From: Patescibacteria group bacterium
Lineage (GTDB): Bacteria; Patescibacteriota; Minisyncoccia; UBA6257; 1-14-0-10-40-38
Reading direction: 5' to 3'
DNA: 64,000 bases
Assembly: GCA_038064975.1 (NCBI GenBank)
Contig: JBBTRX010000002.1
Location: 880 to 64,879 of the forward strand
The translations under genes and the position numbers were made by a program. How positions within the stretch are numbered: position 1 is the first letter of the stretch; each line of letters opens with the position of its first letter. Under the pieces are notes generated by a model. It had not been told where the DNA came from. It searched no databases and was given only the letters and a program-made list of their open reading frames with translations. Of this stretch, positions 1 through 64,000 are shown piece after piece.

Positions 1-479
1 ATCGGAGCCTCTTCCGTTAGTCAGCTCAAAGCTGAGAGGAAGACCCGTCATGGTTGGAGAGAATTAGGAGCCACACAGCGGGAACGCGAGGCGAGCGCGA
101 GCTCGCCACAGTTGCAACACCTGCGGACCCGAGGTGGCGTGCCCCCCCCTTCCGAACCATGACGGGTGGAATGAACTAGCCTTCGTACTCCATACTTCCT
201 ATATTCCACTTCTTCCTAGTGTGTGTCAAATATCTGGCTCTCCAATGCCTTCTAGACAGAGTCTCTAATGTGAGGCATTGTGAACGTCATGGAAATATTG
301 CCACGCGACATCAGGGAGTTTCAGGAGATATGGAAGAAGGAGTTTAAGGAGGAGATTTCAGAGGAATTTGCGCGAGACCAGGCCCATCAGCTCATAGACC
401 TTGTCATTGCCCTTCTTCGACAGAAGAAGAAATAAAAATACCGAGAACACGAAGCAGTGTTCCCGGCGCGAACATTTCT

Positions 480-959
480 TCACAGTGGAGATATCGGTGG
501 ATGCTGTTTTCGACGATCCTTATACTTTTGCCAAGCATATCTACCTATGAAAGCCAGTACTGTAGTCACGACAGCAATAACTAGCGCATTTCCGAGCGTA
601 CCACTTCCACCGTTGTAAGAATTCGATACATCTCCAATGGGGCTGTTAGGACCGTAAGTAGTCTTTGCGCCTAGAGTACCAGTTATATCCCTTCCTTCCA
701 CCAGGATTGTATCCCCGATGATGTTTATTCCCACGCCTGATCCTGTATCTAGATAGTTAAAGAACTCCTTTGCTTTGATAATTACACTCAATGACGTCTC
801 ATAAGTCCAAGGAGTCTCTGGGTATGTATTGTGAATATAGGTCGTCAATAGCTGAGCTTTATCATGGTCCGACATAGGAGTGTAATTAAGAAGTCTCTTT
901 AGGACGACTATAGATGAATGTATTTGAGATGACTGCGAAATGTGCCAATGTGGCAACAA
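480..959 (-). CDS. hypothetical membrane-anchored protein (C-terminal TM helix, basic tail)
   Basis: 159-aa ORF; hydrophobic stretch ALVIAVVTTVLAFIG near the C-terminus followed by a basic tail; no recognisable family. Confidence 0.35.
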   Translation of the reverse strand: MLPHWHISQSSQIHSSIVVLKRLLNYTPMSDHDKAQLLTTYIHNTYPETPWTYETSLSVIIKAKEFFNYLDTGSGVGINIIGDTILVEGRDITGTLGAKTTYGPNSPIGDVSNSYNGGSGTLGNALVIAVVTTVLAFIGRYAWQKYKDRRKQHPPISPL

Positions 960-972
960 ACTGTGTTATGTG

Positions 973-1055
973 TGGGCAGGGAGGGATTCGAACCCCCGAA
1001 GGCATAAGCCAACTGGTCTACAGCCAGTCCCGTTTGACCACTTCGGTACCTGCCC
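973..1055 (-). tRNA. tRNA-Tyr (anticodon GTA), class II with long variable arm
   Basis: Reverse complement folds as a cloverleaf: acceptor GGGCAGG/CCTGCCC, 3-bp D stem, anticodon stem ACTGG/CCAGT with loop CTGTAGA (GTA), long variable arm, T-loop GGTTCGAATCC, discriminator A. Confidence 0.8.
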
Positions 1056-1099
1056 AATCGGTATCAGAAAAATACCACGGTCAAACTAAAAAGTGAAGG

Positions 1100-1480
1100 T
1101 TATTGCTTCGTCTCAGAATTTCCTTCGTCTTTAACGTGTTCAAGAAGATTTGCAATAGATTCGCGCTTCTCTTCCGCACGATCATTCGTTTCTTTTAAGT
1201 GAGAAAGGCGATTTTCAACGAAGTTATCAAAACGCATCACGAAGATACGCGCTTTGCGGAGCATCTTTACGGAAGAAGAATTAAGCCATGCATCAATTTT
1301 TTTGAGCGGCAGTCTTTGGAGTGATCGATCAAAAAATCCTGGCGCATGAGGAATCACTGCACCCTCCTCAACACGAGGCATAGCTCGTGCCAAAAGATAT
1401 ATCACAACGCCAAGACTTACAAAAAGACTAGTTTGAAGAATGAAATCGTACATAACTGAAATGAGTATATCAAAGAACAT
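1100..1480 (-). CDS. hypothetical membrane protein
   Basis: 126-aa ORF with N-terminal hydrophobic segments and a charged C-terminal half; no family recognised. Confidence 0.3.
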   Translation of the reverse strand: MFFDILISVMYDFILQTSLFVSLGVVIYLLARAMPRVEEGAVIPHAPGFFDRSLQRLPLKKIDAWLNSSSVKMLRKARIFVMRFDNFVENRLSHLKETNDRAEEKRESIANLLEHVKDEGNSETKQ

Positions 1481-1502
1481 ATACGTTGGACAATGTGAAT
1501 TA

Positions 1503-1943
1503 TTAAACTTCGTAGCGAGAGAATCGAGTTACTTGAATATTCTCCCCTATCTTCGCAATCGTGTCCTGAACAAGATCACCTATCGTAAGCTTATCGTCTT
1601 TAACATACGGCTGAGCGAGAAGCGCTTCAACAGATTCGGGTGCCATAGCGGTGATCTGCATCACGATCTCTTTTGCGAGATTGCGAAACGGTTCAGATTT
1701 TAAAACGAAATCCGTTTCCGCGCGAATCTCGAGTAGCACGCCAACGCGCCCATTATGGATATATGATTCCAGCCAGCCAGCTCCGGTCGCACGCTCAGCC
1801 TTAGAGCTTGCCCGTTTTAATCCTTTTTCTTTTAAAATTGCTTTTGCTTTTTCAAAGTCGCCCCCTGCATCAACGAGTGCCCGTTTGCACTCCATGATAC
1901 CGGCGCCCGTTGTTTCGCGCAAACGCTGAACATCATTTACCAT
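1503..1943 (-). CDS. tsf: elongation factor Ts (short form)
   Basis: N-terminal UBA-like motif LRETTGAGIMECKRAL typical of EF-Ts; sits directly downstream of rpsB as in the conserved rpsB-tsf operon; start placed at the internal Met (MVNDVQ..) 14 nt after the rpsB stop. Confidence 0.85.
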   Translation of the reverse strand: MVNDVQRLRETTGAGIMECKRALVDAGGDFEKAKAILKEKGLKRASSKAERATGAGWLESYIHNGRVGVLLEIRAETDFVLKSEPFRNLAKEIVMQITAMAPESVEALLAQPYVKDDKLTIGDLVQDTIAKIGENIQVTRFSRYEV

Positions 1944-1956
1944 TGCTTTGTAAAAA

Positions 1957-2742
1957 TTATTTTTTATCTTGCTTCCGACTTTCCGGTTTTTCTGGCGCAC
2001 TTACCACGGCACTACGCTTTCCTTCTTCGACATACTGTTCTAACCGTTCCATAACCCATTGAATACTTGATGCTGACCGATCATTCGCAACGATAGGATA
2101 TTCTACGAGAGCCGGATCTACATTACTAGAAAGAATCCCTACAACCGGAATGCGTATCTTCTTTGCCTCTTTGACGGCGATCATATGATCAGATACGCCG
2201 GCGACAACCATGAGATCAGGTACTCGCTTTAACTGTTCAAGTCCTCCGAAGAGATGGGCGAGGCGTTCAATTTCTTTAGTAAAATCAAGACGCTCTTTCT
2301 TGGTGTATTTTTCAAGACGGCCAGACGCTTTATCCGATTTCAGTTTTTCATAATAATCCAACCGTTTGCTGAGCGTTTTGAAATTAGTAAGAATTCCGCC
2401 CAACCATCGCACAGTAATATACGGATACCCCGTTTTTTCAGCCAACGTCTTTACTGCTAACTTTGCAGGAGGCGTAGTTCCTACAAAAAGGACCAAACCT
2501 TTTTTTTCACAAACCGCTTTTATCGCAGCACCGGCAGACTTAATCATCTCCGGAGTTTTTTCAACATCAAGAATCGCCATGCCGTTTCTCGTCGCATGGA
2601 CGTAAGGAATCATCTTGGGATGAGTCTTAGATTTACTTCTTCCGTAAAGCACGCCGGCTTTGAGCATTTCATCCAGTATCGGATCAATCTCAATATGCTC
2701 GGGAACGGCAGAAGATGTTGAATTTGTGATTTCGTTTACCAT
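1957..2742 (-). CDS. rpsB: 30S ribosomal protein S2
   Basis: 261 aa; conserved S2 core (MLKAGVLYG.., GTTPPAK, VANDRSAS-like region); rpsB-tsf arrangement; about 18 aa N-terminal extension relative to E. coli if the first Met is used. Confidence 0.9.
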   Translation of the reverse strand: MVNEITNSTSSAVPEHIEIDPILDEMLKAGVLYGRSKSKTHPKMIPYVHATRNGMAILDVEKTPEMIKSAGAAIKAVCEKKGLVLFVGTTPPAKLAVKTLAEKTGYPYITVRWLGGILTNFKTLSKRLDYYEKLKSDKASGRLEKYTKKERLDFTKEIERLAHLFGGLEQLKRVPDLMVVAGVSDHMIAVKEAKKIRIPVVGILSSNVDPALVEYPIVANDRSASSIQWVMERLEQYVEEGKRSAVVSAPEKPESRKQDKK

Positions 2743-2818
2743 AAAAATAAACTAACAAAATGTAGGGAGAAGTATACTACGCGAGTCTCAATCGGTCAAC
2801 TACCGAAAAGGCCCCAAT

Positions 2819-3925
2819 TCATGCCCCTCCTCCAAACCGCTTAGGGAGGATTTTCATAAAGCTAGAAGTAAAGCGGGCAGTTGAAAATCGGGCACTTTTT
2901 GCACTAATTGCTTTTCGGTCAAAACCGGCTCGCTCCATGCGTAAAACCGCGTGAGATACTGATGCAGGATCCTGCCGGTCGAAAAATACGCCGCTCTCCC
3001 GATCCACTATTTCTAAAGCTCCTCCTTCCCGATACGCAATAATCGGCGTTCCACATGCTTGAGCTTCTGCAGCAACAAGACCAAAATCTTCCGCTTGGGG
3101 AAAAATAAACGCCTTCGCTCCTGCATATACATGTCGCAATTCGTTATCGGTAATGTTTCCTAGAAATTGAATATTCTTTGCTTTCCCTGCAAGAGAACGG
3201 AGCGCGTTATCTTCGGGACCTGACCCTACAATTTTTAGCGTATACGGCAAAGAGCGGAATGTTCGGACCAGAAGGTCAAACTTTTTATAGTGCATGAATC
3301 TTCCCACAGCAAGATAATATTTGCTGACAGGAATAGAGGGGTCAAAGAAAAATTTTTCATCTGCGAGCGGCGGGTACACAATCTTCGCTTCCCTGCCATA
3401 GTACCGCTCTATTTTATCTGCGATGAAACGCGAAATAGTAATAATTTTGTCCGGCTTTTGTCCCGCAGCGAAATCCCAATTTCTTAAATACGCAAACGCC
3501 GGACGAAACACGCTTTTAAATATTGGGTTTGAGAAATAACTATCCAATTCCCATGCGTAGCGAAGCGGTGTATAGCAATAGGAAAGATGATAGGTGTTCG
3601 GATTATGCCGGATCCCCTTCGCGTAGCCAGATGTCGCGGATATCACGACATCATATTGATTTCCCAAATCAATACTCTCTGCGGCGTGTGGCATAAACGG
3701 AATAAACAGCCGATGGTTGCGCGCAATAATGGGATAATTAATAAACGAGGTTCCTCGCACGCGATCGTGATATCTATCCCCAAATTTTTCACGATCATAA
3801 AACAACGTATAAATATCCGCTTGAGGGAAGAGTGAAATAAAAACATCAAGCACGCGTTCTGCTCCGCCTGCTTGATTTAAATAGTCGTGGACGATCGCCA
3901 CGCGTATGGGCTTATGGTTTCTCAT
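2819..3925 (-). CDS. glycosyltransferase family 4 (group 1 glycosyltransferase)
   Basis: 368 aa; GT-B architecture with C-terminal GT4 motif region (..FPQAEDFGLVAAEAQACGTPIIAYREGGALEIV..) containing the E-x7-E signature. Confidence 0.75.
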   Translation of the reverse strand: MRNHKPIRVAIVHDYLNQAGGAERVLDVFISLFPQADIYTLFYDREKFGDRYHDRVRGTSFINYPIIARNHRLFIPFMPHAAESIDLGNQYDVVISATSGYAKGIRHNPNTYHLSYCYTPLRYAWELDSYFSNPIFKSVFRPAFAYLRNWDFAAGQKPDKIITISRFIADKIERYYGREAKIVYPPLADEKFFFDPSIPVSKYYLAVGRFMHYKKFDLLVRTFRSLPYTLKIVGSGPEDNALRSLAGKAKNIQFLGNITDNELRHVYAGAKAFIFPQAEDFGLVAAEAQACGTPIIAYREGGALEIVDRESGVFFDRQDPASVSHAVLRMERAGFDRKAISAKSARFSTARFTSSFMKILPKRFGGGA

Positions 3926-4115
3926 GCCGCTTCCCTTTATAATACAATAGACTTGTCCTGAAATAAGATTCTGATGAAAATATTCAGATTTCTAGGCGAG
4001 GCGAAGTGGAAAAAATACAGGAATAGCCAGAGGCTATTCCGAGGCTTTTTCCACAAGCCGTAGCCGAAATATGGATATTTGGACGGAAAAATTATTTCAG
4101 GACAGGTCTAATACA

Positions 4116-4718
4116 ATGCTCTATTCTGCCGCAAAGCGAGGAGTTGATATCGTAGGCGCTTTAGCCGGGCTCGCACTTATAGCGCCCATCGCGCCTATTA
4201 TTGCCGTGGCTATTAAACTTGAAAGTAAAGGTTCAGTCCTTGTCACGCTCCCACGGGTTAGTCGGGGAAAGCTCATTAACGTATATAAATTTCGTTCCAT
4301 GATAGACGGTGCTCACGCGATGAAGACCGAGCTCACTCATTTAAATGAACGCATTGATGGTCCATTCTTTAAAATGCGCCATGACCCACGCGTGACCCGT
4401 GTCGGACGCATTATCCGCAAATTCCGTTTTGATGAATTTCCCCAACTCTTAAATGTTTTAAAGGGAGATCTTTCGCTTGTCGGCCCCCGGCCTCATGAAG
4501 TAGAAGAGATTATCCATTACCCCCACCCCTACAAACATCTCATGCTCGCGAAAGCGGGTGTAACCGGACTCTCTCAAATAAACGGTGCATCCAGTCTTCC
4601 GTTTTTAAAAGAATTGGAATATGACAGCGGATATTTAGAAGAGCAATCTCTCTCCCTTGATGTGCAAATTATAGCGAAGACGCTTGGGATTTTCTTTCGC
4701 GATCATAACGCGGTGTAA
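4116..4718 (+). CDS. undecaprenyl-phosphate sugar phosphotransferase (bacterial sugar transferase family, PglC/WbaP C-terminal-domain type)
   Basis: about 200 aa from internal Met MLYSAAKRGVDIVGA; N-terminal re-entrant hydrophobic helix; conserved DEFPQLLNVLKGDLSLVGPRP motif of PF02397-type transferases; divergent from the GT4 gene. Confidence 0.75.
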   Translation: MLYSAAKRGVDIVGALAGLALIAPIAPIIAVAIKLESKGSVLVTLPRVSRGKLINVYKFRSMIDGAHAMKTELTHLNERIDGPFFKMRHDPRVTRVGRIIRKFRFDEFPQLLNVLKGDLSLVGPRPHEVEEIIHYPHPYKHLMLAKAGVTGLSQINGASSLPFLKELEYDSGYLEEQSLSLDVQIIAKTLGIFFRDHNAV

Positions 4719-4757
4719 CAAAGTTATGCACACGAGTGCGTATGATATACTGAAACC

Positions 4758-5660
4758 ATGAAACGAAATGGATTTTCGCTTGTTGAACTTTTAATTTATA
4801 TGGGAGTACTCGCGATTACCGCGACGCTCTTTCTCGGAATCTTGGCATCCACTGCGCGCATCCAAGTGCATGAAGTCGCGGCAAGCGAACTTACTAATCA
4901 GCTTAATTTTTCTCTCCAAACCATACAACGCTTAGTTCGCGAATCAAGTAATATTGCAGGAGTTGGTGCAGGAGATAATTCTGAAACCGGAACCGTGGAG
5001 CTAAGCTATCTTAAACTCCGCATGCCAGATGATACTCAAGATCCAACATGCATCACTCTTGTAAATAATGCCGGAGTAAATGAAATTCGTGTCACGCAAG
5101 GCGGACAAATAATCCCCAACGAATATAAATGTAAAGACTCAGTTCCCTTAGATGCGATCACGACAAATAAAGTCACTGTTTCAAATCTTGGTTTCACGTT
5201 TTCTCCAGGAGCAGGAGCACCGGCAAAAGACATAGTGGAGATTGCGCTCACGATGGATAGTAATACACAAAATCCACAGGGCCAAATTTCCCGATCACTC
5301 CGTAGTGCTATTGGGAGAGTTTCCGCCGCAACATTTGATACAGGAGTTGTCCCAACCATTACCGATACTCTAGACCTAGGTAGTCAATCAACACTTTGGA
5401 GTAATCTCTGGGTTAAAAATATTAGAGGAGAGTTTAAACAACCAAATAATTACGGAGGTACACTAACAAAAGGAAATTTTGTTGTCGGGATACCTCAAGG
5501 CACGAGTTGTAATACGCTTTGCTCGAATCATGTAAATTCATGCGCGTTTGCGTTTGAATTTGTAGATCCTAACCCACCAACATCTAATGATCGTGCTCTG
5601 GATGAACTAACTTGTAGCACCAACGCCGGAGCTTATGGAGGGATTTGTTTTTGTAGATAA
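4758..5660 (+). CDS. type IV pilin-like protein (prepilin N-terminal cleavage/methylation domain), Cys-rich C-terminus
   Basis: N-terminus MKRNGFSLVELLIYMGVLAI matches the class III signal (G|F-x-L-x-E plus hydrophobic helix); 300 aa; last about 55 aa contain 7 Cys. Confidence 0.7.
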   Translation: MKRNGFSLVELLIYMGVLAITATLFLGILASTARIQVHEVAASELTNQLNFSLQTIQRLVRESSNIAGVGAGDNSETGTVELSYLKLRMPDDTQDPTCITLVNNAGVNEIRVTQGGQIIPNEYKCKDSVPLDAITTNKVTVSNLGFTFSPGAGAPAKDIVEIALTMDSNTQNPQGQISRSLRSAIGRVSAATFDTGVVPTITDTLDLGSQSTLWSNLWVKNIRGEFKQPNNYGGTLTKGNFVVGIPQGTSCNTLCSNHVNSCAFAFEFVDPNPPTSNDRALDELTCSTNAGAYGGICFCR

Positions 5661-5663
5661 CCT

Positions 5664-6260
5664 TTATTTAAACTGCTTTAGTACCTCAAAATCTTTCTTG
5701 AGTGTTTCTCGGGATTCGCCATACAAGGCAACCGCGGGATGATAGAGCGGAACAATGCGCATTTTTCCGTAGGGAGCATCTGTTTCAAAGACGCGCCCGT
5801 GGATTGCACTGATTGGTTGTAGTTCGTTGCCAAGCCCGAATTTTTCCATAATATAGCGCATAGAGAATCTGCCCAAAGTCGCAACAACTTTCGGCTGAAT
5901 GATCGCAATCTGCCGATCTAAAAACGGTGCATACATTTCTATCTCCGATGGCAATGGATCCCGATTCATCGGAGGACGATCTTTTACAATGTTCGTAATA
6001 TAGACATTCTTCCGATCAATATTTATTGAAGCAAGAAGTTCGTCTAGAACTTTCCCTGAAGCACCACAAAATGGCCGCCCCGTTGCCGCTTCATTTTTCC
6101 CCGGCGCCTCTCCGATAAACATAATGGTCGCGGTATGACTCCCCTCGCCAATCACAGGGAAAACATTATTTTTAACTCGCTCTGCATAAAGCGGAGAATC
6201 TTTGAAGTTTAAAATTTCTTCCTTAACTCTAAGCATTGCCTCTCGCCGATCCCCATTCAT
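5664..6260 (-). CDS. uracil-DNA glycosylase superfamily protein (family 4/5-like)
   Basis: Motif GEAPGKNEAATGRPFCGASGKVL matches the GE[AG]PG..GRPF.G.AG signature of family-4-type UDGs; 198 aa; few Cys, so probably not a 4Fe-4S family-4 member in the strict sense. Confidence 0.65.
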   Translation of the reverse strand: MNGDRREAMLRVKEEILNFKDSPLYAERVKNNVFPVIGEGSHTATIMFIGEAPGKNEAATGRPFCGASGKVLDELLASINIDRKNVYITNIVKDRPPMNRDPLPSEIEMYAPFLDRQIAIIQPKVVATLGRFSMRYIMEKFGLGNELQPISAIHGRVFETDAPYGKMRIVPLYHPAVALYGESRETLKKDFEVLKQFK

Positions 6261-6265
6261 AATGG

Positions 6266-6724
6266 TTATAGTTTTTTATCCATCCACAAATAATTATGAC
6301 CTTCGGTAAAACCCTGTTTTTTGAAAAAAGCGACAATACTACGATCACCTTCGTTATTCGCCCAACTATAAAGATTATGTATCCCTCGTTTCTTAAGCTC
6401 TACTACGCACGCATCATATAAAAGCTGGGCTACTCCGTTTTTCCTGAATATTGGAACAGTAACAATATAAACGATATATGCCGACCTTTTCTGAAGATAT
6501 TTATTTTCTCCTATGCTTGCATAGATAAAACCAGCAATCTTTTCACCCGACTCCGCGACAAGAAATACACTATCTTCATGTTCGAGTACGGACATAAATT
6601 CTGCCGGATCCATAAACACATCATTACTACTAATAGAAAATTCAGGCGTCGCTTCCCCAAGGGCGTACAATATATCAAAATCTTTTTTCTTTGCCTCGCG
6701 AATTACAAAGTTTTTACTTTCCAT
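6266..6724 (-). CDS. GNAT family N-acetyltransferase
   Basis: about 150 aa from Met MESKNFVIRE; acetyl-CoA binding-like segment (..IVTVPIFRKNGVAQLLYDACVVELKKRG..); overlaps the secA stop by about 11 nt. Confidence 0.6.
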   Translation of the reverse strand: MESKNFVIREAKKKDFDILYALGEATPEFSISSNDVFMDPAEFMSVLEHEDSVFLVAESGEKIAGFIYASIGENKYLQKRSAYIVYIVTVPIFRKNGVAQLLYDACVVELKKRGIHNLYSWANNEGDRSIVAFFKKQGFTEGHNYLWMDKKL

Positions 6725-9080
6725 GACACTTCTTGTATTTCTTACCGCTTCCGCATGGGCAGGGATCGTTGCGGCCAACATTAGAGTCGTCTACGCCGGA
6801 TGACGGACCATTTACTGCAGGCGCATGCATGTGTACTGTCTGTTGCGAACTAGAAGCTACTTCAAGCTTATCTTTATTTTCTTCTATCCACTTTTCAAAT
6901 TCGCGAAGCATGGCCTGAAACATTACGTGCCCTTCTTTGCGATACTCCACGAGCGGATCATGCTGGCCATAGGCGCGCAAACCAACTCCATCCTGGAGTT
7001 CTTCCATGTTTTCTAAATGACTCATCCAGAACATATCAAGCACTGAGAGCATCTGCGGATGCGATCCGGAATCCAAAAGTTCTTGCCGTTTTTTATAGAT
7101 ACTGAGGCGCTGTTTATTCAAAACATCATCATATTCCAGCAAATGTTTGCGGGAATCAAAATGCATACCCTCCACCTTTGACTGCGCTTGAGAAATTGAT
7201 CGCGTTACAAGTTTCGCCTGAATTGGCTGATCTTCGGGAATATTAAAGCGATCCATAATGCCGCTTACACGATCTCCTCCAAAAATACGCATCAAGTCAT
7301 CCTGCAAAGAAAGGAAAAATTGGGATGATCCCGGATCCCCTTGCCTGCCGGCGCGTCCGCGCAACTGATTATCAATACGGCGCGATTCATGCCGCTCAGT
7401 ACCCACAACGTGCAAACCGCCCGCTTCTTTTACTTTTTGTGCAGCTTCGGGAGTACTTGGATTGCCGCCCAAAATAATATCAACACCACGCCCTGCCATG
7501 TTGGTTGCAACTGTAATCGCTCCCGGCCTGCCTGCCTGCGCAATCGTTCCTCCTTCGTGTTCGTTATTTTTCGCATTCAACACTTCGTGCTTTAAACCGG
7601 CATTCCGCAAATGACGCGCAAGTTCTTCATTTTTTTCTATAGAAACAGTTCCAATGAGAATCGGTTGGCCTTTCTCGTGCCGTGCTTTAATATCGCGAAC
7701 AATCGCCTGATATTTTCCCTCCACTGTCTTATATACCAAATCCTGTTCATCAGCGCGCTGTGGCGCTTTATGAGTCGGAATAGTCACTACTTTTAGACTG
7801 TATACTTTATCAAATTCTTCCGCGGATGTTTGAGCAGTTCCCGTCATGCCGGAAATTTTCCGATACAGACGAAAATAATTTTGAATAGAAATAGAAGCAT
7901 ACGTACGAGACTCCTCACGGACATGCACTCCCTCCTTTGCCTCAATCGCCTGGTGCAGTCCGCCGGAATACCTACGACCCTTCATAAGACGTCCGGTAAA
8001 TTGATCCACAATGATAATCTGGCCGTCTTTTACAACATAGTCTCGATCGTTTAAAAAAAGTTCTTTCGCTTTTAAACTTTCCTGCAGATAATGCGTCATC
8101 CGCAAATTTTCAGGGCTGTAGAGATTTGAGATATTAAGCACCTTTTCTACACTATCAATACCCGCCTCTATAATATCAACGCTCCGTAGTTTTTCATCAA
8201 CAATATAGTCCTCGTCTCGCTTGAGACGTGAGACGACACGGGCGAACGCTTTATAGGCATCGCTGGAAGCCGCATCCGGTGCGGCAATAATAAGTGGAGT
8301 TCTTGCTTCGTCAATTAAAATTGAATCAACTTCGTCAATAACGGCATAGTGATGTGCGCCCTGCACTTGGTCTTCTTTCCGATACGCCAAATTATCGCGA
8401 AGATAATCAAACCCAAATTCGTGATTGGTTCCATACGTAATGTCCGTAGCATAAGCATCTTTTCGTGAAATAGGACGAAGATATTCGTCGTGCACCATAA
8501 AACTTCCGGTACGATCACGCACCTCATCAATCGCCCCGCCCTCTCGGAAACTGTCAGATTCCCCTTTTTTAAAATGAGGATCATATTGCCGCGCTCCTTC
8601 ATGTACAAGACAAGAAGTCGTAAGACCTAAAAAGGCATAGATTTGTCCCATCCATGTCGCGTCGCGTTTTGCCAAATATTCATTTACGGTCACGACATGC
8701 ACGCCATGCCCAGCTAAAGCATTTAAATATACGGCGAGCGTCGCAGCGAGTGTCTTTCCTTCTCCCGTACGCATTTCAGCAATCTGCCCCTTGTGGAGAG
8801 CAATACCGCCTAAAAGCTGGGCATCAAAATGCCGTTGATGTAATGTGCGTTTTGCCGCCTCACGAACGAGTGCAAACGCTTCAGGAAGAATCTGCTCAAG
8901 ATAAGCACTTTGTTCTTCCCACGAAGTATAGGATCGCGCTTTAGTTTGGAGCTCCTTACTCTTCGCACGCAGAGCGTCATCGGAGAGCGATACCACACCC
9001 TCTTCAAGTGCATTAATTTGCTCCACGGTTTTGTGGTGCGAAGAATCTGCAGAAAACAATTGTATGATTTTTGAAAGCAT
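6714..9080 (-). CDS. secA: preprotein translocase ATPase SecA
   Basis: 788 aa; DEAD-like motor motifs (GEGKT Walker A, DEVDSILIDEARTPLII), preprotein cross-linking and helical scaffold regions, C-terminal zinc-binding tail CPCGSGKKYKKCHGK. Confidence 0.95.
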   Translation of the reverse strand: MLSKIIQLFSADSSHHKTVEQINALEEGVVSLSDDALRAKSKELQTKARSYTSWEEQSAYLEQILPEAFALVREAAKRTLHQRHFDAQLLGGIALHKGQIAEMRTGEGKTLAATLAVYLNALAGHGVHVVTVNEYLAKRDATWMGQIYAFLGLTTSCLVHEGARQYDPHFKKGESDSFREGGAIDEVRDRTGSFMVHDEYLRPISRKDAYATDITYGTNHEFGFDYLRDNLAYRKEDQVQGAHHYAVIDEVDSILIDEARTPLIIAAPDAASSDAYKAFARVVSRLKRDEDYIVDEKLRSVDIIEAGIDSVEKVLNISNLYSPENLRMTHYLQESLKAKELFLNDRDYVVKDGQIIIVDQFTGRLMKGRRYSGGLHQAIEAKEGVHVREESRTYASISIQNYFRLYRKISGMTGTAQTSAEEFDKVYSLKVVTIPTHKAPQRADEQDLVYKTVEGKYQAIVRDIKARHEKGQPILIGTVSIEKNEELARHLRNAGLKHEVLNAKNNEHEGGTIAQAGRPGAITVATNMAGRGVDIILGGNPSTPEAAQKVKEAGGLHVVGTERHESRRIDNQLRGRAGRQGDPGSSQFFLSLQDDLMRIFGGDRVSGIMDRFNIPEDQPIQAKLVTRSISQAQSKVEGMHFDSRKHLLEYDDVLNKQRLSIYKKRQELLDSGSHPQMLSVLDMFWMSHLENMEELQDGVGLRAYGQHDPLVEYRKEGHVMFQAMLREFEKWIEENKDKLEVASSSQQTVHMHAPAVNGPSSGVDDSNVGRNDPCPCGSGKKYKKCHGK

Positions 9081-9156
9081 AATAAGGAATACTAAAAGAA
9101 AAAGAGGGACCCTACATTAATTCAATGCAGAAAGACAAAAAAAGACGTTTACAACA

Positions 9157-9471
9157 TTAACTGTTCTTCTCCTTATAGCGCTCCAATTCGCGCTTGAGTT
9201 TATCACGCACTTTATCAATAGCGCTATAGATCGTCTCGTTTGTATCTTCCGCCCGAAGCATAGCGTTCGGAAGATGCAGATTTGCCTCCGCCCGGAATAC
9301 ATCTCCTTTATTGTGGTGATGAGTCGTTTTACCCACCTCTACCTGGATTTCTATTCCGCCTTCGTGATCCCAGCGGGAGAGCAGTTTAGCAAGCTGACCT
9401 ATCTTTTCTTCTACGAATTCCCGAAGCGCAGGCGTAAGCTCAAAATTTGTGGCTTTAATTAAGATTTTCAT
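9157..9471 (-). CDS. hpf: ribosome hibernation promoting factor / RaiA (short form)
   Basis: about 104 aa from Met MKILIKATNFELTPALREFVEEKI; matches the HPF/YfiA pattern (..ITG.N.E.T.ALR..V..K..) and beta-alpha-beta-beta-beta-alpha length; immediately downstream of murB. Confidence 0.75.
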   Translation of the reverse strand: MKILIKATNFELTPALREFVEEKIGQLAKLLSRWDHEGGIEIQVEVGKTTHHHNKGDVFRAEANLHLPNAMLRAEDTNETIYSAIDKVRDKLKRELERYKEKNS

Positions 9472-9472
9472 A

Positions 9473-10405
9473 TTAGACATATAATACTTCTTCTTCGAGT
9501 GATATGCCAAATTCTTTAAGTGTCTTTGCTTTAATAAGTTCGATCAATTCCCGAACATCAGAAGCGGCAGCGTTTTTCGCGTTAACGATAAAATTTGGAT
9601 GCTTCCGCGAAACTATCGCTCCTCCTTTTCGAGCTCCCCGAAATCCTAGCGCGGCAATCACAACTGCGGCAGGAATAACGGGAAACGGATCTGTTTTAAG
9701 CGCAAATTCAAATTTCTTTTGAACCTGCTCTGAAACACTCGCGACTGGAATATTTTTAAAGATACTTCCGATATTCGGATAATCCATCGGATGCCGATCG
9801 TGCCGAAAACGTATCTTCTCATGCACGCTCTCCCGTATGCTATGAGGGTTACCGCGTGTGAGATGTAATACCGCTGACAGAATAATTTCCTTATCAGCTG
9901 CTTTTTTAAAAACACTTGTGCGGTATCCAAACTCGCATACCGCATTTTTGCGCACAATAATCTCCGGATGTTCTCCGTAGAACGCGAGACTCGTTACTTC
10001 TTCCACTACATCTTTTATTTCTCCGCCGAATGCTCCGGCATTCCCCCGAATAGCACCCCCTAGCATACCTGGAAGTCCGCCAGCCCATTCCAGTCCCGAA
10101 AGACTGTGACTTGCTACGCGACTAAGCAAGTCGTGCATAAGTACTCCGCTTCCTGCAATCGCCGTCGTGTCACGTATAGAAATCTGCTGCAACATCGGCC
10201 GAACAACGAGCCCAGGGAACCCTTTATCCCTGAAAATAATATTTGTTCCCCCACCGAGCACAAAAAGAGGAATCTTTTTATACTTCGCCCAGCTAATCGC
10301 GCCGACTATATCTTCTTTTGTTTTTGGTTCAGTAAAATAAAGCGCTGGTCCGCCGATACGGTAGTTGCTATAACGAGACAATAAGACGTTCTCAAAAATT
10401 TCCAT
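9473..10405 (-). CDS. murB: UDP-N-acetylenolpyruvoylglucosamine reductase
   Basis: 310 aa; FAD-binding PCMH-type N-terminal domain (..FVLGGGTNIIF.., ..GAIRGNAGAFGGEI..) and MurB C-terminal substrate domain. Confidence 0.85.
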   Translation of the reverse strand: MEIFENVLLSRYSNYRIGGPALYFTEPKTKEDIVGAISWAKYKKIPLFVLGGGTNIIFRDKGFPGLVVRPMLQQISIRDTTAIAGSGVLMHDLLSRVASHSLSGLEWAGGLPGMLGGAIRGNAGAFGGEIKDVVEEVTSLAFYGEHPEIIVRKNAVCEFGYRTSVFKKAADKEIILSAVLHLTRGNPHSIRESVHEKIRFRHDRHPMDYPNIGSIFKNIPVASVSEQVQKKFEFALKTDPFPVIPAAVVIAALGFRGARKGGAIVSRKHPNFIVNAKNAAASDVRELIELIKAKTLKEFGISLEEEVLYV

Positions 10406-10615
10406 AATAGTGAACCCATCTCAAAAAACCAGCACGGCTACGAGGCGGAGCGACACCGAAATGAAAGAAATTGATGCATATCCTTGAGTCCCCCTGTGGG
10501 TCACACACGGTGACCTCCATTGCTATTTGTATTGAATGAGTGCTCGCATGTGACCCACGGGAAGACCTGATCTTGTACGAATACCCGTTCAGTGTAGCGT
10601 AACGCAACTCAAACT

Positions 10616-10641
10616 AAAACCCCGCTTGCGCGGGGTTTTAG
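10616..10641. terminator. bidirectional rho-independent terminator (AAAACCCCGC-ttgc-GCGGGGTTTT)
   Basis: Perfect 6-bp GC stem with tetraloop flanked by A-run and T-run; positioned downstream of the minus-strand gene 10749..11540. Confidence 0.6.
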
Positions 10642-10748
10642 CTACAAATAGCTTGAGGGGCATTCCTTAACGGTTTAACAGCTAGGGAACACTCACACCC
10701 ATTCCTATCTAAAAGACTAGCGCAAAATGAGGAAAAAGTCAAGCGCCA

Positions 10749-11540
10749 CTACCGAACTTCGTATGTTACCGTCACGTTTACCGTCACATCTTGGCTTCCC
10801 GGCTCAATCGTAGGAGACGGAACTGAAGCAGCATCAGATCCCCCCATGCCATACGCCGCCTCAGTCTTAAAGTACATCGGGTATCCTCCCGATCCTTCAG
10901 AGAACGTAACTACCCTCTTAATACGAACACCATTTGCCTTTGCCATCGCCTGCGCTTTAGCGCGCGCTTTTTCAAAAGCTTCCTCTCGAGCAACATTTAA
11001 GAATGTATCCGGATCTTCAACATCAAAGGAAAGATTATCAATTTGATTAATCCCCTTTCCCGGCAATGCACCAAGAATCGTAGGAACCTTTTCAAAATCT
11101 CTAATCTTCACCCGCACCGTTTGCATAACGCGATATCCAGAGAGCACCTGCGTTCCGCCTGGATATTGTATTGATTCTCTCAAATAATCGTATTTGGGAT
11201 AGAGATTATAGTTCTCTGTCTTAATATCTTTTGCTTCAATACCTTCTGCTTTTATGAACGCTATAGCATCGTTCATTTTTTGCGTGTTTTCGGTCTGGAT
11301 TTTTTTAGGGTCCATTCCTTCCGTTACAACGGAAAATGAAAGAGAGGCAATGTCGGGAGATACAACCGTCTTCCCTTCTGCCGAAACCGTAATCGTGTGT
11401 TGATCCGGAAAGACAGGAAGTCCGAAGATAAGTATTTTCCAAATAATAATAGCTGCCGCAAGAAGAATAAGGTTCAGCGTCACCCAAAAGAAATTTTTTG
11501 ATCTAATTGTTTCAGAGACATTAAGCATAGTTTTTTGCAA
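10749..11540 (-). CDS. SIMPL-domain (DUF541-like) secreted/periplasmic protein
   Basis: 263 aa; N-terminal TM/signal anchor; segment ITVSAEGKTVVSPDIASLSFSV resembles the start of SIMPL/YggE-like domains; assignment by pattern only. Confidence 0.45.
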   Translation of the reverse strand: MQKTMLNVSETIRSKNFFWVTLNLILLAAAIIIWKILIFGLPVFPDQHTITVSAEGKTVVSPDIASLSFSVVTEGMDPKKIQTENTQKMNDAIAFIKAEGIEAKDIKTENYNLYPKYDYLRESIQYPGGTQVLSGYRVMQTVRVKIRDFEKVPTILGALPGKGINQIDNLSFDVEDPDTFLNVAREEAFEKARAKAQAMAKANGVRIKRVVTFSEGSGGYPMYFKTEAAYGMGGSDAASVPSPTIEPGSQDVTVNVTVTYEVR

Positions 11541-12246
11541 TAGCGATTATTTTTGTAATTTCCGATTCATGTAAACTTGCGCCCCCCACTAACGCTCCAT
11601 CTATTCCGTGAAGCCCAAGAAATTCCTCTGCATTCCCGCTCGTAACCGACCCCCCATAGAGCACCGAGATTGTGCTCCCCGGATGAAGCGCTTGCGTGAG
11701 ACTCCGAATTATTGTCGCAGCCTCTTCAATACTCTTTGGATCATCAGCAATGCCCGTTCCGATAGCCCAAATTGGCTCATAGGCAACGATGAATTCGCGA
11801 GGCGCAGGACCGAGGCACTGGAACACGGCACGGAGTTCGCGTTCAATTACCTCCTTTCGTTTTCCGGCTTCTTTTTCTCCATGAGACTCTCCGACACAGA
11901 CCACGGGCATAATGCCGTTGCGGAGCAAGCTCATAGTTTTCTTACCTACCATTTCGTCGGTTTCTCCGAAATGAACTCTTCGTTCAGAATGTCCCACGAT
12001 ACCATATTGAACTCCCATCTCGGTAAGTTGTGACGCCGAAACAGAGCCCGTAAACGCCCCTCTATCTTCCCAAAAAACATCCTGAGATCCTAATTTTGCT
12101 TTCGTTAAAACTGATTTTACAGCGCTAAGAAAGGGAAAAGGCGGAGCAACGACAACATTCTCCTCATCAGAAACTTTAGCAAGAAGAGTAACCTCTTTAA
12201 GAGTCTGGGGATTCAACTTCCAATTTGCAACGATTAATTTAGTCAT
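11521..12246 (-). CDS. tpiA: triosephosphate isomerase
   Basis: 241 aa; catalytic motifs ANWKLN (Lys), GHSERR (His) and AYEPIWAIGTG (Glu) all present. Confidence 0.92.
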   Translation of the reverse strand: MTKLIVANWKLNPQTLKEVTLLAKVSDEENVVVAPPFPFLSAVKSVLTKAKLGSQDVFWEDRGAFTGSVSASQLTEMGVQYGIVGHSERRVHFGETDEMVGKKTMSLLRNGIMPVVCVGESHGEKEAGKRKEVIERELRAVFQCLGPAPREFIVAYEPIWAIGTGIADDPKSIEEAATIIRSLTQALHPGSTISVLYGGSVTSGNAEEFLGLHGIDGALVGGASLHESEITKIIAIAKNYA

Positions 12247-12252
12247 AGCGGG

Positions 12253-12765
12253 TTAGGAAATAAATTGAAAAAATCCTGAAATAATAAAAACATCAATAAG
12301 TGCAACAGTTACTGCCCCCAACACAAGCGCGACAAAGGAATGCTTAAATGGAACTCCGAATACAAACGCAGCGACTGTCCCTCCCCATACTCCGGTCAAG
12401 GGCCCTGGCACTGCGACAAAAACATAAAGAGCAACTGCCTTCCAGAAATCTATTTTTTTTGTTTCAAGCGTTTCCACTCCTTCCTGGATCTCATATTTCG
12501 CAAAATGCTTTCCGTGCTTCCTTTGCGTATAACTGAAAAGCCAGGTAAAAAAACGATTACAAAGATAGATGCGTCGCATCAAAAACGAAACGAAATGATT
12601 CCAGAATATGAGGAGGAGCGGAGTTATCGCAACTGTTCCCAGTATAGCAAGTAAAAATGCTTTTACTGCGGAGAAGTGGAAAACGCCGATCGCGGTCGTA
12701 ATGGCTCCATGAGCTTCCAACGTTGGCGTCATTGCGATAAGTACGGTAATAAATTCTTGCCCCAT
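12253..12765 (-). CDS. small polytopic membrane protein (possibly COG2426 / small multidrug-export-like)
   Basis: about 170 aa from Met MGQEFITVLIAM; 4 predicted TM helices; family guess from general resemblance only. Confidence 0.3.
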   Translation of the reverse strand: MGQEFITVLIAMTPTLEAHGAITTAIGVFHFSAVKAFLLAILGTVAITPLLLIFWNHFVSFLMRRIYLCNRFFTWLFSYTQRKHGKHFAKYEIQEGVETLETKKIDFWKAVALYVFVAVPGPLTGVWGGTVAAFVFGVPFKHSFVALVLGAVTVALIDVFIISGFFQFIS

Positions 12766-12766
12766 G

Positions 12767-13768
12767 TTACACACGATTCTGTTTAAACATGTTCGCTGCA
12801 TCATCGGGATTTACCGAAATAATATCAATGCCTGTGCCGAGTTCAAATCCCGCGTCAATATTTGTCTTGGGAACAATTTCAATATGCCAATGATAATGCT
12901 CATACTTCTCCTTGTCTTTCACAGGAGAAGTATGAATGAAAAAATTATAATCCGGATCATTTAACGTTTTTCTCATAAGCCCAAGCGCTTGATGGAGAAC
13001 TTGAACAACGCTCGCGATCTCACCCGGCGGAGTATCTTCAAAATAAGGCAAGTGCCGTTTTGGAAATACTCTAATTTCAAAATTAGTGCGCGAGGTAAAC
13101 GGCGTTATCGCGATAGCATGTTCGTTTTCAACAATAATACGCTTCCCTTCTTTAAGCTCCCATTCCACAAGTGCACAGTGTACGCATTGCCCGTGATTTT
13201 TAAAATACTCATGCGATCCGACAAGGGAATGCCGGATATCCGGAGGAATAACCGGGATACTGATAATTTGAAAATGTGGATGATACAGCGATGCTCCCGC
13301 GCTCGCTCCCCAATTATGAAACATTGAAACATATGAAATACACTCTTCTTGCAGCATTGTCTGATAGCGTCCTCTAAAAGCCTGGAAGACTCCCACTGCT
13401 TCTTCTAGTGGCACCGAAGCAAAGTCAGTATCATGATCGCGCATTACTACGATATCGTGATGTCCAATGCCTTCCGTCACTAAAAAAGGGCCTTTCTCGT
13501 GGATAACCGGACAAACGCCATGATGGGTAAAAGCCGGAAATTTATTCGGAATAATAATAACGTTCCAATCACGCTCATCTCCAATCCTCAAAATCGGCTT
13601 TACTGTTTCAAGTTGTTTATGCTCAAAAGGACACGTTGATTTTGGAGCACGCTTTCTGGATTTTTTTGTCTCCAATTCGTGCGGCCGATTCCCCCGCTTA
13701 GGAGCAACAACAATCCAATCGCCTGAAATTAAATCTTGCCGCAGCTCGGATAATTCTTGGTTTTCCAT
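12767..13768 (-). CDS. galT: galactose-1-phosphate uridylyltransferase (HIT-family GalT)
   Basis: 333 aa; His-Pro-His nucleotidyl-transfer motif (LYHPHFQIISIP) and N-terminal Cys/His cluster (CPFEH..) typical of GalT-type HIT enzymes. Confidence 0.75.
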   Translation of the reverse strand: MENQELSELRQDLISGDWIVVAPKRGNRPHELETKKSRKRAPKSTCPFEHKQLETVKPILRIGDERDWNVIIIPNKFPAFTHHGVCPVIHEKGPFLVTEGIGHHDIVVMRDHDTDFASVPLEEAVGVFQAFRGRYQTMLQEECISYVSMFHNWGASAGASLYHPHFQIISIPVIPPDIRHSLVGSHEYFKNHGQCVHCALVEWELKEGKRIIVENEHAIAITPFTSRTNFEIRVFPKRHLPYFEDTPPGEIASVVQVLHQALGLMRKTLNDPDYNFFIHTSPVKDKEKYEHYHWHIEIVPKTNIDAGFELGTGIDIISVNPDDAANMFKQNRV

Positions 13769-13776
13769 AATACTCC

Positions 13777-15666
13777 TTATTCTTCGTCTGAAATGTTTAA
13801 ACGATTATCATAATACCATTGGAGGACGTCTTTTGCGATTGGAAGCGTGTTCAAACTGCCTTCGCGCGCATTTTCCACGAGTATAAGAATTGCAATTTCA
13901 GGATTTTCTGCTGGAGCATAACCAATAAAGAGCGCGTTGGTTTTTGCATTGTTATTAGTTTGAGCACTTCCCGTTTTTCCGGAAACTGAGATCGGCAGGC
14001 CATTAAGAAAATGAGCCGTCCCATATGGTTTTGTGACCGCATCACGCATTCCTTCGCGCACAACTCTTACGGCATCGGTCCACGATGAATAATCTCCAAC
14101 AATTTCCGGCTCAAGGTTATTGTTTAAGAACGGCTTATAGAGCACTCCACCGTTTGCAAGCGAAGCAGTGAAAACGGCAAGCTGCATCGGTGTTACTAAA
14201 AGATCTCCTTGCCCGATAGAAATATTATACGTATCTCCCAAGCGCCATGGTTCACCCATTCTCTTTTCTTTAAGCTCCGGGTCAGGCAAAAATCCGGCGC
14301 CTTCGTGAGCAATATCAATTCCGGTCAATGCCCCGAATCGCATAAGTTCCCAATAATGCTTCAAGCGATCAATGCCCAGGCCATGAAAATCAAGACCGCC
14401 GCTCGTAAGCTCTCCCCGAGGAACACTCGAGGGCAATCCCCCTCCAACGCTGTAAAAATAAATATTACTTGATTTGGCAAGCGCAGAGCGCACATCAACC
14501 CATCCATGAGCTTTCCAATCGAGAAAAAAACTTGGTTTGTCTGGATAATAAGGGTTTGGAATTTCAAGTTTGCCCGCGGAATATACCCGCGTTTCTGGAG
14601 TCGCAATATTTTCCCTTAGCGTCGCAAGCGCGACAAGAGGTTTGATAGTAGATCCCGGGCTGTATGCCCCAGAAACAGCACGGTTAAAAAGAGGCTGACG
14701 CGCATCTAAAAGAATAGGGGCCCTACTTTTACTTTCCAGTGGATCGACAAAAACGTTTGGATCAAAACTCGGTAAGCTTACAAGAGAAAGAACGGCGCCT
14801 GTCCGCGGATCAAGAGCAATGCCAACTCCTGAATCTCTGCCAAGCGATTCAAGGCCAGATCGCAAACGATTATGAAAAAAATTTTGAAGTTCGGCATCAA
14901 TGGAGAGTTTAAGTGATTCGCTAGATTCAGGTTCACGAACTAAATGTTCATCAATAATAGTACCAAGTGCGTCCTGATAGACGCCGTAGGCGCCTTCTCG
15001 CCCCTTAATTTCCAGATCATATGTTTCTTCCAATCCTGCTTTTCCAACAACTTTATTCTTATCTCCAATACCGGTATAGCCCACAATATGGGCCGCTGCA
15101 GCGCCATAGGGATACACACGAATAGAATCATCAATGACGCGCACTGCATCATCGTTTAATCCTTTAATAGCAATCGCCTCCTCATTAGTAATACCGCGCT
15201 TTATAACAATCCATTGATTCTCTTCAAAATCAGTTTGAGAGACGGCACTCACAAAAAATTCAGGATCAAGACTAAGCATCGCGGTAAGATCTTGCTCTAT
15301 CCGCACGCGATACTCCGCGTCACGTGCGACACGAGCAGTATCAATAAGAACTGAAAACGAACTTTTATTGTCCGCGAGAACTTCTCCGTTGCGATCAACG
15401 ATGATGGCGCGATACGCCGGAATCTGAATTTCATGGGCGACATTAGCAGCGGCACGTTGTTCGTAAAACGCGCCCTTCACGACAGTAAAGAAAATGGTCT
15501 TACCGAACACGACTGAAATGAGTAGCACCGCTATTCCTCCGATAAGAAAAAAGGCTCCTCGCGATGCCGGCAATTCCCGATACCGATTATCGGTATCGCA
15601 TACTGCGTCAAAAATGGCTTCGTCCAGATTGAGATCGGATTGTTTGTGGTGCATGTGTTTCAACAA
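13777..15666 (-). CDS. mrdA: penicillin-binding protein 2 (elongasome D,D-transpeptidase)
   Basis: 629 aa; N-terminal TM anchor, PBP dimerisation domain, transpeptidase motifs STIKP (SxxK), SSN (KSSNIYF) and KTG (SGKTGSAQ); follows mreBCD. Confidence 0.85.
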   Translation of the reverse strand: MLKHMHHKQSDLNLDEAIFDAVCDTDNRYRELPASRGAFFLIGGIAVLLISVVFGKTIFFTVVKGAFYEQRAAANVAHEIQIPAYRAIIVDRNGEVLADNKSSFSVLIDTARVARDAEYRVRIEQDLTAMLSLDPEFFVSAVSQTDFEENQWIVIKRGITNEEAIAIKGLNDDAVRVIDDSIRVYPYGAAAAHIVGYTGIGDKNKVVGKAGLEETYDLEIKGREGAYGVYQDALGTIIDEHLVREPESSESLKLSIDAELQNFFHNRLRSGLESLGRDSGVGIALDPRTGAVLSLVSLPSFDPNVFVDPLESKSRAPILLDARQPLFNRAVSGAYSPGSTIKPLVALATLRENIATPETRVYSAGKLEIPNPYYPDKPSFFLDWKAHGWVDVRSALAKSSNIYFYSVGGGLPSSVPRGELTSGGLDFHGLGIDRLKHYWELMRFGALTGIDIAHEGAGFLPDPELKEKRMGEPWRLGDTYNISIGQGDLLVTPMQLAVFTASLANGGVLYKPFLNNNLEPEIVGDYSSWTDAVRVVREGMRDAVTKPYGTAHFLNGLPISVSGKTGSAQTNNNAKTNALFIGYAPAENPEIAILILVENAREGSLNTLPIAKDVLQWYYDNRLNISDEE

Positions 15667-16105
15667 AAAGAAGGATCAAATATGCGCCTAAGCTTACCAC
15701 GCTATTATAGACCATTTCCCAGAGAACTGTAACAAAATGTTCGCGAATAAATCCCGGGTCCGAAATAGCATATACGCCAAGTGTTGCGAAGATTACCGTA
15801 ACCACCATATTAATAGCACGGCGTCCCGGAAGACGAGGCAAAGTAAATAGAGCAGCAAACGCAATAATGAATACAGCAAACGCGACAAAATCAAAACCAA
15901 TATTAAATCTAATAAGTGAGGCTCCCAGAAGTGCTGAAGCAGTGTAGAGCAAGACTTCGGGGGCAAAAGCCGCGTAGGCAATAAGTATCGCGAGAACGGC
16001 ATTCGGCACGATTCCCTCCACCGCAAAGAAATGTTTTGTTTGAATAAACGCTGCACCCACAACGAAAATAAGCGCCAGAAAAAATACGGCCGCTTTCTTA
16101 CTCAT
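15608..16105 (-). CDS. mreD: rod shape-determining protein MreD (putative)
   Basis: 165-aa polytopic membrane protein located between mreC and mrdA as in canonical mreBCD operons; sequence is weakly conserved, assignment mostly by position. Confidence 0.55.
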   Translation of the reverse strand: MSKKAAVFFLALIFVVGAAFIQTKHFFAVEGIVPNAVLAILIAYAAFAPEVLLYTASALLGASLIRFNIGFDFVAFAVFIIAFAALFTLPRLPGRRAINMVVTVIFATLGVYAISDPGFIREHFVTVLWEMVYNSVVSLGAYLILLFVETHAPQTIRSQSGRSHF

Positions 16106-16818
16106 GATTCAAGAAGCACCATTACTTCCGTAACCGACGCCGCATCATAAGGAAGGCGTACAGTCGCCTCTTGAAATGTTAATTCAGGAGTGTAAAGCGC
16201 ATCCTCAACTAATCCAAGAATAAGCCCGTAAGGAAAATCTTTTGAAGAAACATAAACAGTATCACCTTTAGTAATGCTCTCGTTTTTTAAAATAAGGGTA
16301 AGCCGTGGATCCCGTCCTCCTACAAAAAGAGCATTCACTCCATCATTGCCAATTTTTGCCGGAACTTCCCATTCTAGATCAAAGACGGTTTGTACAATAC
16401 TGCGATGATCTGATGCATCTACGACACGCCCAAAGAGAAACGCATCATTAAAAAGCACCGGCATCCCAGACGTGACGCCATCTAGAGTTCCCGCATTTAT
16501 GGAAACTAAGTGATGACTGTTTGTGGGATACGTTGAATACACTTTTGCGATAACGGCCTTCTTTCCGTCAAAAAGTATAGGCCGCGCCTCACGTTCAATC
16601 ACAAAGAGTTGAGCGCGCAATGCTTCATTTTCCTGTTCCAGTATTCGCACCTGTTCGCTGTTCGCACCTTCAAAAATATTTGCTAAAAAGCGTGTCGGCA
16701 CTTGAGCGCTTCTCATCGCAGAATCCATCACTGCATCTTTTTTAGACAGAGCGTCATTACTAAAGAAGAAAAATCCGCTGAAAGCAAAGATGAGAGTGAT
16801 GAAAAGAAATCTGCGCAT
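16102..16818 (-). CDS. mreC: rod shape-determining protein MreC
   Basis: 238 aa; N-terminal TM anchor, coiled-coil segment (ILEQENEALRAQLFVIERE), beta-rich C-terminal domain; directly downstream of mreB. Confidence 0.75.
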   Translation of the reverse strand: MRRFLFITLIFAFSGFFFFSNDALSKKDAVMDSAMRSAQVPTRFLANIFEGANSEQVRILEQENEALRAQLFVIEREARPILFDGKKAVIAKVYSTYPTNSHHLVSINAGTLDGVTSGMPVLFNDAFLFGRVVDASDHRSIVQTVFDLEWEVPAKIGNDGVNALFVGGRDPRLTLILKNESITKGDTVYVSSKDFPYGLILGLVEDALYTPELTFQEATVRLPYDAASVTEVMVLLES

Positions 16819-16824
16819 GAAAGG

Positions 16825-17871
16825 TTATAATTTAATATCTTTAGGATTCTGAGGATTATCAAACAGATGAAGATATTTCGGCAACTGCTCAATCGCTACA
16901 CCAGTACCTCGAGCAACACAGGTCAAAGGGTCATCCACAACGGTGGTTCGTACGGAAAGTTCACGGGCTACAAGCTGATCAATACCGCGAAGAAGACTTC
17001 CTCCTCCGCAAAGATGAATGCCTTGGCGAAGAATATCTCCTGACAATTCCGGAGGAGAAGTTTCCAACACCTCACGGATCGCGTCCACTATCCCCTTTAA
17101 TGATTTTACGATAGCTGCGCGCACTTGGGTATCCCGAATTATTAACTCTTTTGGAAGACCGGTCGCAAGGTCTCTTCCGCGAATATGCATTTCCAGTTTT
17201 TCGGTGATGGGAAGCGCAGAACCGATCGCAAGCTTAATGTCTTCTGCTGTCGCCTCGCCAATTGCGAGCTTGAATTCATCTCGGACGAAACGCATAATGT
17301 CGTCATTTAATTTATCTCCTGCAATGCGTAAACTCTTTGACGTTACTGTTCCTGCCATTGAGATAATGGCTATTTCCGTCGTTCCACCTCCGATATCAAC
17401 AATCATACTCGCTGTCGGCTCATGGACAGGCAGACGGGCACCAAGTGCTGCTGCAAGCGGCTCGTCAATCAGATAGGGTTTAAAAACACCAGCTCCCATG
17501 ACCGCATCCTCAACCGATTTTCGCTCAACCTCCGTAAGACTTGAAGGCACGCCGACCACCGCTTTACGGTAACTGGTAAATGCACTTCCTCCCGAAATCT
17601 TTTTTAGGAAATGCCGAATAATTTCTTGACTCATTTCAAAATCAGAAATAACGCCACCATGAAGAGGGCGCACGATTTCAACGTGAGCGGGCGTGCGACC
17701 AAGCATTCTGCGCGCGCCGTCGCCAACGTCAAGAATTTTATTTGTTTTAGTATTCACGGCGACAATCATCGGTTCGTTAACGACGATGCCCCGCTTCTCA
17801 AGATAGATAAGGAAATTGCTTGTACCTAAATCAATTCCTATATTTTTTCGGACAAAAGAAAAAGCTCGCAT
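16825..17871 (-). CDS. mreB: rod shape-determining protein MreB
   Basis: 348 aa; actin-fold motifs IGIDLGTSN (phosphate 1), DIGGGTTEIAI (phosphate 2), CGGGSLLRGI (adenosine). Confidence 0.92.
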   Translation of the reverse strand: MRAFSFVRKNIGIDLGTSNFLIYLEKRGIVVNEPMIVAVNTKTNKILDVGDGARRMLGRTPAHVEIVRPLHGGVISDFEMSQEIIRHFLKKISGGSAFTSYRKAVVGVPSSLTEVERKSVEDAVMGAGVFKPYLIDEPLAAALGARLPVHEPTASMIVDIGGGTTEIAIISMAGTVTSKSLRIAGDKLNDDIMRFVRDEFKLAIGEATAEDIKLAIGSALPITEKLEMHIRGRDLATGLPKELIIRDTQVRAAIVKSLKGIVDAIREVLETSPPELSGDILRQGIHLCGGGSLLRGIDQLVARELSVRTTVVDDPLTCVARGTGVAIEQLPKYLHLFDNPQNPKDIKL

Positions 17872-17909
17872 AATAGTGTTGCGAGCGGCGACTTCTGCAA
17901 AGCTTTTTC

Positions 17910-19145
17910 TTATTTGAGTATCGTGAAAACAGCATCCATAGACATTCGTTTCCCTTCTTTCTCGGTGCGTTTTTTCACCTCAAAATCAGGAGCTGTTTTT
18001 GTGCTAATAAGTACACGATAAGGAATCCCAATAAGATCAGCATCGGCGAACTTTTCGCCTGCAGTCACGCCGTCTCGGTCATCATATAATACAGTAATTT
18101 TTTTCTTTTGCAATTTTGTGTAACATGCCTCCGCTTGAGCACGAATTTCGTCACTACTTCCCGGTAATAACAATAAATGAACTTGGAACGGCGCGGATGA
18201 CTCAGGCCATACAAGCCCTCTCTCGTCATTATAAATTTCCGCTATTGTTCCCATAACGCGCGTAGGCCCAATGCCATACGAACCCATTACCACCGGCTTT
18301 TTTTCTCCGTTCTGATCCGTATAAAAAAGATTAAACGATTCGGCAAATCGCGTACCGAGCCGAAAAATATTTCCGACTTCAATGGATCGTTTTTCAATAA
18401 CACCATCTTGATTTTCGCGAGAAGGATCATATACTTCTTTATTTTTTGCGTATTCCCAACGAGGTGAACAATAAATAGTATCCTCTCCCGCAGTATGAGG
18501 AACTTGGAACTCATGTGTGAATTCTTTTGTGAATGCTCCCCCGCTCGCCTCTGTGATAATCGTTTCAAGATTCAAGCGATTAAAAATCTTGGTGTACGCC
18601 TCCATGGCTTCTTTGTAAAAACGATCCAAATCTTCGTGGGATGTATGAAAACTGTATAAATCTTTCATGAGAAATTCTCGGCCGCGCAACAGCCCCGCTT
18701 GAGGACGCGCCTCTCTCCTAAACTTAGTTTGGATTTGATACACCGAACGCGGCAAATCTTTATATGACTCAATAAATTTCTTCGCGATGGAGGCGATAAC
18801 TTCTTCATGAGTCCACCCCAGGCCATACTCCGCCTCAAATTCTCCCTTAGCATTCTCCTTTCCAGCACGATAGACGATATCCACATCCCACCGATTAGAA
18901 GCCTGCCAATACGATTTATGAATAAGAGAAGGCATGAAGAGCTCCTGCCCGTGAATTGCATCCATTTCTTCACGAACAACAGTATTAATCCGATTAAGGA
19001 CGCGAAGGCCAAGCGGTAAGAGCGAATAAACGCCCGCCGAAGACTTAGCTATAAAACCACCCCTAATCAAAAGCTGAGCATTCTTGGAGAGCTCATCTTC
19101 GGGGTGCTGTTTTGTCGTTTTGGAAAAAAAACTTGATTGGCGCAT
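17910..19145 (-). CDS. proS: proline--tRNA ligase (short form without editing insertion)
   Basis: 411 aa; class II aaRS motifs (FRRE.., GIGPTRVMG), C-terminal anticodon-binding domain; length fits the editing-domain-less ProRS type. Confidence 0.82.
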   Translation of the reverse strand: MRQSSFFSKTTKQHPEDELSKNAQLLIRGGFIAKSSAGVYSLLPLGLRVLNRINTVVREEMDAIHGQELFMPSLIHKSYWQASNRWDVDIVYRAGKENAKGEFEAEYGLGWTHEEVIASIAKKFIESYKDLPRSVYQIQTKFRREARPQAGLLRGREFLMKDLYSFHTSHEDLDRFYKEAMEAYTKIFNRLNLETIITEASGGAFTKEFTHEFQVPHTAGEDTIYCSPRWEYAKNKEVYDPSRENQDGVIEKRSIEVGNIFRLGTRFAESFNLFYTDQNGEKKPVVMGSYGIGPTRVMGTIAEIYNDERGLVWPESSAPFQVHLLLLPGSSDEIRAQAEACYTKLQKKKITVLYDDRDGVTAGEKFADADLIGIPYRVLISTKTAPDFEVKKRTEKEGKRMSMDAVFTILK

Positions 19146-19216
19146 TCTAGGAAAGATTTTAACAGGAACGGCATTCCGAACACAACTTCAAGAAGAAAAG
19201 GGCAAAAGTACTTTCC

Positions 19217-20242
19217 TTAAAAGAAAATACGTACAACATCCCGCACCGTAACCGCGATCATAGCCAGAATAAGCAGAATAAATCCGATTGCAGTCGCCGT
19301 AAGTTCCCTCTTCGGATTAACGGGAGATCCTTTTACTGCTTCCACGATAAGAAAGAGAAGCCTTCCGCCATCAAGCGCGGGGATGGGCAAAAGATTTAAG
19401 ATCGCTAAGTTCAAAGAAATTAATGCGAGTAATTGGAAAAAATATACGATCCCCAGATCAGCTCCCTGCTGTGCAACTTGGAAGATCCCTACCGGACCAA
19501 CGAAGTTTTCACCACTCGGCGTTCCAGAAAAGAGACTAATAAGAAAACGAGCAATAGCTCCGAACACATCTTTCATGATGCGGAAAGAAGCCATAAATCC
19601 CTCCCCTATGCTATCAAAAAACGGCATGCGCTCTACACCCGTATCCGCAAGCGAAACTCCGAGCGCTCCCTCTCCTTCGGGAACAACCGAGCGAGGAATA
19701 ACTTTGAGTGGAATCTCCTCGCCGGATCGCTGAATGCTAAATGCGATTTCTTGGCCGCGATGTTCTCCCACAAATTCAATAAAAAGACTCGTTGTTTCAA
19801 AACCTAAAATCCGATCTCCTGCCGTGAGCCCAACTAGAGAGGCGGGACTATTTTCTGCAACGCCAGTAACTACAACTGCATTTGGTATTCCGGAAAAGAA
19901 AACAGTTGAGATAAGTATCCATCCGATAATAAAATTCATCACAATCCCAGCTCCGATAATAATCGCCCGCCGCCATACGGCAAGGCGCGCGAAGCTCCGC
20001 TCCGGCGGCACACTTCCCTGTTCTAATTCCGGCCGTTCGCCATAGATTTTTACAAATCCGCCGAAAGGCAAAAGGTTGATGCTATACGTCGTTTCTCCAA
20101 AACGTTTCCCGATAAGACGAGGAGGAAACCCAATACCAAATTCTTCAACCAGAATTCCAAATGATTTTGCAGCAATAAAATGCCCAAGCTCATGAATGAG
20201 GATCAACGCCGAAATACCCAAGATCAGGAAAATAATACTCAT
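19217..20242 (-). CDS. rseP: RIP metalloprotease RseP (site-2 protease, M50 family, with PDZ domain)
   Basis: 341 aa; HELGH zinc motif in TM1, PDZ-like segment (..GDRILGFET..), C-terminal LDGG motif (ALDGGRLLF). Confidence 0.8.
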   Translation of the reverse strand: MSIIFLILGISALILIHELGHFIAAKSFGILVEEFGIGFPPRLIGKRFGETTYSINLLPFGGFVKIYGERPELEQGSVPPERSFARLAVWRRAIIIGAGIVMNFIIGWILISTVFFSGIPNAVVVTGVAENSPASLVGLTAGDRILGFETTSLFIEFVGEHRGQEIAFSIQRSGEEIPLKVIPRSVVPEGEGALGVSLADTGVERMPFFDSIGEGFMASFRIMKDVFGAIARFLISLFSGTPSGENFVGPVGIFQVAQQGADLGIVYFFQLLALISLNLAILNLLPIPALDGGRLLFLIVEAVKGSPVNPKRELTATAIGFILLILAMIAVTVRDVVRIFF

Positions 20243-20244
20243 AG

Positions 20245-20796
20245 TTATTCGCTAATTTCTCTTATCTTCTTTTCAAGTATGCCATCAATTTCCTTATTCG
20301 CCTTATCGGTTTGTTCCTGAATCTTCTTTTTGCCGGAAAATTTTCCGTCTTCCGTTACCGTTTTTGCCTTGAATTCTTGCTCAAGTTTTTTATTTGCGTC
20401 ATCGCGGATGGAACGTATTTTGATTCTAGTTTTTTCCGCCATAGCTTTTGCGAACTTTGCGAGCTCATCTCTCCGCTCTAAAGTGAGTGACGGTAATTTT
20501 AAACGAATAATCATCCCATCAATTAATGGTGAAAGCCCAATCGGAGCAGACTCAATTGCTTTTGCGATCGCAGGAAGCGACCCCTTATCCCATGGAGCTA
20601 TCTGGAGTTCGTAGGGAGGTAAGACGCTGATAGCAGCGAGCTGTTTTACGCGAAACTGCTGATCCATATAGGGAACCTGAATATCTTCCACGAGAGACGG
20701 ACTAGGACGATTAGCGCGCACACCTGCAAGATCTTCATGAAGGCCTTGCATCGCTCGTACCGTATGTTCCTGCAATGTTTTTAAAATAGATTCCAT
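20245..20796 (-). CDS. frr: ribosome recycling factor
   Basis: 183 aa from Met MESILKTLQEH; conserved RRF triple-helix bundle sequence (..IRANRPSPSLVEDIQVPY.., ..RIKIRSIRDDANKKL..). Confidence 0.9.
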   Translation of the reverse strand: MESILKTLQEHTVRAMQGLHEDLAGVRANRPSPSLVEDIQVPYMDQQFRVKQLAAISVLPPYELQIAPWDKGSLPAIAKAIESAPIGLSPLIDGMIIRLKLPSLTLERRDELAKFAKAMAEKTRIKIRSIRDDANKKLEQEFKAKTVTEDGKFSGKKKIQEQTDKANKEIDGILEKKIREISE

Positions 20797-21072
20797 ATAG
20801 AACTCAATATAATACCATCCCCAAATCGCGTTGCCAACTATTTTGTCGGAGCGCAAGGCGCGAGGAGGAAATTGAAGCCACGGCATCGCTCACGACGAGC
20901 AACAATGCGATACGGCGAAATAGGCGCAACCCAAAGGGATATGGCCAATTTCCGCCATCACTACGTCGCTTCAGACTCGGAGTACCTACTTGGTACACCT
21001 TCGTCATTACTCCTTGTGCTTGCATAAATTGGCTCATATCGCGACTGAGGATAGTATTACATTGAGTTCTAT
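20797..21072. repeat. 276-bp element bounded by 24-bp imperfect inverted repeats (MITE-like or long structured RNA)
   Basis: ATAGAACTCAATATAATACCATCC at 20797..20820 versus reverse complement of 21049..21072 (ATAGAACTCAATGTAATACTATCC): 22/24 identical; fills the frr-holB intergenic region. Confidence 0.4.
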
Positions 21073-21157
21073 TATATCCTGCAAATTTGCGGCAAGAAAT
21101 GAATAATAACGCCTGTAAATATAACGAAAAGAAATAATCCGAATGCTTTATCCATAG

Positions 21158-21883
21158 TTATGAGTTCCGGTTCTGGTGAGTAGAGAGCAATGCGGCCTCA
21201 AGCTGAAGCTTCTTGTTCGTATTGAATTGTTGCATGAGTGACCAGCGGTAGACAAGCGGGCGTAATTCGCGCCAATATTTTTTGCGATCTGAATAAATAG
21301 TGAAAAGTGCAGTTACAAATTCTTCAGCCGCGGTATCGTTTTCTAAGAGCTCTTTCAAGAACGCGCCAAGCCCTCTTCCAGAGGCAAGTTGTATCGCCTC
21401 GCGTGCAGATCGGAGCGCGGACTCACTAACTAGTGTTCGCCCCTCACCCGCTACATAGACCGCATAAAATCGCGATGCCAGCGTTCCTATAACCGTGCTG
21501 GGATCCCCGGCGGTCGCAAGGAGCAATGCATGCTCTGGCGGCTCTTCGGCAATTTTCAAAATCGCATGCTGTGCCGAAAGCGTAAGCTTATCAAGCGAAG
21601 TGATAATCGCGGTGCGCCGGTGCGTTCCGAAAGATTTAGTACTAAAGAAATATTTTAATTCCCGAGCAGTTGCTATGCCGGAATCCTCTGAACAATCAAA
21701 TACCTTCGCGTCAATAAGCGAAATTTCAGATTTCCACATTCCGCATTCCACATACATTGCGAGCAATTCCGCAAAACGAAGAGATTCATTTCGCGATGGC
21801 CCAAAAAAAAGATAGCTGTGTGCAAGACGTCCTTTAGCGATCACACGCTCAAAATCTTTTCTTAATCTTTCAGGCTTTGCCAT
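21158..21883 (-). CDS. holB: DNA polymerase III delta-prime subunit-like clamp-loader protein
   Basis: 241 aa; AAA+-like N-terminus without intact P-loop (GRLAHSYLFFGP), clamp-loader box SAQHAILKIAEEPP resembling the NALLKTLEEPP motif. Confidence 0.6.
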   Translation of the reverse strand: MAKPERLRKDFERVIAKGRLAHSYLFFGPSRNESLRFAELLAMYVECGMWKSEISLIDAKVFDCSEDSGIATARELKYFFSTKSFGTHRRTAIITSLDKLTLSAQHAILKIAEEPPEHALLLATAGDPSTVIGTLASRFYAVYVAGEGRTLVSESALRSAREAIQLASGRGLGAFLKELLENDTAAEEFVTALFTIYSDRKKYWRELRPLVYRWSLMQQFNTNKKLQLEAALLSTHQNRNS

Positions 21884-22890
21884 TATCTTTTATTCAAAAG
21901 TGTCTTCTTATAGACATCTAAATGATTCAAGATAAGACCAGTTCCCTTCGCTACACAAAACAAAGGATCTGGGGCAAGGTATGTAGAAACACCGGTCATA
22001 CGTTTAAAAAACTCATCAAGATGCCGGATTTGAGCCCCTCCGCCTGAGAGAACAATTCCCTTTTCCATAATATCCGCAACGAGCTCCGGGGGCGTCGCAT
22101 TGAAAACGCTTTGTACCGAGGCGGCAATATCAAGTAAATAAGGAGTGAAAGCTTCTGCTGCTTCGTTTGAACGGAAAATAATATCTTTAGGAAGTCCAGA
22201 AACGAGATCACGTCCGCGAACGAGAAACTCAAGCTGATCTTTTGCGGCAAGCGCGGCTCCGATTTCTATTTTAATATGTTCTGCCATTTGTTCTCCAATA
22301 GAAAGCGAATGTTTCTTTTTGATGTAATCAATAAGCGCTTGATCAAATTTATTTCCCGCAACACGTAAGCTCGTGGCAGATACAACGCTACCCAGAGAAA
22401 CCACAGCAACTTCAGAAGTCCCTCCTCCGATATTAATAATCATATTTCCGGAATATGCGTTGATAGGAATACCTGCGCCAAGCGCTGCTAAAATTGGTTC
22501 TTTCACAACATATGCTTCTTTTGCTCCCGCTTCCTTCGCGGCATTAATAACAGCGCGCCGTTCGGTCTGTGTAATACCCGCAGGAACAGAAATAACAACC
22601 TCTGGTTTTAATACATGGAATCTCCCTATCGCTTTTGCGATAAAATAGCGGAGCATCGCCTTCGTAATATAATAGTCCGCAATAACACCGTCTTTGAGCG
22701 GACGGTACGCCACGATATCATCCGGAGTTCTTCCCAACATTTCCTTTGCTTCTCTCCCCACAGCAAGGACTGTATTTTCCGGAACGCTTAACGCAACGAT
22801 CGTTGGCTCATTGATAATAAAGCCCTTCCCAGGCATAAAGACAATCGTATTCGCCGTTCCTAAATCAATGCCAATTTTTGTATTAAACAT
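21883..22890 (-). CDS. MreB/Mbl-like actin homolog (second paralog)
   Basis: about 336 aa from Met MFNTKIGIDLGTANT; motifs IGIDLGTANT, NIGGGTSEVAV, SGGGAQIRHL; distinct from the mreBCD-linked copy. Confidence 0.8.
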   Translation of the reverse strand: MFNTKIGIDLGTANTIVFMPGKGFIINEPTIVALSVPENTVLAVGREAKEMLGRTPDDIVAYRPLKDGVIADYYITKAMLRYFIAKAIGRFHVLKPEVVISVPAGITQTERRAVINAAKEAGAKEAYVVKEPILAALGAGIPINAYSGNMIINIGGGTSEVAVVSLGSVVSATSLRVAGNKFDQALIDYIKKKHSLSIGEQMAEHIKIEIGAALAAKDQLEFLVRGRDLVSGLPKDIIFRSNEAAEAFTPYLLDIAASVQSVFNATPPELVADIMEKGIVLSGGGAQIRHLDEFFKRMTGVSTYLAPDPLFCVAKGTGLILNHLDVYKKTLLNKR

Positions 22891-22959
22891 AGCGGTCAGT
22901 TGTCCATGTATTCTACGAGAGCTAGAGCAATTCTGCAAATAATTCTTCATAAGCTTTTT

Positions 22960-23010
22960 GAGCTATAAAAAAGACCCCATGCCCCACAAGCTTCACAAGC
23001 TTGAGAGACA
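22960..23010 (-). terminator. compound hairpin plus U-tract, terminator of high-GC cassette 1
   Basis: On the minus strand GACCCC..(inner 7-bp CAAGCTT-GTG-AAGCTTG hairpin)..GGGGTC followed by TTTTTT; lies about 100 nt downstream of the 23111..23770 gene. Confidence 0.45.
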
Positions 23011-23110
23011 CGGGGTCGAAATCGGGGACCTCGTCCGAACGTACCGTTCGGTACGGGCGGGCAAAGTACCAAGGGTCAAAGAATCCCGAGGTTCATAGGT
23101 CCAAGCGCTA

Positions 23111-23770
23111 CTACTTGCGACGAACGAAGACCCAGCGGTAGTCGGCGAACCAGAAGAGGTCAGCGCTGCCGCTGCTACCGTCCAACCAGACTTCATCGCC
23201 ATCGCGCCTGAGGATGAACACGCTCAGGCTGCCGCCCGAGTCCGCGATGGGTTCCATTCCAATGAGAACCCAGTCGTTCATCGGTTGGTCCAGGTACTGC
23301 AGTCGGAGCTGAGGACCGACTTCTGCAGAGCAGAGATCCAAGCCCAGTTCTCGAGCTCGCTCGTAGATCTGAGCTCTGGTCGCGCCCTTCTTGAAGCCAA
23401 GATCAGCAACGGAAACCACGACGAGGTCGAGAGAAACTTCTTCGGCAGCTACCGTGAAGGCAGGTTTGCCCAGGATGTCGTTCGCCCAATTGCTGATCTT
23501 CATGCCCGCCTTCTTCAAGGCTGAACGGAAGTCGGCGGCGGTCTTCAGGCCAGTGTCGAGTTTCACCTGTTTCCAGGTGGCGAAGTCGATGGGCCCCAAC
23601 CCGACGAACTTGCGGAATGCCGATCGGTCAGGAACCGTCCCACCCTGAATCGCTTGGATGAGATCAGTCAGGTATCCATCATGGAGAACTCTCAAGTCCT
23701 CGGAACTCGGGTCGTGTTGGCCAATCAAGGTGAGTGTGTGTGCTGCTTGCGGGAATGTCGAAGTGCTCAT
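23111..23770 (-). CDS. hypothetical protein encoded in high-GC island 1 (possible SUKH/Smi1-like fold, very tentative)
   Basis: 219-aa ORF; GC by eye about 58% versus about 43% in flanking genes; own promoter and terminator; C-terminal ..GDEVWLDGSSGSADLFWFADYRWVF.. loosely reminiscent of SUKH-family immunity proteins; no firm family. Confidence 0.5.
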   Translation of the reverse strand: MSTSTFPQAAHTLTLIGQHDPSSEDLRVLHDGYLTDLIQAIQGGTVPDRSAFRKFVGLGPIDFATWKQVKLDTGLKTAADFRSALKKAGMKISNWANDILGKPAFTVAAEEVSLDLVVVSVADLGFKKGATRAQIYERARELGLDLCSAEVGPQLRLQYLDQPMNDWVLIGMEPIADSGGSLSVFILRRDGDEVWLDGSSGSADLFWFADYRWVFVRRK

Positions 23771-23926
23771 AGGTACTCCTATGTGGCGCTACTCCCTTTC
23801 GGGGTAGCTAGGTTCGGAATGCTAGAGGACAACCACAGTAGTAGTCATAGCAAGAAAACCTCGATATTATTTCCAAGGCCTTTTGGCTATGACTACGCGC
23901 AAGTTGTATCAAAGAGCTATAGTTGC

Positions 23927-23955
23927 ATTATACTCCTATTTCTCTTATTTGTCAA
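23927..23955 (-). promoter_or_regulatory. consensus sigma70 promoter (TTGACA-N17-TATAAT) driving high-GC cassette 1
   Basis: Minus-strand reading TTGACA aataagagaaataggag TATAAT; about 150-nt leader containing an 11-bp stem (GTAGTCATAGC..GCTATGACTAC), then AGGAG 5 nt before the ATG. Confidence 0.5.
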
Positions 23956-24053
23956 TATACCATAGAAGCCCTTTAATCTAGGGCTTTTTGTTATGCGATT
24001 TTTCTTCTTTTATTTCCTCAATCTCCTTACCTCATCAACTTATCAACCGTATT

Positions 24054-25313
24054 CTAATCTCTCACAATATCCGCCCCCAATGCGCGTAAACGTTCATCAA
24101 GTTTTTCATATCCCCTATCAATCTGCTCCGCTTCTTCAATAATACTTTCTTCACGAGCAACAAGTGCGGCTATCACAAGAGTCGCTCCTGCGCGGAGATC
24201 AAGCGATTGCATGGTCGTACCATGGAGCACCGCAGGTCCGTGGACGAGTGCGCGATGAGGATCTAAAATAGTCGCTTCAACTCCCATCTTCTTCAACTCA
24301 CCAATGTATTGCAATCTTCCTTCGTAGAGCGTGTCAAAAATAACCGACGTCCCCTCTGCTTGAGTTGCCAAAACGCCGAAAGGCGCCTGAAGATCGCTTG
24401 GAATTCCCGGGTAGATGCGAGCGTCAATTTTTGCGGCTTTCAAGTTACTTTCCGATCCACGAACCGTAAGTCTGTCTTTCTCTACATCAAGTACGACACC
24501 CATCTGTCGCAACTTAATGAGGACTGCATCAAGAGATTCCGGTACAATGCCCTCAATCGTAATAGTACTGCGTGTTGCCGCGGCAAGAATAGCAAATGTC
24601 CCTGCTTCAATATCATCAGGAATGATACGATGACGAATTTCAGACGCTTGTTTTCCTTGCAAAGGAAGAACGCGGAGCGTGTGTGTTCCCATGCCTTGAA
24701 CTTCGTATCCAAGTTTAGTTAAAAAGATAGCCGTGTCAGAAACGTGCGGTTCAAGAGCTGCAAGACGAATAGTGAGACCATGCTTAGTGCCGAGCATCAA
24801 CATATTCTCCGTTGCTGTTACGCTGAACTCTTGGAGTAATATCGTATCCTGTTCCGATTCTGAAAAATGAAACTCGTAATACCCATCTTCCTGATTAAAC
24901 GCGTACTCAACCCCTGCATCACGGAGTGCCATAAGATGCGTATCAATAGGACGAGCGCCGATATGACACCCCCCGGGAAAACTTAATTTCGCTTTTCCAA
25001 AACGTGAAAGGAGTGGCCCAACAAGAAGAATAGAAGATCGTATTTTGCGAACTAAATGCTGATCAATATTGTCTGGGTTAATGTTTGCATTAACAATGCG
25101 GAGTGTATGCTCTCCTAGCCATTCATATGTTGATCCCATACTCTTCAGAATTTGCAATAACGTCTCTACGTCGCCAATGCGAGGAATATTTTCTAGAGTC
25201 ACGGGAGTGTCCGTAAGAAGTGTTGCCGCAATAATAGGCGTGGCAGCATTTTTTGCGCCAGAAACCCGAATAGTCCCTTCTAGTTTTTTTCCACCATTGA
25301 TGACGAATTTCAT
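24054..25313 (-). CDS. murA: UDP-N-acetylglucosamine 1-carboxyvinyltransferase
   Basis: 419 aa; EPT-fold with typical N-terminus MKFVINGGKKLEGTIRVSGAKNAATPIIAATLL and catalytic region (..IGARPIDTHL..); conserved throughout. Confidence 0.9.
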   Translation of the reverse strand: MKFVINGGKKLEGTIRVSGAKNAATPIIAATLLTDTPVTLENIPRIGDVETLLQILKSMGSTYEWLGEHTLRIVNANINPDNIDQHLVRKIRSSILLVGPLLSRFGKAKLSFPGGCHIGARPIDTHLMALRDAGVEYAFNQEDGYYEFHFSESEQDTILLQEFSVTATENMLMLGTKHGLTIRLAALEPHVSDTAIFLTKLGYEVQGMGTHTLRVLPLQGKQASEIRHRIIPDDIEAGTFAILAAATRSTITIEGIVPESLDAVLIKLRQMGVVLDVEKDRLTVRGSESNLKAAKIDARIYPGIPSDLQAPFGVLATQAEGTSVIFDTLYEGRLQYIGELKKMGVEATILDPHRALVHGPAVLHGTTMQSLDLRAGATLVIAALVAREESIIEEAEQIDRGYEKLDERLRALGADIVRD

Positions 25314-25360
25314 GGATGTAATACCCTCATACTATCTAAAAACACATCGAGAAGATAGTT

Positions 25361-25789
25361 TTATTTTTTGTGAGAAATATTTTTATTGCGATACATACTA
25401 AGAAAAATAAAAGCTCCCATTACATCAGCTACAAGATCAATCATAGTATCAGTAAGGGACGGTTGAGCTCGAAAAGGAATACTATCTTTAATAAAGAATG
25501 TATCAAGAAAAAACTCAAAAACTTCCCATCCAATTCCCACAATTGCCGTAAATCCAATCGCTGCTATAAAAAGGATAACTCCATATCGTTCCTGTGGGTT
25601 TTTTGTTATTCGCGTTTGAAGACCGTAGAGAAAAATACCAGTAATCCAAAAACCACCGAGCGCATGGAGCACGGTGTCGTAATGCGAAAGCGTCCAACTC
25701 CATTCTTGGGTATTACCAAGAATATTGAGCCCTAAGATTAGGGTTACGAATACAAGAAGAAATTTTGGAGCAACAAGAATATGTTGCAT
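25361..25789 (-). CDS. hypothetical polytopic membrane protein
   Basis: 142 aa with 4 predicted TM segments; no family recognised. Confidence 0.35.
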   Translation of the reverse strand: MQHILVAPKFLLVFVTLILGLNILGNTQEWSWTLSHYDTVLHALGGFWITGIFLYGLQTRITKNPQERYGVILFIAAIGFTAIVGIGWEVFEFFLDTFFIKDSIPFRAQPSLTDTMIDLVADVMGAFIFLSMYRNKNISHKK

Positions 25790-25922
25790 TCTTTAAAGAT
25801 TTAGACCACTTGTGGAAACGCTTCGCGTTTTTTGAAACCCTCGGTTTCAAACAGGAGCTTCCGATACGGGGATGGCAGAACCTCTGCCCTCCCCGACCCC
25901 CTCCCTTCCACAATGTTCTTCA

Positions 25923-26330
25923 CTAGCGTTTTGACCATTGTGGAGCACGACGGGCTTTTTTGAGTCCGTATTTCTTACGCTCAACTTTGCGGGCATCCCG
26001 AGTAATGAATCCCGCTTTACGAAGACGCTTTTTAGCCTCAACGTCAGTTTTGACAATAGCTTTTGCGATAGCATTCTGTACGGCAACCGCTTGGGCACGT
26101 ATACCTCCACCCGCTACTCGAACCGTCGCTTTAACCGTATCTGCGAGTTGAAGAAGCTTAAATGGAGCAGCAACCGCCTGCTGATCGCGAGGAGATTTAA
26201 AATATTCTTTATATTCTTTATCGTTAACAACAATACCCTTACTGGACTCATGAATCCGGGCTCGCGCATGTGCGGTCTTTCTCCCGCCTCTCGCTTCAAC
26301 GTACCTTGATTGTGGTGCTTTAGTAGTCAT
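25923..26330 (-). CDS. rpsI: 30S ribosomal protein S9
   Basis: Conserved S9 core ..GGRKTAHARARI.. and C-terminus ..KKARRAPQWSKR; ATG start 10 nt after the rplM stop (the ORF track used an upstream TTG that overlaps rplM). Confidence 0.85.
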   Translation of the reverse strand: MTTKAPQSRYVEARGGRKTAHARARIHESSKGIVVNDKEYKEYFKSPRDQQAVAAPFKLLQLADTVKATVRVAGGGIRAQAVAVQNAIAKAIVKTDVEAKKRLRKAGFITRDARKVERKKYGLKKARRAPQWSKR

Positions 26331-26340
26331 GGCAATAATT

Positions 26341-26682
26341 TTACCGTTCAATATGAAGGCGCTTTAAACGCTTCGCGCGAAGGCGATTTTTGGGAAGCAT
26401 ATTGTATACTGCGCGGCGCAAAACTTCTTCAGGAGATTTTGTAAATGCCTGCTCAAATGTCTCTTCGTACAAATGCCCCATGTATCCCGTGTGACGGTAA
26501 TATACTTTTTGCGTATCTTTCTTTCCTGATACGGCAAGCTGAGAAGCATTCTTAATCACAATGCGATTAATTCCGGAAAGCCGAGGGTCGTACTGCGGAG
26601 TTGTTTTGCCCTGCAAAAGACCGGCAATCTGCGTTGCTAATCTTCCCAATCGTTGATTTGTCGCGTCAATAATATGTTCCAT
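26341..26682 (-). CDS. rplM: 50S ribosomal protein L13
   Basis: 113 aa; L13 signature (..LGRLATQIAGLLQGK.., ..YYRHTGYMG..); rplM-rpsI order. Confidence 0.9.
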   Translation of the reverse strand: MEHIIDATNQRLGRLATQIAGLLQGKTTPQYDPRLSGINRIVIKNASQLAVSGKKDTQKVYYRHTGYMGHLYEETFEQAFTKSPEEVLRRAVYNMLPKNRLRAKRLKRLHIER

Positions 26683-26687
26683 ATGCG

Positions 26688-27032
26688 TTATGCGATAAAT
26701 TCTATAGTCGCGAGAGCCACACTATCCCGCTTTCTGCGACGATTATCTTTAACAATCCGTAAATATCCCCCATTCCGTTTGGCATAGCGGGGAGCAATTT
26801 CATAAAACAATTTTTCAGCTGCAGCTTTTGGAAGAACAGCAGTTAATCTGCGAAAACTTACTAGATTCTGTTTTTTAGCAATAGAAACTAAACGCTCCAC
26901 CATGGGGCGGATTTCTTTCGCGCGAGGCACCGTTGTTTCAATACTCTCGTAAACCACGAGATTATTCGCCAATCCTTTTAAAAACAAGCGGCGGCGTCCC
27001 CGTATTCTGTTGAATTTCCGTAGCTTTGGCAT
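26688..27032 (-). CDS. rplQ: 50S ribosomal protein L17
   Basis: 114 aa; L17 pattern (..HRKLGR-like basic N-terminus, ..NGGYLRIVK..); downstream of rpoA as in the alpha operon. Confidence 0.9.
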   Translation of the reverse strand: MPKLRKFNRIRGRRRLFLKGLANNLVVYESIETTVPRAKEIRPMVERLVSIAKKQNLVSFRRLTAVLPKAAAEKLFYEIAPRYAKRNGGYLRIVKDNRRRKRDSVALATIEFIA

Positions 27033-27035
27033 GTC

Positions 27036-27794
27036 TTATGAATTCTTTTTTGAAGCTTTCTTTGGTTTCTTCGGTTCATCCGAAGTTATTTTAGGTGTTT
27101 CAACTTCAATACCTGAAATTTTTTCGAAAGACTCTTTTAAAATCGCAGCTGAACGCTGGAATGCCTGGGATGGCGTGATGCTGCCGTCCGTAAGAATAAC
27201 AATGCGCATCCGATTATAGTCGGTGCGATCACCAACGCGCATGTTCTCAACCGTAAAATTAACATTGATAACTGGAGAAAAGATGGAGTCAACTGCAACA
27301 ACGCCGATAGGCAATTTTTCTGCCCGGCGCATTTCAGCGGGAACATATCCCAAGCCCTGCTCTACTGTGAGCTCCATTTCAAGTGTGAAAGATTTCTCAG
27401 TGACGGTAACGATGTGTACATCAGAATTAATAACTTCCACATTAGCATTGCCTTCAATGTTTTGAGCAGTAACCTTCCCCTCCCCTTTAAACTTTAATGT
27501 AAGGACTTGTGGTTCGGCTGTATGAATGCGAAAACGGACCCGTTTTAAATTCAACATGATTTCAACAACATCCTCGAGAATTCCCGGGACTGTGCTGAAT
27601 TCATGATTAATGCCTTTAATTTTAAACTGCGTAACTGCCGCTCCGGGAAGCGAAGAAAGTAATACCCGACGCAAAGCATTACCGATGGTAACGCCATATC
27701 CGGTGTATAAACCTTCAATCTCAAACACGCCCTCGCGATCGGTCTCGGAGATTTTCTTAATTCCTAATGTTTCGCTTAATTGTTCGTAGTGCAT
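27036..27794 (-). CDS. rpoA: DNA-directed RNA polymerase subunit alpha, N-terminal domain only (no alpha-CTD)
   Basis: 252 aa; alpha-NTD sequence (..GYGVTIGNALRRVLLSSLPGAAV..) but ends in a Lys-rich tail (..EPKKPKKASKKNS) where the about 85-aa alpha-CTD would normally follow. Confidence 0.85.
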   Translation of the reverse strand: MHYEQLSETLGIKKISETDREGVFEIEGLYTGYGVTIGNALRRVLLSSLPGAAVTQFKIKGINHEFSTVPGILEDVVEIMLNLKRVRFRIHTAEPQVLTLKFKGEGKVTAQNIEGNANVEVINSDVHIVTVTEKSFTLEMELTVEQGLGYVPAEMRRAEKLPIGVVAVDSIFSPVINVNFTVENMRVGDRTDYNRMRIVILTDGSITPSQAFQRSAAILKESFEKISGIEVETPKITSDEPKKPKKASKKNS

Positions 27795-27799
27795 ATGTG

Positions 27800-28423
27800 C
27801 TATTTTACGATTTTTGCATAATAATCGACGACTTTATTGACATCAAATGAGTCTTCAGTCTCCGAAGGCAGGCGCAGAACCTTTCCTTCTATCTTCGCAT
27901 CATCTATAGCAAGCCATTCCGGAGTCGTATAGTTTTTGAGTGTAGCAGAAAGATTTTGAAAAAGCGCGTAACCACTGGATTCTGGCCTAATAGTTATGAT
28001 ATCGCCGACCCGGACGCGATATGACGGGATCGTCATTTTTCGCCCATTAATCATGATGTGGCCATGTCCTACAAGCTGACGCCCGACAGATCGGGATGGA
28101 GCAATGCCGAGACGAAAAACTACGTTATCAAGGCGCCGTTCCAAAAGATGGATGATCGTGTCTCCCGTTACTGCAGGATTTTTCACCGCTTCACGGAAAA
28201 TGCGCTTCATATAGGAATCACGCAAACCATAGCTCCATTGGAACTTTTGCTTTTCCTGAAGCTGTTGGCCGAATTCAGAGAGAGCACGACGTCTGCGCTT
28301 ACCATGAAACCCTGGGCGGGAAGCTCGGCGGGTAAGAGCACATTTTGGAGAATTACAACGATGCGGCTTGGTAAAAAGCTTTACCCCTAACGCACGTTCT
28401 CTTTTTTCTTGAGTATTAAACAT
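27800..28423 (-). CDS. rpsD: 30S ribosomal protein S4
   Basis: 207 aa; N-terminal zinc-ribbon-like segment (CNSPKCALTRR), S4 RNA-binding domain (..RRLDNVVFRLG.., ..GHGHIMINGRK..). Confidence 0.9.
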   Translation of the reverse strand: MFNTQEKRERALGVKLFTKPHRCNSPKCALTRRASRPGFHGKRRRRALSEFGQQLQEKQKFQWSYGLRDSYMKRIFREAVKNPAVTGDTIIHLLERRLDNVVFRLGIAPSRSVGRQLVGHGHIMINGRKMTIPSYRVRVGDIITIRPESSGYALFQNLSATLKNYTTPEWLAIDDAKIEGKVLRLPSETEDSFDVNKVVDYYAKIVK

Positions 28424-28429
28424 GGCGTT

Positions 28430-28882
28430 TTAAATTCTTCGTACTTTTGGCGGGCGAGGACCATTGTGAGGAATAGGAGTGATGTCTTTTATGGAAAGAA
28501 TATTAAATCCCCTATTCGCAAGCGAACGGAGCGCGGAATCTCTTCCTCCTCCAATGCCGCTCACAAACACATGAACATTGACTGGTCCGGATTTCTGCAA
28601 TTTTTCTGCAAGCGCGGAAATTACTTTTGCTGAAGCGAAAGGAGTTGCCTTCTTGGGCCCGGTAAAACCAAGCGATCCGGCAGTACTCCAGGCAACAACA
28701 TTACCCTTTTCATCCGTAACGGTAATGACGGTATTGTTGTAGGACGCATTAACATAGACGCGTCCGTTCTCATACTTCTTACTCGCCGTTTTTCCGGCGG
28801 TTTTTTGGAATGCAACATCAAGAGTGTCTTTCTCCTTGAGTGCCTGTTCAGTTGTTTGTCGTGCGACTTTTTTCTTTCCCAT
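28430..28882 (-). CDS. rpsK: 30S ribosomal protein S11
   Basis: 150 aa; S11 core ..GRVYVNASYNNTVITVTDEKGNVVAWSTAG.. and C-terminal ..PHNGPRPPKVRRI. Confidence 0.9.
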   Translation of the reverse strand: MGKKKVARQTTEQALKEKDTLDVAFQKTAGKTASKKYENGRVYVNASYNNTVITVTDEKGNVVAWSTAGSLGFTGPKKATPFASAKVISALAEKLQKSGPVNVHVFVSGIGGGRDSALRSLANRGFNILSIKDITPIPHNGPRPPKVRRI

Positions 28883-28891
28883 ATTAATTCA

Positions 28892-29275
28892 TTACTTCAA
28901 TTCGACTTTCCGCTTTCCGCTTCCTGCGGTCTTACGCATATTACCCCGGACAGTTCGCGAATTTGTTTTAGTCCGTTGTCCACGTACAGGAAGTCGGCGC
29001 ATATGGCGCATGCCACGATATGACTGTATTTCTTTTAAAAGATTAATATTCTGCTTGATCATCTGCCGAAGCTCTCCTTCAACTTTGAATTTGGATTCAA
29101 TGGCTTTCTGAAGAGCGTTTAATTCATCGGCATTCAGATCTTTAGTCCGTTTGTTCGGATCAATTTTTGCAGTATGTAAAATTTCTTTAGCATGGGCAAG
29201 CCCGATGCCATAAATAGAAGTGAGCGCAATTTCAATGCGCTTCTGATCCGGAATATTTACGCCAACGATACGCAT
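28892..29275 (-). CDS. rpsM: 30S ribosomal protein S13
   Basis: 127 aa; S13 N-terminus MRIVGVNIPDQKRIEIALTSIYGIG and basic C-terminal tail. Confidence 0.9.
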   Translation of the reverse strand: MRIVGVNIPDQKRIEIALTSIYGIGLAHAKEILHTAKIDPNKRTKDLNADELNALQKAIESKFKVEGELRQMIKQNINLLKEIQSYRGMRHMRRLPVRGQRTKTNSRTVRGNMRKTAGSGKRKVELK

Positions 29276-29281
29276 ATAAGT

Positions 29282-29398
29282 TTATCCTTGTCTTTGTTTA
29301 TGTTTTTTTGTTCTGCACACAACATACACTCGCTTACCGCGGCGTACAACTTTGCATTGGCTGCAAATTTTTTTAACTGATGAACGGACTTTCATGCC
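29282..29398 (-). CDS. rpmJ: 50S ribosomal protein L36
   Basis: 38-aa [40 protein letters not shown], the canonical zinc-ribbon L36 sequence; not in the ORF track because it is short, found inside a longer frame. Confidence 0.85.
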
Positions 29399-29429
29399 GC
29401 TAGTGTTGTGTGTAAATAAAATATATCCC

Positions 29430-29645
29430 TTACAAACGCCGGACGATTCTTCCTCGGCTATCGTCATAAGGACTAAACTCGACGAGTACCTGATCTCCCG
29501 GCAAAATCCTAATGTAATGAATCCGCATTTTACCCGAGAGATGGGCAAGAACTTCGCGTCCATTTTCAAGCCGAACACGGAACATGGTAGCAGGAAGATT
29601 TTCCTCAACCACGCCTTGAAGGCGTTCTACGCCTTTATCTGCCAT
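29430..29645 (-). CDS. infA: translation initiation factor IF-1
   Basis: 71 aa; S1-like OB fold sequence ..[55 protein letters not shown]. Confidence 0.9.
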
Positions 29646-29722
29646 ATCCGGACTGTAATGGAGCTACTGGTGCGAAAAGCCACATAAGAATTGGAGTTCA
29701 ATGCTAGCACGCAGGGGCTTTT

Positions 29723-31279
29723 TTAGTCAAGAGTAACCGTGATTTTTTCGGTATTATCTGGAACTGACTGGACCCAAAACGGCCAAAATGAGATTTGAGC
29801 ACGTTCTAAACCCGGGAATGAGAAGACAATAGCCCTAATATCTGCCCCTGACTTTCCGGCTATTTTTCCCTTTAGGACCGTTTCGTCCACGGTTTTCGCA
29901 AGCATAACCTTATATTCCACCGGCAGTTCAAGCGCCCCCTCCTTAAGGAACTTCGGCTCGCCATAATCAATCCTGTCGTCAGCGACGGAGAAGGAATCCC
30001 CCGCCTCTGTAAGTGCCGTACCACGGAATGATTCTAAAAGATCAGACTCTTTGAAAACCATCGCAGAAAATTCCCCTTCTACGAATATTGAGAATTTCCC
30101 CTCAGCATCAACGGCAGGGTTAATGTCTTTTTTAGAAAGCGTAAATTGCGAAGCTCCGTCAATAAAACGGAAACCTGCGGGTAATTGCGAAATGAAAACT
30201 GCCTTAATAGATTCGCGGAGAGCATCCTCGGCTGATTTTTCTGCGGCAGTGAGATCAGCATCGGTCGGAAAAACTCCTGAGCCGATAAATCCCCCTGCCA
30301 TCGGCTCTTTTGAGGTCGCGTAGAATCCTTCGAATTTCTTACTACCTTTAAAACCTGGGATGGTTAACTTTTCTATGGGTCCCACATTATAGGTATCTCC
30401 CGGCTGATCAGCAAAGACAACCGCATCCACAGAACCGGGTTCAATTACTTTTCCAGCTTCAATTTTTGCACCGGGAACCGTAACAGCATTTTGAATACGA
30501 TAAATTTTCCCATCAGGAGCTTGGAAACGAGTCGTCGCAATTAATTGCTGAGCTTCAGATCCATGTGAGTTATAAATAGTAACCGTTCCTCGTGCTTTCC
30601 GCTCCACCTTCCCCTCTCCAGAAGCAGTAAAAGTAAAACTGCCGTTTTTTGCTTGACTAAAAACTTGTCCAAGAAGAATAAGATTATCTGTTTTAACAAT
30701 ATCCGGAGATTTCGCGACAACAACAACACTCGCATACGAGCGTTGTGATTTTTCTGTTGTGATATGCACGTTTGCCCGCGGAAGCACTCCCAACCCAACA
30801 AAAAGCATACTTGCTAAAATTGCGACGCTCCCTACGCCAATAATCGTTTTACCGCGAGAAGGAATTGAAGGAAGAAGCCTGCGCATTTTTTTCTCCCGAG
30901 GAGCTACATGATGATTACTTTCCTGATGATTACTGCCTTCACGAGCCTCATGATGACCCGCATAGCGATGTTCGGGACGGCGCGATGGAGCGATATCCGC
31001 CATATGCCCAGCTCCTTCGTTGCCAAAGAATGGATTAGTAGAAGTAAGGCCTTCCGACTCGCAAATTTCTAAAATATTTTCATCTACAGATTCAATAGAT
31101 AATGTTTTTCCCAAAGCTTCAGCCTCCCTTTTTAAAAGGCGAAGATGGGTAGGAGAAGATGCAAATTTTGAAAACCGGGGAATAGCAAGTGTAATGTCCG
31201 TGCTCGGAGTATCAATAATCCTTTCCGCAACGATCGTAACTTCATCGTCTTTATGTATGATGATTTTTGTCCGTTCCAT
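29723..31279 (-). CDS. hypothetical bitopic membrane protein (about 140-aa cytoplasmic N-domain, His-rich linker, one TM helix, about 350-aa extracytoplasmic domain)
   Basis: 518-aa ORF; single strong hydrophobic helix TIIGVGSVAILASMLFVGLGVL mid-sequence; His/Glu-rich low-complexity linker before it; no family recognised; co-oriented immediately downstream of 31301..32491. Confidence 0.4.
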   Translation of the reverse strand: MERTKIIIHKDDEVTIVAERIIDTPSTDITLAIPRFSKFASSPTHLRLLKREAEALGKTLSIESVDENILEICESEGLTSTNPFFGNEGAGHMADIAPSRRPEHRYAGHHEAREGSNHQESNHHVAPREKKMRRLLPSIPSRGKTIIGVGSVAILASMLFVGLGVLPRANVHITTEKSQRSYASVVVVAKSPDIVKTDNLILLGQVFSQAKNGSFTFTASGEGKVERKARGTVTIYNSHGSEAQQLIATTRFQAPDGKIYRIQNAVTVPGAKIEAGKVIEPGSVDAVVFADQPGDTYNVGPIEKLTIPGFKGSKKFEGFYATSKEPMAGGFIGSGVFPTDADLTAAEKSAEDALRESIKAVFISQLPAGFRFIDGASQFTLSKKDINPAVDAEGKFSIFVEGEFSAMVFKESDLLESFRGTALTEAGDSFSVADDRIDYGEPKFLKEGALELPVEYKVMLAKTVDETVLKGKIAGKSGADIRAIVFSFPGLERAQISFWPFWVQSVPDNTEKITVTLD

Positions 31280-31300
31280 AGTGAGTAACCCTTAATAATA

Positions 31301-32491
31301 TTAGTGAACGAGCCAGCGCGCATGCCGGCGAGCTATTCTGCTCATTGTATCATCCGAATGCGAAAAATAGAAATCAACAAGAGGAGCAAATGTCCCCAGG
31401 TCTAAGCGATGCCCTAATGGTTCTATCGTAAGGCCAAGTTTCTGCGCTACGTGATGAGCATCAATCAGCGTAACGCTAAGGCGTGGATTGATAAGCTCCG
31501 TAAATTTACGGGAGAGAATGATATCTGGGACAGCAAGGTTTATTGAAAGGTAAATATTGGGCACCGAATGAGTAAGATAGGCAGCTCGCATTGCTTCAAA
31601 AAGCCCCGCGAATGCCATTTCCACCACTTTACTGAATCGGAGCGCCACAGGCTTGCTCATGCGATTTGTATTATAACGATGTAATATCTCCTCCGCGACG
31701 CTGCCACTCACTGAAAATACTTCTCCAATCGTGCGCACAACATCATTTTTCCCCCACGGAAAAGATCCGACGGAAACCGTGCCATGCTCATTGGTAAATG
31801 TAGTAATTGTATTTCGATCCAAAACCCGAAGAAAGAGAAAAGAAGACGGCGCCACAACTCTCCGAATCGCCTCCGCCTCCATGACTGCATTTTCTCCCAT
31901 CAGCCGCACCGCATTCCCCGGAATGATGTGTCGCAACTCAGCGGCAAAAAGCCGCGGCATAAAAGTCTGGCTCACGTGCATGCCGATTTCTTGAGCATGG
32001 AACCCAACCGGATTAATAACCTTATGTCCATCCAACCGCACCTCTTTAATACGAACGTCTGTGGGTAAGACTTCAAGATCGTTGACTGACATTTTGAGCG
32101 CAGCCCTACTCCGCTCCCGATCAAATACTTTCCAAATACCCTGACCAATACGATTATCCAAATCACTCACGTCAACGGGGATCGATGAATCTTCCCGCGC
32201 AAGCACGACGGGCGCATGAATGGTCGTCGCAAACATGGGATCCAAGCTTACGATAATTTCATACTCACCCATTTTGTTCACGTTCCGACATAGTTCGGAA
32301 ACCGCATCAATCACCGTTGAAGTGCGCGCATCCGAATAGGAGCGCATAACCGGAGTTCCGCAAACAATTTTATTTTCAGCGCTATGAATTCGGTACGGAG
32401 TGCACCGGGTATATTCCCGCATAATTTCAATAACGAGATACTTTTTCCCGCGGCGCATCCAAGGAAGTTGAGTAAGAAAATTCTGTTTCAC
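31301..32491 (-). CDS. hypothetical protein, possibly a divergent actin-fold ATPase of the FtsA/PilM type (tentative)
   Basis: 396-aa ORF; segments LVIEIMREYTRCTPYRI and FLFLRVLDRNTITTFTNEHGTVSVG are spaced like the phosphate-1 and phosphate-2 motifs of FtsA/PilM but with degenerate residues; guess only. Confidence 0.3.
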   Translation of the reverse strand: MKQNFLTQLPWMRRGKKYLVIEIMREYTRCTPYRIHSAENKIVCGTPVMRSYSDARTSTVIDAVSELCRNVNKMGEYEIIVSLDPMFATTIHAPVVLAREDSSIPVDVSDLDNRIGQGIWKVFDRERSRAALKMSVNDLEVLPTDVRIKEVRLDGHKVINPVGFHAQEIGMHVSQTFMPRLFAAELRHIIPGNAVRLMGENAVMEAEAIRRVVAPSSFLFLRVLDRNTITTFTNEHGTVSVGSFPWGKNDVVRTIGEVFSVSGSVAEEILHRYNTNRMSKPVALRFSKVVEMAFAGLFEAMRAAYLTHSVPNIYLSINLAVPDIILSRKFTELINPRLSVTLIDAHHVAQKLGLTIEPLGHRLDLGTFAPLVDFYFSHSDDTMSRIARRHARWLVH

Positions 32492-32618
32492 CTTTCTATT
32501 ATAAAGGAATAATCAAATTTGTCGTTATCCATATGCCATCCCAGTAGGGATATTTTCACAAATGTCCTTCTTATAGCTTTTTGAGAAAAGGATATGCGAG
32601 CGTATACTAATACCCATC

Positions 32619-33491
32619 ATGAAGGAACTACTACTTATAGATACCCACGCACTCGTACATCGATTTTTTCACGCTCTCCCACCGCTCACTGCCCGAGACG
32701 GCTCCCCCGCCCAGGCGCTCTTTGGCGTTTCGCGAGTTCTTCTCTCTATCCTTCTTAAAGAACAGCCGGATTATGTTGCCGCCGCGCTTGATCGGCCCGA
32801 AACAACAATACGAAAGACCCAATTTGCCGAATACAAGGCACATAGGGCACCGACTGCAGATGCCTTAATCAGCCAGATCAAACAGATACCCGAATTACTT
32901 AAAACATTTCGCGTCCCAACGTTTTCCATGGCGGGATATGAAGCAGATGACGTTATCGGCACACTCGCGACGCGGTTTTCTTCTGCGCCAGATCTCCGCA
33001 TCGCGATTCTTTCGGGAGATCTGGATTTGCTCCAACTGGTCCGCGACGATCATGTCGTCGTCCATATTCTGAAAAGCGGGCTTGAAAATACTATGCTCTA
33101 CAACGAACCAGCCGTGCGAACGCGATACGAATTAAATCCGCAACAGCTCATTGATTACAAAGGCCTCGTCGGAGACACATCAGATAATATTCCCGGAGTT
33201 CCAGGGATTGGACCGAAAAATGCAAAAGATCTCTTGCGGGAATTCGGAACACTGGAGGAAATTTTTGAAAATCTTCCGCTGATCAAATCAACGATTTCAA
33301 CAAAGCTAAGCGAAGCGCGGGACCAAGCGTTTCTTTCCCGTAATCTTGCGACTATTGAAACGAAAATGCCCATTCCGGCATGTGAACTTTCAGAACTTGC
33401 CCGAAAACCAATCCCCAAAAAAGATTTGATGGCGTATTTTGAAAAACTCGGTTTTCAAAGTCTAATTAAGCAGATTGAAAACATAACCTAA
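32619..33491 (+). CDS. 5'-3' exonuclease (FEN-like; stand-alone homolog of the Pol I N-terminal domain)
   Basis: 290 aa; PIN-like metal-binding region (..LLIDTHALVHRFFHAL.., ..GYEADDVIGTLA..), H3TH motif (..GLVGDTSDNIPGVPGIGPKNAKDLL..); no polymerase domain follows. Confidence 0.8.
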   Translation: MKELLLIDTHALVHRFFHALPPLTARDGSPAQALFGVSRVLLSILLKEQPDYVAAALDRPETTIRKTQFAEYKAHRAPTADALISQIKQIPELLKTFRVPTFSMAGYEADDVIGTLATRFSSAPDLRIAILSGDLDLLQLVRDDHVVVHILKSGLENTMLYNEPAVRTRYELNPQQLIDYKGLVGDTSDNIPGVPGIGPKNAKDLLREFGTLEEIFENLPLIKSTISTKLSEARDQAFLSRNLATIETKMPIPACELSELARKPIPKKDLMAYFEKLGFQSLIKQIENIT

Positions 33492-33518
33492 GCCTTCGTG
33501 ATAGACTGAAAAGCGGGT

Positions 33519-34817
33519 ATGAAGCGTATCTTTGCAAATTTAAATTGGCTCCTTTTCCTTCTGGTTGCCGCTTCGGCATCAATCAGTTTTTTTTATTTTG
33601 AAAATCCATTTTGGCTTATTTTAGAAATAGCTTTGCTTATTTCTATTACTATTCTAGTAGTTTTCAAAACGACTACAGCAGATCGGGCAGAACGTGGGCT
33701 TTTGCGCGAACGAGAACGCCTTACCGCAATCATAGAAAATCTCCATGACGGCGTCATGGTGTATGACCAAAATTTCCGCGTCGCAGTATTTAATAAAGCA
33801 GCGCAGGAAATTTTCGGCGTGTCTTCGGATGAAGTTATCGGAAAATCATTCACACTTAAAGTCCGCGAAGAACATTCCGATAAGCTAAAGCCCCTCCTCA
33901 CCATACTCTTCCCAGCGCTTGCACCCGCAATCGTACGCGTATCAGAGCCGGGATCCTATCCACAGATATTTGATATATCATTTGATAATCCCTCTATGGA
34001 ACTCCGTGTTTCTACGAACCGTATTATGGACGAAAAAGGAAATGTACTCGGATTTATTAAACTTATCCACGACCGCACGCGCGAGCTCGCACTTCTCCGC
34101 TCAAAGGGAGAATTTATTGCAATCGCATCTCACCAGCTTCGCACCCCACTCACCGCAATCAATTGGTCAATGGAAAATTTGCACGCAGAGCCGCTCACAG
34201 AAACCCAGCAAGAATTAGTTCGTAAAACCACGGCATCCGTAAACCGCTTACTCAAAATCACCGAAGACTTGCTTGATGTCGCAAAAATTGAGGAAGGACA
34301 ATTTGGATACCACTTCCAGGACGAGAACATTGTCGCCTTTATAGAGGAAGCGCTCCGCCAAGCCGATCCTGTCGCGAAGGCATATCGCGTTAAGCTGTAT
34401 TTCGAAAAGACATCCGAAACTATGCCAGTCACTATAGACATCCAACGTCTTGGCCTCGCGATTTCAAATATTCTAGACAACGCTGTGAAATACAATATTC
34501 CTAACGGCGAAGTAGCAGTAAAAATAGAGAAGATGAAAGACAAGCCCTATATTGTTGTGAGCGTCCGCGACACCGGCATCGGCATTCCGGAAAATCAAAT
34601 CCAATATCTCTTTACCCGATTCTTCAGAGCTGATAATGCCGTGAAAATAAAAACAGAAGGTACCGGCCTGGGCCTCTATATTGCAAAAAACATTATCCGC
34701 AGACATGGTGGACAGATTTGGGCAAAGTCCGCAGTAAACCGCGGCACGACGATGTACTTTACGCTTCCTACTAATCCAACCTTGATCCCGCCTAAAGAAT
34801 TTATCTACGAAGAATAG
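33519..34817 (+). CDS. sensor histidine kinase (2 TM helices, PAS-like domain, HisKA plus HATPase_c)
   Basis: 432 aa; H-box ASHQLRTPLTAINWSME, N-box/G-boxes (..ILDNAVKYN.., ..DTGIGIP.., ..GTGLGLYIAKNII..); no response regulator gene in the window. Confidence 0.8.
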   Translation: MKRIFANLNWLLFLLVAASASISFFYFENPFWLILEIALLISITILVVFKTTTADRAERGLLRERERLTAIIENLHDGVMVYDQNFRVAVFNKAAQEIFGVSSDEVIGKSFTLKVREEHSDKLKPLLTILFPALAPAIVRVSEPGSYPQIFDISFDNPSMELRVSTNRIMDEKGNVLGFIKLIHDRTRELALLRSKGEFIAIASHQLRTPLTAINWSMENLHAEPLTETQQELVRKTTASVNRLLKITEDLLDVAKIEEGQFGYHFQDENIVAFIEEALRQADPVAKAYRVKLYFEKTSETMPVTIDIQRLGLAISNILDNAVKYNIPNGEVAVKIEKMKDKPYIVVSVRDTGIGIPENQIQYLFTRFFRADNAVKIKTEGTGLGLYIAKNIIRRHGGQIWAKSAVNRGTTMYFTLPTNPTLIPPKEFIYEE

Positions 34818-34972
34818 TCGCTCGCAAAGGAAGAAGATTATTAAAATACGCTCACCCTCGTTTCCGAGAGAGAGCGTAATTGATCACCTCCTTTCCGCCT
34901 CGGTCAGTCCCGAGAATACAAGGCAAGGAATATATAAACAGAACGAGTCCTGTACTCAAGTATACCAAAGCA

Positions 34973-36688
34973 CTACGGCATGACAATACCTCTTATCCTC
35001 CGCACCCCAGAACCAACCGCTTCTTCTTTGGCAATTTTAAATGTTCCAATTTCTCCCGTATGTGTAACATGGGGACCACCGCAGAATTCTTTTGAGAATG
35101 CGGTTTCCAAAGATTTTCCAGCAAAATAGACTTTTACTTTTTCCGGATATTTTTCTTTAAAGAAATAAAGTGCTCCCGTTTTTTCTGCTTCTTCTTTAGA
35201 CATTTCTTTATACTGCATTGGGACATCTTCTTGAATCACACCGTTTACAAGTGATTCTACATTTTTAACTTCTTCAGGAGTTAGTTTACGCGGAAACGAA
35301 AAATCAAACCGTGCGCGCTCTACGGTAATATCTGATCCTTTCTGTGAAACTTCAGAACCCAAAACTTTGCGAAGCGCCGCTTGGAGTAAATGCGTAGCCG
35401 TATGAAGTCGCGTTACTTTCTTGAGCTCGTCTTCATCTTTTGCTTTAAGCTCTCCGGTATTGAGGATGAGTCCGTGCCCGCCGAATTTTTTCTCCTGCCC
35501 CGCGCGAGAGATTTCTTGATGTCGCTTGAATTCTTCATCAAACGCTTCACGAGTAAGCTCGCTCGCTTTTACTCCCCCAACTTCTTTGATAATCTCGTAT
35601 GGCAATCCAAATGTTTCATAAATCTTAAACGCATTCGCAGCATTTACAGAAGAAATTTTTTCGAGCTCCTTTAATCCAACCGCAAGCGTTTTAGAGAATT
35701 TTTCTCGTTCCTCTTGATAGACGTCGTGAATCGTATTGAGTACAAGATTTCTATATGTTGATTGATATTCTTTTACGACAATATCAAAACGAGGTTCAAG
35801 CCCCCCTCCAAGGCCGTACACCATAAGACGACGCATTAATCGTCTCAATACATATCCTGCTTCTTTATTTGAAGGACGTACGCCGTCAGAAATTAAAAAT
35901 GAAATGCCACGAATATGATCAGCAAAAATTCTTCCTATTCGTTCGTCTATGTCATGAGGCAAAGAATTGAAAATTGACTGAAATAAATCAGTTTCAAAAA
36001 TTGTGGAAACGTTTTGCGAAACCATAGCCAAGCGCTCCAGCCCCATACCCGTATCAATACCGGGCGTTTTCAAATCTGTAAGTTTTCCACTCGCATCTTG
36101 ATAGTATTGGTTAAAAACCACATTCCAAATTTCTACTGATTTTCCCGCAGAGTTTTTTACATAGATTTCCGTGGTTGGTCCGCATGGCCCCTCACTCCCC
36201 GTCGGTCCCCAAAAGTTATCCGCTCGCCCCATTTTCTTTACAACGATATTTGAATCAAGTGATTTCCAAATCTTTTCAGATTCCATATCAGCTGGAACAT
36301 TATCCTCTCCCGCAAAAACAGAAACATAGTCAATTTTGAGCCTCATCACATCAGTAATAAATTCATGAGCATATTGAATAGCTTCTTTTTTAAAATAGCC
36401 ACCAAAACTAAAGTTCCCCAACATTTCAAAGAACGTGAGGTGCGACTCATCCCCTACTTCATCAATATCAGACGTGCGAAATGATTTTTGGATAGACGTC
36501 GTGCTCTGTGCACCAAAATCATGTTCTGCATCAAGCTCACCCGTAAAATACTTTTTAAACTGTTGCATCCCCGCGGTAGTCAAAAGCACCGAAGGATCAT
36601 CCGGAATAAGCGAAGACGAAGGCACGACAGCGTGCCCCTTGGACTTAAAAAATGCTAAGAATTTCTCTCGTATCTCTTGAGAAGACAT
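34973..36688 (-). CDS. alaS: alanine--tRNA ligase, short form (catalytic, tRNA-recognition and editing domains; no C-Ala domain)
   Basis: about 571 aa from Met MSSQEIREKFLAFFKSKGH; class II AlaRS N-terminal motifs (..FEMLGNFSFGGYFK..), editing-domain Zn motif (HTATHLL.., ..CGGPHVTHTGEIG..); start chosen downstream of an in-frame promoter (see promoter feature). Confidence 0.82.
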   Translation of the reverse strand: MSSQEIREKFLAFFKSKGHAVVPSSSLIPDDPSVLLTTAGMQQFKKYFTGELDAEHDFGAQSTTSIQKSFRTSDIDEVGDESHLTFFEMLGNFSFGGYFKKEAIQYAHEFITDVMRLKIDYVSVFAGEDNVPADMESEKIWKSLDSNIVVKKMGRADNFWGPTGSEGPCGPTTEIYVKNSAGKSVEIWNVVFNQYYQDASGKLTDLKTPGIDTGMGLERLAMVSQNVSTIFETDLFQSIFNSLPHDIDERIGRIFADHIRGISFLISDGVRPSNKEAGYVLRRLMRRLMVYGLGGGLEPRFDIVVKEYQSTYRNLVLNTIHDVYQEEREKFSKTLAVGLKELEKISSVNAANAFKIYETFGLPYEIIKEVGGVKASELTREAFDEEFKRHQEISRAGQEKKFGGHGLILNTGELKAKDEDELKKVTRLHTATHLLQAALRKVLGSEVSQKGSDITVERARFDFSFPRKLTPEEVKNVESLVNGVIQEDVPMQYKEMSKEEAEKTGALYFFKEKYPEKVKVYFAGKSLETAFSKEFCGGPHVTHTGEIGTFKIAKEEAVGSGVRRIRGIVMP

Positions 36689-36695
36689 AAATGCA

Positions 36696-36724
36696 GTATA
36701 AGGGCGCTCGGATATTTCATGCAA
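36696..36724 (-). promoter_or_regulatory. sigma70-like promoter (TTGCAT-N17-TTATAC) placing the alaS transcription start within a few nt of its ATG (leaderless or near-leaderless)
   Basis: Minus-strand TTGCAT gaaatatccgagcgccc TTATAC tgcattt ATG; overlaps the first 12 codons of the longer ORF-track frame, which argues for the downstream start. Confidence 0.4.
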
Positions 36725-36730
36725 GAATTA

Positions 36731-36772
36731 ATGAAAAGAGCCCGCGTTCCACTTCGTGTGGAATGCGGGCTC
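36731..36772 (-). terminator. rho-independent terminator (15-bp stem, UUCGU loop, U-tract) for the 36793..37056 gene, abutting the alaS promoter
   Basis: GAGCCCGCATTCCAC-acgaa-GTGGAACGCGGGCTC followed by TTTTCATT on the minus strand. Confidence 0.55.
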
Positions 36773-36792
36773 GGTAGACGGCGATAATGTTC

Positions 36793-37056
36793 CTACGGAA
36801 CGACCTCGATACTCTGGAGTGCTTTGCGCTCGACACTGCCATGAGTAGGATGAATGTGCCACTCATCTTCGTTAACGGCACGCATATTCACGTCATTATT
36901 CCCAGGAGGACTCGTAATGACGAGATTCGGGCCTTGCTGCATCCCCAGCAGATTAGCTGCCCCATGAGCATCAAGCTCAAGTGTCATGCGCACTTTCTGC
37001 GAGTTTTTAAGAGCGGCATCAATCGCTTCCACGATCTTGTCTTTTGCGACTTCCAT
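36793..37056 (-). CDS. hypothetical small protein (87 aa)
   Basis: Start at Met MEVAKDKIVEAIDAAL preceded by AAAGGAG 8 nt upstream; own terminator; no family recognised. Confidence 0.35.
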   Translation of the reverse strand: MEVAKDKIVEAIDAALKNSQKVRMTLELDAHGAANLLGMQQGPNLVITSPPGNNDVNMRAVNEDEWHIHPTHGSVERKALQSIEVVP

Positions 37057-37284
37057 GGTTTGTAAAAAACTCCTTTCTACTTCCGTTTCCTTGGTGCGAA
37101 CTTGCGAGGATTGAACGTGATCGCAAGTATGAGCGCCACGAGAACCAAACCCGCAGTCACGAAGATCAAGATTTCCGTTGTCAGAGAGGACATGTGAAAG
37201 TACTTTCAGGTAACGCACTGGATCATTCCAGCGTTATTTTGATTATAACGTATTAAATACAATATGTCAATATTAGTTACAGAA

Positions 37285-37322
37285 ACAAAAACCGCCCTAC
37301 CTCTCAAAAGAGATGTGGCGGT
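37285..37322 (-). terminator. rho-independent terminator for 37340..37657
   Basis: Minus strand CCGCCACATCTC-tttt-GAGAGGTAGGGCGG followed by TTTTTG. Confidence 0.5.
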
Positions 37323-37339
37323 TGTGGGAACTAAATCGC

Positions 37340-37657
37340 CTATGCGACGATTTCAATCGCTTCCAAAGCACGGGTCATACGGCCAAGAAACATAATTTCG
37401 GCAGAAACAGGATTGTCATGGAAACTCTGAGCGAGTTCCACGATAACGTTCCTATCATCACCATCACGCCAAAGCTTCTTTACCGAAACAGCGGCCAAAC
37501 GCATGACATCATACTCCGTAATCACAAGAAGGTCCTGATTAACCATATCAAGAATGAAGTCAGTTTCGTGAACCGCTTCTTCTCTGAATCTGATTTTGAG
37601 CTTCCCAGAACCTAACGATGCTGCACGTAATGTCCTACTTACTTCAAGAGGATTCAT
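37340..37657 (-). CDS. hypothetical protein (105 aa) co-oriented downstream of rpoD
   Basis: Start at Met MNPLEVSRTL with AAGGAG 9 nt upstream; own terminator; no family recognised. Confidence 0.4.
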   Translation of the reverse strand: MNPLEVSRTLRAASLGSGKLKIRFREEAVHETDFILDMVNQDLLVITEYDVMRLAAVSVKKLWRDGDDRNVIVELAQSFHDNPVSAEIMFLGRMTRALEAIEIVA

Positions 37658-37725
37658 AAACCTGACGCTCCTTTCTTGTGTAAGAGCCACCCACATCCTA
37701 GAGAAGCGACAATGCTTTGTCAAAA

Positions 37726-37767
37726 CAAAAACCGCCTGCACCCTAAAAGGGGGTAGACGGTTTTTTA
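37726..37767. terminator. terminator hairpin downstream of rpoD (T-runs on both strands)
   Basis: AACCGCCTGCACCC-taaaa-GGGGGTAGACGGTT with flanking A/T runs; imperfect stem. Confidence 0.45.
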
Positions 37768-37794
37768 TTGCTAGTTGTCGGTCGCAAGTCTCTT

Positions 37795-39066
37795 CTAGTA
37801 ACCTTCCAACATATGAGACTTTCCGTGTTCGCGAATCTTCGCGAGCGCCTTTGCTTCAATTTGGCGGATACGTTCGCGTGTAACTCCAAATTTCTGCCCT
37901 ACTTCTTCTAACGTGTGTGTCACACCATCATCAAGTCCAAAACGCATTTTTAAAATATCCTGTTCGCGTTCCGAAAGGTCAACTAAAATTTCGCGGATTT
38001 TTTCCCGTAACAGTCCTTGTGAAGCAATCTGCGAAGGAGAAAGATTTTTTTCGTCCGGAATAAATTCCGTAAGGAGAGAATCTTCATCGTCATCCCCTAC
38101 GGGCGATTCCAAAGAAACAACTTCTTGGGAGATCTTTTGGATGTGATGGATCTTTTGGACCGGCACGCCCATTTCAACCGCGATTTCCTCTGCGAGAGGG
38201 TCTCTGCCCAATTCCTGCATTAGTCGGCGTTTCGCCTGCGTGTACTTCGCGATCGTTTCCACCATGTGGACAGGAATACGAATTGTGCGCGATTGGTCCG
38301 CAAGGGCGCGGGTAATTGCCTGGCGGATCCACCATGTCGCATACGTTGAAAATTTAAATCCGCGGCGATAATCAAATTTATCTACCGCACGAGAAAGCCC
38401 AATGTTTCCTTCTTGGATAAGATCCAAAAGTCCGAGATTCGGTGAACGATTCACATATCGTTTTGCTATGGAAACAACGAGACGCAAGTTCGCCTGAATA
38501 AATTTTCTCCGCGCTTCTTCGTCGCCCGCTTCAATGCGCTTTGCGAGATCTTTTTCGTCCTGCTGTTTTAAGAGCGGCGTTTTCCCGATTTCACGTAAAT
38601 ACATCTGTACAGAGTCCGGAAGCTCTTCTACTCCTGGAATCTTCATTGCATCCTGAAGTTCCTTTTCAGAAATCTCTTCTTTGGAGGCAACATCAATAAG
38701 CTGGCTCGTCTCTACAACTTTAATATCCGCTTTTTCCAGCGAATCATAAATCTCTTCTAAAAAATTAATATTTTCCTCAATGTGAGGGAAAAATTGGAGC
38801 ACCTCGCTGTCGGTCACAAATCCACGACCTCTTCCGCGCTCAATCAACTCTTCCAGCATCTGCATGTTGATCGCCTCCTTCTTCCCTACTTTTCCTTTTC
38901 CGGCACCATTTTTTTTGAGTCTATTCTGTCCCGTACCACGGACAGCACTTTTTTTTGCGCCCGAAGATCCTTTTTTATCCGTCTTTTTTACAGTCCCCTT
39001 TCTTTTAGAAACAGGTAATTTCGCCGGAGGAGTCCTCCGTTTGGTTTTTATGGTGCTTTTCTTCAT
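37795..39066 (-). CDS. rpoD: RNA polymerase sigma factor RpoD (sigma-70) with basic Lys/Gly-rich N-terminal extension
   Basis: 423 aa; regions 1.2-4.2 recognisable (region 2.4/2.3 ..[37 protein letters not shown].., region 4.2 ..[20 protein letters not shown]..); first about 70 aa are K/R/G-rich instead of an acidic region 1.1. Confidence 0.9.
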
Positions 39067-39075
39067 AAGCTGAAT

Positions 39076-40896
39076 TCAGGAATTATAAATCTCTTTAGAG
39101 ATGAGGTCAAATTCTGCGGAGATTCGCTGAAATTCCGCAAGTGCCTCCTGGAGAGCCTTTTCGTCATGGGCCGCCTCTGCTTCCCGTATGCGCGCTTGGA
39201 TCCTTTCCCGCTCAAGACGCATATGCTCTTTCTTTACATGTGCAGTTAAATCCGTAAGTTCCTTTTCCGCATCTTTTTCATCAACGGGGATAAGCCCGGC
39301 CTTGAGTGATGCCTCATCTAGTACAGCTCTCGCATCGGGACGGAGCATATCCATAGATGTTTTACCCGCAAGTGCGAAGAGCGCCTCCTGATATTTTGCG
39401 GGGAGGAAATTAACGAGTAAAGCAATTTTGGTCCTAGCTGCCTCGTTTGCAGAAGCAAGCGTAATCAACCGTTCCGCGATGAGCTCGTGGCGATTCAATG
39501 GCTCTCTCGGAGTAGATTGAGAGGGAGTAGTATTCCCCTCACTCGGTTTCTTTGTTTTAGACTTAATTGATTTCAAGTCACCAAACAACGCTTCTTCCGG
39601 AAATCCTGAAAATTTTGAAAGTTCTTGAATCCAGTACGCACGCTCCACTTGGCTTTCTATGGGATCAATTTTTTCAAGTACTGATCGTATAGAACGCTTT
39701 TTCTCTGTAATATCCGCATTCTTCATTATCCCGTACCGCTCAAAATAAAATCTCATAGCAGGAACCCCTTGAGTGACGAGTGTTACGGCTGATGCCGGAT
39801 TCTCTAATACAAGATCCGCTGGGTCTTTAGCCGTACCGCCTAGGGCATGGATTACAGTTACGGAGAAATCTTGATGGTGTGCCAGATCAATCGCACGTTC
39901 CGTAGCCGCTTTGCCGGCTTCATCAGCGTCAAAGAAAATTGTAAGAGCATCCGCTATTTTTCGAATCGGCTTTAAATGATCGGGAGTAAGCGCCGTCCCG
40001 GAAGTCGCAACAACATTTCTTACGCCTGCTTGCCAGAGCATTAAGAAATCCATTTGCCCTTCAACGAGCAGAGATGATTTTGCTTCCCGAATTCCTGCCT
40101 TCGCTTTAAAAAATCCAAAAAGGAGTTTTGATTTTTGGAAAATCGGAGTCTCGGGCGAATTCACATACTTGGCCACCGAAGCTCCGCTCTGCGAAGCGGA
40201 GGCGGCTTTGGCACCCTCATGGCCCTCAGCATGCTCTGCTTCTTCAGAAGGGATGACACGACCAGTAAACCCAACGACTTTCCCAAAATGATTATGAATC
40301 GGAAACATAACTCTACCCCGAAAACGATCCCAATAGGTACCGCGATCTGTTTTAAAAACAAATCCCGCTGTTTCAATATCACGCATAGAAAATCCTGCTG
40401 ACCCAAGATGGCGCGCCAAGGCATCCTGCGTATTCGGAGCAAAACCAACTTCAAACGTTTGTATCGTTTCATTCGCAAGCCCTCGGCCCGCAAGATATTT
40501 CCGAACAGATTCCGCGGCCGCGGTCTCACTTTGGAGCGTATTTTTAAAAAAATCTTTTGCTGCGCGATTTACATCATAGAGCACGGCGTAATGCCGCTCG
40601 TCCGTTGTTCCTTCTGTACGCACGTCTATACCCGCACGCTCACCTAAAATCTTCAATGCTTCTAGAAATTCAATATTTTCATATTGCATGACAAAACTAA
40701 TCACGTCCCCGCCCTGACCGCATCCAAAGCAATGCCAGGAACCGCGATCAGGCGAAACGATAAATGAAGGGGTTTTCTCTTTATGAAAAGGGCAGCGTGC
40801 CCGAAAATTCTTTCCCGCAGGGGTAAGTTCAATATATCCGCGGACAATATCCGCGATATCCAAACGCTCTTTAATAAGTTCTGCTGTGCCAGCCAT
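39076..40896 (-). CDS. dnaG: DNA primase
   Basis: about 607 aa from Met MAGTAELIKERLDIADIV; CHC2 zinc finger CPFHKEKTPSF..HCFGCGQGGD, TOPRIM domain (..LVEGQMDFLMLWQAG..); dnaG-rpoD adjacency as in the macromolecular-synthesis operon. Confidence 0.85.
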   Translation of the reverse strand: MAGTAELIKERLDIADIVRGYIELTPAGKNFRARCPFHKEKTPSFIVSPDRGSWHCFGCGQGGDVISFVMQYENIEFLEALKILGERAGIDVRTEGTTDERHYAVLYDVNRAAKDFFKNTLQSETAAAESVRKYLAGRGLANETIQTFEVGFAPNTQDALARHLGSAGFSMRDIETAGFVFKTDRGTYWDRFRGRVMFPIHNHFGKVVGFTGRVIPSEEAEHAEGHEGAKAASASQSGASVAKYVNSPETPIFQKSKLLFGFFKAKAGIREAKSSLLVEGQMDFLMLWQAGVRNVVATSGTALTPDHLKPIRKIADALTIFFDADEAGKAATERAIDLAHHQDFSVTVIHALGGTAKDPADLVLENPASAVTLVTQGVPAMRFYFERYGIMKNADITEKKRSIRSVLEKIDPIESQVERAYWIQELSKFSGFPEEALFGDLKSIKSKTKKPSEGNTTPSQSTPREPLNRHELIAERLITLASANEAARTKIALLVNFLPAKYQEALFALAGKTSMDMLRPDARAVLDEASLKAGLIPVDEKDAEKELTDLTAHVKKEHMRLERERIQARIREAEAAHDEKALQEALAEFQRISAEFDLISKEIYNS

Positions 40897-40996
40897 AAGG
40901 TTAAGAAAGTACCTTATATATACCACATTTACACCCCAAAAGCCCTAAATGAGGAGAACTTGCACTTTTGCCTGATATACCGTAAACTCTTTCGGT

Positions 40997-41269
40997 ATGA
41001 GAAATTGCGCTCACTGCCAAAAAACATCAGCAATGGGAGGAACGCGGAAATTGCTTCGCGGCCATTACAATCCCACCAATTGGAGTCGGAAATATCCAAA
41101 CCTCCAGAAATCACGCCTTCCGAACGGAAAACGCGCGCTTTTGTGCACCCAGTGCATGAGAACCTTCGCACGAGACGCCAATAAAAAAGGTTTAGTAAAA
41201 ACCGCACCGCATATAACAACTCTTGCGCCCGCCGAAGAAAATAAGAATCTAGAAAAAGCAGTAGCATAA
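40997..41269 (+). CDS. rpmB: 50S ribosomal protein L28 (C4 zinc-ribbon type), tentative
   Basis: 90 aa; CAHC..(41 aa)..CTQC cysteine pairs and ..RGHYNPT..KYPNLQK.. resembling the L28 motif (..SH..R.T.R...PNLQ..); divergently transcribed from dnaG; strong terminator follows. Confidence 0.55.
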   Translation: MRNCAHCQKTSAMGGTRKLLRGHYNPTNWSRKYPNLQKSRLPNGKRALLCTQCMRTFARDANKKGLVKTAPHITTLAPAEENKNLEKAVA

Positions 41270-41296
41270 AAAAGCGCGTAATACGCGCTTTTTTGT
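41270..41296 (+). terminator. rho-independent terminator of rpmB
   Basis: AAAAGCGCGTA-ata-CGCGCTTTTTTG, perfect 8-bp stem plus T6. Confidence 0.7.
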
Positions 41297-41390
41297 TGCG
41301 GTACTCCAAGAAAAACGATATGCTCGTCATAGCAATAAGAGATAGTTCTTAGCATTCCATTGTTATGAATAGCTTAGGAAGAGTGTTATA

Positions 41391-41464
41391 CGGAGTGTAG
41401 TATAGTGGCAGTACGCAAGGCTGGGGGTCTTGTAGCCCGGGTCCGATTCCCGGCACTCCGACCA
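41391..41464 (+). tRNA. tRNA-Pro (anticodon GGG), CCA encoded
   Basis: Acceptor CGGAGTG/CACTCCG, D stem GTAT/GTAC, anticodon stem CAAGG/TCTTG with loop CTGGGGG, T-arm CCGGG-TCCGATT-CCCGG, discriminator A then CCA. Confidence 0.75.
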
Positions 41465-41503
41465 CTGTTACATTGTTAATGATACTAGTAATAAAGAACG
41501 ATT

Positions 41504-42244
41504 ATGAAAAAAATCACCATAGGCGCACTATTTCTCGGAATCGCCGTTGTAGCCGGAATATCTCTCTTCAATACGGATATTTTTAAATCTGAAGCAGAAA
41601 TTGACCTTCCACTTGGCGCAGATGTTTCGGAGACGATAGAAAAAGATTCGGAATCCGAAATACCAGGCTTCTTTATGACAGACATTCCTTTTATTTCCCA
41701 AGCGCCCCTCCTTGATTGGAGCTGGCCATTCAAAACCTCTTGCGAAGAAACTTCGCTTCTCATGGCACATAAATATCTCACTGGAGAAGCGATAACGCCC
41801 GAGACATCACAGGCAGAGATCCTTGCTATCGTTGATTTTGAAAAAGAAAACTATACCATCTCGAGCGGAAGCGCCGCCGCTCAAATTGCTCGACTTGCAC
41901 GCGATTACTTTAAATTTGATGCAGAAGTCCGCTACGATATAACACTGGACGATATCAAGCGCGAAATGGTCGCTGGCAATCTCGTTCTCATCCCAACCGC
42001 TGGCCGCGAACTCCAGAACCCCTACTTCAAATCCCCCGGCCCCATTTATCACATGGTTATCATGAAAGGATATACGCCGACTGGATTCATCGTGAATGAA
42101 CCGGGCACGCGGTATGGCGCTGACTACGTGTATTCAAATGAAATTTTGGAACAAGCGATACGCGACGTCACGATGAAGGATTGGGATGTTCCTATCGCTG
42201 TAACTAATAGAACCGCGATGGTAGTTATTAATGTAAATAAATAA
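41504..42244 (+). CDS. secreted/membrane-anchored peptidase C39-like domain protein (tentative)
   Basis: 246 aa; N-terminal signal anchor MKKITIGALFLGIAVVAGISLF; ..FISQAP..W..CEETSLLMA.. resembles the Cys-containing motif of C39-like (PF13529-type) papain-fold proteins; by pattern only. Confidence 0.45.
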   Translation: MKKITIGALFLGIAVVAGISLFNTDIFKSEAEIDLPLGADVSETIEKDSESEIPGFFMTDIPFISQAPLLDWSWPFKTSCEETSLLMAHKYLTGEAITPETSQAEILAIVDFEKENYTISSGSAAAQIARLARDYFKFDAEVRYDITLDDIKREMVAGNLVLIPTAGRELQNPYFKSPGPIYHMVIMKGYTPTGFIVNEPGTRYGADYVYSNEILEQAIRDVTMKDWDVPIAVTNRTAMVVINVNK

Positions 42245-42257
42245 TACTTAAAAAACT

Positions 42258-42824
42258 ATGCTTAAAATTGGAGACTCATTACCAGCAAAGCTTTCTACTG
42301 CCGCATTTCAGAATGATAAGGAAATAAAAATTGATTTTGATAAATATCGAGGAAAGTGGCTCGCTATCATCTTTTATCCTGCGGATTTCACATTCGTTTG
42401 CCCAACCGAATTAGAAGAAGCGGCTCATTTGTATCCAGAATTTAAAAAACTTGGCGCAGAAGTAATGTCAGTTTCTACGGACACGGTATTCGTCCACAAA
42501 GCTTGGCACGATCACTCCCCTGCTATTAAGAAAATAAAATTTCCCATGCTTGCCGATCCTACGGGAAAGCTATGCCAACTCTTCGGAACCTACATAGAAG
42601 AAGAAGGACTCTCCCTCCGTGGAAGCTTTCTTATTAACCCTGAAGGTAAACTGGTAGTAATGGAAATCAATCACAATGACATCGGACGCAATGGCAAAGA
42701 ATTACTCCGCAAGCTTCAAGCCGCAAAATTTGTAAATGAACATAAAGGGCTTGTATGTCCCGCAAGCTGGGAGCCAGGCAAGAAAACATTAAAGCCAGGC
42801 ATGGATTTGGTTGGCGAGATATAG
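42258..42824 (+). CDS. peroxiredoxin (typical 2-Cys, AhpC/TSA family)
   Basis: 188 aa; peroxidatic Cys in FTFVCPTE and resolving Cys in VCPASW; thioredoxin fold. Confidence 0.9.
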   Translation: MLKIGDSLPAKLSTAAFQNDKEIKIDFDKYRGKWLAIIFYPADFTFVCPTELEEAAHLYPEFKKLGAEVMSVSTDTVFVHKAWHDHSPAIKKIKFPMLADPTGKLCQLFGTYIEEEGLSLRGSFLINPEGKLVVMEINHNDIGRNGKELLRKLQAAKFVNEHKGLVCPASWEPGKKTLKPGMDLVGEI

Positions 42825-43038
42825 CTCCGACATCTCTCACAAGAACCGGCGTTGCTCATACTCCAGCGGTATGAGCCCGCCTGCCTCTCGTGCTCGCGAC
42901 TCTCACGAGACCAAGCTCGCTCGCACTCCGAGAACTTCTTGTAGAGAGATATCCTCGCTTAGATGTCTAAAGGTAAACTCGCTTGTAGTGTTGTGAGGCA
43001 ATAAACGGCTCAGGGGTGCGTGAGTTGTTTCTATAAAA

Positions 43039-43067
43039 ATTGACAAATATATCTTCTTATGCTAATA
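43039..43067 (+). promoter_or_regulatory. consensus sigma70 promoter (TTGACA-N17-TAATAT) of high-GC cassette 2, immediately followed by a GC hairpin plus T-run
   Basis: TTGACA aatatatcttcttatgc TAATAT; then GGACCG-gcgtt-GCGGTCC CTTTTT at 43071..43096 (possible attenuator or leader structure); AGGAG 7 nt before the ATG at 43151. Confidence 0.5.
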
Positions 43068-43150
43068 TAAGGACCGGCGTTGCGGTCCCTTTTTAGGACC
43101 ATCCAACGACAGAAGCCCTCTTTGAAAACTACACAAGAAAGGAGCGCGTC

Positions 43151-44272
43151 ATGGCGCAACCCTGTCACACGATCGCATCACACCACAGATCCCACTGGGA
43201 TGAAGTGGTGGCACGCGTCATCTTCCAGAAATACGGAGACCATCTCTTCCCAGGAGCAAGCGAAGCCAAGCTCGTCTTCTGGAAAAACGGTGATACTCCC
43301 GACGGGAGACCCGCAAGCGCATGGGAAGCCGAAGGAGTGATTCCCATCGGAGTCGGCCATGGCCGCTTCGACGAACACCTCGCGACTGGCGGTCGCATTC
43401 CGAAAGAATGCGCAACAACGCTCGTTGTCAAAGCATTTGGTATCTTCGATGGCTCCTCTCCGGAGTTCTATCGATTGATTCTCTTCACGCTAGCAACGGA
43501 CGAAGGCCCCGCACAGCATCCCTTCGACGTTTCCGGTGTCCTGAAGGCGATTCACAAACGCCATCCGGAAAACCCCGAGATCGGAGACTCATGGGCAGTG
43601 GAAGCCGTTCATGTCATCCTCACACCGAAAGGTGAATCTTTCGTCAATCTCGGAGCAATGCTCCGCGAGATGAGCATCGACGCCTCATCGCACGAGAAAC
43701 TGGTGCGATTCGCAAAACGAGTCGACACCCAGCCGCCCGAGAAACCGGACCATCCCTTTGACATCATGGCTATCTCACGGAAGATGCCTGATGCAGAAGC
43801 GAGAATCTGGCTCACGACAGCACTCGTCGCACTTCGCGACGGTCAACTGGAATTTACCGGAAGTGCGATTGAGTTCGCTCGCCACGCTACCATCCTGGAA
43901 GTGGATATCGGAAAACGTTTCCCGTTCCGCATCGCAACGATCGAATCGGAAAACGAACGGATCGCCTCGTTCGCCCGCAGCTCTCTCGGCTGTGAAGCAG
44001 CGATCGTGATCCAACGGCATCCGCGAAGCGGCATCACGCAGATCTCCACCGATCATCGCAAGGTGATGCAAGAACTGGCGGACGAGATCGCAAGATCAGT
44101 GATCGCTGCGGAACCGCAAGATGGCGGGCAGTGGTATTACCACGAAAAAGCTCGCGCCGTCTTGAACGGAAGCAGTTCACACCCAGACGTCACACCTTCC
44201 CAGCTTTCGCTCGATACGATCCAAGAGATCGTCGAGAGAGTCGTAAAGGCAAGCTCCCGCAAGTCTGCCTAA
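43151..44272 (+). CDS. hypothetical protein encoded in high-GC island 2 (possible UPF0160/MYG1-like metal-dependent hydrolase, tentative)
   Basis: 373 aa; GC by eye about 55%; N-terminal His/Asp-rich motifs TIASHHRSHWDEV and IGVGHGRFDEH resemble the H.G.FH.DE / H.YDHH metal-site motifs of the MYG1 family; length fits; untested. Confidence 0.45.
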   Translation: MAQPCHTIASHHRSHWDEVVARVIFQKYGDHLFPGASEAKLVFWKNGDTPDGRPASAWEAEGVIPIGVGHGRFDEHLATGGRIPKECATTLVVKAFGIFDGSSPEFYRLILFTLATDEGPAQHPFDVSGVLKAIHKRHPENPEIGDSWAVEAVHVILTPKGESFVNLGAMLREMSIDASSHEKLVRFAKRVDTQPPEKPDHPFDIMAISRKMPDAEARIWLTTALVALRDGQLEFTGSAIEFARHATILEVDIGKRFPFRIATIESENERIASFARSSLGCEAAIVIQRHPRSGITQISTDHRKVMQELADEIARSVIAAEPQDGGQWYYHEKARAVLNGSSSHPDVTPSQLSLDTIQEIVERVVKASSRKSA

Positions 44273-44412
44273 ACGACTCGCTACAGAACCCCAAAGCCAA
44301 TCGGCGGTGGGGTTCTTCTTTTTTTCATAAGGATAATATTATGATAAAATGATGATTAATAGTATTTTCTCCACTATACCCCAGTCGCTAGTGGCTCAAC
44401 CTTATCTGATTC

Positions 44413-44982
44413 ATGTACGAACCAAAAAAATACGATCACCTTATCGGAACGCCGGGATTTAGTAATACGCTTCTCGCCAACCATTTCACGCTCTACGAAG
44501 GATACGTAAAAAACGTAAATACGCTTCTTGAGAAGCTAAAGAGTATAGAACCAAGCCCGGAAGCAAGCGAGCTTAAGCGCCGATTTGGATGGGAATGGAA
44601 TGGTATGCGTCTCCACGAATACTATTTTGGAAATATGACTCGGGAAGCGCAACAAGCAACAAGTGACTCACAACTGACAACAAAATTAAAAGAACAGTTT
44701 GGAAGCGTAGATGCTTGGGAGAAAGATTTCCGCAATACTGGCGCTATGCGCGGCATCGGCTGGACCATGTTAGTGCACGATCGATCAGCAAAGAAACTAA
44801 TGAATGTATGGGTTACAGAACATGATATGGGACACCTTGCCGGAACAGAACCTATTCTCGTGCTAGATGTCTTTGAACATGCATATATCACCGACTATGG
44901 CATTAAACGCGCAGACTACATTGAATCGTTTATGAAAGCCATTAATTGGCAAGAAACAGAGCAACGATTCAGAAATAGTTAA
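44413..44982 (+). CDS. superoxide dismutase, Fe/Mn family (divergent N-terminal domain)
   Basis: 189 aa; metal-ligand context conserved: ..ANHFTLYEGYV.. (His), ..RLHEYYF.. (His), DVFEHAYI (Asp/His of the DVWEHAYY motif). Confidence 0.72.
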   Translation: MYEPKKYDHLIGTPGFSNTLLANHFTLYEGYVKNVNTLLEKLKSIEPSPEASELKRRFGWEWNGMRLHEYYFGNMTREAQQATSDSQLTTKLKEQFGSVDAWEKDFRNTGAMRGIGWTMLVHDRSAKKLMNVWVTEHDMGHLAGTEPILVLDVFEHAYITDYGIKRADYIESFMKAINWQETEQRFRNS

Positions 44983-45007
44983 CCAGTGAAAGAGTTGATA
45001 AGCTGAA

Positions 45008-45036
45008 AGAAAAAAGACCCCTCGTGAGAGGGGTCT
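45008..45036. terminator. terminator hairpin AGACCCCTC-gtga-GAGGGGTCT with A-run/T-run (serves the minus-strand gene 45055..45300; possibly bidirectional)
   Basis: 9-bp GC-rich stem; on the minus strand followed by TTTTTTC. Confidence 0.5.
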
Positions 45037-45054
45037 CTATATATTGAATATTTT

Positions 45055-45300
45055 CTATAGAAGTTTCTTAAAATCAAGATGTTGAGAGATTGTACATCTT
45101 CCCGGACAACCATCTGTTGGACACCAAATACCAACCATTTCTGATTGAGGGATAGAGCTAGAAAGACTAGCTGGAGTCCAATCAACTCTATCTTCTTCTT
45201 CAAGAATAAATTTTGTTTCGCAACATTCGCAAACACACTCCCTTCCAATCCACCATTTTTTAGTCGGCTGAGGTAATGACCCTTGTTTCAGGATCTTCAT
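45055..45300 (-). CDS. small Cys-rich protein (81 aa), possible zinc-ribbon
   Basis: Cys clusters CVCECC and CPTDGCPGRC; own terminator; no family recognised. Confidence 0.35.
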   Translation of the reverse strand: MKILKQGSLPQPTKKWWIGRECVCECCETKFILEEEDRVDWTPASLSSSIPQSEMVGIWCPTDGCPGRCTISQHLDFKKLL

Positions 45301-45405
45301 GGAGAGACTCCTTAGTGTGAGAGAAAAACGTCCTACACACGAGCATAAACCCGTTTTAATATTTAATCAAACTCCTACCCTATACCCTAGTGGCTAACCC
45401 CTATT

Positions 45406-46419
45406 CTATGCTCCAAAATTCCTCTTCCGCTTATTAAAATCTGCGAGCGCGACTTGAAATTGAGGGACACCGAAATCAGGAAATAGTTCCTCAGCAAAAT
45501 AAAGCTCGGCATATGCCGCTTGCCACGGCATTATTCCCGAAAGACGCTGTTCCCCGCTCGTGCGGATGATAAGATCTGGATCGGGAAAATTATGCGTATC
45601 AAGGGCGGAAGAAAACGCTTCTTCGCCGATTTCCGTTTGTGATCCGCGAAGTTGATTTGCAGCTCTTAGAATCTCATCTCTCCCACCATAGTCCAAAGCA
45701 AGACCCAGTGATCCTTTTTTATAGCGTCGCGTTGTTTCTTCGAGATTATGGAGTTCGGTTACGATATCCTGAGGTAAGCGATCTTTTCTCCCAAAATGTT
45801 TAAAGCTCGCTTCCTGTTCATGTAATTTTGTTTCAATGCGTTTTAGATATCCGCGAAAAATACGCATCAAATGATCTATTTCATATTTGCTCCTGTTCCA
45901 ATTTTCAGTTGAAAAACCCCACAGCGTAAAATAAGGAATCCCCTTTCGGATCGCCTCTTCTAAGAGTGCCATGGTCGTTTCCGCACCCTGCTCATGGCCC
46001 TTCGCGGCTTCCCTTCCCTGCTGTTTTGCCCATCTACGATTTCCGTCAGGAATAATCACAACGTGCTTCGGCACGATTTCTTTTTTTAAATAATGGTCGG
46101 ATAAATTTTTAAACGCGGCAATTTTATCACTGACATAATTTCCCTTCCGCTCAATACTGAATTCCGAAAAATCATTCCGGGCGTCCTCCCGTCTAAATTC
46201 CAGCGATTCAATTTTTGCGAGAGTGGAACCCGCATAGCACCAGTCCAAAAACTTTTTAAGGTTAGATTCTTCCCCTTCCGCAATCGCAAAAACACTCCCG
46301 TCAGATACATTTTCCGCAAAACCAAAAATACCGAGCTTATCGGCTTCTGATTTCATTCCTCTGCGCATAAGGACGCCCTGCACTCTTCCTTTTATAGTAA
46401 TGCTGATGCGTTTCATCAC
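45406..46419 (-). CDS. uppS: fusion protein: N-terminal acylphosphatase domain plus C-terminal undecaprenyl-diphosphate synthase (cis-isoprenyl transferase)
   Basis: 337 aa; residues 1-90 carry the acylphosphatase signature (ITIKGRVQGVLMRRGMKSEADKLGIFGFAEN); residues about 110-337 are UppS (..VVIIPDGNRRWA.., ..RTSGEQRLSGIMPWQAAYAELYF..). Confidence 0.8.
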   Translation of the reverse strand: MMKRISITIKGRVQGVLMRRGMKSEADKLGIFGFAENVSDGSVFAIAEGEESNLKKFLDWCYAGSTLAKIESLEFRREDARNDFSEFSIERKGNYVSDKIAAFKNLSDHYLKKEIVPKHVVIIPDGNRRWAKQQGREAAKGHEQGAETTMALLEEAIRKGIPYFTLWGFSTENWNRSKYEIDHLMRIFRGYLKRIETKLHEQEASFKHFGRKDRLPQDIVTELHNLEETTRRYKKGSLGLALDYGGRDEILRAANQLRGSQTEIGEEAFSSALDTHNFPDPDLIIRTSGEQRLSGIMPWQAAYAELYFAEELFPDFGVPQFQVALADFNKRKRNFGA

Positions 46420-46420
46420 A

Positions 46421-46960
46421 CTATGATAACTCTTCGCGTTTCGGTATAAGTTTCTTCATGATGTACGCCGCACCCATTCCAATGATCGCTCCCGCGAGTA
46501 TGTCCAACGGCCAATGAACTCCAGCCATGACGCGGGCAAGAGCGACAAGGGCTGCAAGCCCTAAAAAGATAGCTCCCCATTTTTTATGGACAAAAAATAT
46601 CGCCATTGCCACTCCAAACATAATAACCGCATGACTAGAGGGAAAACTAGGAGCTTGAGGAAGCGGAATTAACGGTTCAATTCCCAGCACGATCGGCGGA
46701 CGAAGGCGAGTATAAAAGAATTGTATGGCTTCATTAATAATCCCTTTTCCAAGAAGGAGCGTGAGAGAAACGAGAGAAAATGCCCAAAACTTCTTTTTCC
46801 AAGTCGGCTCTAAAAGAATAATAATAGCCGCACTGATTGCGATAAGATACGGCAGATAGCGCGCGAAGAAAATAATAAGCCCGTTGAGAAGAGGAGAAAT
46901 GTGCGCGACACCGAAGAGTAATGAAAATACAGTAGTATCAAATGTCATTGCCCAGTACAT
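46421..46960 (-). CDS. PAP2-family phosphatase (probable undecaprenyl-diphosphate phosphatase, BcrC-like)
   Basis: 179 aa; polytopic; PAP2 motifs KGIINEAIQFFYTRLRP (K-x6-RP), PSSH (PSGH), ARVMAGVHWPLD (SR-x5-H-x3-D). Confidence 0.7.
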   Translation of the reverse strand: MYWAMTFDTTVFSLLFGVAHISPLLNGLIIFFARYLPYLIAISAAIIILLEPTWKKKFWAFSLVSLTLLLGKGIINEAIQFFYTRLRPPIVLGIEPLIPLPQAPSFPSSHAVIMFGVAMAIFFVHKKWGAIFLGLAALVALARVMAGVHWPLDILAGAIIGMGAAYIMKKLIPKREELS

Positions 46961-47003
46961 AAACGATCATCCGCACACCTTAGTGCGGAAGAAGAAACCT
47001 ATA

Positions 47004-47210
47004 TTAGCGGCGGACGAAAGGAAGAATCCCCATAAATCTCGCGCGTTTAATTGCAGTCGCAAGGTGGCGCTGATGTTTCACGCAAGTACCTGTATAACGA
47101 GGATCCACGATCTTAGCTTGGCTTGAAACAAAACGCCGCAGGAGTTCCGTCTCCTTATAATCAATAATATTTACGTTCTGTGAGCAAAAGAAGCACTGTT
47201 GCATAGTCAA
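47004..47210 (-). CDS. rpsR: 30S ribosomal protein S18
   Basis: 68 aa; S18 signature ..FCSQNVNIIDYKETELLRRFVSSQAKI.. and ..ATAIKRARFMGILPF. Confidence 0.9.
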   Translation of the reverse strand: MTMQQCFFCSQNVNIIDYKETELLRRFVSSQAKIVDPRYTGTCVKHQRHLATAIKRARFMGILPFVRR

Positions 47211-47260
47211 ATTAGAGTATAGGATTTAGGGTAAAAAGGCAAGACTTTCCGTTCTCTATC

Positions 47261-47704
47261 TTAGAACGGTAAATCCTCAGTATTAATCTCCTCATCCACG
47301 CTAATAACTGGAATATCGCTCTTAGATTCTTGCGAAATCGCCTCACGATCCGGTGCGGGCCTTGATCCTCCACCGCCGGAACGGGGCCCTAGCTGGAGCC
47401 GTTCCGTAACGATTTCCGTCACTTTATGTTTCACTCCCTGTTTATCGTCCCAAGCTCTCGTTTGCAAGCGTCCCTCTATAAAGACAAGTCCGCCCTTGGT
47501 AAGAAATTTACTCGCTACTTCAGCCTGGCGTCCCCACACAACAATATTGTGGAATTCCGTTGATTCCTGTTTCTGACCCTGTTTATCATTCCAAGTTCGA
47601 TTTGTAGCAATGCTAAACGTTGCAACCGCCTGACCGGTAGTAGTAGACCTGAGTTGTGGATCCGCAGTGAGCCTTCCGAAAAGTAAAACTTTATTGAGAT
47701 TCAT
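47261..47704 (-). CDS. ssb: single-stranded DNA-binding protein
   Basis: 147 aa; OB-fold N-terminal domain (MNLNKVLLFGRLTADPQLR..), Gly-rich linker and acidic C-terminal tip ..DLPF. Confidence 0.9.
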   Translation of the reverse strand: MNLNKVLLFGRLTADPQLRSTTTGQAVATFSIATNRTWNDKQGQKQESTEFHNIVVWGRQAEVASKFLTKGGLVFIEGRLQTRAWDDKQGVKHKVTEIVTERLQLGPRSGGGGSRPAPDREAISQESKSDIPVISVDEEINTEDLPF

Positions 47705-47799
47705 AACATTAACGCATAACTCGCTACTTATAACTTACAACAAATGCCCTATCCTCGCAATTTTTTCTTCGTTGTTAGTGGTAAGTTTTTAGTTGTCAG

Positions 47800-48195
47800 T
47801 TATTTCAAGATTTCCTCAAGCCGTTGAGCGAGATCTTCGTTGCTTAAGACTGTTGATTCTGCCGGCTTTATCTTTTCTTGCGGACGCCGTTCACGTTCTG
47901 AACGCCGAGCGGAAGGAAGTTGACGGACGGTAATAAGAAATCGAATCACGTTTGCTTCCATGCGAAGCTGACTCTCTAAACCAGCCATACTCTCCGTGAC
48001 TGCGGAAAATACGATAAAACCAAAGAATGCTCTATTCTTTTTTTTGATGGTATACGCCAATTCCCGTTCGGTAACCGGAGACTCTTCTGTTATTGAAGCA
48101 CCGGCTTGAAGAAGCGCCTTTTTGATTATTTCAGCATGTTCTGCGCTTTCAAGCAGGAATCCTATTTCGTATATTTTCTTTACTGTTTCTTCCAT
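47800..48195 (-). CDS. rpsF: 30S ribosomal protein S6
   Basis: 131 aa; S6 N-terminal ferredoxin-like fold (..YEIGFLLESAEHAE.., ..ELAYTIKKKNRAFFGFIVF..); rpsF-ssb-rpsR gene order. Confidence 0.85.
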   Translation of the reverse strand: MEETVKKIYEIGFLLESAEHAEIIKKALLQAGASITEESPVTERELAYTIKKKNRAFFGFIVFSAVTESMAGLESQLRMEANVIRFLITVRQLPSARRSERERRPQEKIKPAESTVLSNEDLAQRLEEILK

Positions 48196-48251
48196 AATTT
48201 TCGTTCCGTTACCGTATCACACTAGGGCGGTACGGCGCAAGGATAAGCCGC

Positions 48252-51200
48252 TTATGCCACATTTTCCGCCTCTGCGACTGTTTCTGATTCATGTTCCACT
48301 CCTTCATTGTCAAAATGATGCTTGGAAAGATATCCTGTTCCTGCTGGGATAAGCCGTCCGATAATAACGTTTTCCTTAAGGCCGCGAAGTTTATCCATGC
48401 GCGCCTCAACCGATGCATTGATAAGAACACGAGCGGTTTCCATAAATGATGCAGCTGACAAGAAGCTTTCTGTTGAAAGTGCAACTTTAGTGATTCCGAG
48501 AAGCAATTGCTGTGCTTTAGCAGGAGACTTCCCTTCTTTCTTGGCATTACGATTAACTTCAAGAAAGACGGATTTTTCCACAACATCGCCGCGGACAAAG
48601 TAGGTATCTCCCGTTTCAACAATTTTCACGCGAGAGAACATCTGCCGAACAATGATTTCAATATGTTTGTTGTTAATCACAGCACCTTCAGAAAGATAAA
48701 TCTTTTGAATTTCGTGCAAAATCATCCGTTCAACTTCACGTCCGCCTTTCAACTTAAACACCTCACGCAAATCTGCGGGACCATGGGAAAGGTGATCTCC
48801 CTTTTTCACGATATCCCCTACTTTTACGTTAAGCCATGAGGAACGAGGCACCGGGTATTCAAGAAGTTTTTTCTGCTTCCCTTCCGGCTGTAGACGCACG
48901 TATTTTATGAGTCCCTTTTCTTCAATTTCCACTACTACTCCGTCAGCTTCCGCGAGAAACGCTTTTCCTTTCGGAGCACGTGCTTCAAAGACTTCTTCTA
49001 CGCGAGGAAGACCGTGCGTAATGTCGGCTCCCGCGACTCCTCCGATATGGAATGTTCTCATCGTAAGTTGAGTTCCCGGCTCTCCAATAGATTGTGCAGC
49101 AACAACACCAACGGTCTCGCCCACCTTAATAGGCTGGTTTTTACCCAAGTCATAGCCATAACATTTTGAGCAAACGCCGTAGAGTGTTTTGCAGGTAATC
49201 GGAGATCTGATTTTAAGCGATTCAATCTTATGTTCTGCGTCAATAATATCCGCAGTCTTTCTATCAATCATTTCCCCGCCTTTTGCCAAAATTTTATTCC
49301 CCACCTTAACATCATCCACAACTGTGCGAGAGAATATTTTATTCGCAAATGCATATCCGAACTCCAATCCTTCACTGCGGAGCGCATCAACGCCTTCCCG
49401 CGTCTTACAATCTTCTTCGCGAATAATCAAATCTTGGGAAACGTCTACTAATCTGCGGGTAAGGTACCCTGCTTGTGCGGTTTTAAGTGCGGTATCCGTA
49501 AGACCCTTACGAGAGCCGTGAGTTGAAATAAAGTATTCCAAAACGTTAAATCCTTCTTTGTATGAAGATTTAACCGGGAGCTCAATGGTTTCTCCTTGGT
49601 TGTTTTGCACCAAACCTTTCATACCCATCATCTGTGCCGGCTGTGACCACGATCCTCTTGCACCTGAGGCGATAATGCTGTGGACGGAACTGTGTTTGTC
49701 CAACGTGCGAGGAACAATTTCTTTTCCAATCTTATCGTTTGTTTTTTTCCAAATCTCAATGATACGCTCGCGGCGTTCCGCATTCGTCAAAAATCCTTCT
49801 TCGTATTGATTCCGAACTTTTTCAGCCGCCACTTCTGCTTCTTTCAAAATACCCTTCTTCTCGGGTGGCACGCGCAAATCATCCATACCCCAACTGATGC
49901 CGGACTTGGTTGCGTAAGTAAATCCGATTTCCTTGATAGCATCCAAATGTTCGCGGGCGATATCAATACCATATAGTGTGATAAGCTCACCTACGATTTT
50001 TGAGAGATCTTTCTTGGTTAACAAATGATTAATATACGGAAAATCAGCCGGCAATACGCGGTTGAATAAAATTCTGCCAACAGTAGTTTCCAATTCTTCA
50101 CCATTCGCTTCTTTGATTTTAATGATCGCGTTAATCGGCGTAAGATCGCATTCATAGGCGTAAATTGCATCGTCTTGGCTTGCGAATAGTGATACCTTTG
50201 ATTTCGCGCTTTCAAGCGAATTCATAAGATAATAAACGCCCAACACGATATCCAATGCTGGAGAAACGATCGGGTCTCCCGTTGCAGGCTTCAATAAGTT
50301 CAGACTCGCAAGCATGAGTGTGCGTGCTTCCTCCTGCGCTTCATGAGAAAGCGGAAGGTGTACTGCCATTTGATCTCCGTCAAAGTCCGCGTTAAACGCA
50401 GTACAGACGAGCGGAGGAATTTGGATAGCCAAGTCTTCAGTCAAGCGTGGCTTGAATGCCTGAACGCCAAGACGGTGGAGCGTTGGGGCGCGGTTAAGTA
50501 ATACGTAGCGGTCAGCAATAACTTCTTCAAGAATCTCCCAAACTTCCGGAGGGGCCTGTTCAATAAGACGATTGGAATTTCTGATATTGTGCGCGAGTCC
50601 GCGTTCAATAATTTTATGAATAACAAACGGCTTAAAGAGTTCAAGTGCCATTTTTTTAGGCAATCCGCATTCCCCTAACTTCAGATGTGGACCGACTACG
50701 ATGACGGAACGGCCGGAATAGTCTACGCGTTTTCCGAGAAGGTTTTGGCGGAATCTACCTTGCTTTCCTTTCAACATGTCCGAAAGAGAACGCAATGGGC
50801 GGCGCTGACTTGAGAGTTGTTGAGACCCCAAGCGAGCAGTGTTATCAATAAGTGCATCCACTGCTTCTTGAAGCATGCGTTTTTCGTTCGTGACGATAAC
50901 TTCCGGAGCTTTGAGCTCCATTAACTTTTTCAAACGGTTATTGCGATTAATAACACGGCGGTAGAGATCGTTTAAGTCAGAAGTCGCATAACGTCCCCCA
51001 TCAAGAGCAACCATAGGGCGAAGATCCGGCGGCAATACAGGGAGTACCGTCATGATCATCCACTCCGGACGCATATTGTTCGTCATGAATGATTTTGCGA
51101 GCTTGATGCGGCGCAAAATTCTACTTTCCTTCAAAGAATCCTTGAGGTGCTCCAAACTCTTTTCCATCTCAACAATCATTTTTCCCAAATCAACTTCCGA

Positions 51201-51860
51201 GAGAATCTTACGGATTGCTTCCGCGCCGCTCCCCGCTTCAAACACATCTCCAAATCGCTTTGCAATATTGTAGTATTGGGATTCCGAAAGCACGTTGCCG
51301 ATAGCGAGATCTTCAAGAATATCCTTTATCTCTTCCATTGCCGTTTCCAAGTCTTCTACAGTAGAGCCTTCGCCTTCAATAGTTTTTTTGCGAGCTTTAA
51401 ATTCTTTTTCCAAATCCTGAAGCGCACGCTTTCTATTTTCTTCATGCACTGCAGTAACCACGTATGCAGCGTAATAAATAACGCGCTCTAATTTTGCGAG
51501 AGGGATGTTGAGGAAAAGTCCGATTTTTGAGGGAACATTTTTGAAAAACCAAATATGCGCGACAGGTGCCGCGAGCATAATATGACCAAGCCGTTCACGG
51601 CGCACGATAGATCGCGTTACTTCAACTCCACACTTATCGCACACTACACCCTTATAGCGGGCACGGCGATATTTTCCGCAGTAACACTCCCAATCCTTTG
51701 TAGGACCGAAAATGCGTTCAGAAAAAAGACCGTCCTTTTCCGGGCGCTGAGTCCGATAATTGATCGTTTCCGGCTTGATAACTTCGCCGTGAGACCACTT
51801 TAAAACATCTTCGGGCGAGGCAAGCGTAATTCTTATGGCATCAAAATGTCCTCTGTTCAT
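48252..51860 (-). CDS. rpoC: DNA-directed RNA polymerase subunit beta-prime
   Basis: 1202 aa; zinc-binding N-terminus ([22 protein letters not shown]), catalytic NADFDGD motif ([14 protein letters not shown]), bridge helix and trigger loop regions. Confidence 0.97.
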
Positions 51861-51868
51861 AAATGTTT

Positions 51869-54800
51869 TTATTCGGCTGGTGTTTCCTCAACTTCTTCCC
51901 CTCTCGACCCTCCGTCATACATGAGCTCAATATGAAATCCAAGGGATTTCAATTCGCTCACAAGCACGTTAAATGACGCAGGAAGGTTTGGATTTTTAAT
52001 TTTTTCTCCGCGAATGATTGACTCGTATGCTGCAGACCGCCCGAGAATATCGTCTGATTTTGTCGTGAGCATTTCTTGGAGCGTATGCGCCGCACCGTAT
52101 CCCTCAAGAGCCCACACTTCCATTTCTCCAAAGCGCTGTCCTCCGAATTGGGCTTTTCCTCCTAATGGCTGCTGAGTAATTAAGGAGTATGGACCAATAG
52201 AGCGCATGTGGATCTTGTCTTCCACTAAGTGATTAAGCTTCATGATATACATGACGCCAACAGTTACCGGCTGAGAAAATGCTTGTCCGGTCCGTCCGTC
52301 AAAAAGAGTAACCTTGCCACTCTCATTAATACCAGCGGCTCTAAGTTCTGTTTTGATCTGCGTTTCTGTGGCACCTGCAAATGACGGTGTAATGGCACGG
52401 TATCCTAACTTTTTCGCCGCCCATCCCAAATGCGTTTCAAGAATTTGTCCCAAGTTCATGCGGGAAGGCACGCCCAAAGGATTTAAAATAACATCAACTG
52501 GAGTACCGTCTTCAAGATAAGGCATGTCTTCCACCGGGCGGACTTGGGAAATAACTCCCTTGTTGCCGTAGCGTCCAGCGAGCTTATCGCCTGCGCGGAT
52601 TTTGCGGAGCTGTGCAACCTCAACCTGAATACGAGTAATGATGCCTGGCTCAAGTTTGTCCCCTCTGTCACGAGAAAATACTTTAATACCGACAACACGG
52701 CCATATTTTCCGTGAGGCAGAGTAAGCGAAGTATCTTTTACGTCGCGGGCTTTTTCACCGAAAATAGCGCGGAGCAAACGCTCTTCAGACGTAAGCTCGC
52801 TTTCTCCCTTCGGAGAAATTTTACCGACAAGAATATCTCCTGCACGGACTTCCGCACCGATACGCACAACACCGATCTCATCAAGATTTCTTAATTTTTC
52901 TTCAGAAACGTTTGGAATATCCGGCGTAGTCATCTCAGGACCAAGCTTCGTATCGCGAACATCGCAATAGAAATCTTCAATATGAATTGAAGTGAAGCGG
53001 TCGTCTTGAACCACACGTTCGGAAACGATAATAGCGTCTTCAAAGTTTGCGCCTTCCCACGAGAGGAATGCTACGACTAAGTTTTGTCCCAAGGCGAGTA
53101 CGCCGTTATCAATAGAAGGGCCGTCAACGAGCACGTCTCCCTTTTTTACCTTTGCGCCCCGCTCTACGAGCGGTCGCTGGGAAATACAGGTGAATTGGTT
53201 GGATCGTTTAAATTTAGTGAGCGGATACTCATGCTTCTTACCAGACTTTCCTTCTAGTATGAGATGCATACCATCTACCTCGTGAACAGTTCCGTCTTCA
53301 GGAGCTTGAATAACGTATCCAGAATCAAGTGCAACTTTCTCTTCCGTTCCCGTAGAAACGAACGGTGCTTGCGGACGGATAGAAACAACCGCTTGCCGTT
53401 GCATGTTTGCACCCATGGCTGCGCGGCTCGCGTCATTGTGAATTAAAAATGGGATAAGCGAAGCCGCAACGCTGACTGCCTGGTTAGGAGCAACGTCCAT
53501 CAGAGTAACTTCAGTGTTACTGCAGGTTCCCGGACCTCCATGAATACGAGCTTCAACACTGTCATCTAAAATAAGGCCATCGCTGTCAAAACGGATTCCT
53601 GCGTGCGCAATAATATGCTTTTCTTCTTCAAACGCATCAAGCCAAACAATCTCTTTCGTAAGGCGTTTATTTTTTACCACAATATATGGCGTTTCCATGA
53701 AACCGAGCTCGTTGATACGAGTGAAATTTGCGAAGTGACTGATAAGACCGATATTCGCTCCTTCAGGAGTTTGAATCGGACAAATGCGTCCATAGTGAGA
53801 GCGATGTACGTCGCGTACTTCAAAACCGGCACGCTCACGAGTAAGACCTCCTTGGCCCATCGCGGAGATGCGACGCTTGTGTTCAATTTCCGTTAAAGGA
53901 TTTACCTGATCCATGAACTGTGAGAGTTGGGATGAAACAAAGAAATCCCGAACCACGGAAATAACAGGCCGAGTGTTCACGAGCTGAACCGGAGTAATAA
54001 CATTAATATCTAATGTAGACATGCGGTCCTGAACAATACGGCGCATGCGCGCAAGGCCGATGCGCAAGCGAGATTGTACAAGCTCCCCTACTGGACGGAC
54101 ACGACGATTGCCAAGGTGATCAATGTCATCAGGCTCTGCGTCAGGCGCATTGTTGAGCCGGATAATTTCGCGCAAAATAGCGATAAGATCTTCTTTCGTA
54201 AGAAGCTTACTCCCCTCTTTTTTCGGTTTGCCATGCAAACGTTGATTGATTTTAAACCGCCCTACTTCTGAAAGGTCGTAGCGGTCTCCGCGCTGGAACA
54301 TAGCGTCGATCAAGCTCTTCATGTTATCAACGCTCGCCAAATCTCCCGGACGAATGCGTTTATAAATTTCTACATATGCATCATCCAAGCTCTTTGCAGT
54401 GTCTTTTTTGAGCGTAGCTTCAATATACTTAATAGATTCAGTATCAATATCGGCAAAATCTTTCATGCCGGTTTCTGGATCCCATCCAAAAATACGAAGC
54501 AAGTCAGTTACTGCAACTTTTCTGCGGCGATCAATTTTAACACCAATAAAACCATCCGCATCAGTTTCAAATTCAAGCCAAACACCGCGGTTCGGAATAA
54601 CTTTCGCGCCAAATAATTTTTTTCCTCTCCACAGATGCGCGGTATAATAGACTCCGGCGGATCTGATCAATTGAGACACTACAATACGCTCAACTCCGTT
54701 TACAATAAAAGTACCTCGCTCCGTCATGGCCGGGAAATCACCGAAGTATACTTCTTGCTCACGCTCTTCTTTAGTCTTGTTGTTGACGAGTCTCAGCTTA

Positions 54801-55093
54801 ACGCGAAGAGGAATTTCGTACGTTAAATCTTTAAGCTTCGCATACGCTTCATCGTACTTCGGCTCATCAAAATAGTATTCTACAAACTGCAATTCGAGAT
54901 CCTTCCCTGTATAGTCAGTAATAGGAAAAACTTCTTCAAAAAGCTCTTTCAATCCCTTGGCCCGGAACCACTTATCCGATTCAATTTGGATCTTCGCAAG
55001 ATGGTCTTGTTCTACGACATGACCTGGGTGCGAAGAAAAGATTTTAGTAGGAAGTTTTTGCATGGGATTGCTTATTGGAGAAAAAAACGCCAC
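51869..55093 (-). CDS. rpoB: DNA-directed RNA polymerase subunit beta
   Basis: 1074 aa; conserved beta motifs throughout (rifampicin cluster region ..[12 protein letters not shown].., ..GEMEVWALE.. near the C-terminus). Confidence 0.97.
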
Positions 55094-55145
55094 CGGATAG
55101 CCACAAAGTCCGCTTCCGGGGCAGATTAGTGATTAATAGTAAACC

Positions 55146-56150
55146 CTATAAATGCAAATACTGAGCTCGATGCTCATTATGCTCTTCTAATGTTTTTGAG
55201 AAAATTGTCTGCTGTGTCTGCGGCGCCGACAGATAATAGAGGAAGTCGCTGGTCTTCGGGTTCCGCGCAGCTATAATAGCGTCCGAACCCGGATTCGCTA
55301 TTGGAAACGGCGGGATCCCCCTATGCAAATAGGTATTGACTTTTGATTGTATGCGAAAATTACTTTTTGTCAAGGGGTCACATCCTTTTGATCTCCCCTC
55401 GCAGGCAAGGTAGACGATTGTAGCATCAACCTGGAGCGGAATGCCAATTTTCAGTCTTTTTTGAAAAATACCGGAAACAATGCGCCGATCCTCTGAAAAT
55501 GGAACTTCTCGCTCAATAAGCGAGGCGAGAATTAGATTATTGTACCAATCAGGAGAAAGCTCATCGCCGGTTCGACCAAAAAGCGGCAACGCTTTGATGG
55601 TAAAATTCTCAAGCATTTTATTTACGATATCCCCCGCAGTCGCATCCGGAGAAATTCTATAGGTATCCGGAAATAAAAATCCTTCAAGAGTTTTAGCTTT
55701 AGCAAGAAAAGGATATTTTTCAGTAAACGCATTCACGGGAAATTTAGCGATTTCTCCAGCGGCAATAAGTCCGAGCTCGGAAAACTGGTCGTCAATATCT
55801 TTCAGCGTTTTCCCTTCGGTCACTACAACAACAAGATCAGCCGGACCGGCGGCGATCATTTTTACGATTTTCGGCGTGCTCATCGCCGTAGTAATCGGAT
55901 AGAGTCCTGGCTTCAATGTATGAGCTGATCCGCTCACAATTCCATACGCCTTAAAGGCATTCTTAGAACGGATCAGATTACCACCCGCTAAAAGTTCCGC
56001 GATTTCTTCTACTCCCATTCCCGATGTCACGGTTATCACGCGAGCGCTTCCACCCTCCACGCCGATCGGTGCCAAAAGATACGTTGAATATAAAAAAAAG
56101 AAAAGAAAGAGCAACGAGCCGCTTGTAGTAATGGTTCTGGAAAATCGCAT
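55146..56150 (-). CDS. mltG: endolytic murein transglycosylase MltG (YceG-like)
   Basis: 334 aa; N-terminal TM anchor; YceG-domain C-terminal signature ..NTYLHRGIPPFPIANPGSDAIIAARNPKTSDFLYYL.. Confidence 0.8.
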   Translation of the reverse strand: MRFSRTITTSGSLLFLFFFLYSTYLLAPIGVEGGSARVITVTSGMGVEEIAELLAGGNLIRSKNAFKAYGIVSGSAHTLKPGLYPITTAMSTPKIVKMIAAGPADLVVVVTEGKTLKDIDDQFSELGLIAAGEIAKFPVNAFTEKYPFLAKAKTLEGFLFPDTYRISPDATAGDIVNKMLENFTIKALPLFGRTGDELSPDWYNNLILASLIEREVPFSEDRRIVSGIFQKRLKIGIPLQVDATIVYLACEGRSKGCDPLTKSNFRIQSKVNTYLHRGIPPFPIANPGSDAIIAARNPKTSDFLYYLSAPQTQQTIFSKTLEEHNEHRAQYLHL

Positions 56151-56168
56151 AGTAAGAGTATGAAAAAA

Positions 56169-57248
56169 CTAAAAACGCTCACGCGCTGCAATACTCTGGA
56201 TAATACCGATGAGTATTGCCTTCGTCAACAAGCTGGATCCGCCATAACTCACGAACGGGAGCGTCACCCCAATAACGGGAACAAGCGCGAGATTAGATCC
56301 AACGTTAAGAGCAAACTCTGCCAAAAAGAGACTTGCCGTTCCCAAACATAAAAATTGGGAAAAGGCGTCCCTACTCCCCAGCCCAATAATAATGATACGC
56401 AAAACGAGCAGTATAAAAGCGCCGATTAAAATAATAGCTCCGACAAAGCCCCACTCTTCTACGAAAGCGGCGAAAATAAAATCAGTGCCCGGCTCCGTGA
56501 GAAACCCAAGCTGTGTTTGCGTCCCATGACCAAACCCTTTTCCAAACCAACCGGACGAACCGATGGCAATTTTTGCCTGGATCACACTATAGTTAACGCC
56601 TAAAGGATCATAGCTCGGCTGAAAAAAACCGACGATTCTTTCTTTTTGATAATCAGCAAGCGCAAAATGCCACGCAAAAAAACTTAGCACGAGAAGAATA
56701 CTAAACCCAATAACGATATGGCGCCACCTGATTCCAGAGGCGAGCAGAAATCCTCCCCAAATACTAAAAACAACAAGTGCGGATCCCCAGTCAGGCTGAG
56801 CAATAATAAGTCCCGCCGGCAAAAGTACATATAAAAAACTGATTGCAAGATTGGAGACGTGAGCAATGCCAATATGCCGTCGGGCGAAAAAATAGGAAAG
56901 TAAAATAATAAGTGCGATCTTAGCGAGTTCCGCAGGTTGGAATCTCATCGGACCGATTATTATCCATGCGTGGATGTTTCTAATCGCCGGAGAAAAAAGC
57001 GCGGCGATAAGCAGACATAGGGTTACAAAATAAATAAGAAAGAGCATCCACCGATAATTAATAATCGGACGGAAATCGATATATAAGAAGAGACCTATAA
57101 TAACGATTGATATCCCGAACCAGAGCGCTTGTGACCTAAAAAGATCCTGGGAAACACTTGCAAGTCCTACAAGGCTTACTAACATGAGCACACAAAAAGC
57201 GAGCGTAAGAAGCTTATCTTGGCGTTTAAAGAGTCCAAAAAAAGGCAT
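56169..57248 (-). CDS. SEDS-family peptidoglycan glycosyltransferase (RodA/FtsW)
   Basis: about 360 aa from Met MPFFGLFKRQDK; 10 TM architecture; conserved C-terminal region ..SDFIFAAFVEEWGFVGAIILI.. and ..LPFVSYGGSSLL.. Confidence 0.8.
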   Translation of the reverse strand: MPFFGLFKRQDKLLTLAFCVLMLVSLVGLASVSQDLFRSQALWFGISIVIIGLFLYIDFRPIINYRWMLFLIYFVTLCLLIAALFSPAIRNIHAWIIIGPMRFQPAELAKIALIILLSYFFARRHIGIAHVSNLAISFLYVLLPAGLIIAQPDWGSALVVFSIWGGFLLASGIRWRHIVIGFSILLVLSFFAWHFALADYQKERIVGFFQPSYDPLGVNYSVIQAKIAIGSSGWFGKGFGHGTQTQLGFLTEPGTDFIFAAFVEEWGFVGAIILIGAFILLVLRIIIIGLGSRDAFSQFLCLGTASLFLAEFALNVGSNLALVPVIGVTLPFVSYGGSSLLTKAILIGIIQSIAARERF

Positions 57249-57249
57249 G

Positions 57250-57993
57250 CTAGTAAAGGGCTTCCGTGTAAAGACGGAATTCCATGCCATTCCCTATTTC
57301 TTCAGGGAAAATGATGCGAAATTCCCGCTCTTCAGAAGGAAGTAATTCCGTAAGAGATGTCTGCGACGCGACAAAAGGTAATCCTCCGCCGTCTTCAAAA
57401 ATTCCAAAAAGAGTGACTGCGCCAACGAGACGAGAATCAAGATTGGAAACAAAACCAGCAATTGATTTTTTAGTGCCTTCAGAAATTACTCGTATCCCAC
57501 GAAGTTGGATGTTGGGCTTCGGAAATTCCGCGTTTGATTTCCATTCCGAGGCTCCTAATAGTATTTCTCCGCGCACTGCTCCCACGCCGTGAATAGAGGT
57601 GATGAGTAATGTTTTAATTTCGCCTGCGTATACCACAGTCTCTCCGGACTGTTCTCCCACAATTCCGCTCCCACCCACGAGCTTCGCAGTAAACGGCAAC
57701 GTTGCAGCCGCATAATTAATGTTCGGATTTTTTAATGAAACGAGAATTGAAAACGTCCCGTCACTGTTTTTAATAAGATGATTCCCGGTAATTTGAATTG
57801 GAAGCAACGCCTTAATCTCGCAGGGTACGCAATCTCCCCCGCAATCAATTTGAACCTCATTTTGATTTTTAGATCCGTCAAAGCAGGTTCCATAACGGAC
57901 ATTTACCATACGATATCCGCCATAAATTATTCCTGCAAGAATCGCAAGATAGAACCCTCCATAAATAATTTGTTTTATAAGCGTTGATTGCAT
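57250..57993 (-). CDS. hypothetical membrane-anchored protein
   Basis: about 247 aa from Met MQSTLIKQIIYGGFYLAILAGIIYGGY (one TM helix), Cys-rich segment CGGDCVPCE; no family recognised. Confidence 0.35.
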   Translation of the reverse strand: MQSTLIKQIIYGGFYLAILAGIIYGGYRMVNVRYGTCFDGSKNQNEVQIDCGGDCVPCEIKALLPIQITGNHLIKNSDGTFSILVSLKNPNINYAAATLPFTAKLVGGSGIVGEQSGETVVYAGEIKTLLITSIHGVGAVRGEILLGASEWKSNAEFPKPNIQLRGIRVISEGTKKSIAGFVSNLDSRLVGAVTLFGIFEDGGGLPFVASQTSLTELLPSEEREFRIIFPEEIGNGMEFRLYTEALY

Positions 57994-58024
57994 ATTCGTG
58001 TGTTTTATCAGTATATCCCCGACT

Positions 58025-58258
58025 CGTGTCCTGTGTACAAAATAGCTTATCATGGCAGACTATGTTTTTCATTATATGCAAGGCGTGAGGAGCGATGCGT
58101 GCCTGTAAGGTACGTGAATAACGAACAACGCAGCAGATGATGAAAAACATCGCCTGCCCAAGGGGAAAGAGAATGTTTGGCAATATGCTTTGTCATTCCT
58201 CCTTGCATCTTGTCCGAATATTCTCTTTCCATGGCAAGCTATTTTGTACACAGGACAC
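58025..58258. repeat. 234-bp element bounded by 23-bp perfect (about 30-bp imperfect) terminal inverted repeats, MITE-like, located just downstream of 5S rRNA
   Basis: GTGTCCTGTGTACAAAATAGCTT at 58025..58047 equals the reverse complement of 58236..58258 exactly; an extra 5 bp (CATGG) also match; nested smaller inverted repeats inside (ATGTTTTTCAT / ATGAAAAACAT). Confidence 0.45.
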
Positions 58259-58305
58259 TGACGCAAAGCGCCAAAAAAAGCAACAAAAAAACTGCATACA
58301 TACTT

Positions 58306-58427
58306 GCAACTTCCGGCGAACCCTAACTTTCCCCGAGTAAACGAGTATCATCGGGCCGAGACGATTTCACTTCTCTGTTCGGAATGGGAAGAGGTGGGTC
58401 ACGTCTAGGTAAATCACCAGAAGATGC
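58306..58427 (-). rRNA. rrf: 5S ribosomal RNA
   Basis: Minus-strand sequence GCATCTTCTGGTG...CCCACCTCTTCCCATTCCGAACAGAGAAGTGAAATCG...GGGAAAGTTAGGGTTCGCCGGAAGTTGC matches the 5S consensus (CCGAAC..AGAAGTGAAAC, helix I pairing of the ends). Confidence 0.8.
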
Positions 58428-58482
58428 AAATATATATGCAGAATTTTTATGTGTGCCCTTGCTACTACGAAAAATAGTTTGT

Positions 58483-61838
<3,356 letters not shown>

Positions 61839-62137
61839 ACATGTATTTTTCGTAGTGGAAAAAGCACACTGCTTTCCACTGTTATATTTTGCAATTTGTA
61901 TACCTGCTATTCAATTATCAATTTACGTTCAGCTCGGGAAACTTATCATCCATGACTGCACATTGCTTGCGGAGTATTTTGAGAAGCCGCGAGAGATGTG
62001 AAGTCAGGGAGCAAAAAAACCGCTGGGCGAGCGGCTTTATGACTCAGGGCAATCAGAACCTATTGCCGGGAGGGGCCGCTTGGAATATGGGTTTGATTAC
62101 TCATTTAGTAAATACCAGTATAGCTATCAGGAAAACC

Positions 62138-62166
62138 TTGTCAAGCGAGTCACGGGGGTCTATAAT
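62138..62166 (+). promoter_or_regulatory. near-consensus sigma70 promoter (TTGTCA-N17-TATAAT) of high-GC cassette 3
   Basis: TTGTCA agcgagtcacgggggtc TATAAT; AGGAGA 7 nt before the ATG at 62208. Confidence 0.5.
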
Positions 62167-62207
62167 CCCAACCAGTTCTTCCCCCCTTGAAACAGGAGAG
62201 TCGTCCG

Positions 62208-62558
62208 ATGAACGAGTACGAAGCGTACCGAAATCGTGAGCACGATATCGGGTGGTTGAGAAGGCTCTGCGAAGGCGCTGAATCGCACACCGAACTCGGG
62301 CCTCACGAATGGACAAGAATCGTGGAAATCGTGAGTACACGCAACCTCATGTGCGTGCACCAGGAAGCATCTAGCACACAAGGGAGCGTGTTCTGCATTT
62401 TCGATACCATTCCCAGGACGAATCCTATCGTCGTGATTCACACACGTCGACTCCCCCACCTTGGAATCCAAGACTTCAAGGAACTGAAAAATAGTGGACG
62501 CAACAGAGCGTTGATGCAACGCGCCGGAGTTCCTCACATCGAAGCAGCTCAAGTCTAA
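62208..62558 (+). CDS. hypothetical protein (116 aa) encoded in high-GC island 3
   Basis: Start MNEYEAYRNREHDIGWL with good RBS; own consensus promoter and twin terminators; GC elevated relative to the backbone; no family recognised. Confidence 0.4.
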   Translation: MNEYEAYRNREHDIGWLRRLCEGAESHTELGPHEWTRIVEIVSTRNLMCVHQEASSTQGSVFCIFDTIPRTNPIVVIHTRRLPHLGIQDFKELKNSGRNRALMQRAGVPHIEAAQV

Positions 62559-62575
62559 GGACAAGTGTCCAACCC

Positions 62576-62652
62576 TCCGACCTCCCCTGCGGGTAGGTCG
62601 GATTTTTTTCACCCTCAAACAAAAACCGCCCCTCACAGGCGGTTCTTGTTTT
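62576..62652. terminator. tandem rho-independent terminators (CCGACCTCCCC-tgc-GGGTAGGTCGG plus T7; AACCGCC-cctcac-AGGCGGTT plus T-run)
   Basis: Two GC-rich hairpins each followed by T-runs; the second may also serve the convergent minus-strand gene 62671..63357. Confidence 0.6.
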
Positions 62653-62670
62653 TCTGCATCACCGGAAAAA

Positions 62671-63357
62671 TTATCCGCGATGATTAAATTCTTCTTTAAC
62701 TCTGCTCAACCACTGATGTGCATGATCTTTTCCTCCGAGCCCGAATGCCAATCCGCCTGCAAGGGCGAGCATGGCAACCAAACCGGTGATCAGTGTATTG
62801 ATAATCTGTACTGCAACTCCTAATTCAACGAGCGCGGTAAGAAAACCAAATACGACAACGCCCCACCATGCAATCGTGCCAAGTGCTTTTGCCGAGTGCA
62901 TCTTTGCTCCCAACATGGAAGCGCGGATAAGTCCTCGTAAAAAGTTTGCCACGATAATTGTTGCGAGCAAGATAAGCGCCGCAACAAGCACTTTCGGAAT
63001 ATAATTCAACACGTCCGTCAAAAAGCTGGAGAGCGATCCGAATCCGAGGATGTCAGATGCTGCAAGCACAAAGACGAGAATGAAAAACCAATATACGAGC
63101 TGACCAAAAAAATGACCCGCATTGAGCCGCATGTTCGCGCGCGCCATAAATGCCTCAACGCCAAACTGACGGAGCAGAGAATCAATTTTCAGGTAATACA
63201 CCAAACGCTCAACGAGCTTTTCCAAACCTGCGGCAACAATGAGCCCTATAATAAGGACGATCAAAGCGCCGATAAGTTCAGGAAGAAAACCTCCCACACG
63301 AATCCACAACTCTTGCAATGAACGAGCAAGAGTATCTACCCAGAATTGTACACTCAT
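62671..63357 (-). CDS. hypothetical polytopic membrane protein (possibly conserved-TM-helix / mechanosensitive-channel-like)
   Basis: about 228 aa from Met MSVQFWVDTL; 5-6 TM helices with a repeated hydrophobic pattern; family guess only. Confidence 0.4.
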   Translation of the reverse strand: MSVQFWVDTLARSLQELWIRVGGFLPELIGALIVLIIGLIVAAGLEKLVERLVYYLKIDSLLRQFGVEAFMARANMRLNAGHFFGQLVYWFFILVFVLAASDILGFGSLSSFLTDVLNYIPKVLVAALILLATIIVANFLRGLIRASMLGAKMHSAKALGTIAWWGVVVFGFLTALVELGVAVQIINTLITGLVAMLALAGGLAFGLGGKDHAHQWLSRVKEEFNHRG

Positions 63358-63507
63358 ACCTGATAAATAAATTTTCGTTAATAGTGTTCGCGGCCTCACA
63401 CGCCGCAAACGATCCTGCTCGACCTTTTTGTTTTGCTATTACCTCTTCATTATATACCTATAAGATGCCTCTTATGTGGATAACTCGCTCGTTTTTCCTT
63501 ACAAACA

Positions 63508-63723
63508 TTAGCTCCCGTTTCCCCATTCTACGTGACTCCAAACCCGCTCGTGAATGTAATATCCGATCGTACTTATAATCGCGATCGCGATCGTAATTTT
63601 CAGTGATTGGTCGAGTAGTCCGGTATGCGCATATGCAACAGCAAGAGTAATGCCGGTCGCGATGACTCGCCATAATATTGCTTTAGTAAGTGATCTCTTC
63701 CGTCCTTCATGCAGTGATGTCAT
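63508..63723 (-). CDS. small 2-TM membrane protein (DUF2061-like, tentative)
   Basis: about 71 aa from Met MTSLHEGRKRSLTKAILWRVIATG..; two hydrophobic helices and ..YYIHERVWSHVEWG.. resemble the DUF2061 pattern; the longer ORF-track frame has an implausible N-terminal extension. Confidence 0.35.
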   Translation of the reverse strand: MTSLHEGRKRSLTKAILWRVIATGITLAVAYAHTGLLDQSLKITIAIAIISTIGYYIHERVWSHVEWGNGS

Positions 63724-64000
63724 GCATTTATTATAAACCAAAAATAACTGTGGATAAGAAAAGATACCTCCCCACCCGATAGCGCTACATCCCTTCCTTT
63801 TCAATAATTTCAAAAAGCGCTTCTCTACTATCGTTTTTCTGAATTTTATTCCTCCGCATTTCGCCACAGAGCACACAGGTGTGCGTAAGCGTTTCATGAT
63901 CGCGCTCCATTTCCACGTGCGTTGGTTTCATGAGCCCCCTACACACTTCTGCCCGATCACCGGGATTAATATCAACATGCTTACTCCACAAACATTTCGG

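Follow-up and report, generated by a model that had tools for sequence, protein, structure and literature searches.

The MYG1/UPF0160 family (PF03690, MYG1_exonuc) comprises 3'-5' RNA exonucleases of eukaryotes and some bacteria. The catalytic DHH motif of the human protein is located at residues 106-108, a C-terminal histidine, His344, is conserved, and the enzyme is active despite carrying an H-x-D-E variant of motif I (PMC6582341). Crystal structures of MYG1 exist (24ah and others), and the literature searched here contained no paper on MYG1 structure or on nanoRNases of the CPR. The DHH superfamily, in which the middle histidine of the motif III Asp-His-His binds metal (PMC4081065), covers activities on pAp, dinucleotides, polyphosphate or pyrophosphate and ssDNA (PMC4081065, PMC9779919). 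It includes NrnA, a nanoRNase and pAp phosphatase (PF01368 plus PF02272), and the archaeal RecJ/GAN-type enzymes.

In this study, we examined a 373-residue protein of a Patescibacteria group bacterium, encoded within a 64,000-nucleotide stretch of contig JBBTRX010000002.1 which, at its full length, is called the window below. We propose, with a probability of roughly 0.6, that the locus is a vertically inherited, monocistronic gene for a two-domain phosphoesterase of the DHH/DHHA1 fold, with MYG1 as its nearest characterised relative and a nucleotide as its substrate. The reading frame (43151..44272, plus strand, ATG start) was found exactly where a previous sequence-only reading had placed it, between the genes for a peroxiredoxin (AhpC/Prx, 42258-42824) and a superoxide dismutase (Fe/Mn SOD, 44413-44982). 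The tRNA-Pro(GGG), which had been put at about 1.7 kb, is located at 41391-41464, that is 1,687 nt upstream of the gene, and an Rfam scan of positions 41000-45500 gave this tRNA only. The features referred to below are as follows.

42823..42959, plus strand: GC-rich imperfect palindrome (long hairpin) directly after the prx stop codon, from RNA folding
42841..42855, plus strand: copy 1 of a 15-mer direct repeat, AAGRACCGGCGTTGC
43040..43068, plus strand: sigma-70-type promoter, with -35 TTGACA (43040-43045), a 17-nt spacer, TG (43060-43061) and -10 TAATAT (43063-43068)
43069..43094, plus strand: 'leader hairpin', in which copy 2 of the 15-mer (43069-43083) overlaps GGACCG-N6-CGGTCC (43071-43088), followed by CTTTTT
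43139..43144, plus strand: Shine-Dalgarno sequence AAGGAG, 6 nt 5' of the ATG, read directly from the sequence
43151..43885, plus strand: N-terminal DHH-like catalytic domain, residues 1-245, from alignments, the AF2 model, Foldseek and hhalign to MYG1
43622..43855, plus strand: helical insertion, residues ~158-235, subgroup-specific according to the gap pattern in an 11-member alignment
43886..44272, plus strand: C-terminal DHHA1-like domain, residues 246-373, and the stop codon, from alignment, the AF2 model and Foldseek
44285..44326, plus strand: intrinsic terminator, a GC-rich outer stem of 9 bp enclosing an inner stem-loop, then UCUUUUUUUC

Scans of the protein with Pfam, NCBIfam, PHROGs and PADLOC gave no meaningful match, and chance matches were all that the protein and two family profiles returned from the sequences of the PDB. 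PF01368 (DHH) and PF02272 (DHHA1) matched neither the window protein at E <= 1 nor any of 11 family members at E <= 10. An AF2 model, built on 11 sequences only, has a mean pLDDT of 90.3 and a pTM of 0.73. When it was compared with the PDB using Foldseek, the DHH- or MYG1-like fold that the earlier reading had suspected was borne out, with DHH/DHHA1 phosphoesterases on top. The best structural matches all belong to the DHH family, namely MjRecJ (6tvv_B; E = 2e-4, prob 1.0), RecJ2 (7ykv), yeast PPX1 (2qb6) and the DHH domain of PF0399 (5yh1), followed by the DHHA1-like C-terminal domains of AlaRS (2zvf_F, prob 0.90, and 5t76). The DHH-family matches (E = 2e-4 to 1e-3, prob 0.94-1.0) extend over both domains, as in the two-domain fold of the DHH/DHHA1 superfamily. 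The values are modest, with a lowest E of 2e-4 and a TM-score of 0.39; across the RecJ/PPX1 group TM-scores are about 0.2-0.39 and identities 10-14%, no member is matched at the level of sequence profiles, and the canonical DXD, D, DHH and GGGH motifs of these enzymes are not retained in the family. As far as a predicted structure can indicate, these matches support the assignment of the protein as a DHH/DHHA1-fold phosphoesterase.

The N-terminal domain, which is closed by a long linker helix (residues 214-245), has its conserved positions at H11, H15, D17 and E18, in the block G67-x-G-x-G-R-F-D74-E75-H76, and at E86-C87, D117 and H123-P-F-D126. The C-terminal domain is conserved at A275-R276, W328 and N339-G340-S341. 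The insertion at residues ~158-235 is confined, within the 11-member alignment, to the window protein and three others (P0002, P0003 and P0011). It has apparently arisen by duplication of a helix-loop-'HPFD' element, HPFD being present at residues 123-126 and again at 201-204, and a self-alignment supports this with a pairwise E of 0.001. The window protein is devoid of the 4-Cys tail that is found on most members of the family.

The sequence-only reading had pointed to two His/Asp clusters, SHHRSHWDEV (residues 9-18) and VGHGRFDEH (residues 68-76), as resembling the motifs of UPF0160/MYG1. Both are present, and it is here that conservation within the family is highest. Alignment of the family with the MYG1 profile using hhalign gave a score of 37.8 (P = 4.2e-4) over 147 N-terminal columns, at a probability of only 34%; 60 column shuffles scored 16.9 +/- 3.6 with a maximum of 34.4, and the reversed profile 17.2, all below the real score. 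A reciprocal hmmsearch gave P ~ 2e-4, and an NrnA control profile of equal depth reached an hhalign score of 20.7, which is within its null of 15.8 +/- 3.4. In the MYG1 alignment the motifs are in register: H11..H15-x-D17-E18 is paired with H50..H55-x-D57-E58 of MYG1, the G-V-G-G of the family with D-V-G-G, and D74-E75-H76 with the catalytic D106-H107-H108. No profile similarity was detected by hhalign between the C-terminal halves of the two families, single-sequence templates of MYG1 and NrnA gave hhalign scores at the level of the null, and PF03690 matched none of 11 members even at E <= 10, whereas human MYG1, the positive control, scored 458.7 bits. A model of MYG1 itself reaches the same superfamily in Foldseek, at an equally weak level.

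Taken at the sequence level, the profile comparisons support the view that the N-terminal domain is closest to MYG1/UPF0160 specifically. The family also appears to share with MYG1 the two-domain DHH/DHHA1-type layout, a near-identical order of secondary structure elements and a linker helix of 30-38 residues (all from predicted models), the unusual motif I in which a histidine replaces the first aspartate and is followed by D-E (H-x3/4-H-x-D-E), and a (D/G)-V-G-G ... R-(Y/F)-D-x-H block. However, the family departs from the canonical motifs and differs from MYG1 in several respects. The motif III position is occupied by D74-E75-H76, each residue being >90% conserved, so that the middle histidine is replaced by glutamate and the sequence is not Asp-His-His. 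Motif I reads H15-x-D17 rather than the canonical DXD, which is the same replacement of the first aspartate as in MYG1, and the motif II aspartate (D93 of MYG1) is aligned with the invariant G67. There is no GGGH, and a conserved L-L-N339-G340-S341 is present at a similar place near the C-terminus, the C-terminal domains not being alignable to MYG1; a possible counterpart of His344, H331 in the W-Y-Y-H of the window protein, is not conserved in the wider family. Furthermore, the loop from GG to RFD is 6 residues shorter in the family, the 4-Cys tail of most members is absent from MYG1, and the family ranges over Patescibacteria and WOR-3. Since the DHH is a DEH, the motif II aspartate a glycine and PF03690 unmatched, we consider MYG1/UPF0160 to be probably the nearest characterised relative and closest known family, without strict membership of it; the earlier suggestion thus holds as a resemblance at the profile level and fails as an assignment to UPF0160. 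NrnA is, like the window protein, a stand-alone DHH-DHHA1 enzyme of similar size, and its motif I, H-x-x-P-D-x-D, can be aligned with the H-x-x-P-H-x-D of the family. However, the DHH and GGGH motifs that are typical of its subfamily (PMC4081065) are not conserved here.

The departures from the canonical motifs raise the question of whether the protein is an enzyme at all. It could have kept the fold and lost the chemistry, as a Cdc45-like scaffold with a binding or regulatory role, and the invariant glycine in place of the motif II aspartate, the glutamate in place of a metal-ligand histidine and the missing GGGH would all be in line with this. However, H11, H15, D17, E18, D74, E75 and H76, the putative ligands, are invariant or >90% conserved in a family whose mean column identity is only 28%, as is usually seen where selection maintains an active site. 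Glutamate is, moreover, a competent ligand for Mn2+ or Mg2+. In addition, MYG1 is active with its own variant of motif I (PMC6582341), and we regard loss of activity as unlikely. Our main proposal is an active phosphoesterase, which may work as follows. A divalent-metal site (Mn2+ or Mg2+) would be formed by H11, H15 and D17 of the variant motif I, by D74-E75-H76 as a variant motif III with glutamate taking the place of the metal-binding histidine, and probably by D117/D126. This site would lie in the cleft that separates the DHH-like domain from the substrate-binding, DHHA1-like one, and phosphodiester or phosphomonoester bonds in a nucleotide substrate would be hydrolysed there. The likeliest substrates are short RNA, with cleavage beginning at the 3' end, and related small nucleotides.

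Alternatively, the fold may be right and the substrate something other than RNA, in which case the protein could act as a phosphatase on pAp, as a phosphodiesterase on cyclic or linear dinucleotides, as an exopolyphosphatase or pyrophosphatase, or as an exonuclease on ssDNA. The structural neighbours do include RecJ-type DNA/RNA exonucleases and the exopolyphosphatase PPX1, and the superfamily spans all of these activities (PMC4081065, PMC9779919). The C-terminal substrate-binding domain has no profile similarity to that of MYG1, and the specificity may therefore differ. However, the sole specific affinity at the level of sequence profiles is to MYG1, an RNA exonuclease, and genes for sulfur assimilation, c-di-AMP cyclases or polyphosphate kinases do not recur next to the gene, so that we see a non-RNA substrate as possible rather than probable.

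From a word-indexed homolog search the family had seemed tiny, with 11 proteins; an exhaustive search overturned this and gave 1,931 cluster representatives at E <= 1e-3 and 969 at E <= 1e-30. The 80 species-level loci that we compared come from many classes of Patescibacteria and from WOR-3. No conserved operon or neighbourhood was found across them, the best neighbour being a cysteine desulfurase in only 8 of the 80, and the surroundings give no functional clue. The family is large, so far without annotation and widespread in the tiny-genome Patescibacteria, and it is also present in WOR-3. Much of the conserved gene content of the tiny Patescibacteria genomes is without annotation. Assigning about 2,000 clusters (50% identity) to the DHH/DHHA1 phosphoesterases would give a widespread "hypothetical protein" a concrete, testable hypothesis for its biochemistry, and it would add the combination H-x-D-E / G / D-E-H to the range of active-site sequences known for DHH proteins.

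The gene had been described as about 55% GC, and its GC content was measured at 0.561 compared with 0.451 in the rest of the window, with a GC3 of 0.61 against 0.37-0.45 in the neighbouring genes. While this high GC was thereby confirmed, the foreign origin that had been read into it was not, as the excess of GC3 over neighbours is family-wide (+0.11, p = 2e-15) and is still present in syntenic orthologs whose synonymous sites are nearly saturated. An atypical composition which is shared as the same offset throughout the family and persists in this way is not diagnostic of a genomic island here. Several causes of the excess were considered and rejected. Amino acid composition does not account for it, GC2 being raised by only 0.015 compared with 0.116 for GC3, and neither does a local embedded element, as the excess is uniform across the deciles of the gene. 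A family-wide C-specific codon bias is contradicted by the equal rise of C3 and G3, the rise being C-only in the window gene. Transfer from GC-rich hosts does not agree with the finding that genes with a high excess have their nearest relatives in other low-GC hosts. With regard to translational selection, the genes for the ribosomal protein, SSB and RNA polymerase sigma factor in the window have a low GC3. From the sequence comparisons, the high GC is a persistent, and puzzling, trait of the whole gene family.

According to the cassette model, a high-GC unit carrying a promoter and a terminator of its own entered the prx-sod interval recently by horizontal transfer, and the palindrome and repeats upstream are the scar. 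Such a history would account for the composition of the gene (GC3 of 0.61 against about 0.40), for its self-contained transcription unit and for the tRNA-Pro 1.7 kb upstream, and it could draw further on the non-random 15-mer direct repeat and palindrome upstream of the gene and on a second high-GC gene in the window (23111-23770). However, the comparative data contradict it. The relative L085 has the order dnaG(-), tRNA-Pro(GGG), the gene and sod, with identities to the window proteins of 66% for DnaG, 65% for SOD and 49% for the DHH-like protein, and the DNA which the window has in addition is a pair of C39-peptidase and prx genes and not the DHH-like gene. In five further species (L007, L015, L017, L034 and L044) the gene adjoins PAP2-SSB-S6 or UppS-PAP2, and in three genome pairs it co-diverges with its flanking orthologs. 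It is present on 7/7 contigs with the exact Prx and SOD genes, without presence/absence polymorphism or an empty site. No integrase, transposase or other mobility gene was found within +/-10 kb, and no family relatives were found on viral contigs. Both copies of the 15-mer lie upstream, so that the gene is not bracketed. The GC excess is one-directional, common to related hosts and unlinked to GC-rich donors, and in the window gene it is confined to C, with G3 unchanged, which is unlike the signature of a GC-rich donor. Recent transfer is therefore very unlikely and largely refuted by synteny. These comparisons indicate instead that the gene is inherited vertically and that its high GC is probably no sign of foreign origin; a GC-rich island need not be foreign DNA, even when it has a promoter and a terminator of its own.

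A more far-reaching proposal, which we regard as speculative and rather doubtful, is that the family is a bacterial sister lineage of MYG1, acting as a nanoRNA or 3'-5' RNA exonuclease of reduced genomes, and that its synonymous GC is held above that of the host by a gene-specific force. If so, candidates for this force would be selection on the mRNA, for example through protection from AU-directed RNA decay or through autoregulation by the gene's own product, and locally biased gene conversion. This would be a rare example, one family of proteins that keeps to a compositional equilibrium of its own throughout a phylum. In these organisms, the persistent synonymous-site excess in vertically inherited, syntenic orthologs may point to selection acting on the composition of the mRNA or to biased gene conversion at a local scale.

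We take the locus to be an ordinary gene that is transcribed as a monocistronic unit, equipped with a strong promoter, a ribosome-binding site and an intrinsic terminator of its own. The consensus TTGACA-N17-TAATAT promoter is real: a site of such stringency occurs once in the 64 kb, where 0.10 are expected, and both the -35 and the TG-extended -10 recur ahead of the L085 and L087 orthologs, with a different spacer and leader there. Just after the -10, the sequence-only reading had recognized a GC hairpin with a U-tract and had considered it to be an attenuator or a 5' stabilizing stem. The 6-bp GC-rich stem and CTTTTT are indeed present at 43071-43094, and each orthologous leader holds some small 5-bp stem, as might be expected if a functional RNA element controlled the gene. 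However, the leader folds no better than shuffled sequences (z = -0.77), its minimum free energy structure pairs differently from the GGACCG/CGGTCC stem, and terminator-like sites are common in the region (9 compared with 4.3 +/- 2.3 in shuffles). Neither the hairpin sequence nor the U-tract is conserved in the leaders of L085 or L087, and no Rfam family matches. As the -10 ends at 43068, transcription would start 5-9 nt further on, at about 43073-43077, and thus inside or beyond the 5' arm of the hairpin (43071-43076). With no statistical support, no conservation and this overlap with the expected start, attenuation is improbable. A site that acts at the DNA level where transcription starts, or a chance occurrence, is a likelier explanation of the inverted repeat than an RNA attenuator.

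Further upstream, the GC-rich hairpin-forming stretch folds into a long imperfect hairpin, and its reading as an integration scar is not supported. The segment 42820-42990 folds with -54.5 kcal/mol (z = -2.69, 1/200 shuffles as good), and the palindrome has no Rfam match and no T-run after it. Nothing of the kind of the 15-mer direct repeat was seen in 300 simulated regions. At the other end of the gene, the terminator folds with -21.8 kcal/mol (z = -4.22, 0/200 shuffles as good), and analogous sites consisting of a hairpin and a T-run follow the orthologs in L085 and L087.

The gene at 43151..44272, here called the flagged gene, encodes a member of a protein family which is a new, unannotated variant within a known enzyme superfamily, and we give the reading of this gene set out here an overall probability of about 0.6. 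The ORF, its neighbours, the promoter, the inverted repeat, the two His/Asp clusters of the protein (residues 9-18 and 68-76) and the upstream hairpin were all found where the sequence-only reading had placed them, and that observation is therefore confirmed.

Features at and around the flagged gene (window coordinates)
41391-41464: tRNA-Pro(GGG), 1,687 nt upstream of the flagged gene
42258-42824: AhpC/Prx gene, one flank of the flagged gene
42823-42959: GC-rich imperfect palindrome of ~137 nt, directly after the prx stop codon
42841-42855: 15-mer AAGRACCGGCGTTGC, copy 1, inside the upstream palindrome
43040-43068: promoter TTGACA-17-TAATAT with TG-extended -10
43069-43083: 15-mer AAGRACCGGCGTTGC, copy 2, on the predicted transcription start and coinciding with the inverted repeat
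43071-43094: inverted repeat GGACCG-N6-CGGTCC, then CTTTTT
43139-43144: AAGGAG upstream of the flagged ORF
43151..44272 (+): flagged ORF, 373 aa
44285-44326: intrinsic terminator 3' of the flagged gene (-21.8 kcal/mol, z = -4.22)
44322-44350: promoter-like site of sod
44413-44982: Fe/Mn SOD gene, the other flank

The protein has no match among Pfam, NCBIfam, PHROG and PADLOC models, and sequence searches starting from it reach no PDB chain. A word-indexed search returned only 11 homologs, the identical NCBI entry among them, and an exhaustive profile search raised the count to 1,931 cluster representatives (E <= 1e-3), or 969 with a cut-off of E <= 1e-30. At least 80 family loci were found when one genome of each GTDB species was scanned, and those listed come from many Patescibacteria classes and from a tight, high-GC clade that includes WOR-3-labelled loci. 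Several loci labelled 'uncultured Gammaproteobacteria' (L006, L010, L011, L013, L018, L022 and others) have a GC content of 29-45%; the relatives of their family genes resemble Patescibacteria-labelled ones, as do the flanking genes of L010, and the taxonomy given to these TPA assemblies looks unreliable.

The AlphaFold model of the protein (mean pLDDT 90.3, pTM 0.73) was compared by Foldseek with a PDB set that excluded the MYG1 crystal entries, which do exist. The fold check proposed by the sequence-only reading was borne out, as all top matches were DHH-family phosphoesterases (MjRecJ 6tvv, RecJ2 7ykv and 7yik, yeast PPX1 2qb6 and the PF0399 DHH domain 5yh1; E = 2e-4 to 1e-3, prob 0.94-1.0). 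After them came AlaRS, matched in its DHHA1-like C-terminal domain (2zvf and 5t76). Together these matches suggest a two-domain enzyme of the DHH/DHHA1 type, a fold that the modelled protein very probably has. The alanyl-tRNA synthetase encoded in the window at 34973-36688 (-) (1823-3538 of locus L001) is only 571 aa long, with tRNA-synt_2c and tRNA_SAD, and therefore appears to have no C-Ala domain; that C-terminal, DHHA1-type domain is of the kind with which the flagged protein ends.

The proposed resemblance to the MYG1/UPF0160 hydrolases holds for the N-terminal domain, but it does not extend to PF03690 membership, as PF03690 matches none of 11 family members. A human MYG1 sequence was validated against PF03690 (E = 1.8e-137, full model), and a profile of 18 chordate MYG1s was aligned to the family profile by hhalign, giving a score of 37.8 (P = 4.2e-4) over 147 N-terminal columns; the C-terminal domains of the family and MYG1 gave no alignment. 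Family residues H11..H15-x-D17-E18 align with H50..H55-x-D57-E58 of MYG1, G67-V-G-G with D93-V-G-G, R-F-D74-E75-H76 with R-Y-D106-H107-H108, and D117 with a motif IV-like Asp. In MYG1, D106-H107-H108 is the catalytic DHH (PMC6582341); in DHH enzymes the middle His of this motif binds metal (PMC4081065). The family differs in having Gly in place of the motif II Asp of MYG1 and Glu in place of the metal-binding middle His of DHH enzymes. Scores against the family were 16.9 +/- 3.6 (max 34.4) for column-shuffled MYG1 profiles, 17.2 for the reversed profile and 20.7 (null 15.8 +/- 3.4) for a control profile of 18 NrnA sequences validated via 5j21, which itself scored 22.3 with MYG1; reciprocal hmmsearch of family and MYG1 gave P ~ 2e-4 both ways. 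On these controls the affinity is for MYG1 specifically. A MYG1 model found only other DHH enzymes in Foldseek, with matches as weak as those of the flagged protein, and the order of secondary structures matches between the two models. Our verdict places the family inside the DHH superfamily as a sister to MYG1 or a variant of it, and not as a member of PF03690.

Conserved in the family are H11, H15, D17 and E18, the block G67-x-G-x-G-R-F-D74-E75-H76, E86-C87-x-x-T-L-V, D117, H123-P-F-D126, A275-R276, W328 and N339-G340-S341. Most members carry a 4-Cys tail at the C-terminus, C-x4-C-x7-C-P-W-Y-x2-G-L-x-R-C (last ~40 columns of family alignments A1/A2, e.g. homologs P0004-P0010), which in the alignments runs on to a further R (C-x4-C-x7-C-P-W-Y-x2-G-L-x-R-C-R) and may bind Zn or Fe-S; the flagged protein and the homologs P0002 and P0003 are without it. 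These three and P0011 share a helical insertion of ~78 residues that looks like a duplicated "HPFD" helix-loop element. Because of the analogy with MYG1 and stand-alone DHH-DHHA1 enzymes, the flagged protein would most likely act as a Mn2+/Mg2+-dependent phosphoesterase on short RNA or small nucleotides. It is probably an active hydrolase, and RNA is a tentative choice of substrate, at somewhat below even odds. Gene context gives weak functional hints, the most frequent neighbours being cysteine desulfurase (IscS; 8/80 listed loci) and an IscU-like protein (6/80).

The gene had been taken for a horizontally acquired cassette inserted between prx and sod. Comparison of this interval among relatives gave no support for an insertion, and the proposal was rejected: the gene is present on 7/7 contigs with identical Prx and SOD, no mobility genes lie within +/-10 kb of it, and no family relatives were found on viral contigs. 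The contig of its closest homolog, P0002 (L085; 49% identity), carries dnaG(-), tRNA-Pro(GGG), the gene and sod, with DnaG 66% and SOD 65% identical to those of the window, and the two share one backbone. Extra in the window is a pair of genes, a C39-like peptidase and prx (41504-42824), between tRNA-Pro(GGG) and the flagged gene; L085 (786-922) lacks the pair, and there the gene's promoter comes straight after the tRNA. The indel beside the tRNA is thus this pair and not the flagged gene. In five further loci (L007, L015, L017, L034 and L044) the family gene adjoins PAP2(-)-SSB(-)-S6(-) or UppS(-)-PAP2(-), a block that lies downstream of sod in the window. The undecaprenyl-diphosphate synthase gene here (45406-46419, -) has an N-terminal acylphosphatase domain (PF00708 + PF01255), an unusual fusion. 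SOD occurs near the family gene in the window, L010, L045 and L085, and Prx in the first three of these; in L010 (863-3035) and L045 (1420-3598), where the GC excess of the family gene is very large, Prx (62% identical to that of the window) and SOD are encoded on the opposite strand, 3-4 kb upstream, a weak hint of a recurrent association of the family with oxidative-stress genes.

The most unusual element of the locus is a persistent synonymous GC excess. The flagged gene has a GC content of 0.561 vs 0.451 in the remainder of the window, lies in one of the two outstanding 1-kb bins and has a GC3 of 0.61, with 0.37-0.45 in its neighbours. Its atypical composition, as first described, is real, but it does not indicate foreign origin, as high GC is a trait of the whole family and the excess persists in syntenic orthologs inherited vertically. 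Over the 80 listed loci the family gene exceeds its flanks in GC by 0.062 (by more than 0.08 in 28, at most by 0.233), mostly at third positions (GC3 +0.116, GC1 +0.049, GC2 +0.015); GC3 is +0.11 on average, the family gene has the top GC3 of its locus in 43% of cases, and it differs from neighbouring genes at p = 2e-15 (Mann-Whitney). For recurrent neighbour families the GC3 deviation is about 0. The excess runs in one direction, is greatest in low-GC hosts and is even along the gene. Family-wide, C3 and G3 are raised equally; the flagged gene has a C-only excess (C3 0.39 vs 0.19, G3 unchanged). High-excess genes have their nearest relatives in other low-GC hosts, and related hosts also show the excess. 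In three syntenic genome pairs the family gene co-diverges with the flanking orthologs at a much higher 4-fold-site GC: 0.65 / 0.69 in L010 / L022 (flanking orthologs 0.26-0.41), 0.47 / 0.38 in L055 / L059 (0.16-0.32) and 0.33 / 0.37 in L006 / L018 (0.00-0.29). The excess persists even where shared 4-fold-site identity is near random, in the window and L085 (0.33 vs 0.26) and in L034 and L017 (0.30 vs 0.28), by which point a foreign relic should have decayed. We infer that synonymous GC is under a force peculiar to the gene: selection, acting on the mRNA or the DNA, or else biased gene conversion. Translational selection is an unlikely cause because S6, SSB and RpoD in the window are low in GC3. 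The window has another gene of high GC, 'cassette 1': an ORF of 219 aa at 23111-23770 (-), with a GC3 of 0.695 vs 0.36-0.37 in its neighbours and no Pfam match.

The consensus promoter stands as described: it is the single site of such stringency in the 64 kb window (0.10 expected), and the L085 and L087 orthologs are preceded by conserved -35 and TG-extended -10 elements, with differing spacers and leaders. Analogous terminators lie 3' of the orthologs, and the strong terminator together with sod's own promoter-like site makes the flagged gene monocistronic. The leader hairpin, suggested as an attenuator or 5' stabilising element, did not hold up as an RNA element. The leader fold has z = -0.77, competing pairing appears in the MFE structure, terminator-like matches are frequent around the leader, and the hairpin is not conserved in L085 and L087; the attenuator idea was rejected as unlikely. 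In addition, because the -10 ends at 43068, transcription is expected to start near 43073-43077, inside the 5' arm of the inverted repeat. On folding, the palindrome at 42823-42959 gives a long hairpin with imperfect pairing (z = -2.69); it has no T-run and no Rfam match. The first copy of AAGRACCGGCGTTGC lies 228 nt upstream of the second; such a repeat arose in 0/300 simulated regions, and the 15-mer occurs only in this genome among 88 loci. As its copies lie one before the promoter and the other over the start site, it might, speculatively, be the motif of a DNA-binding regulator particular to this genome.
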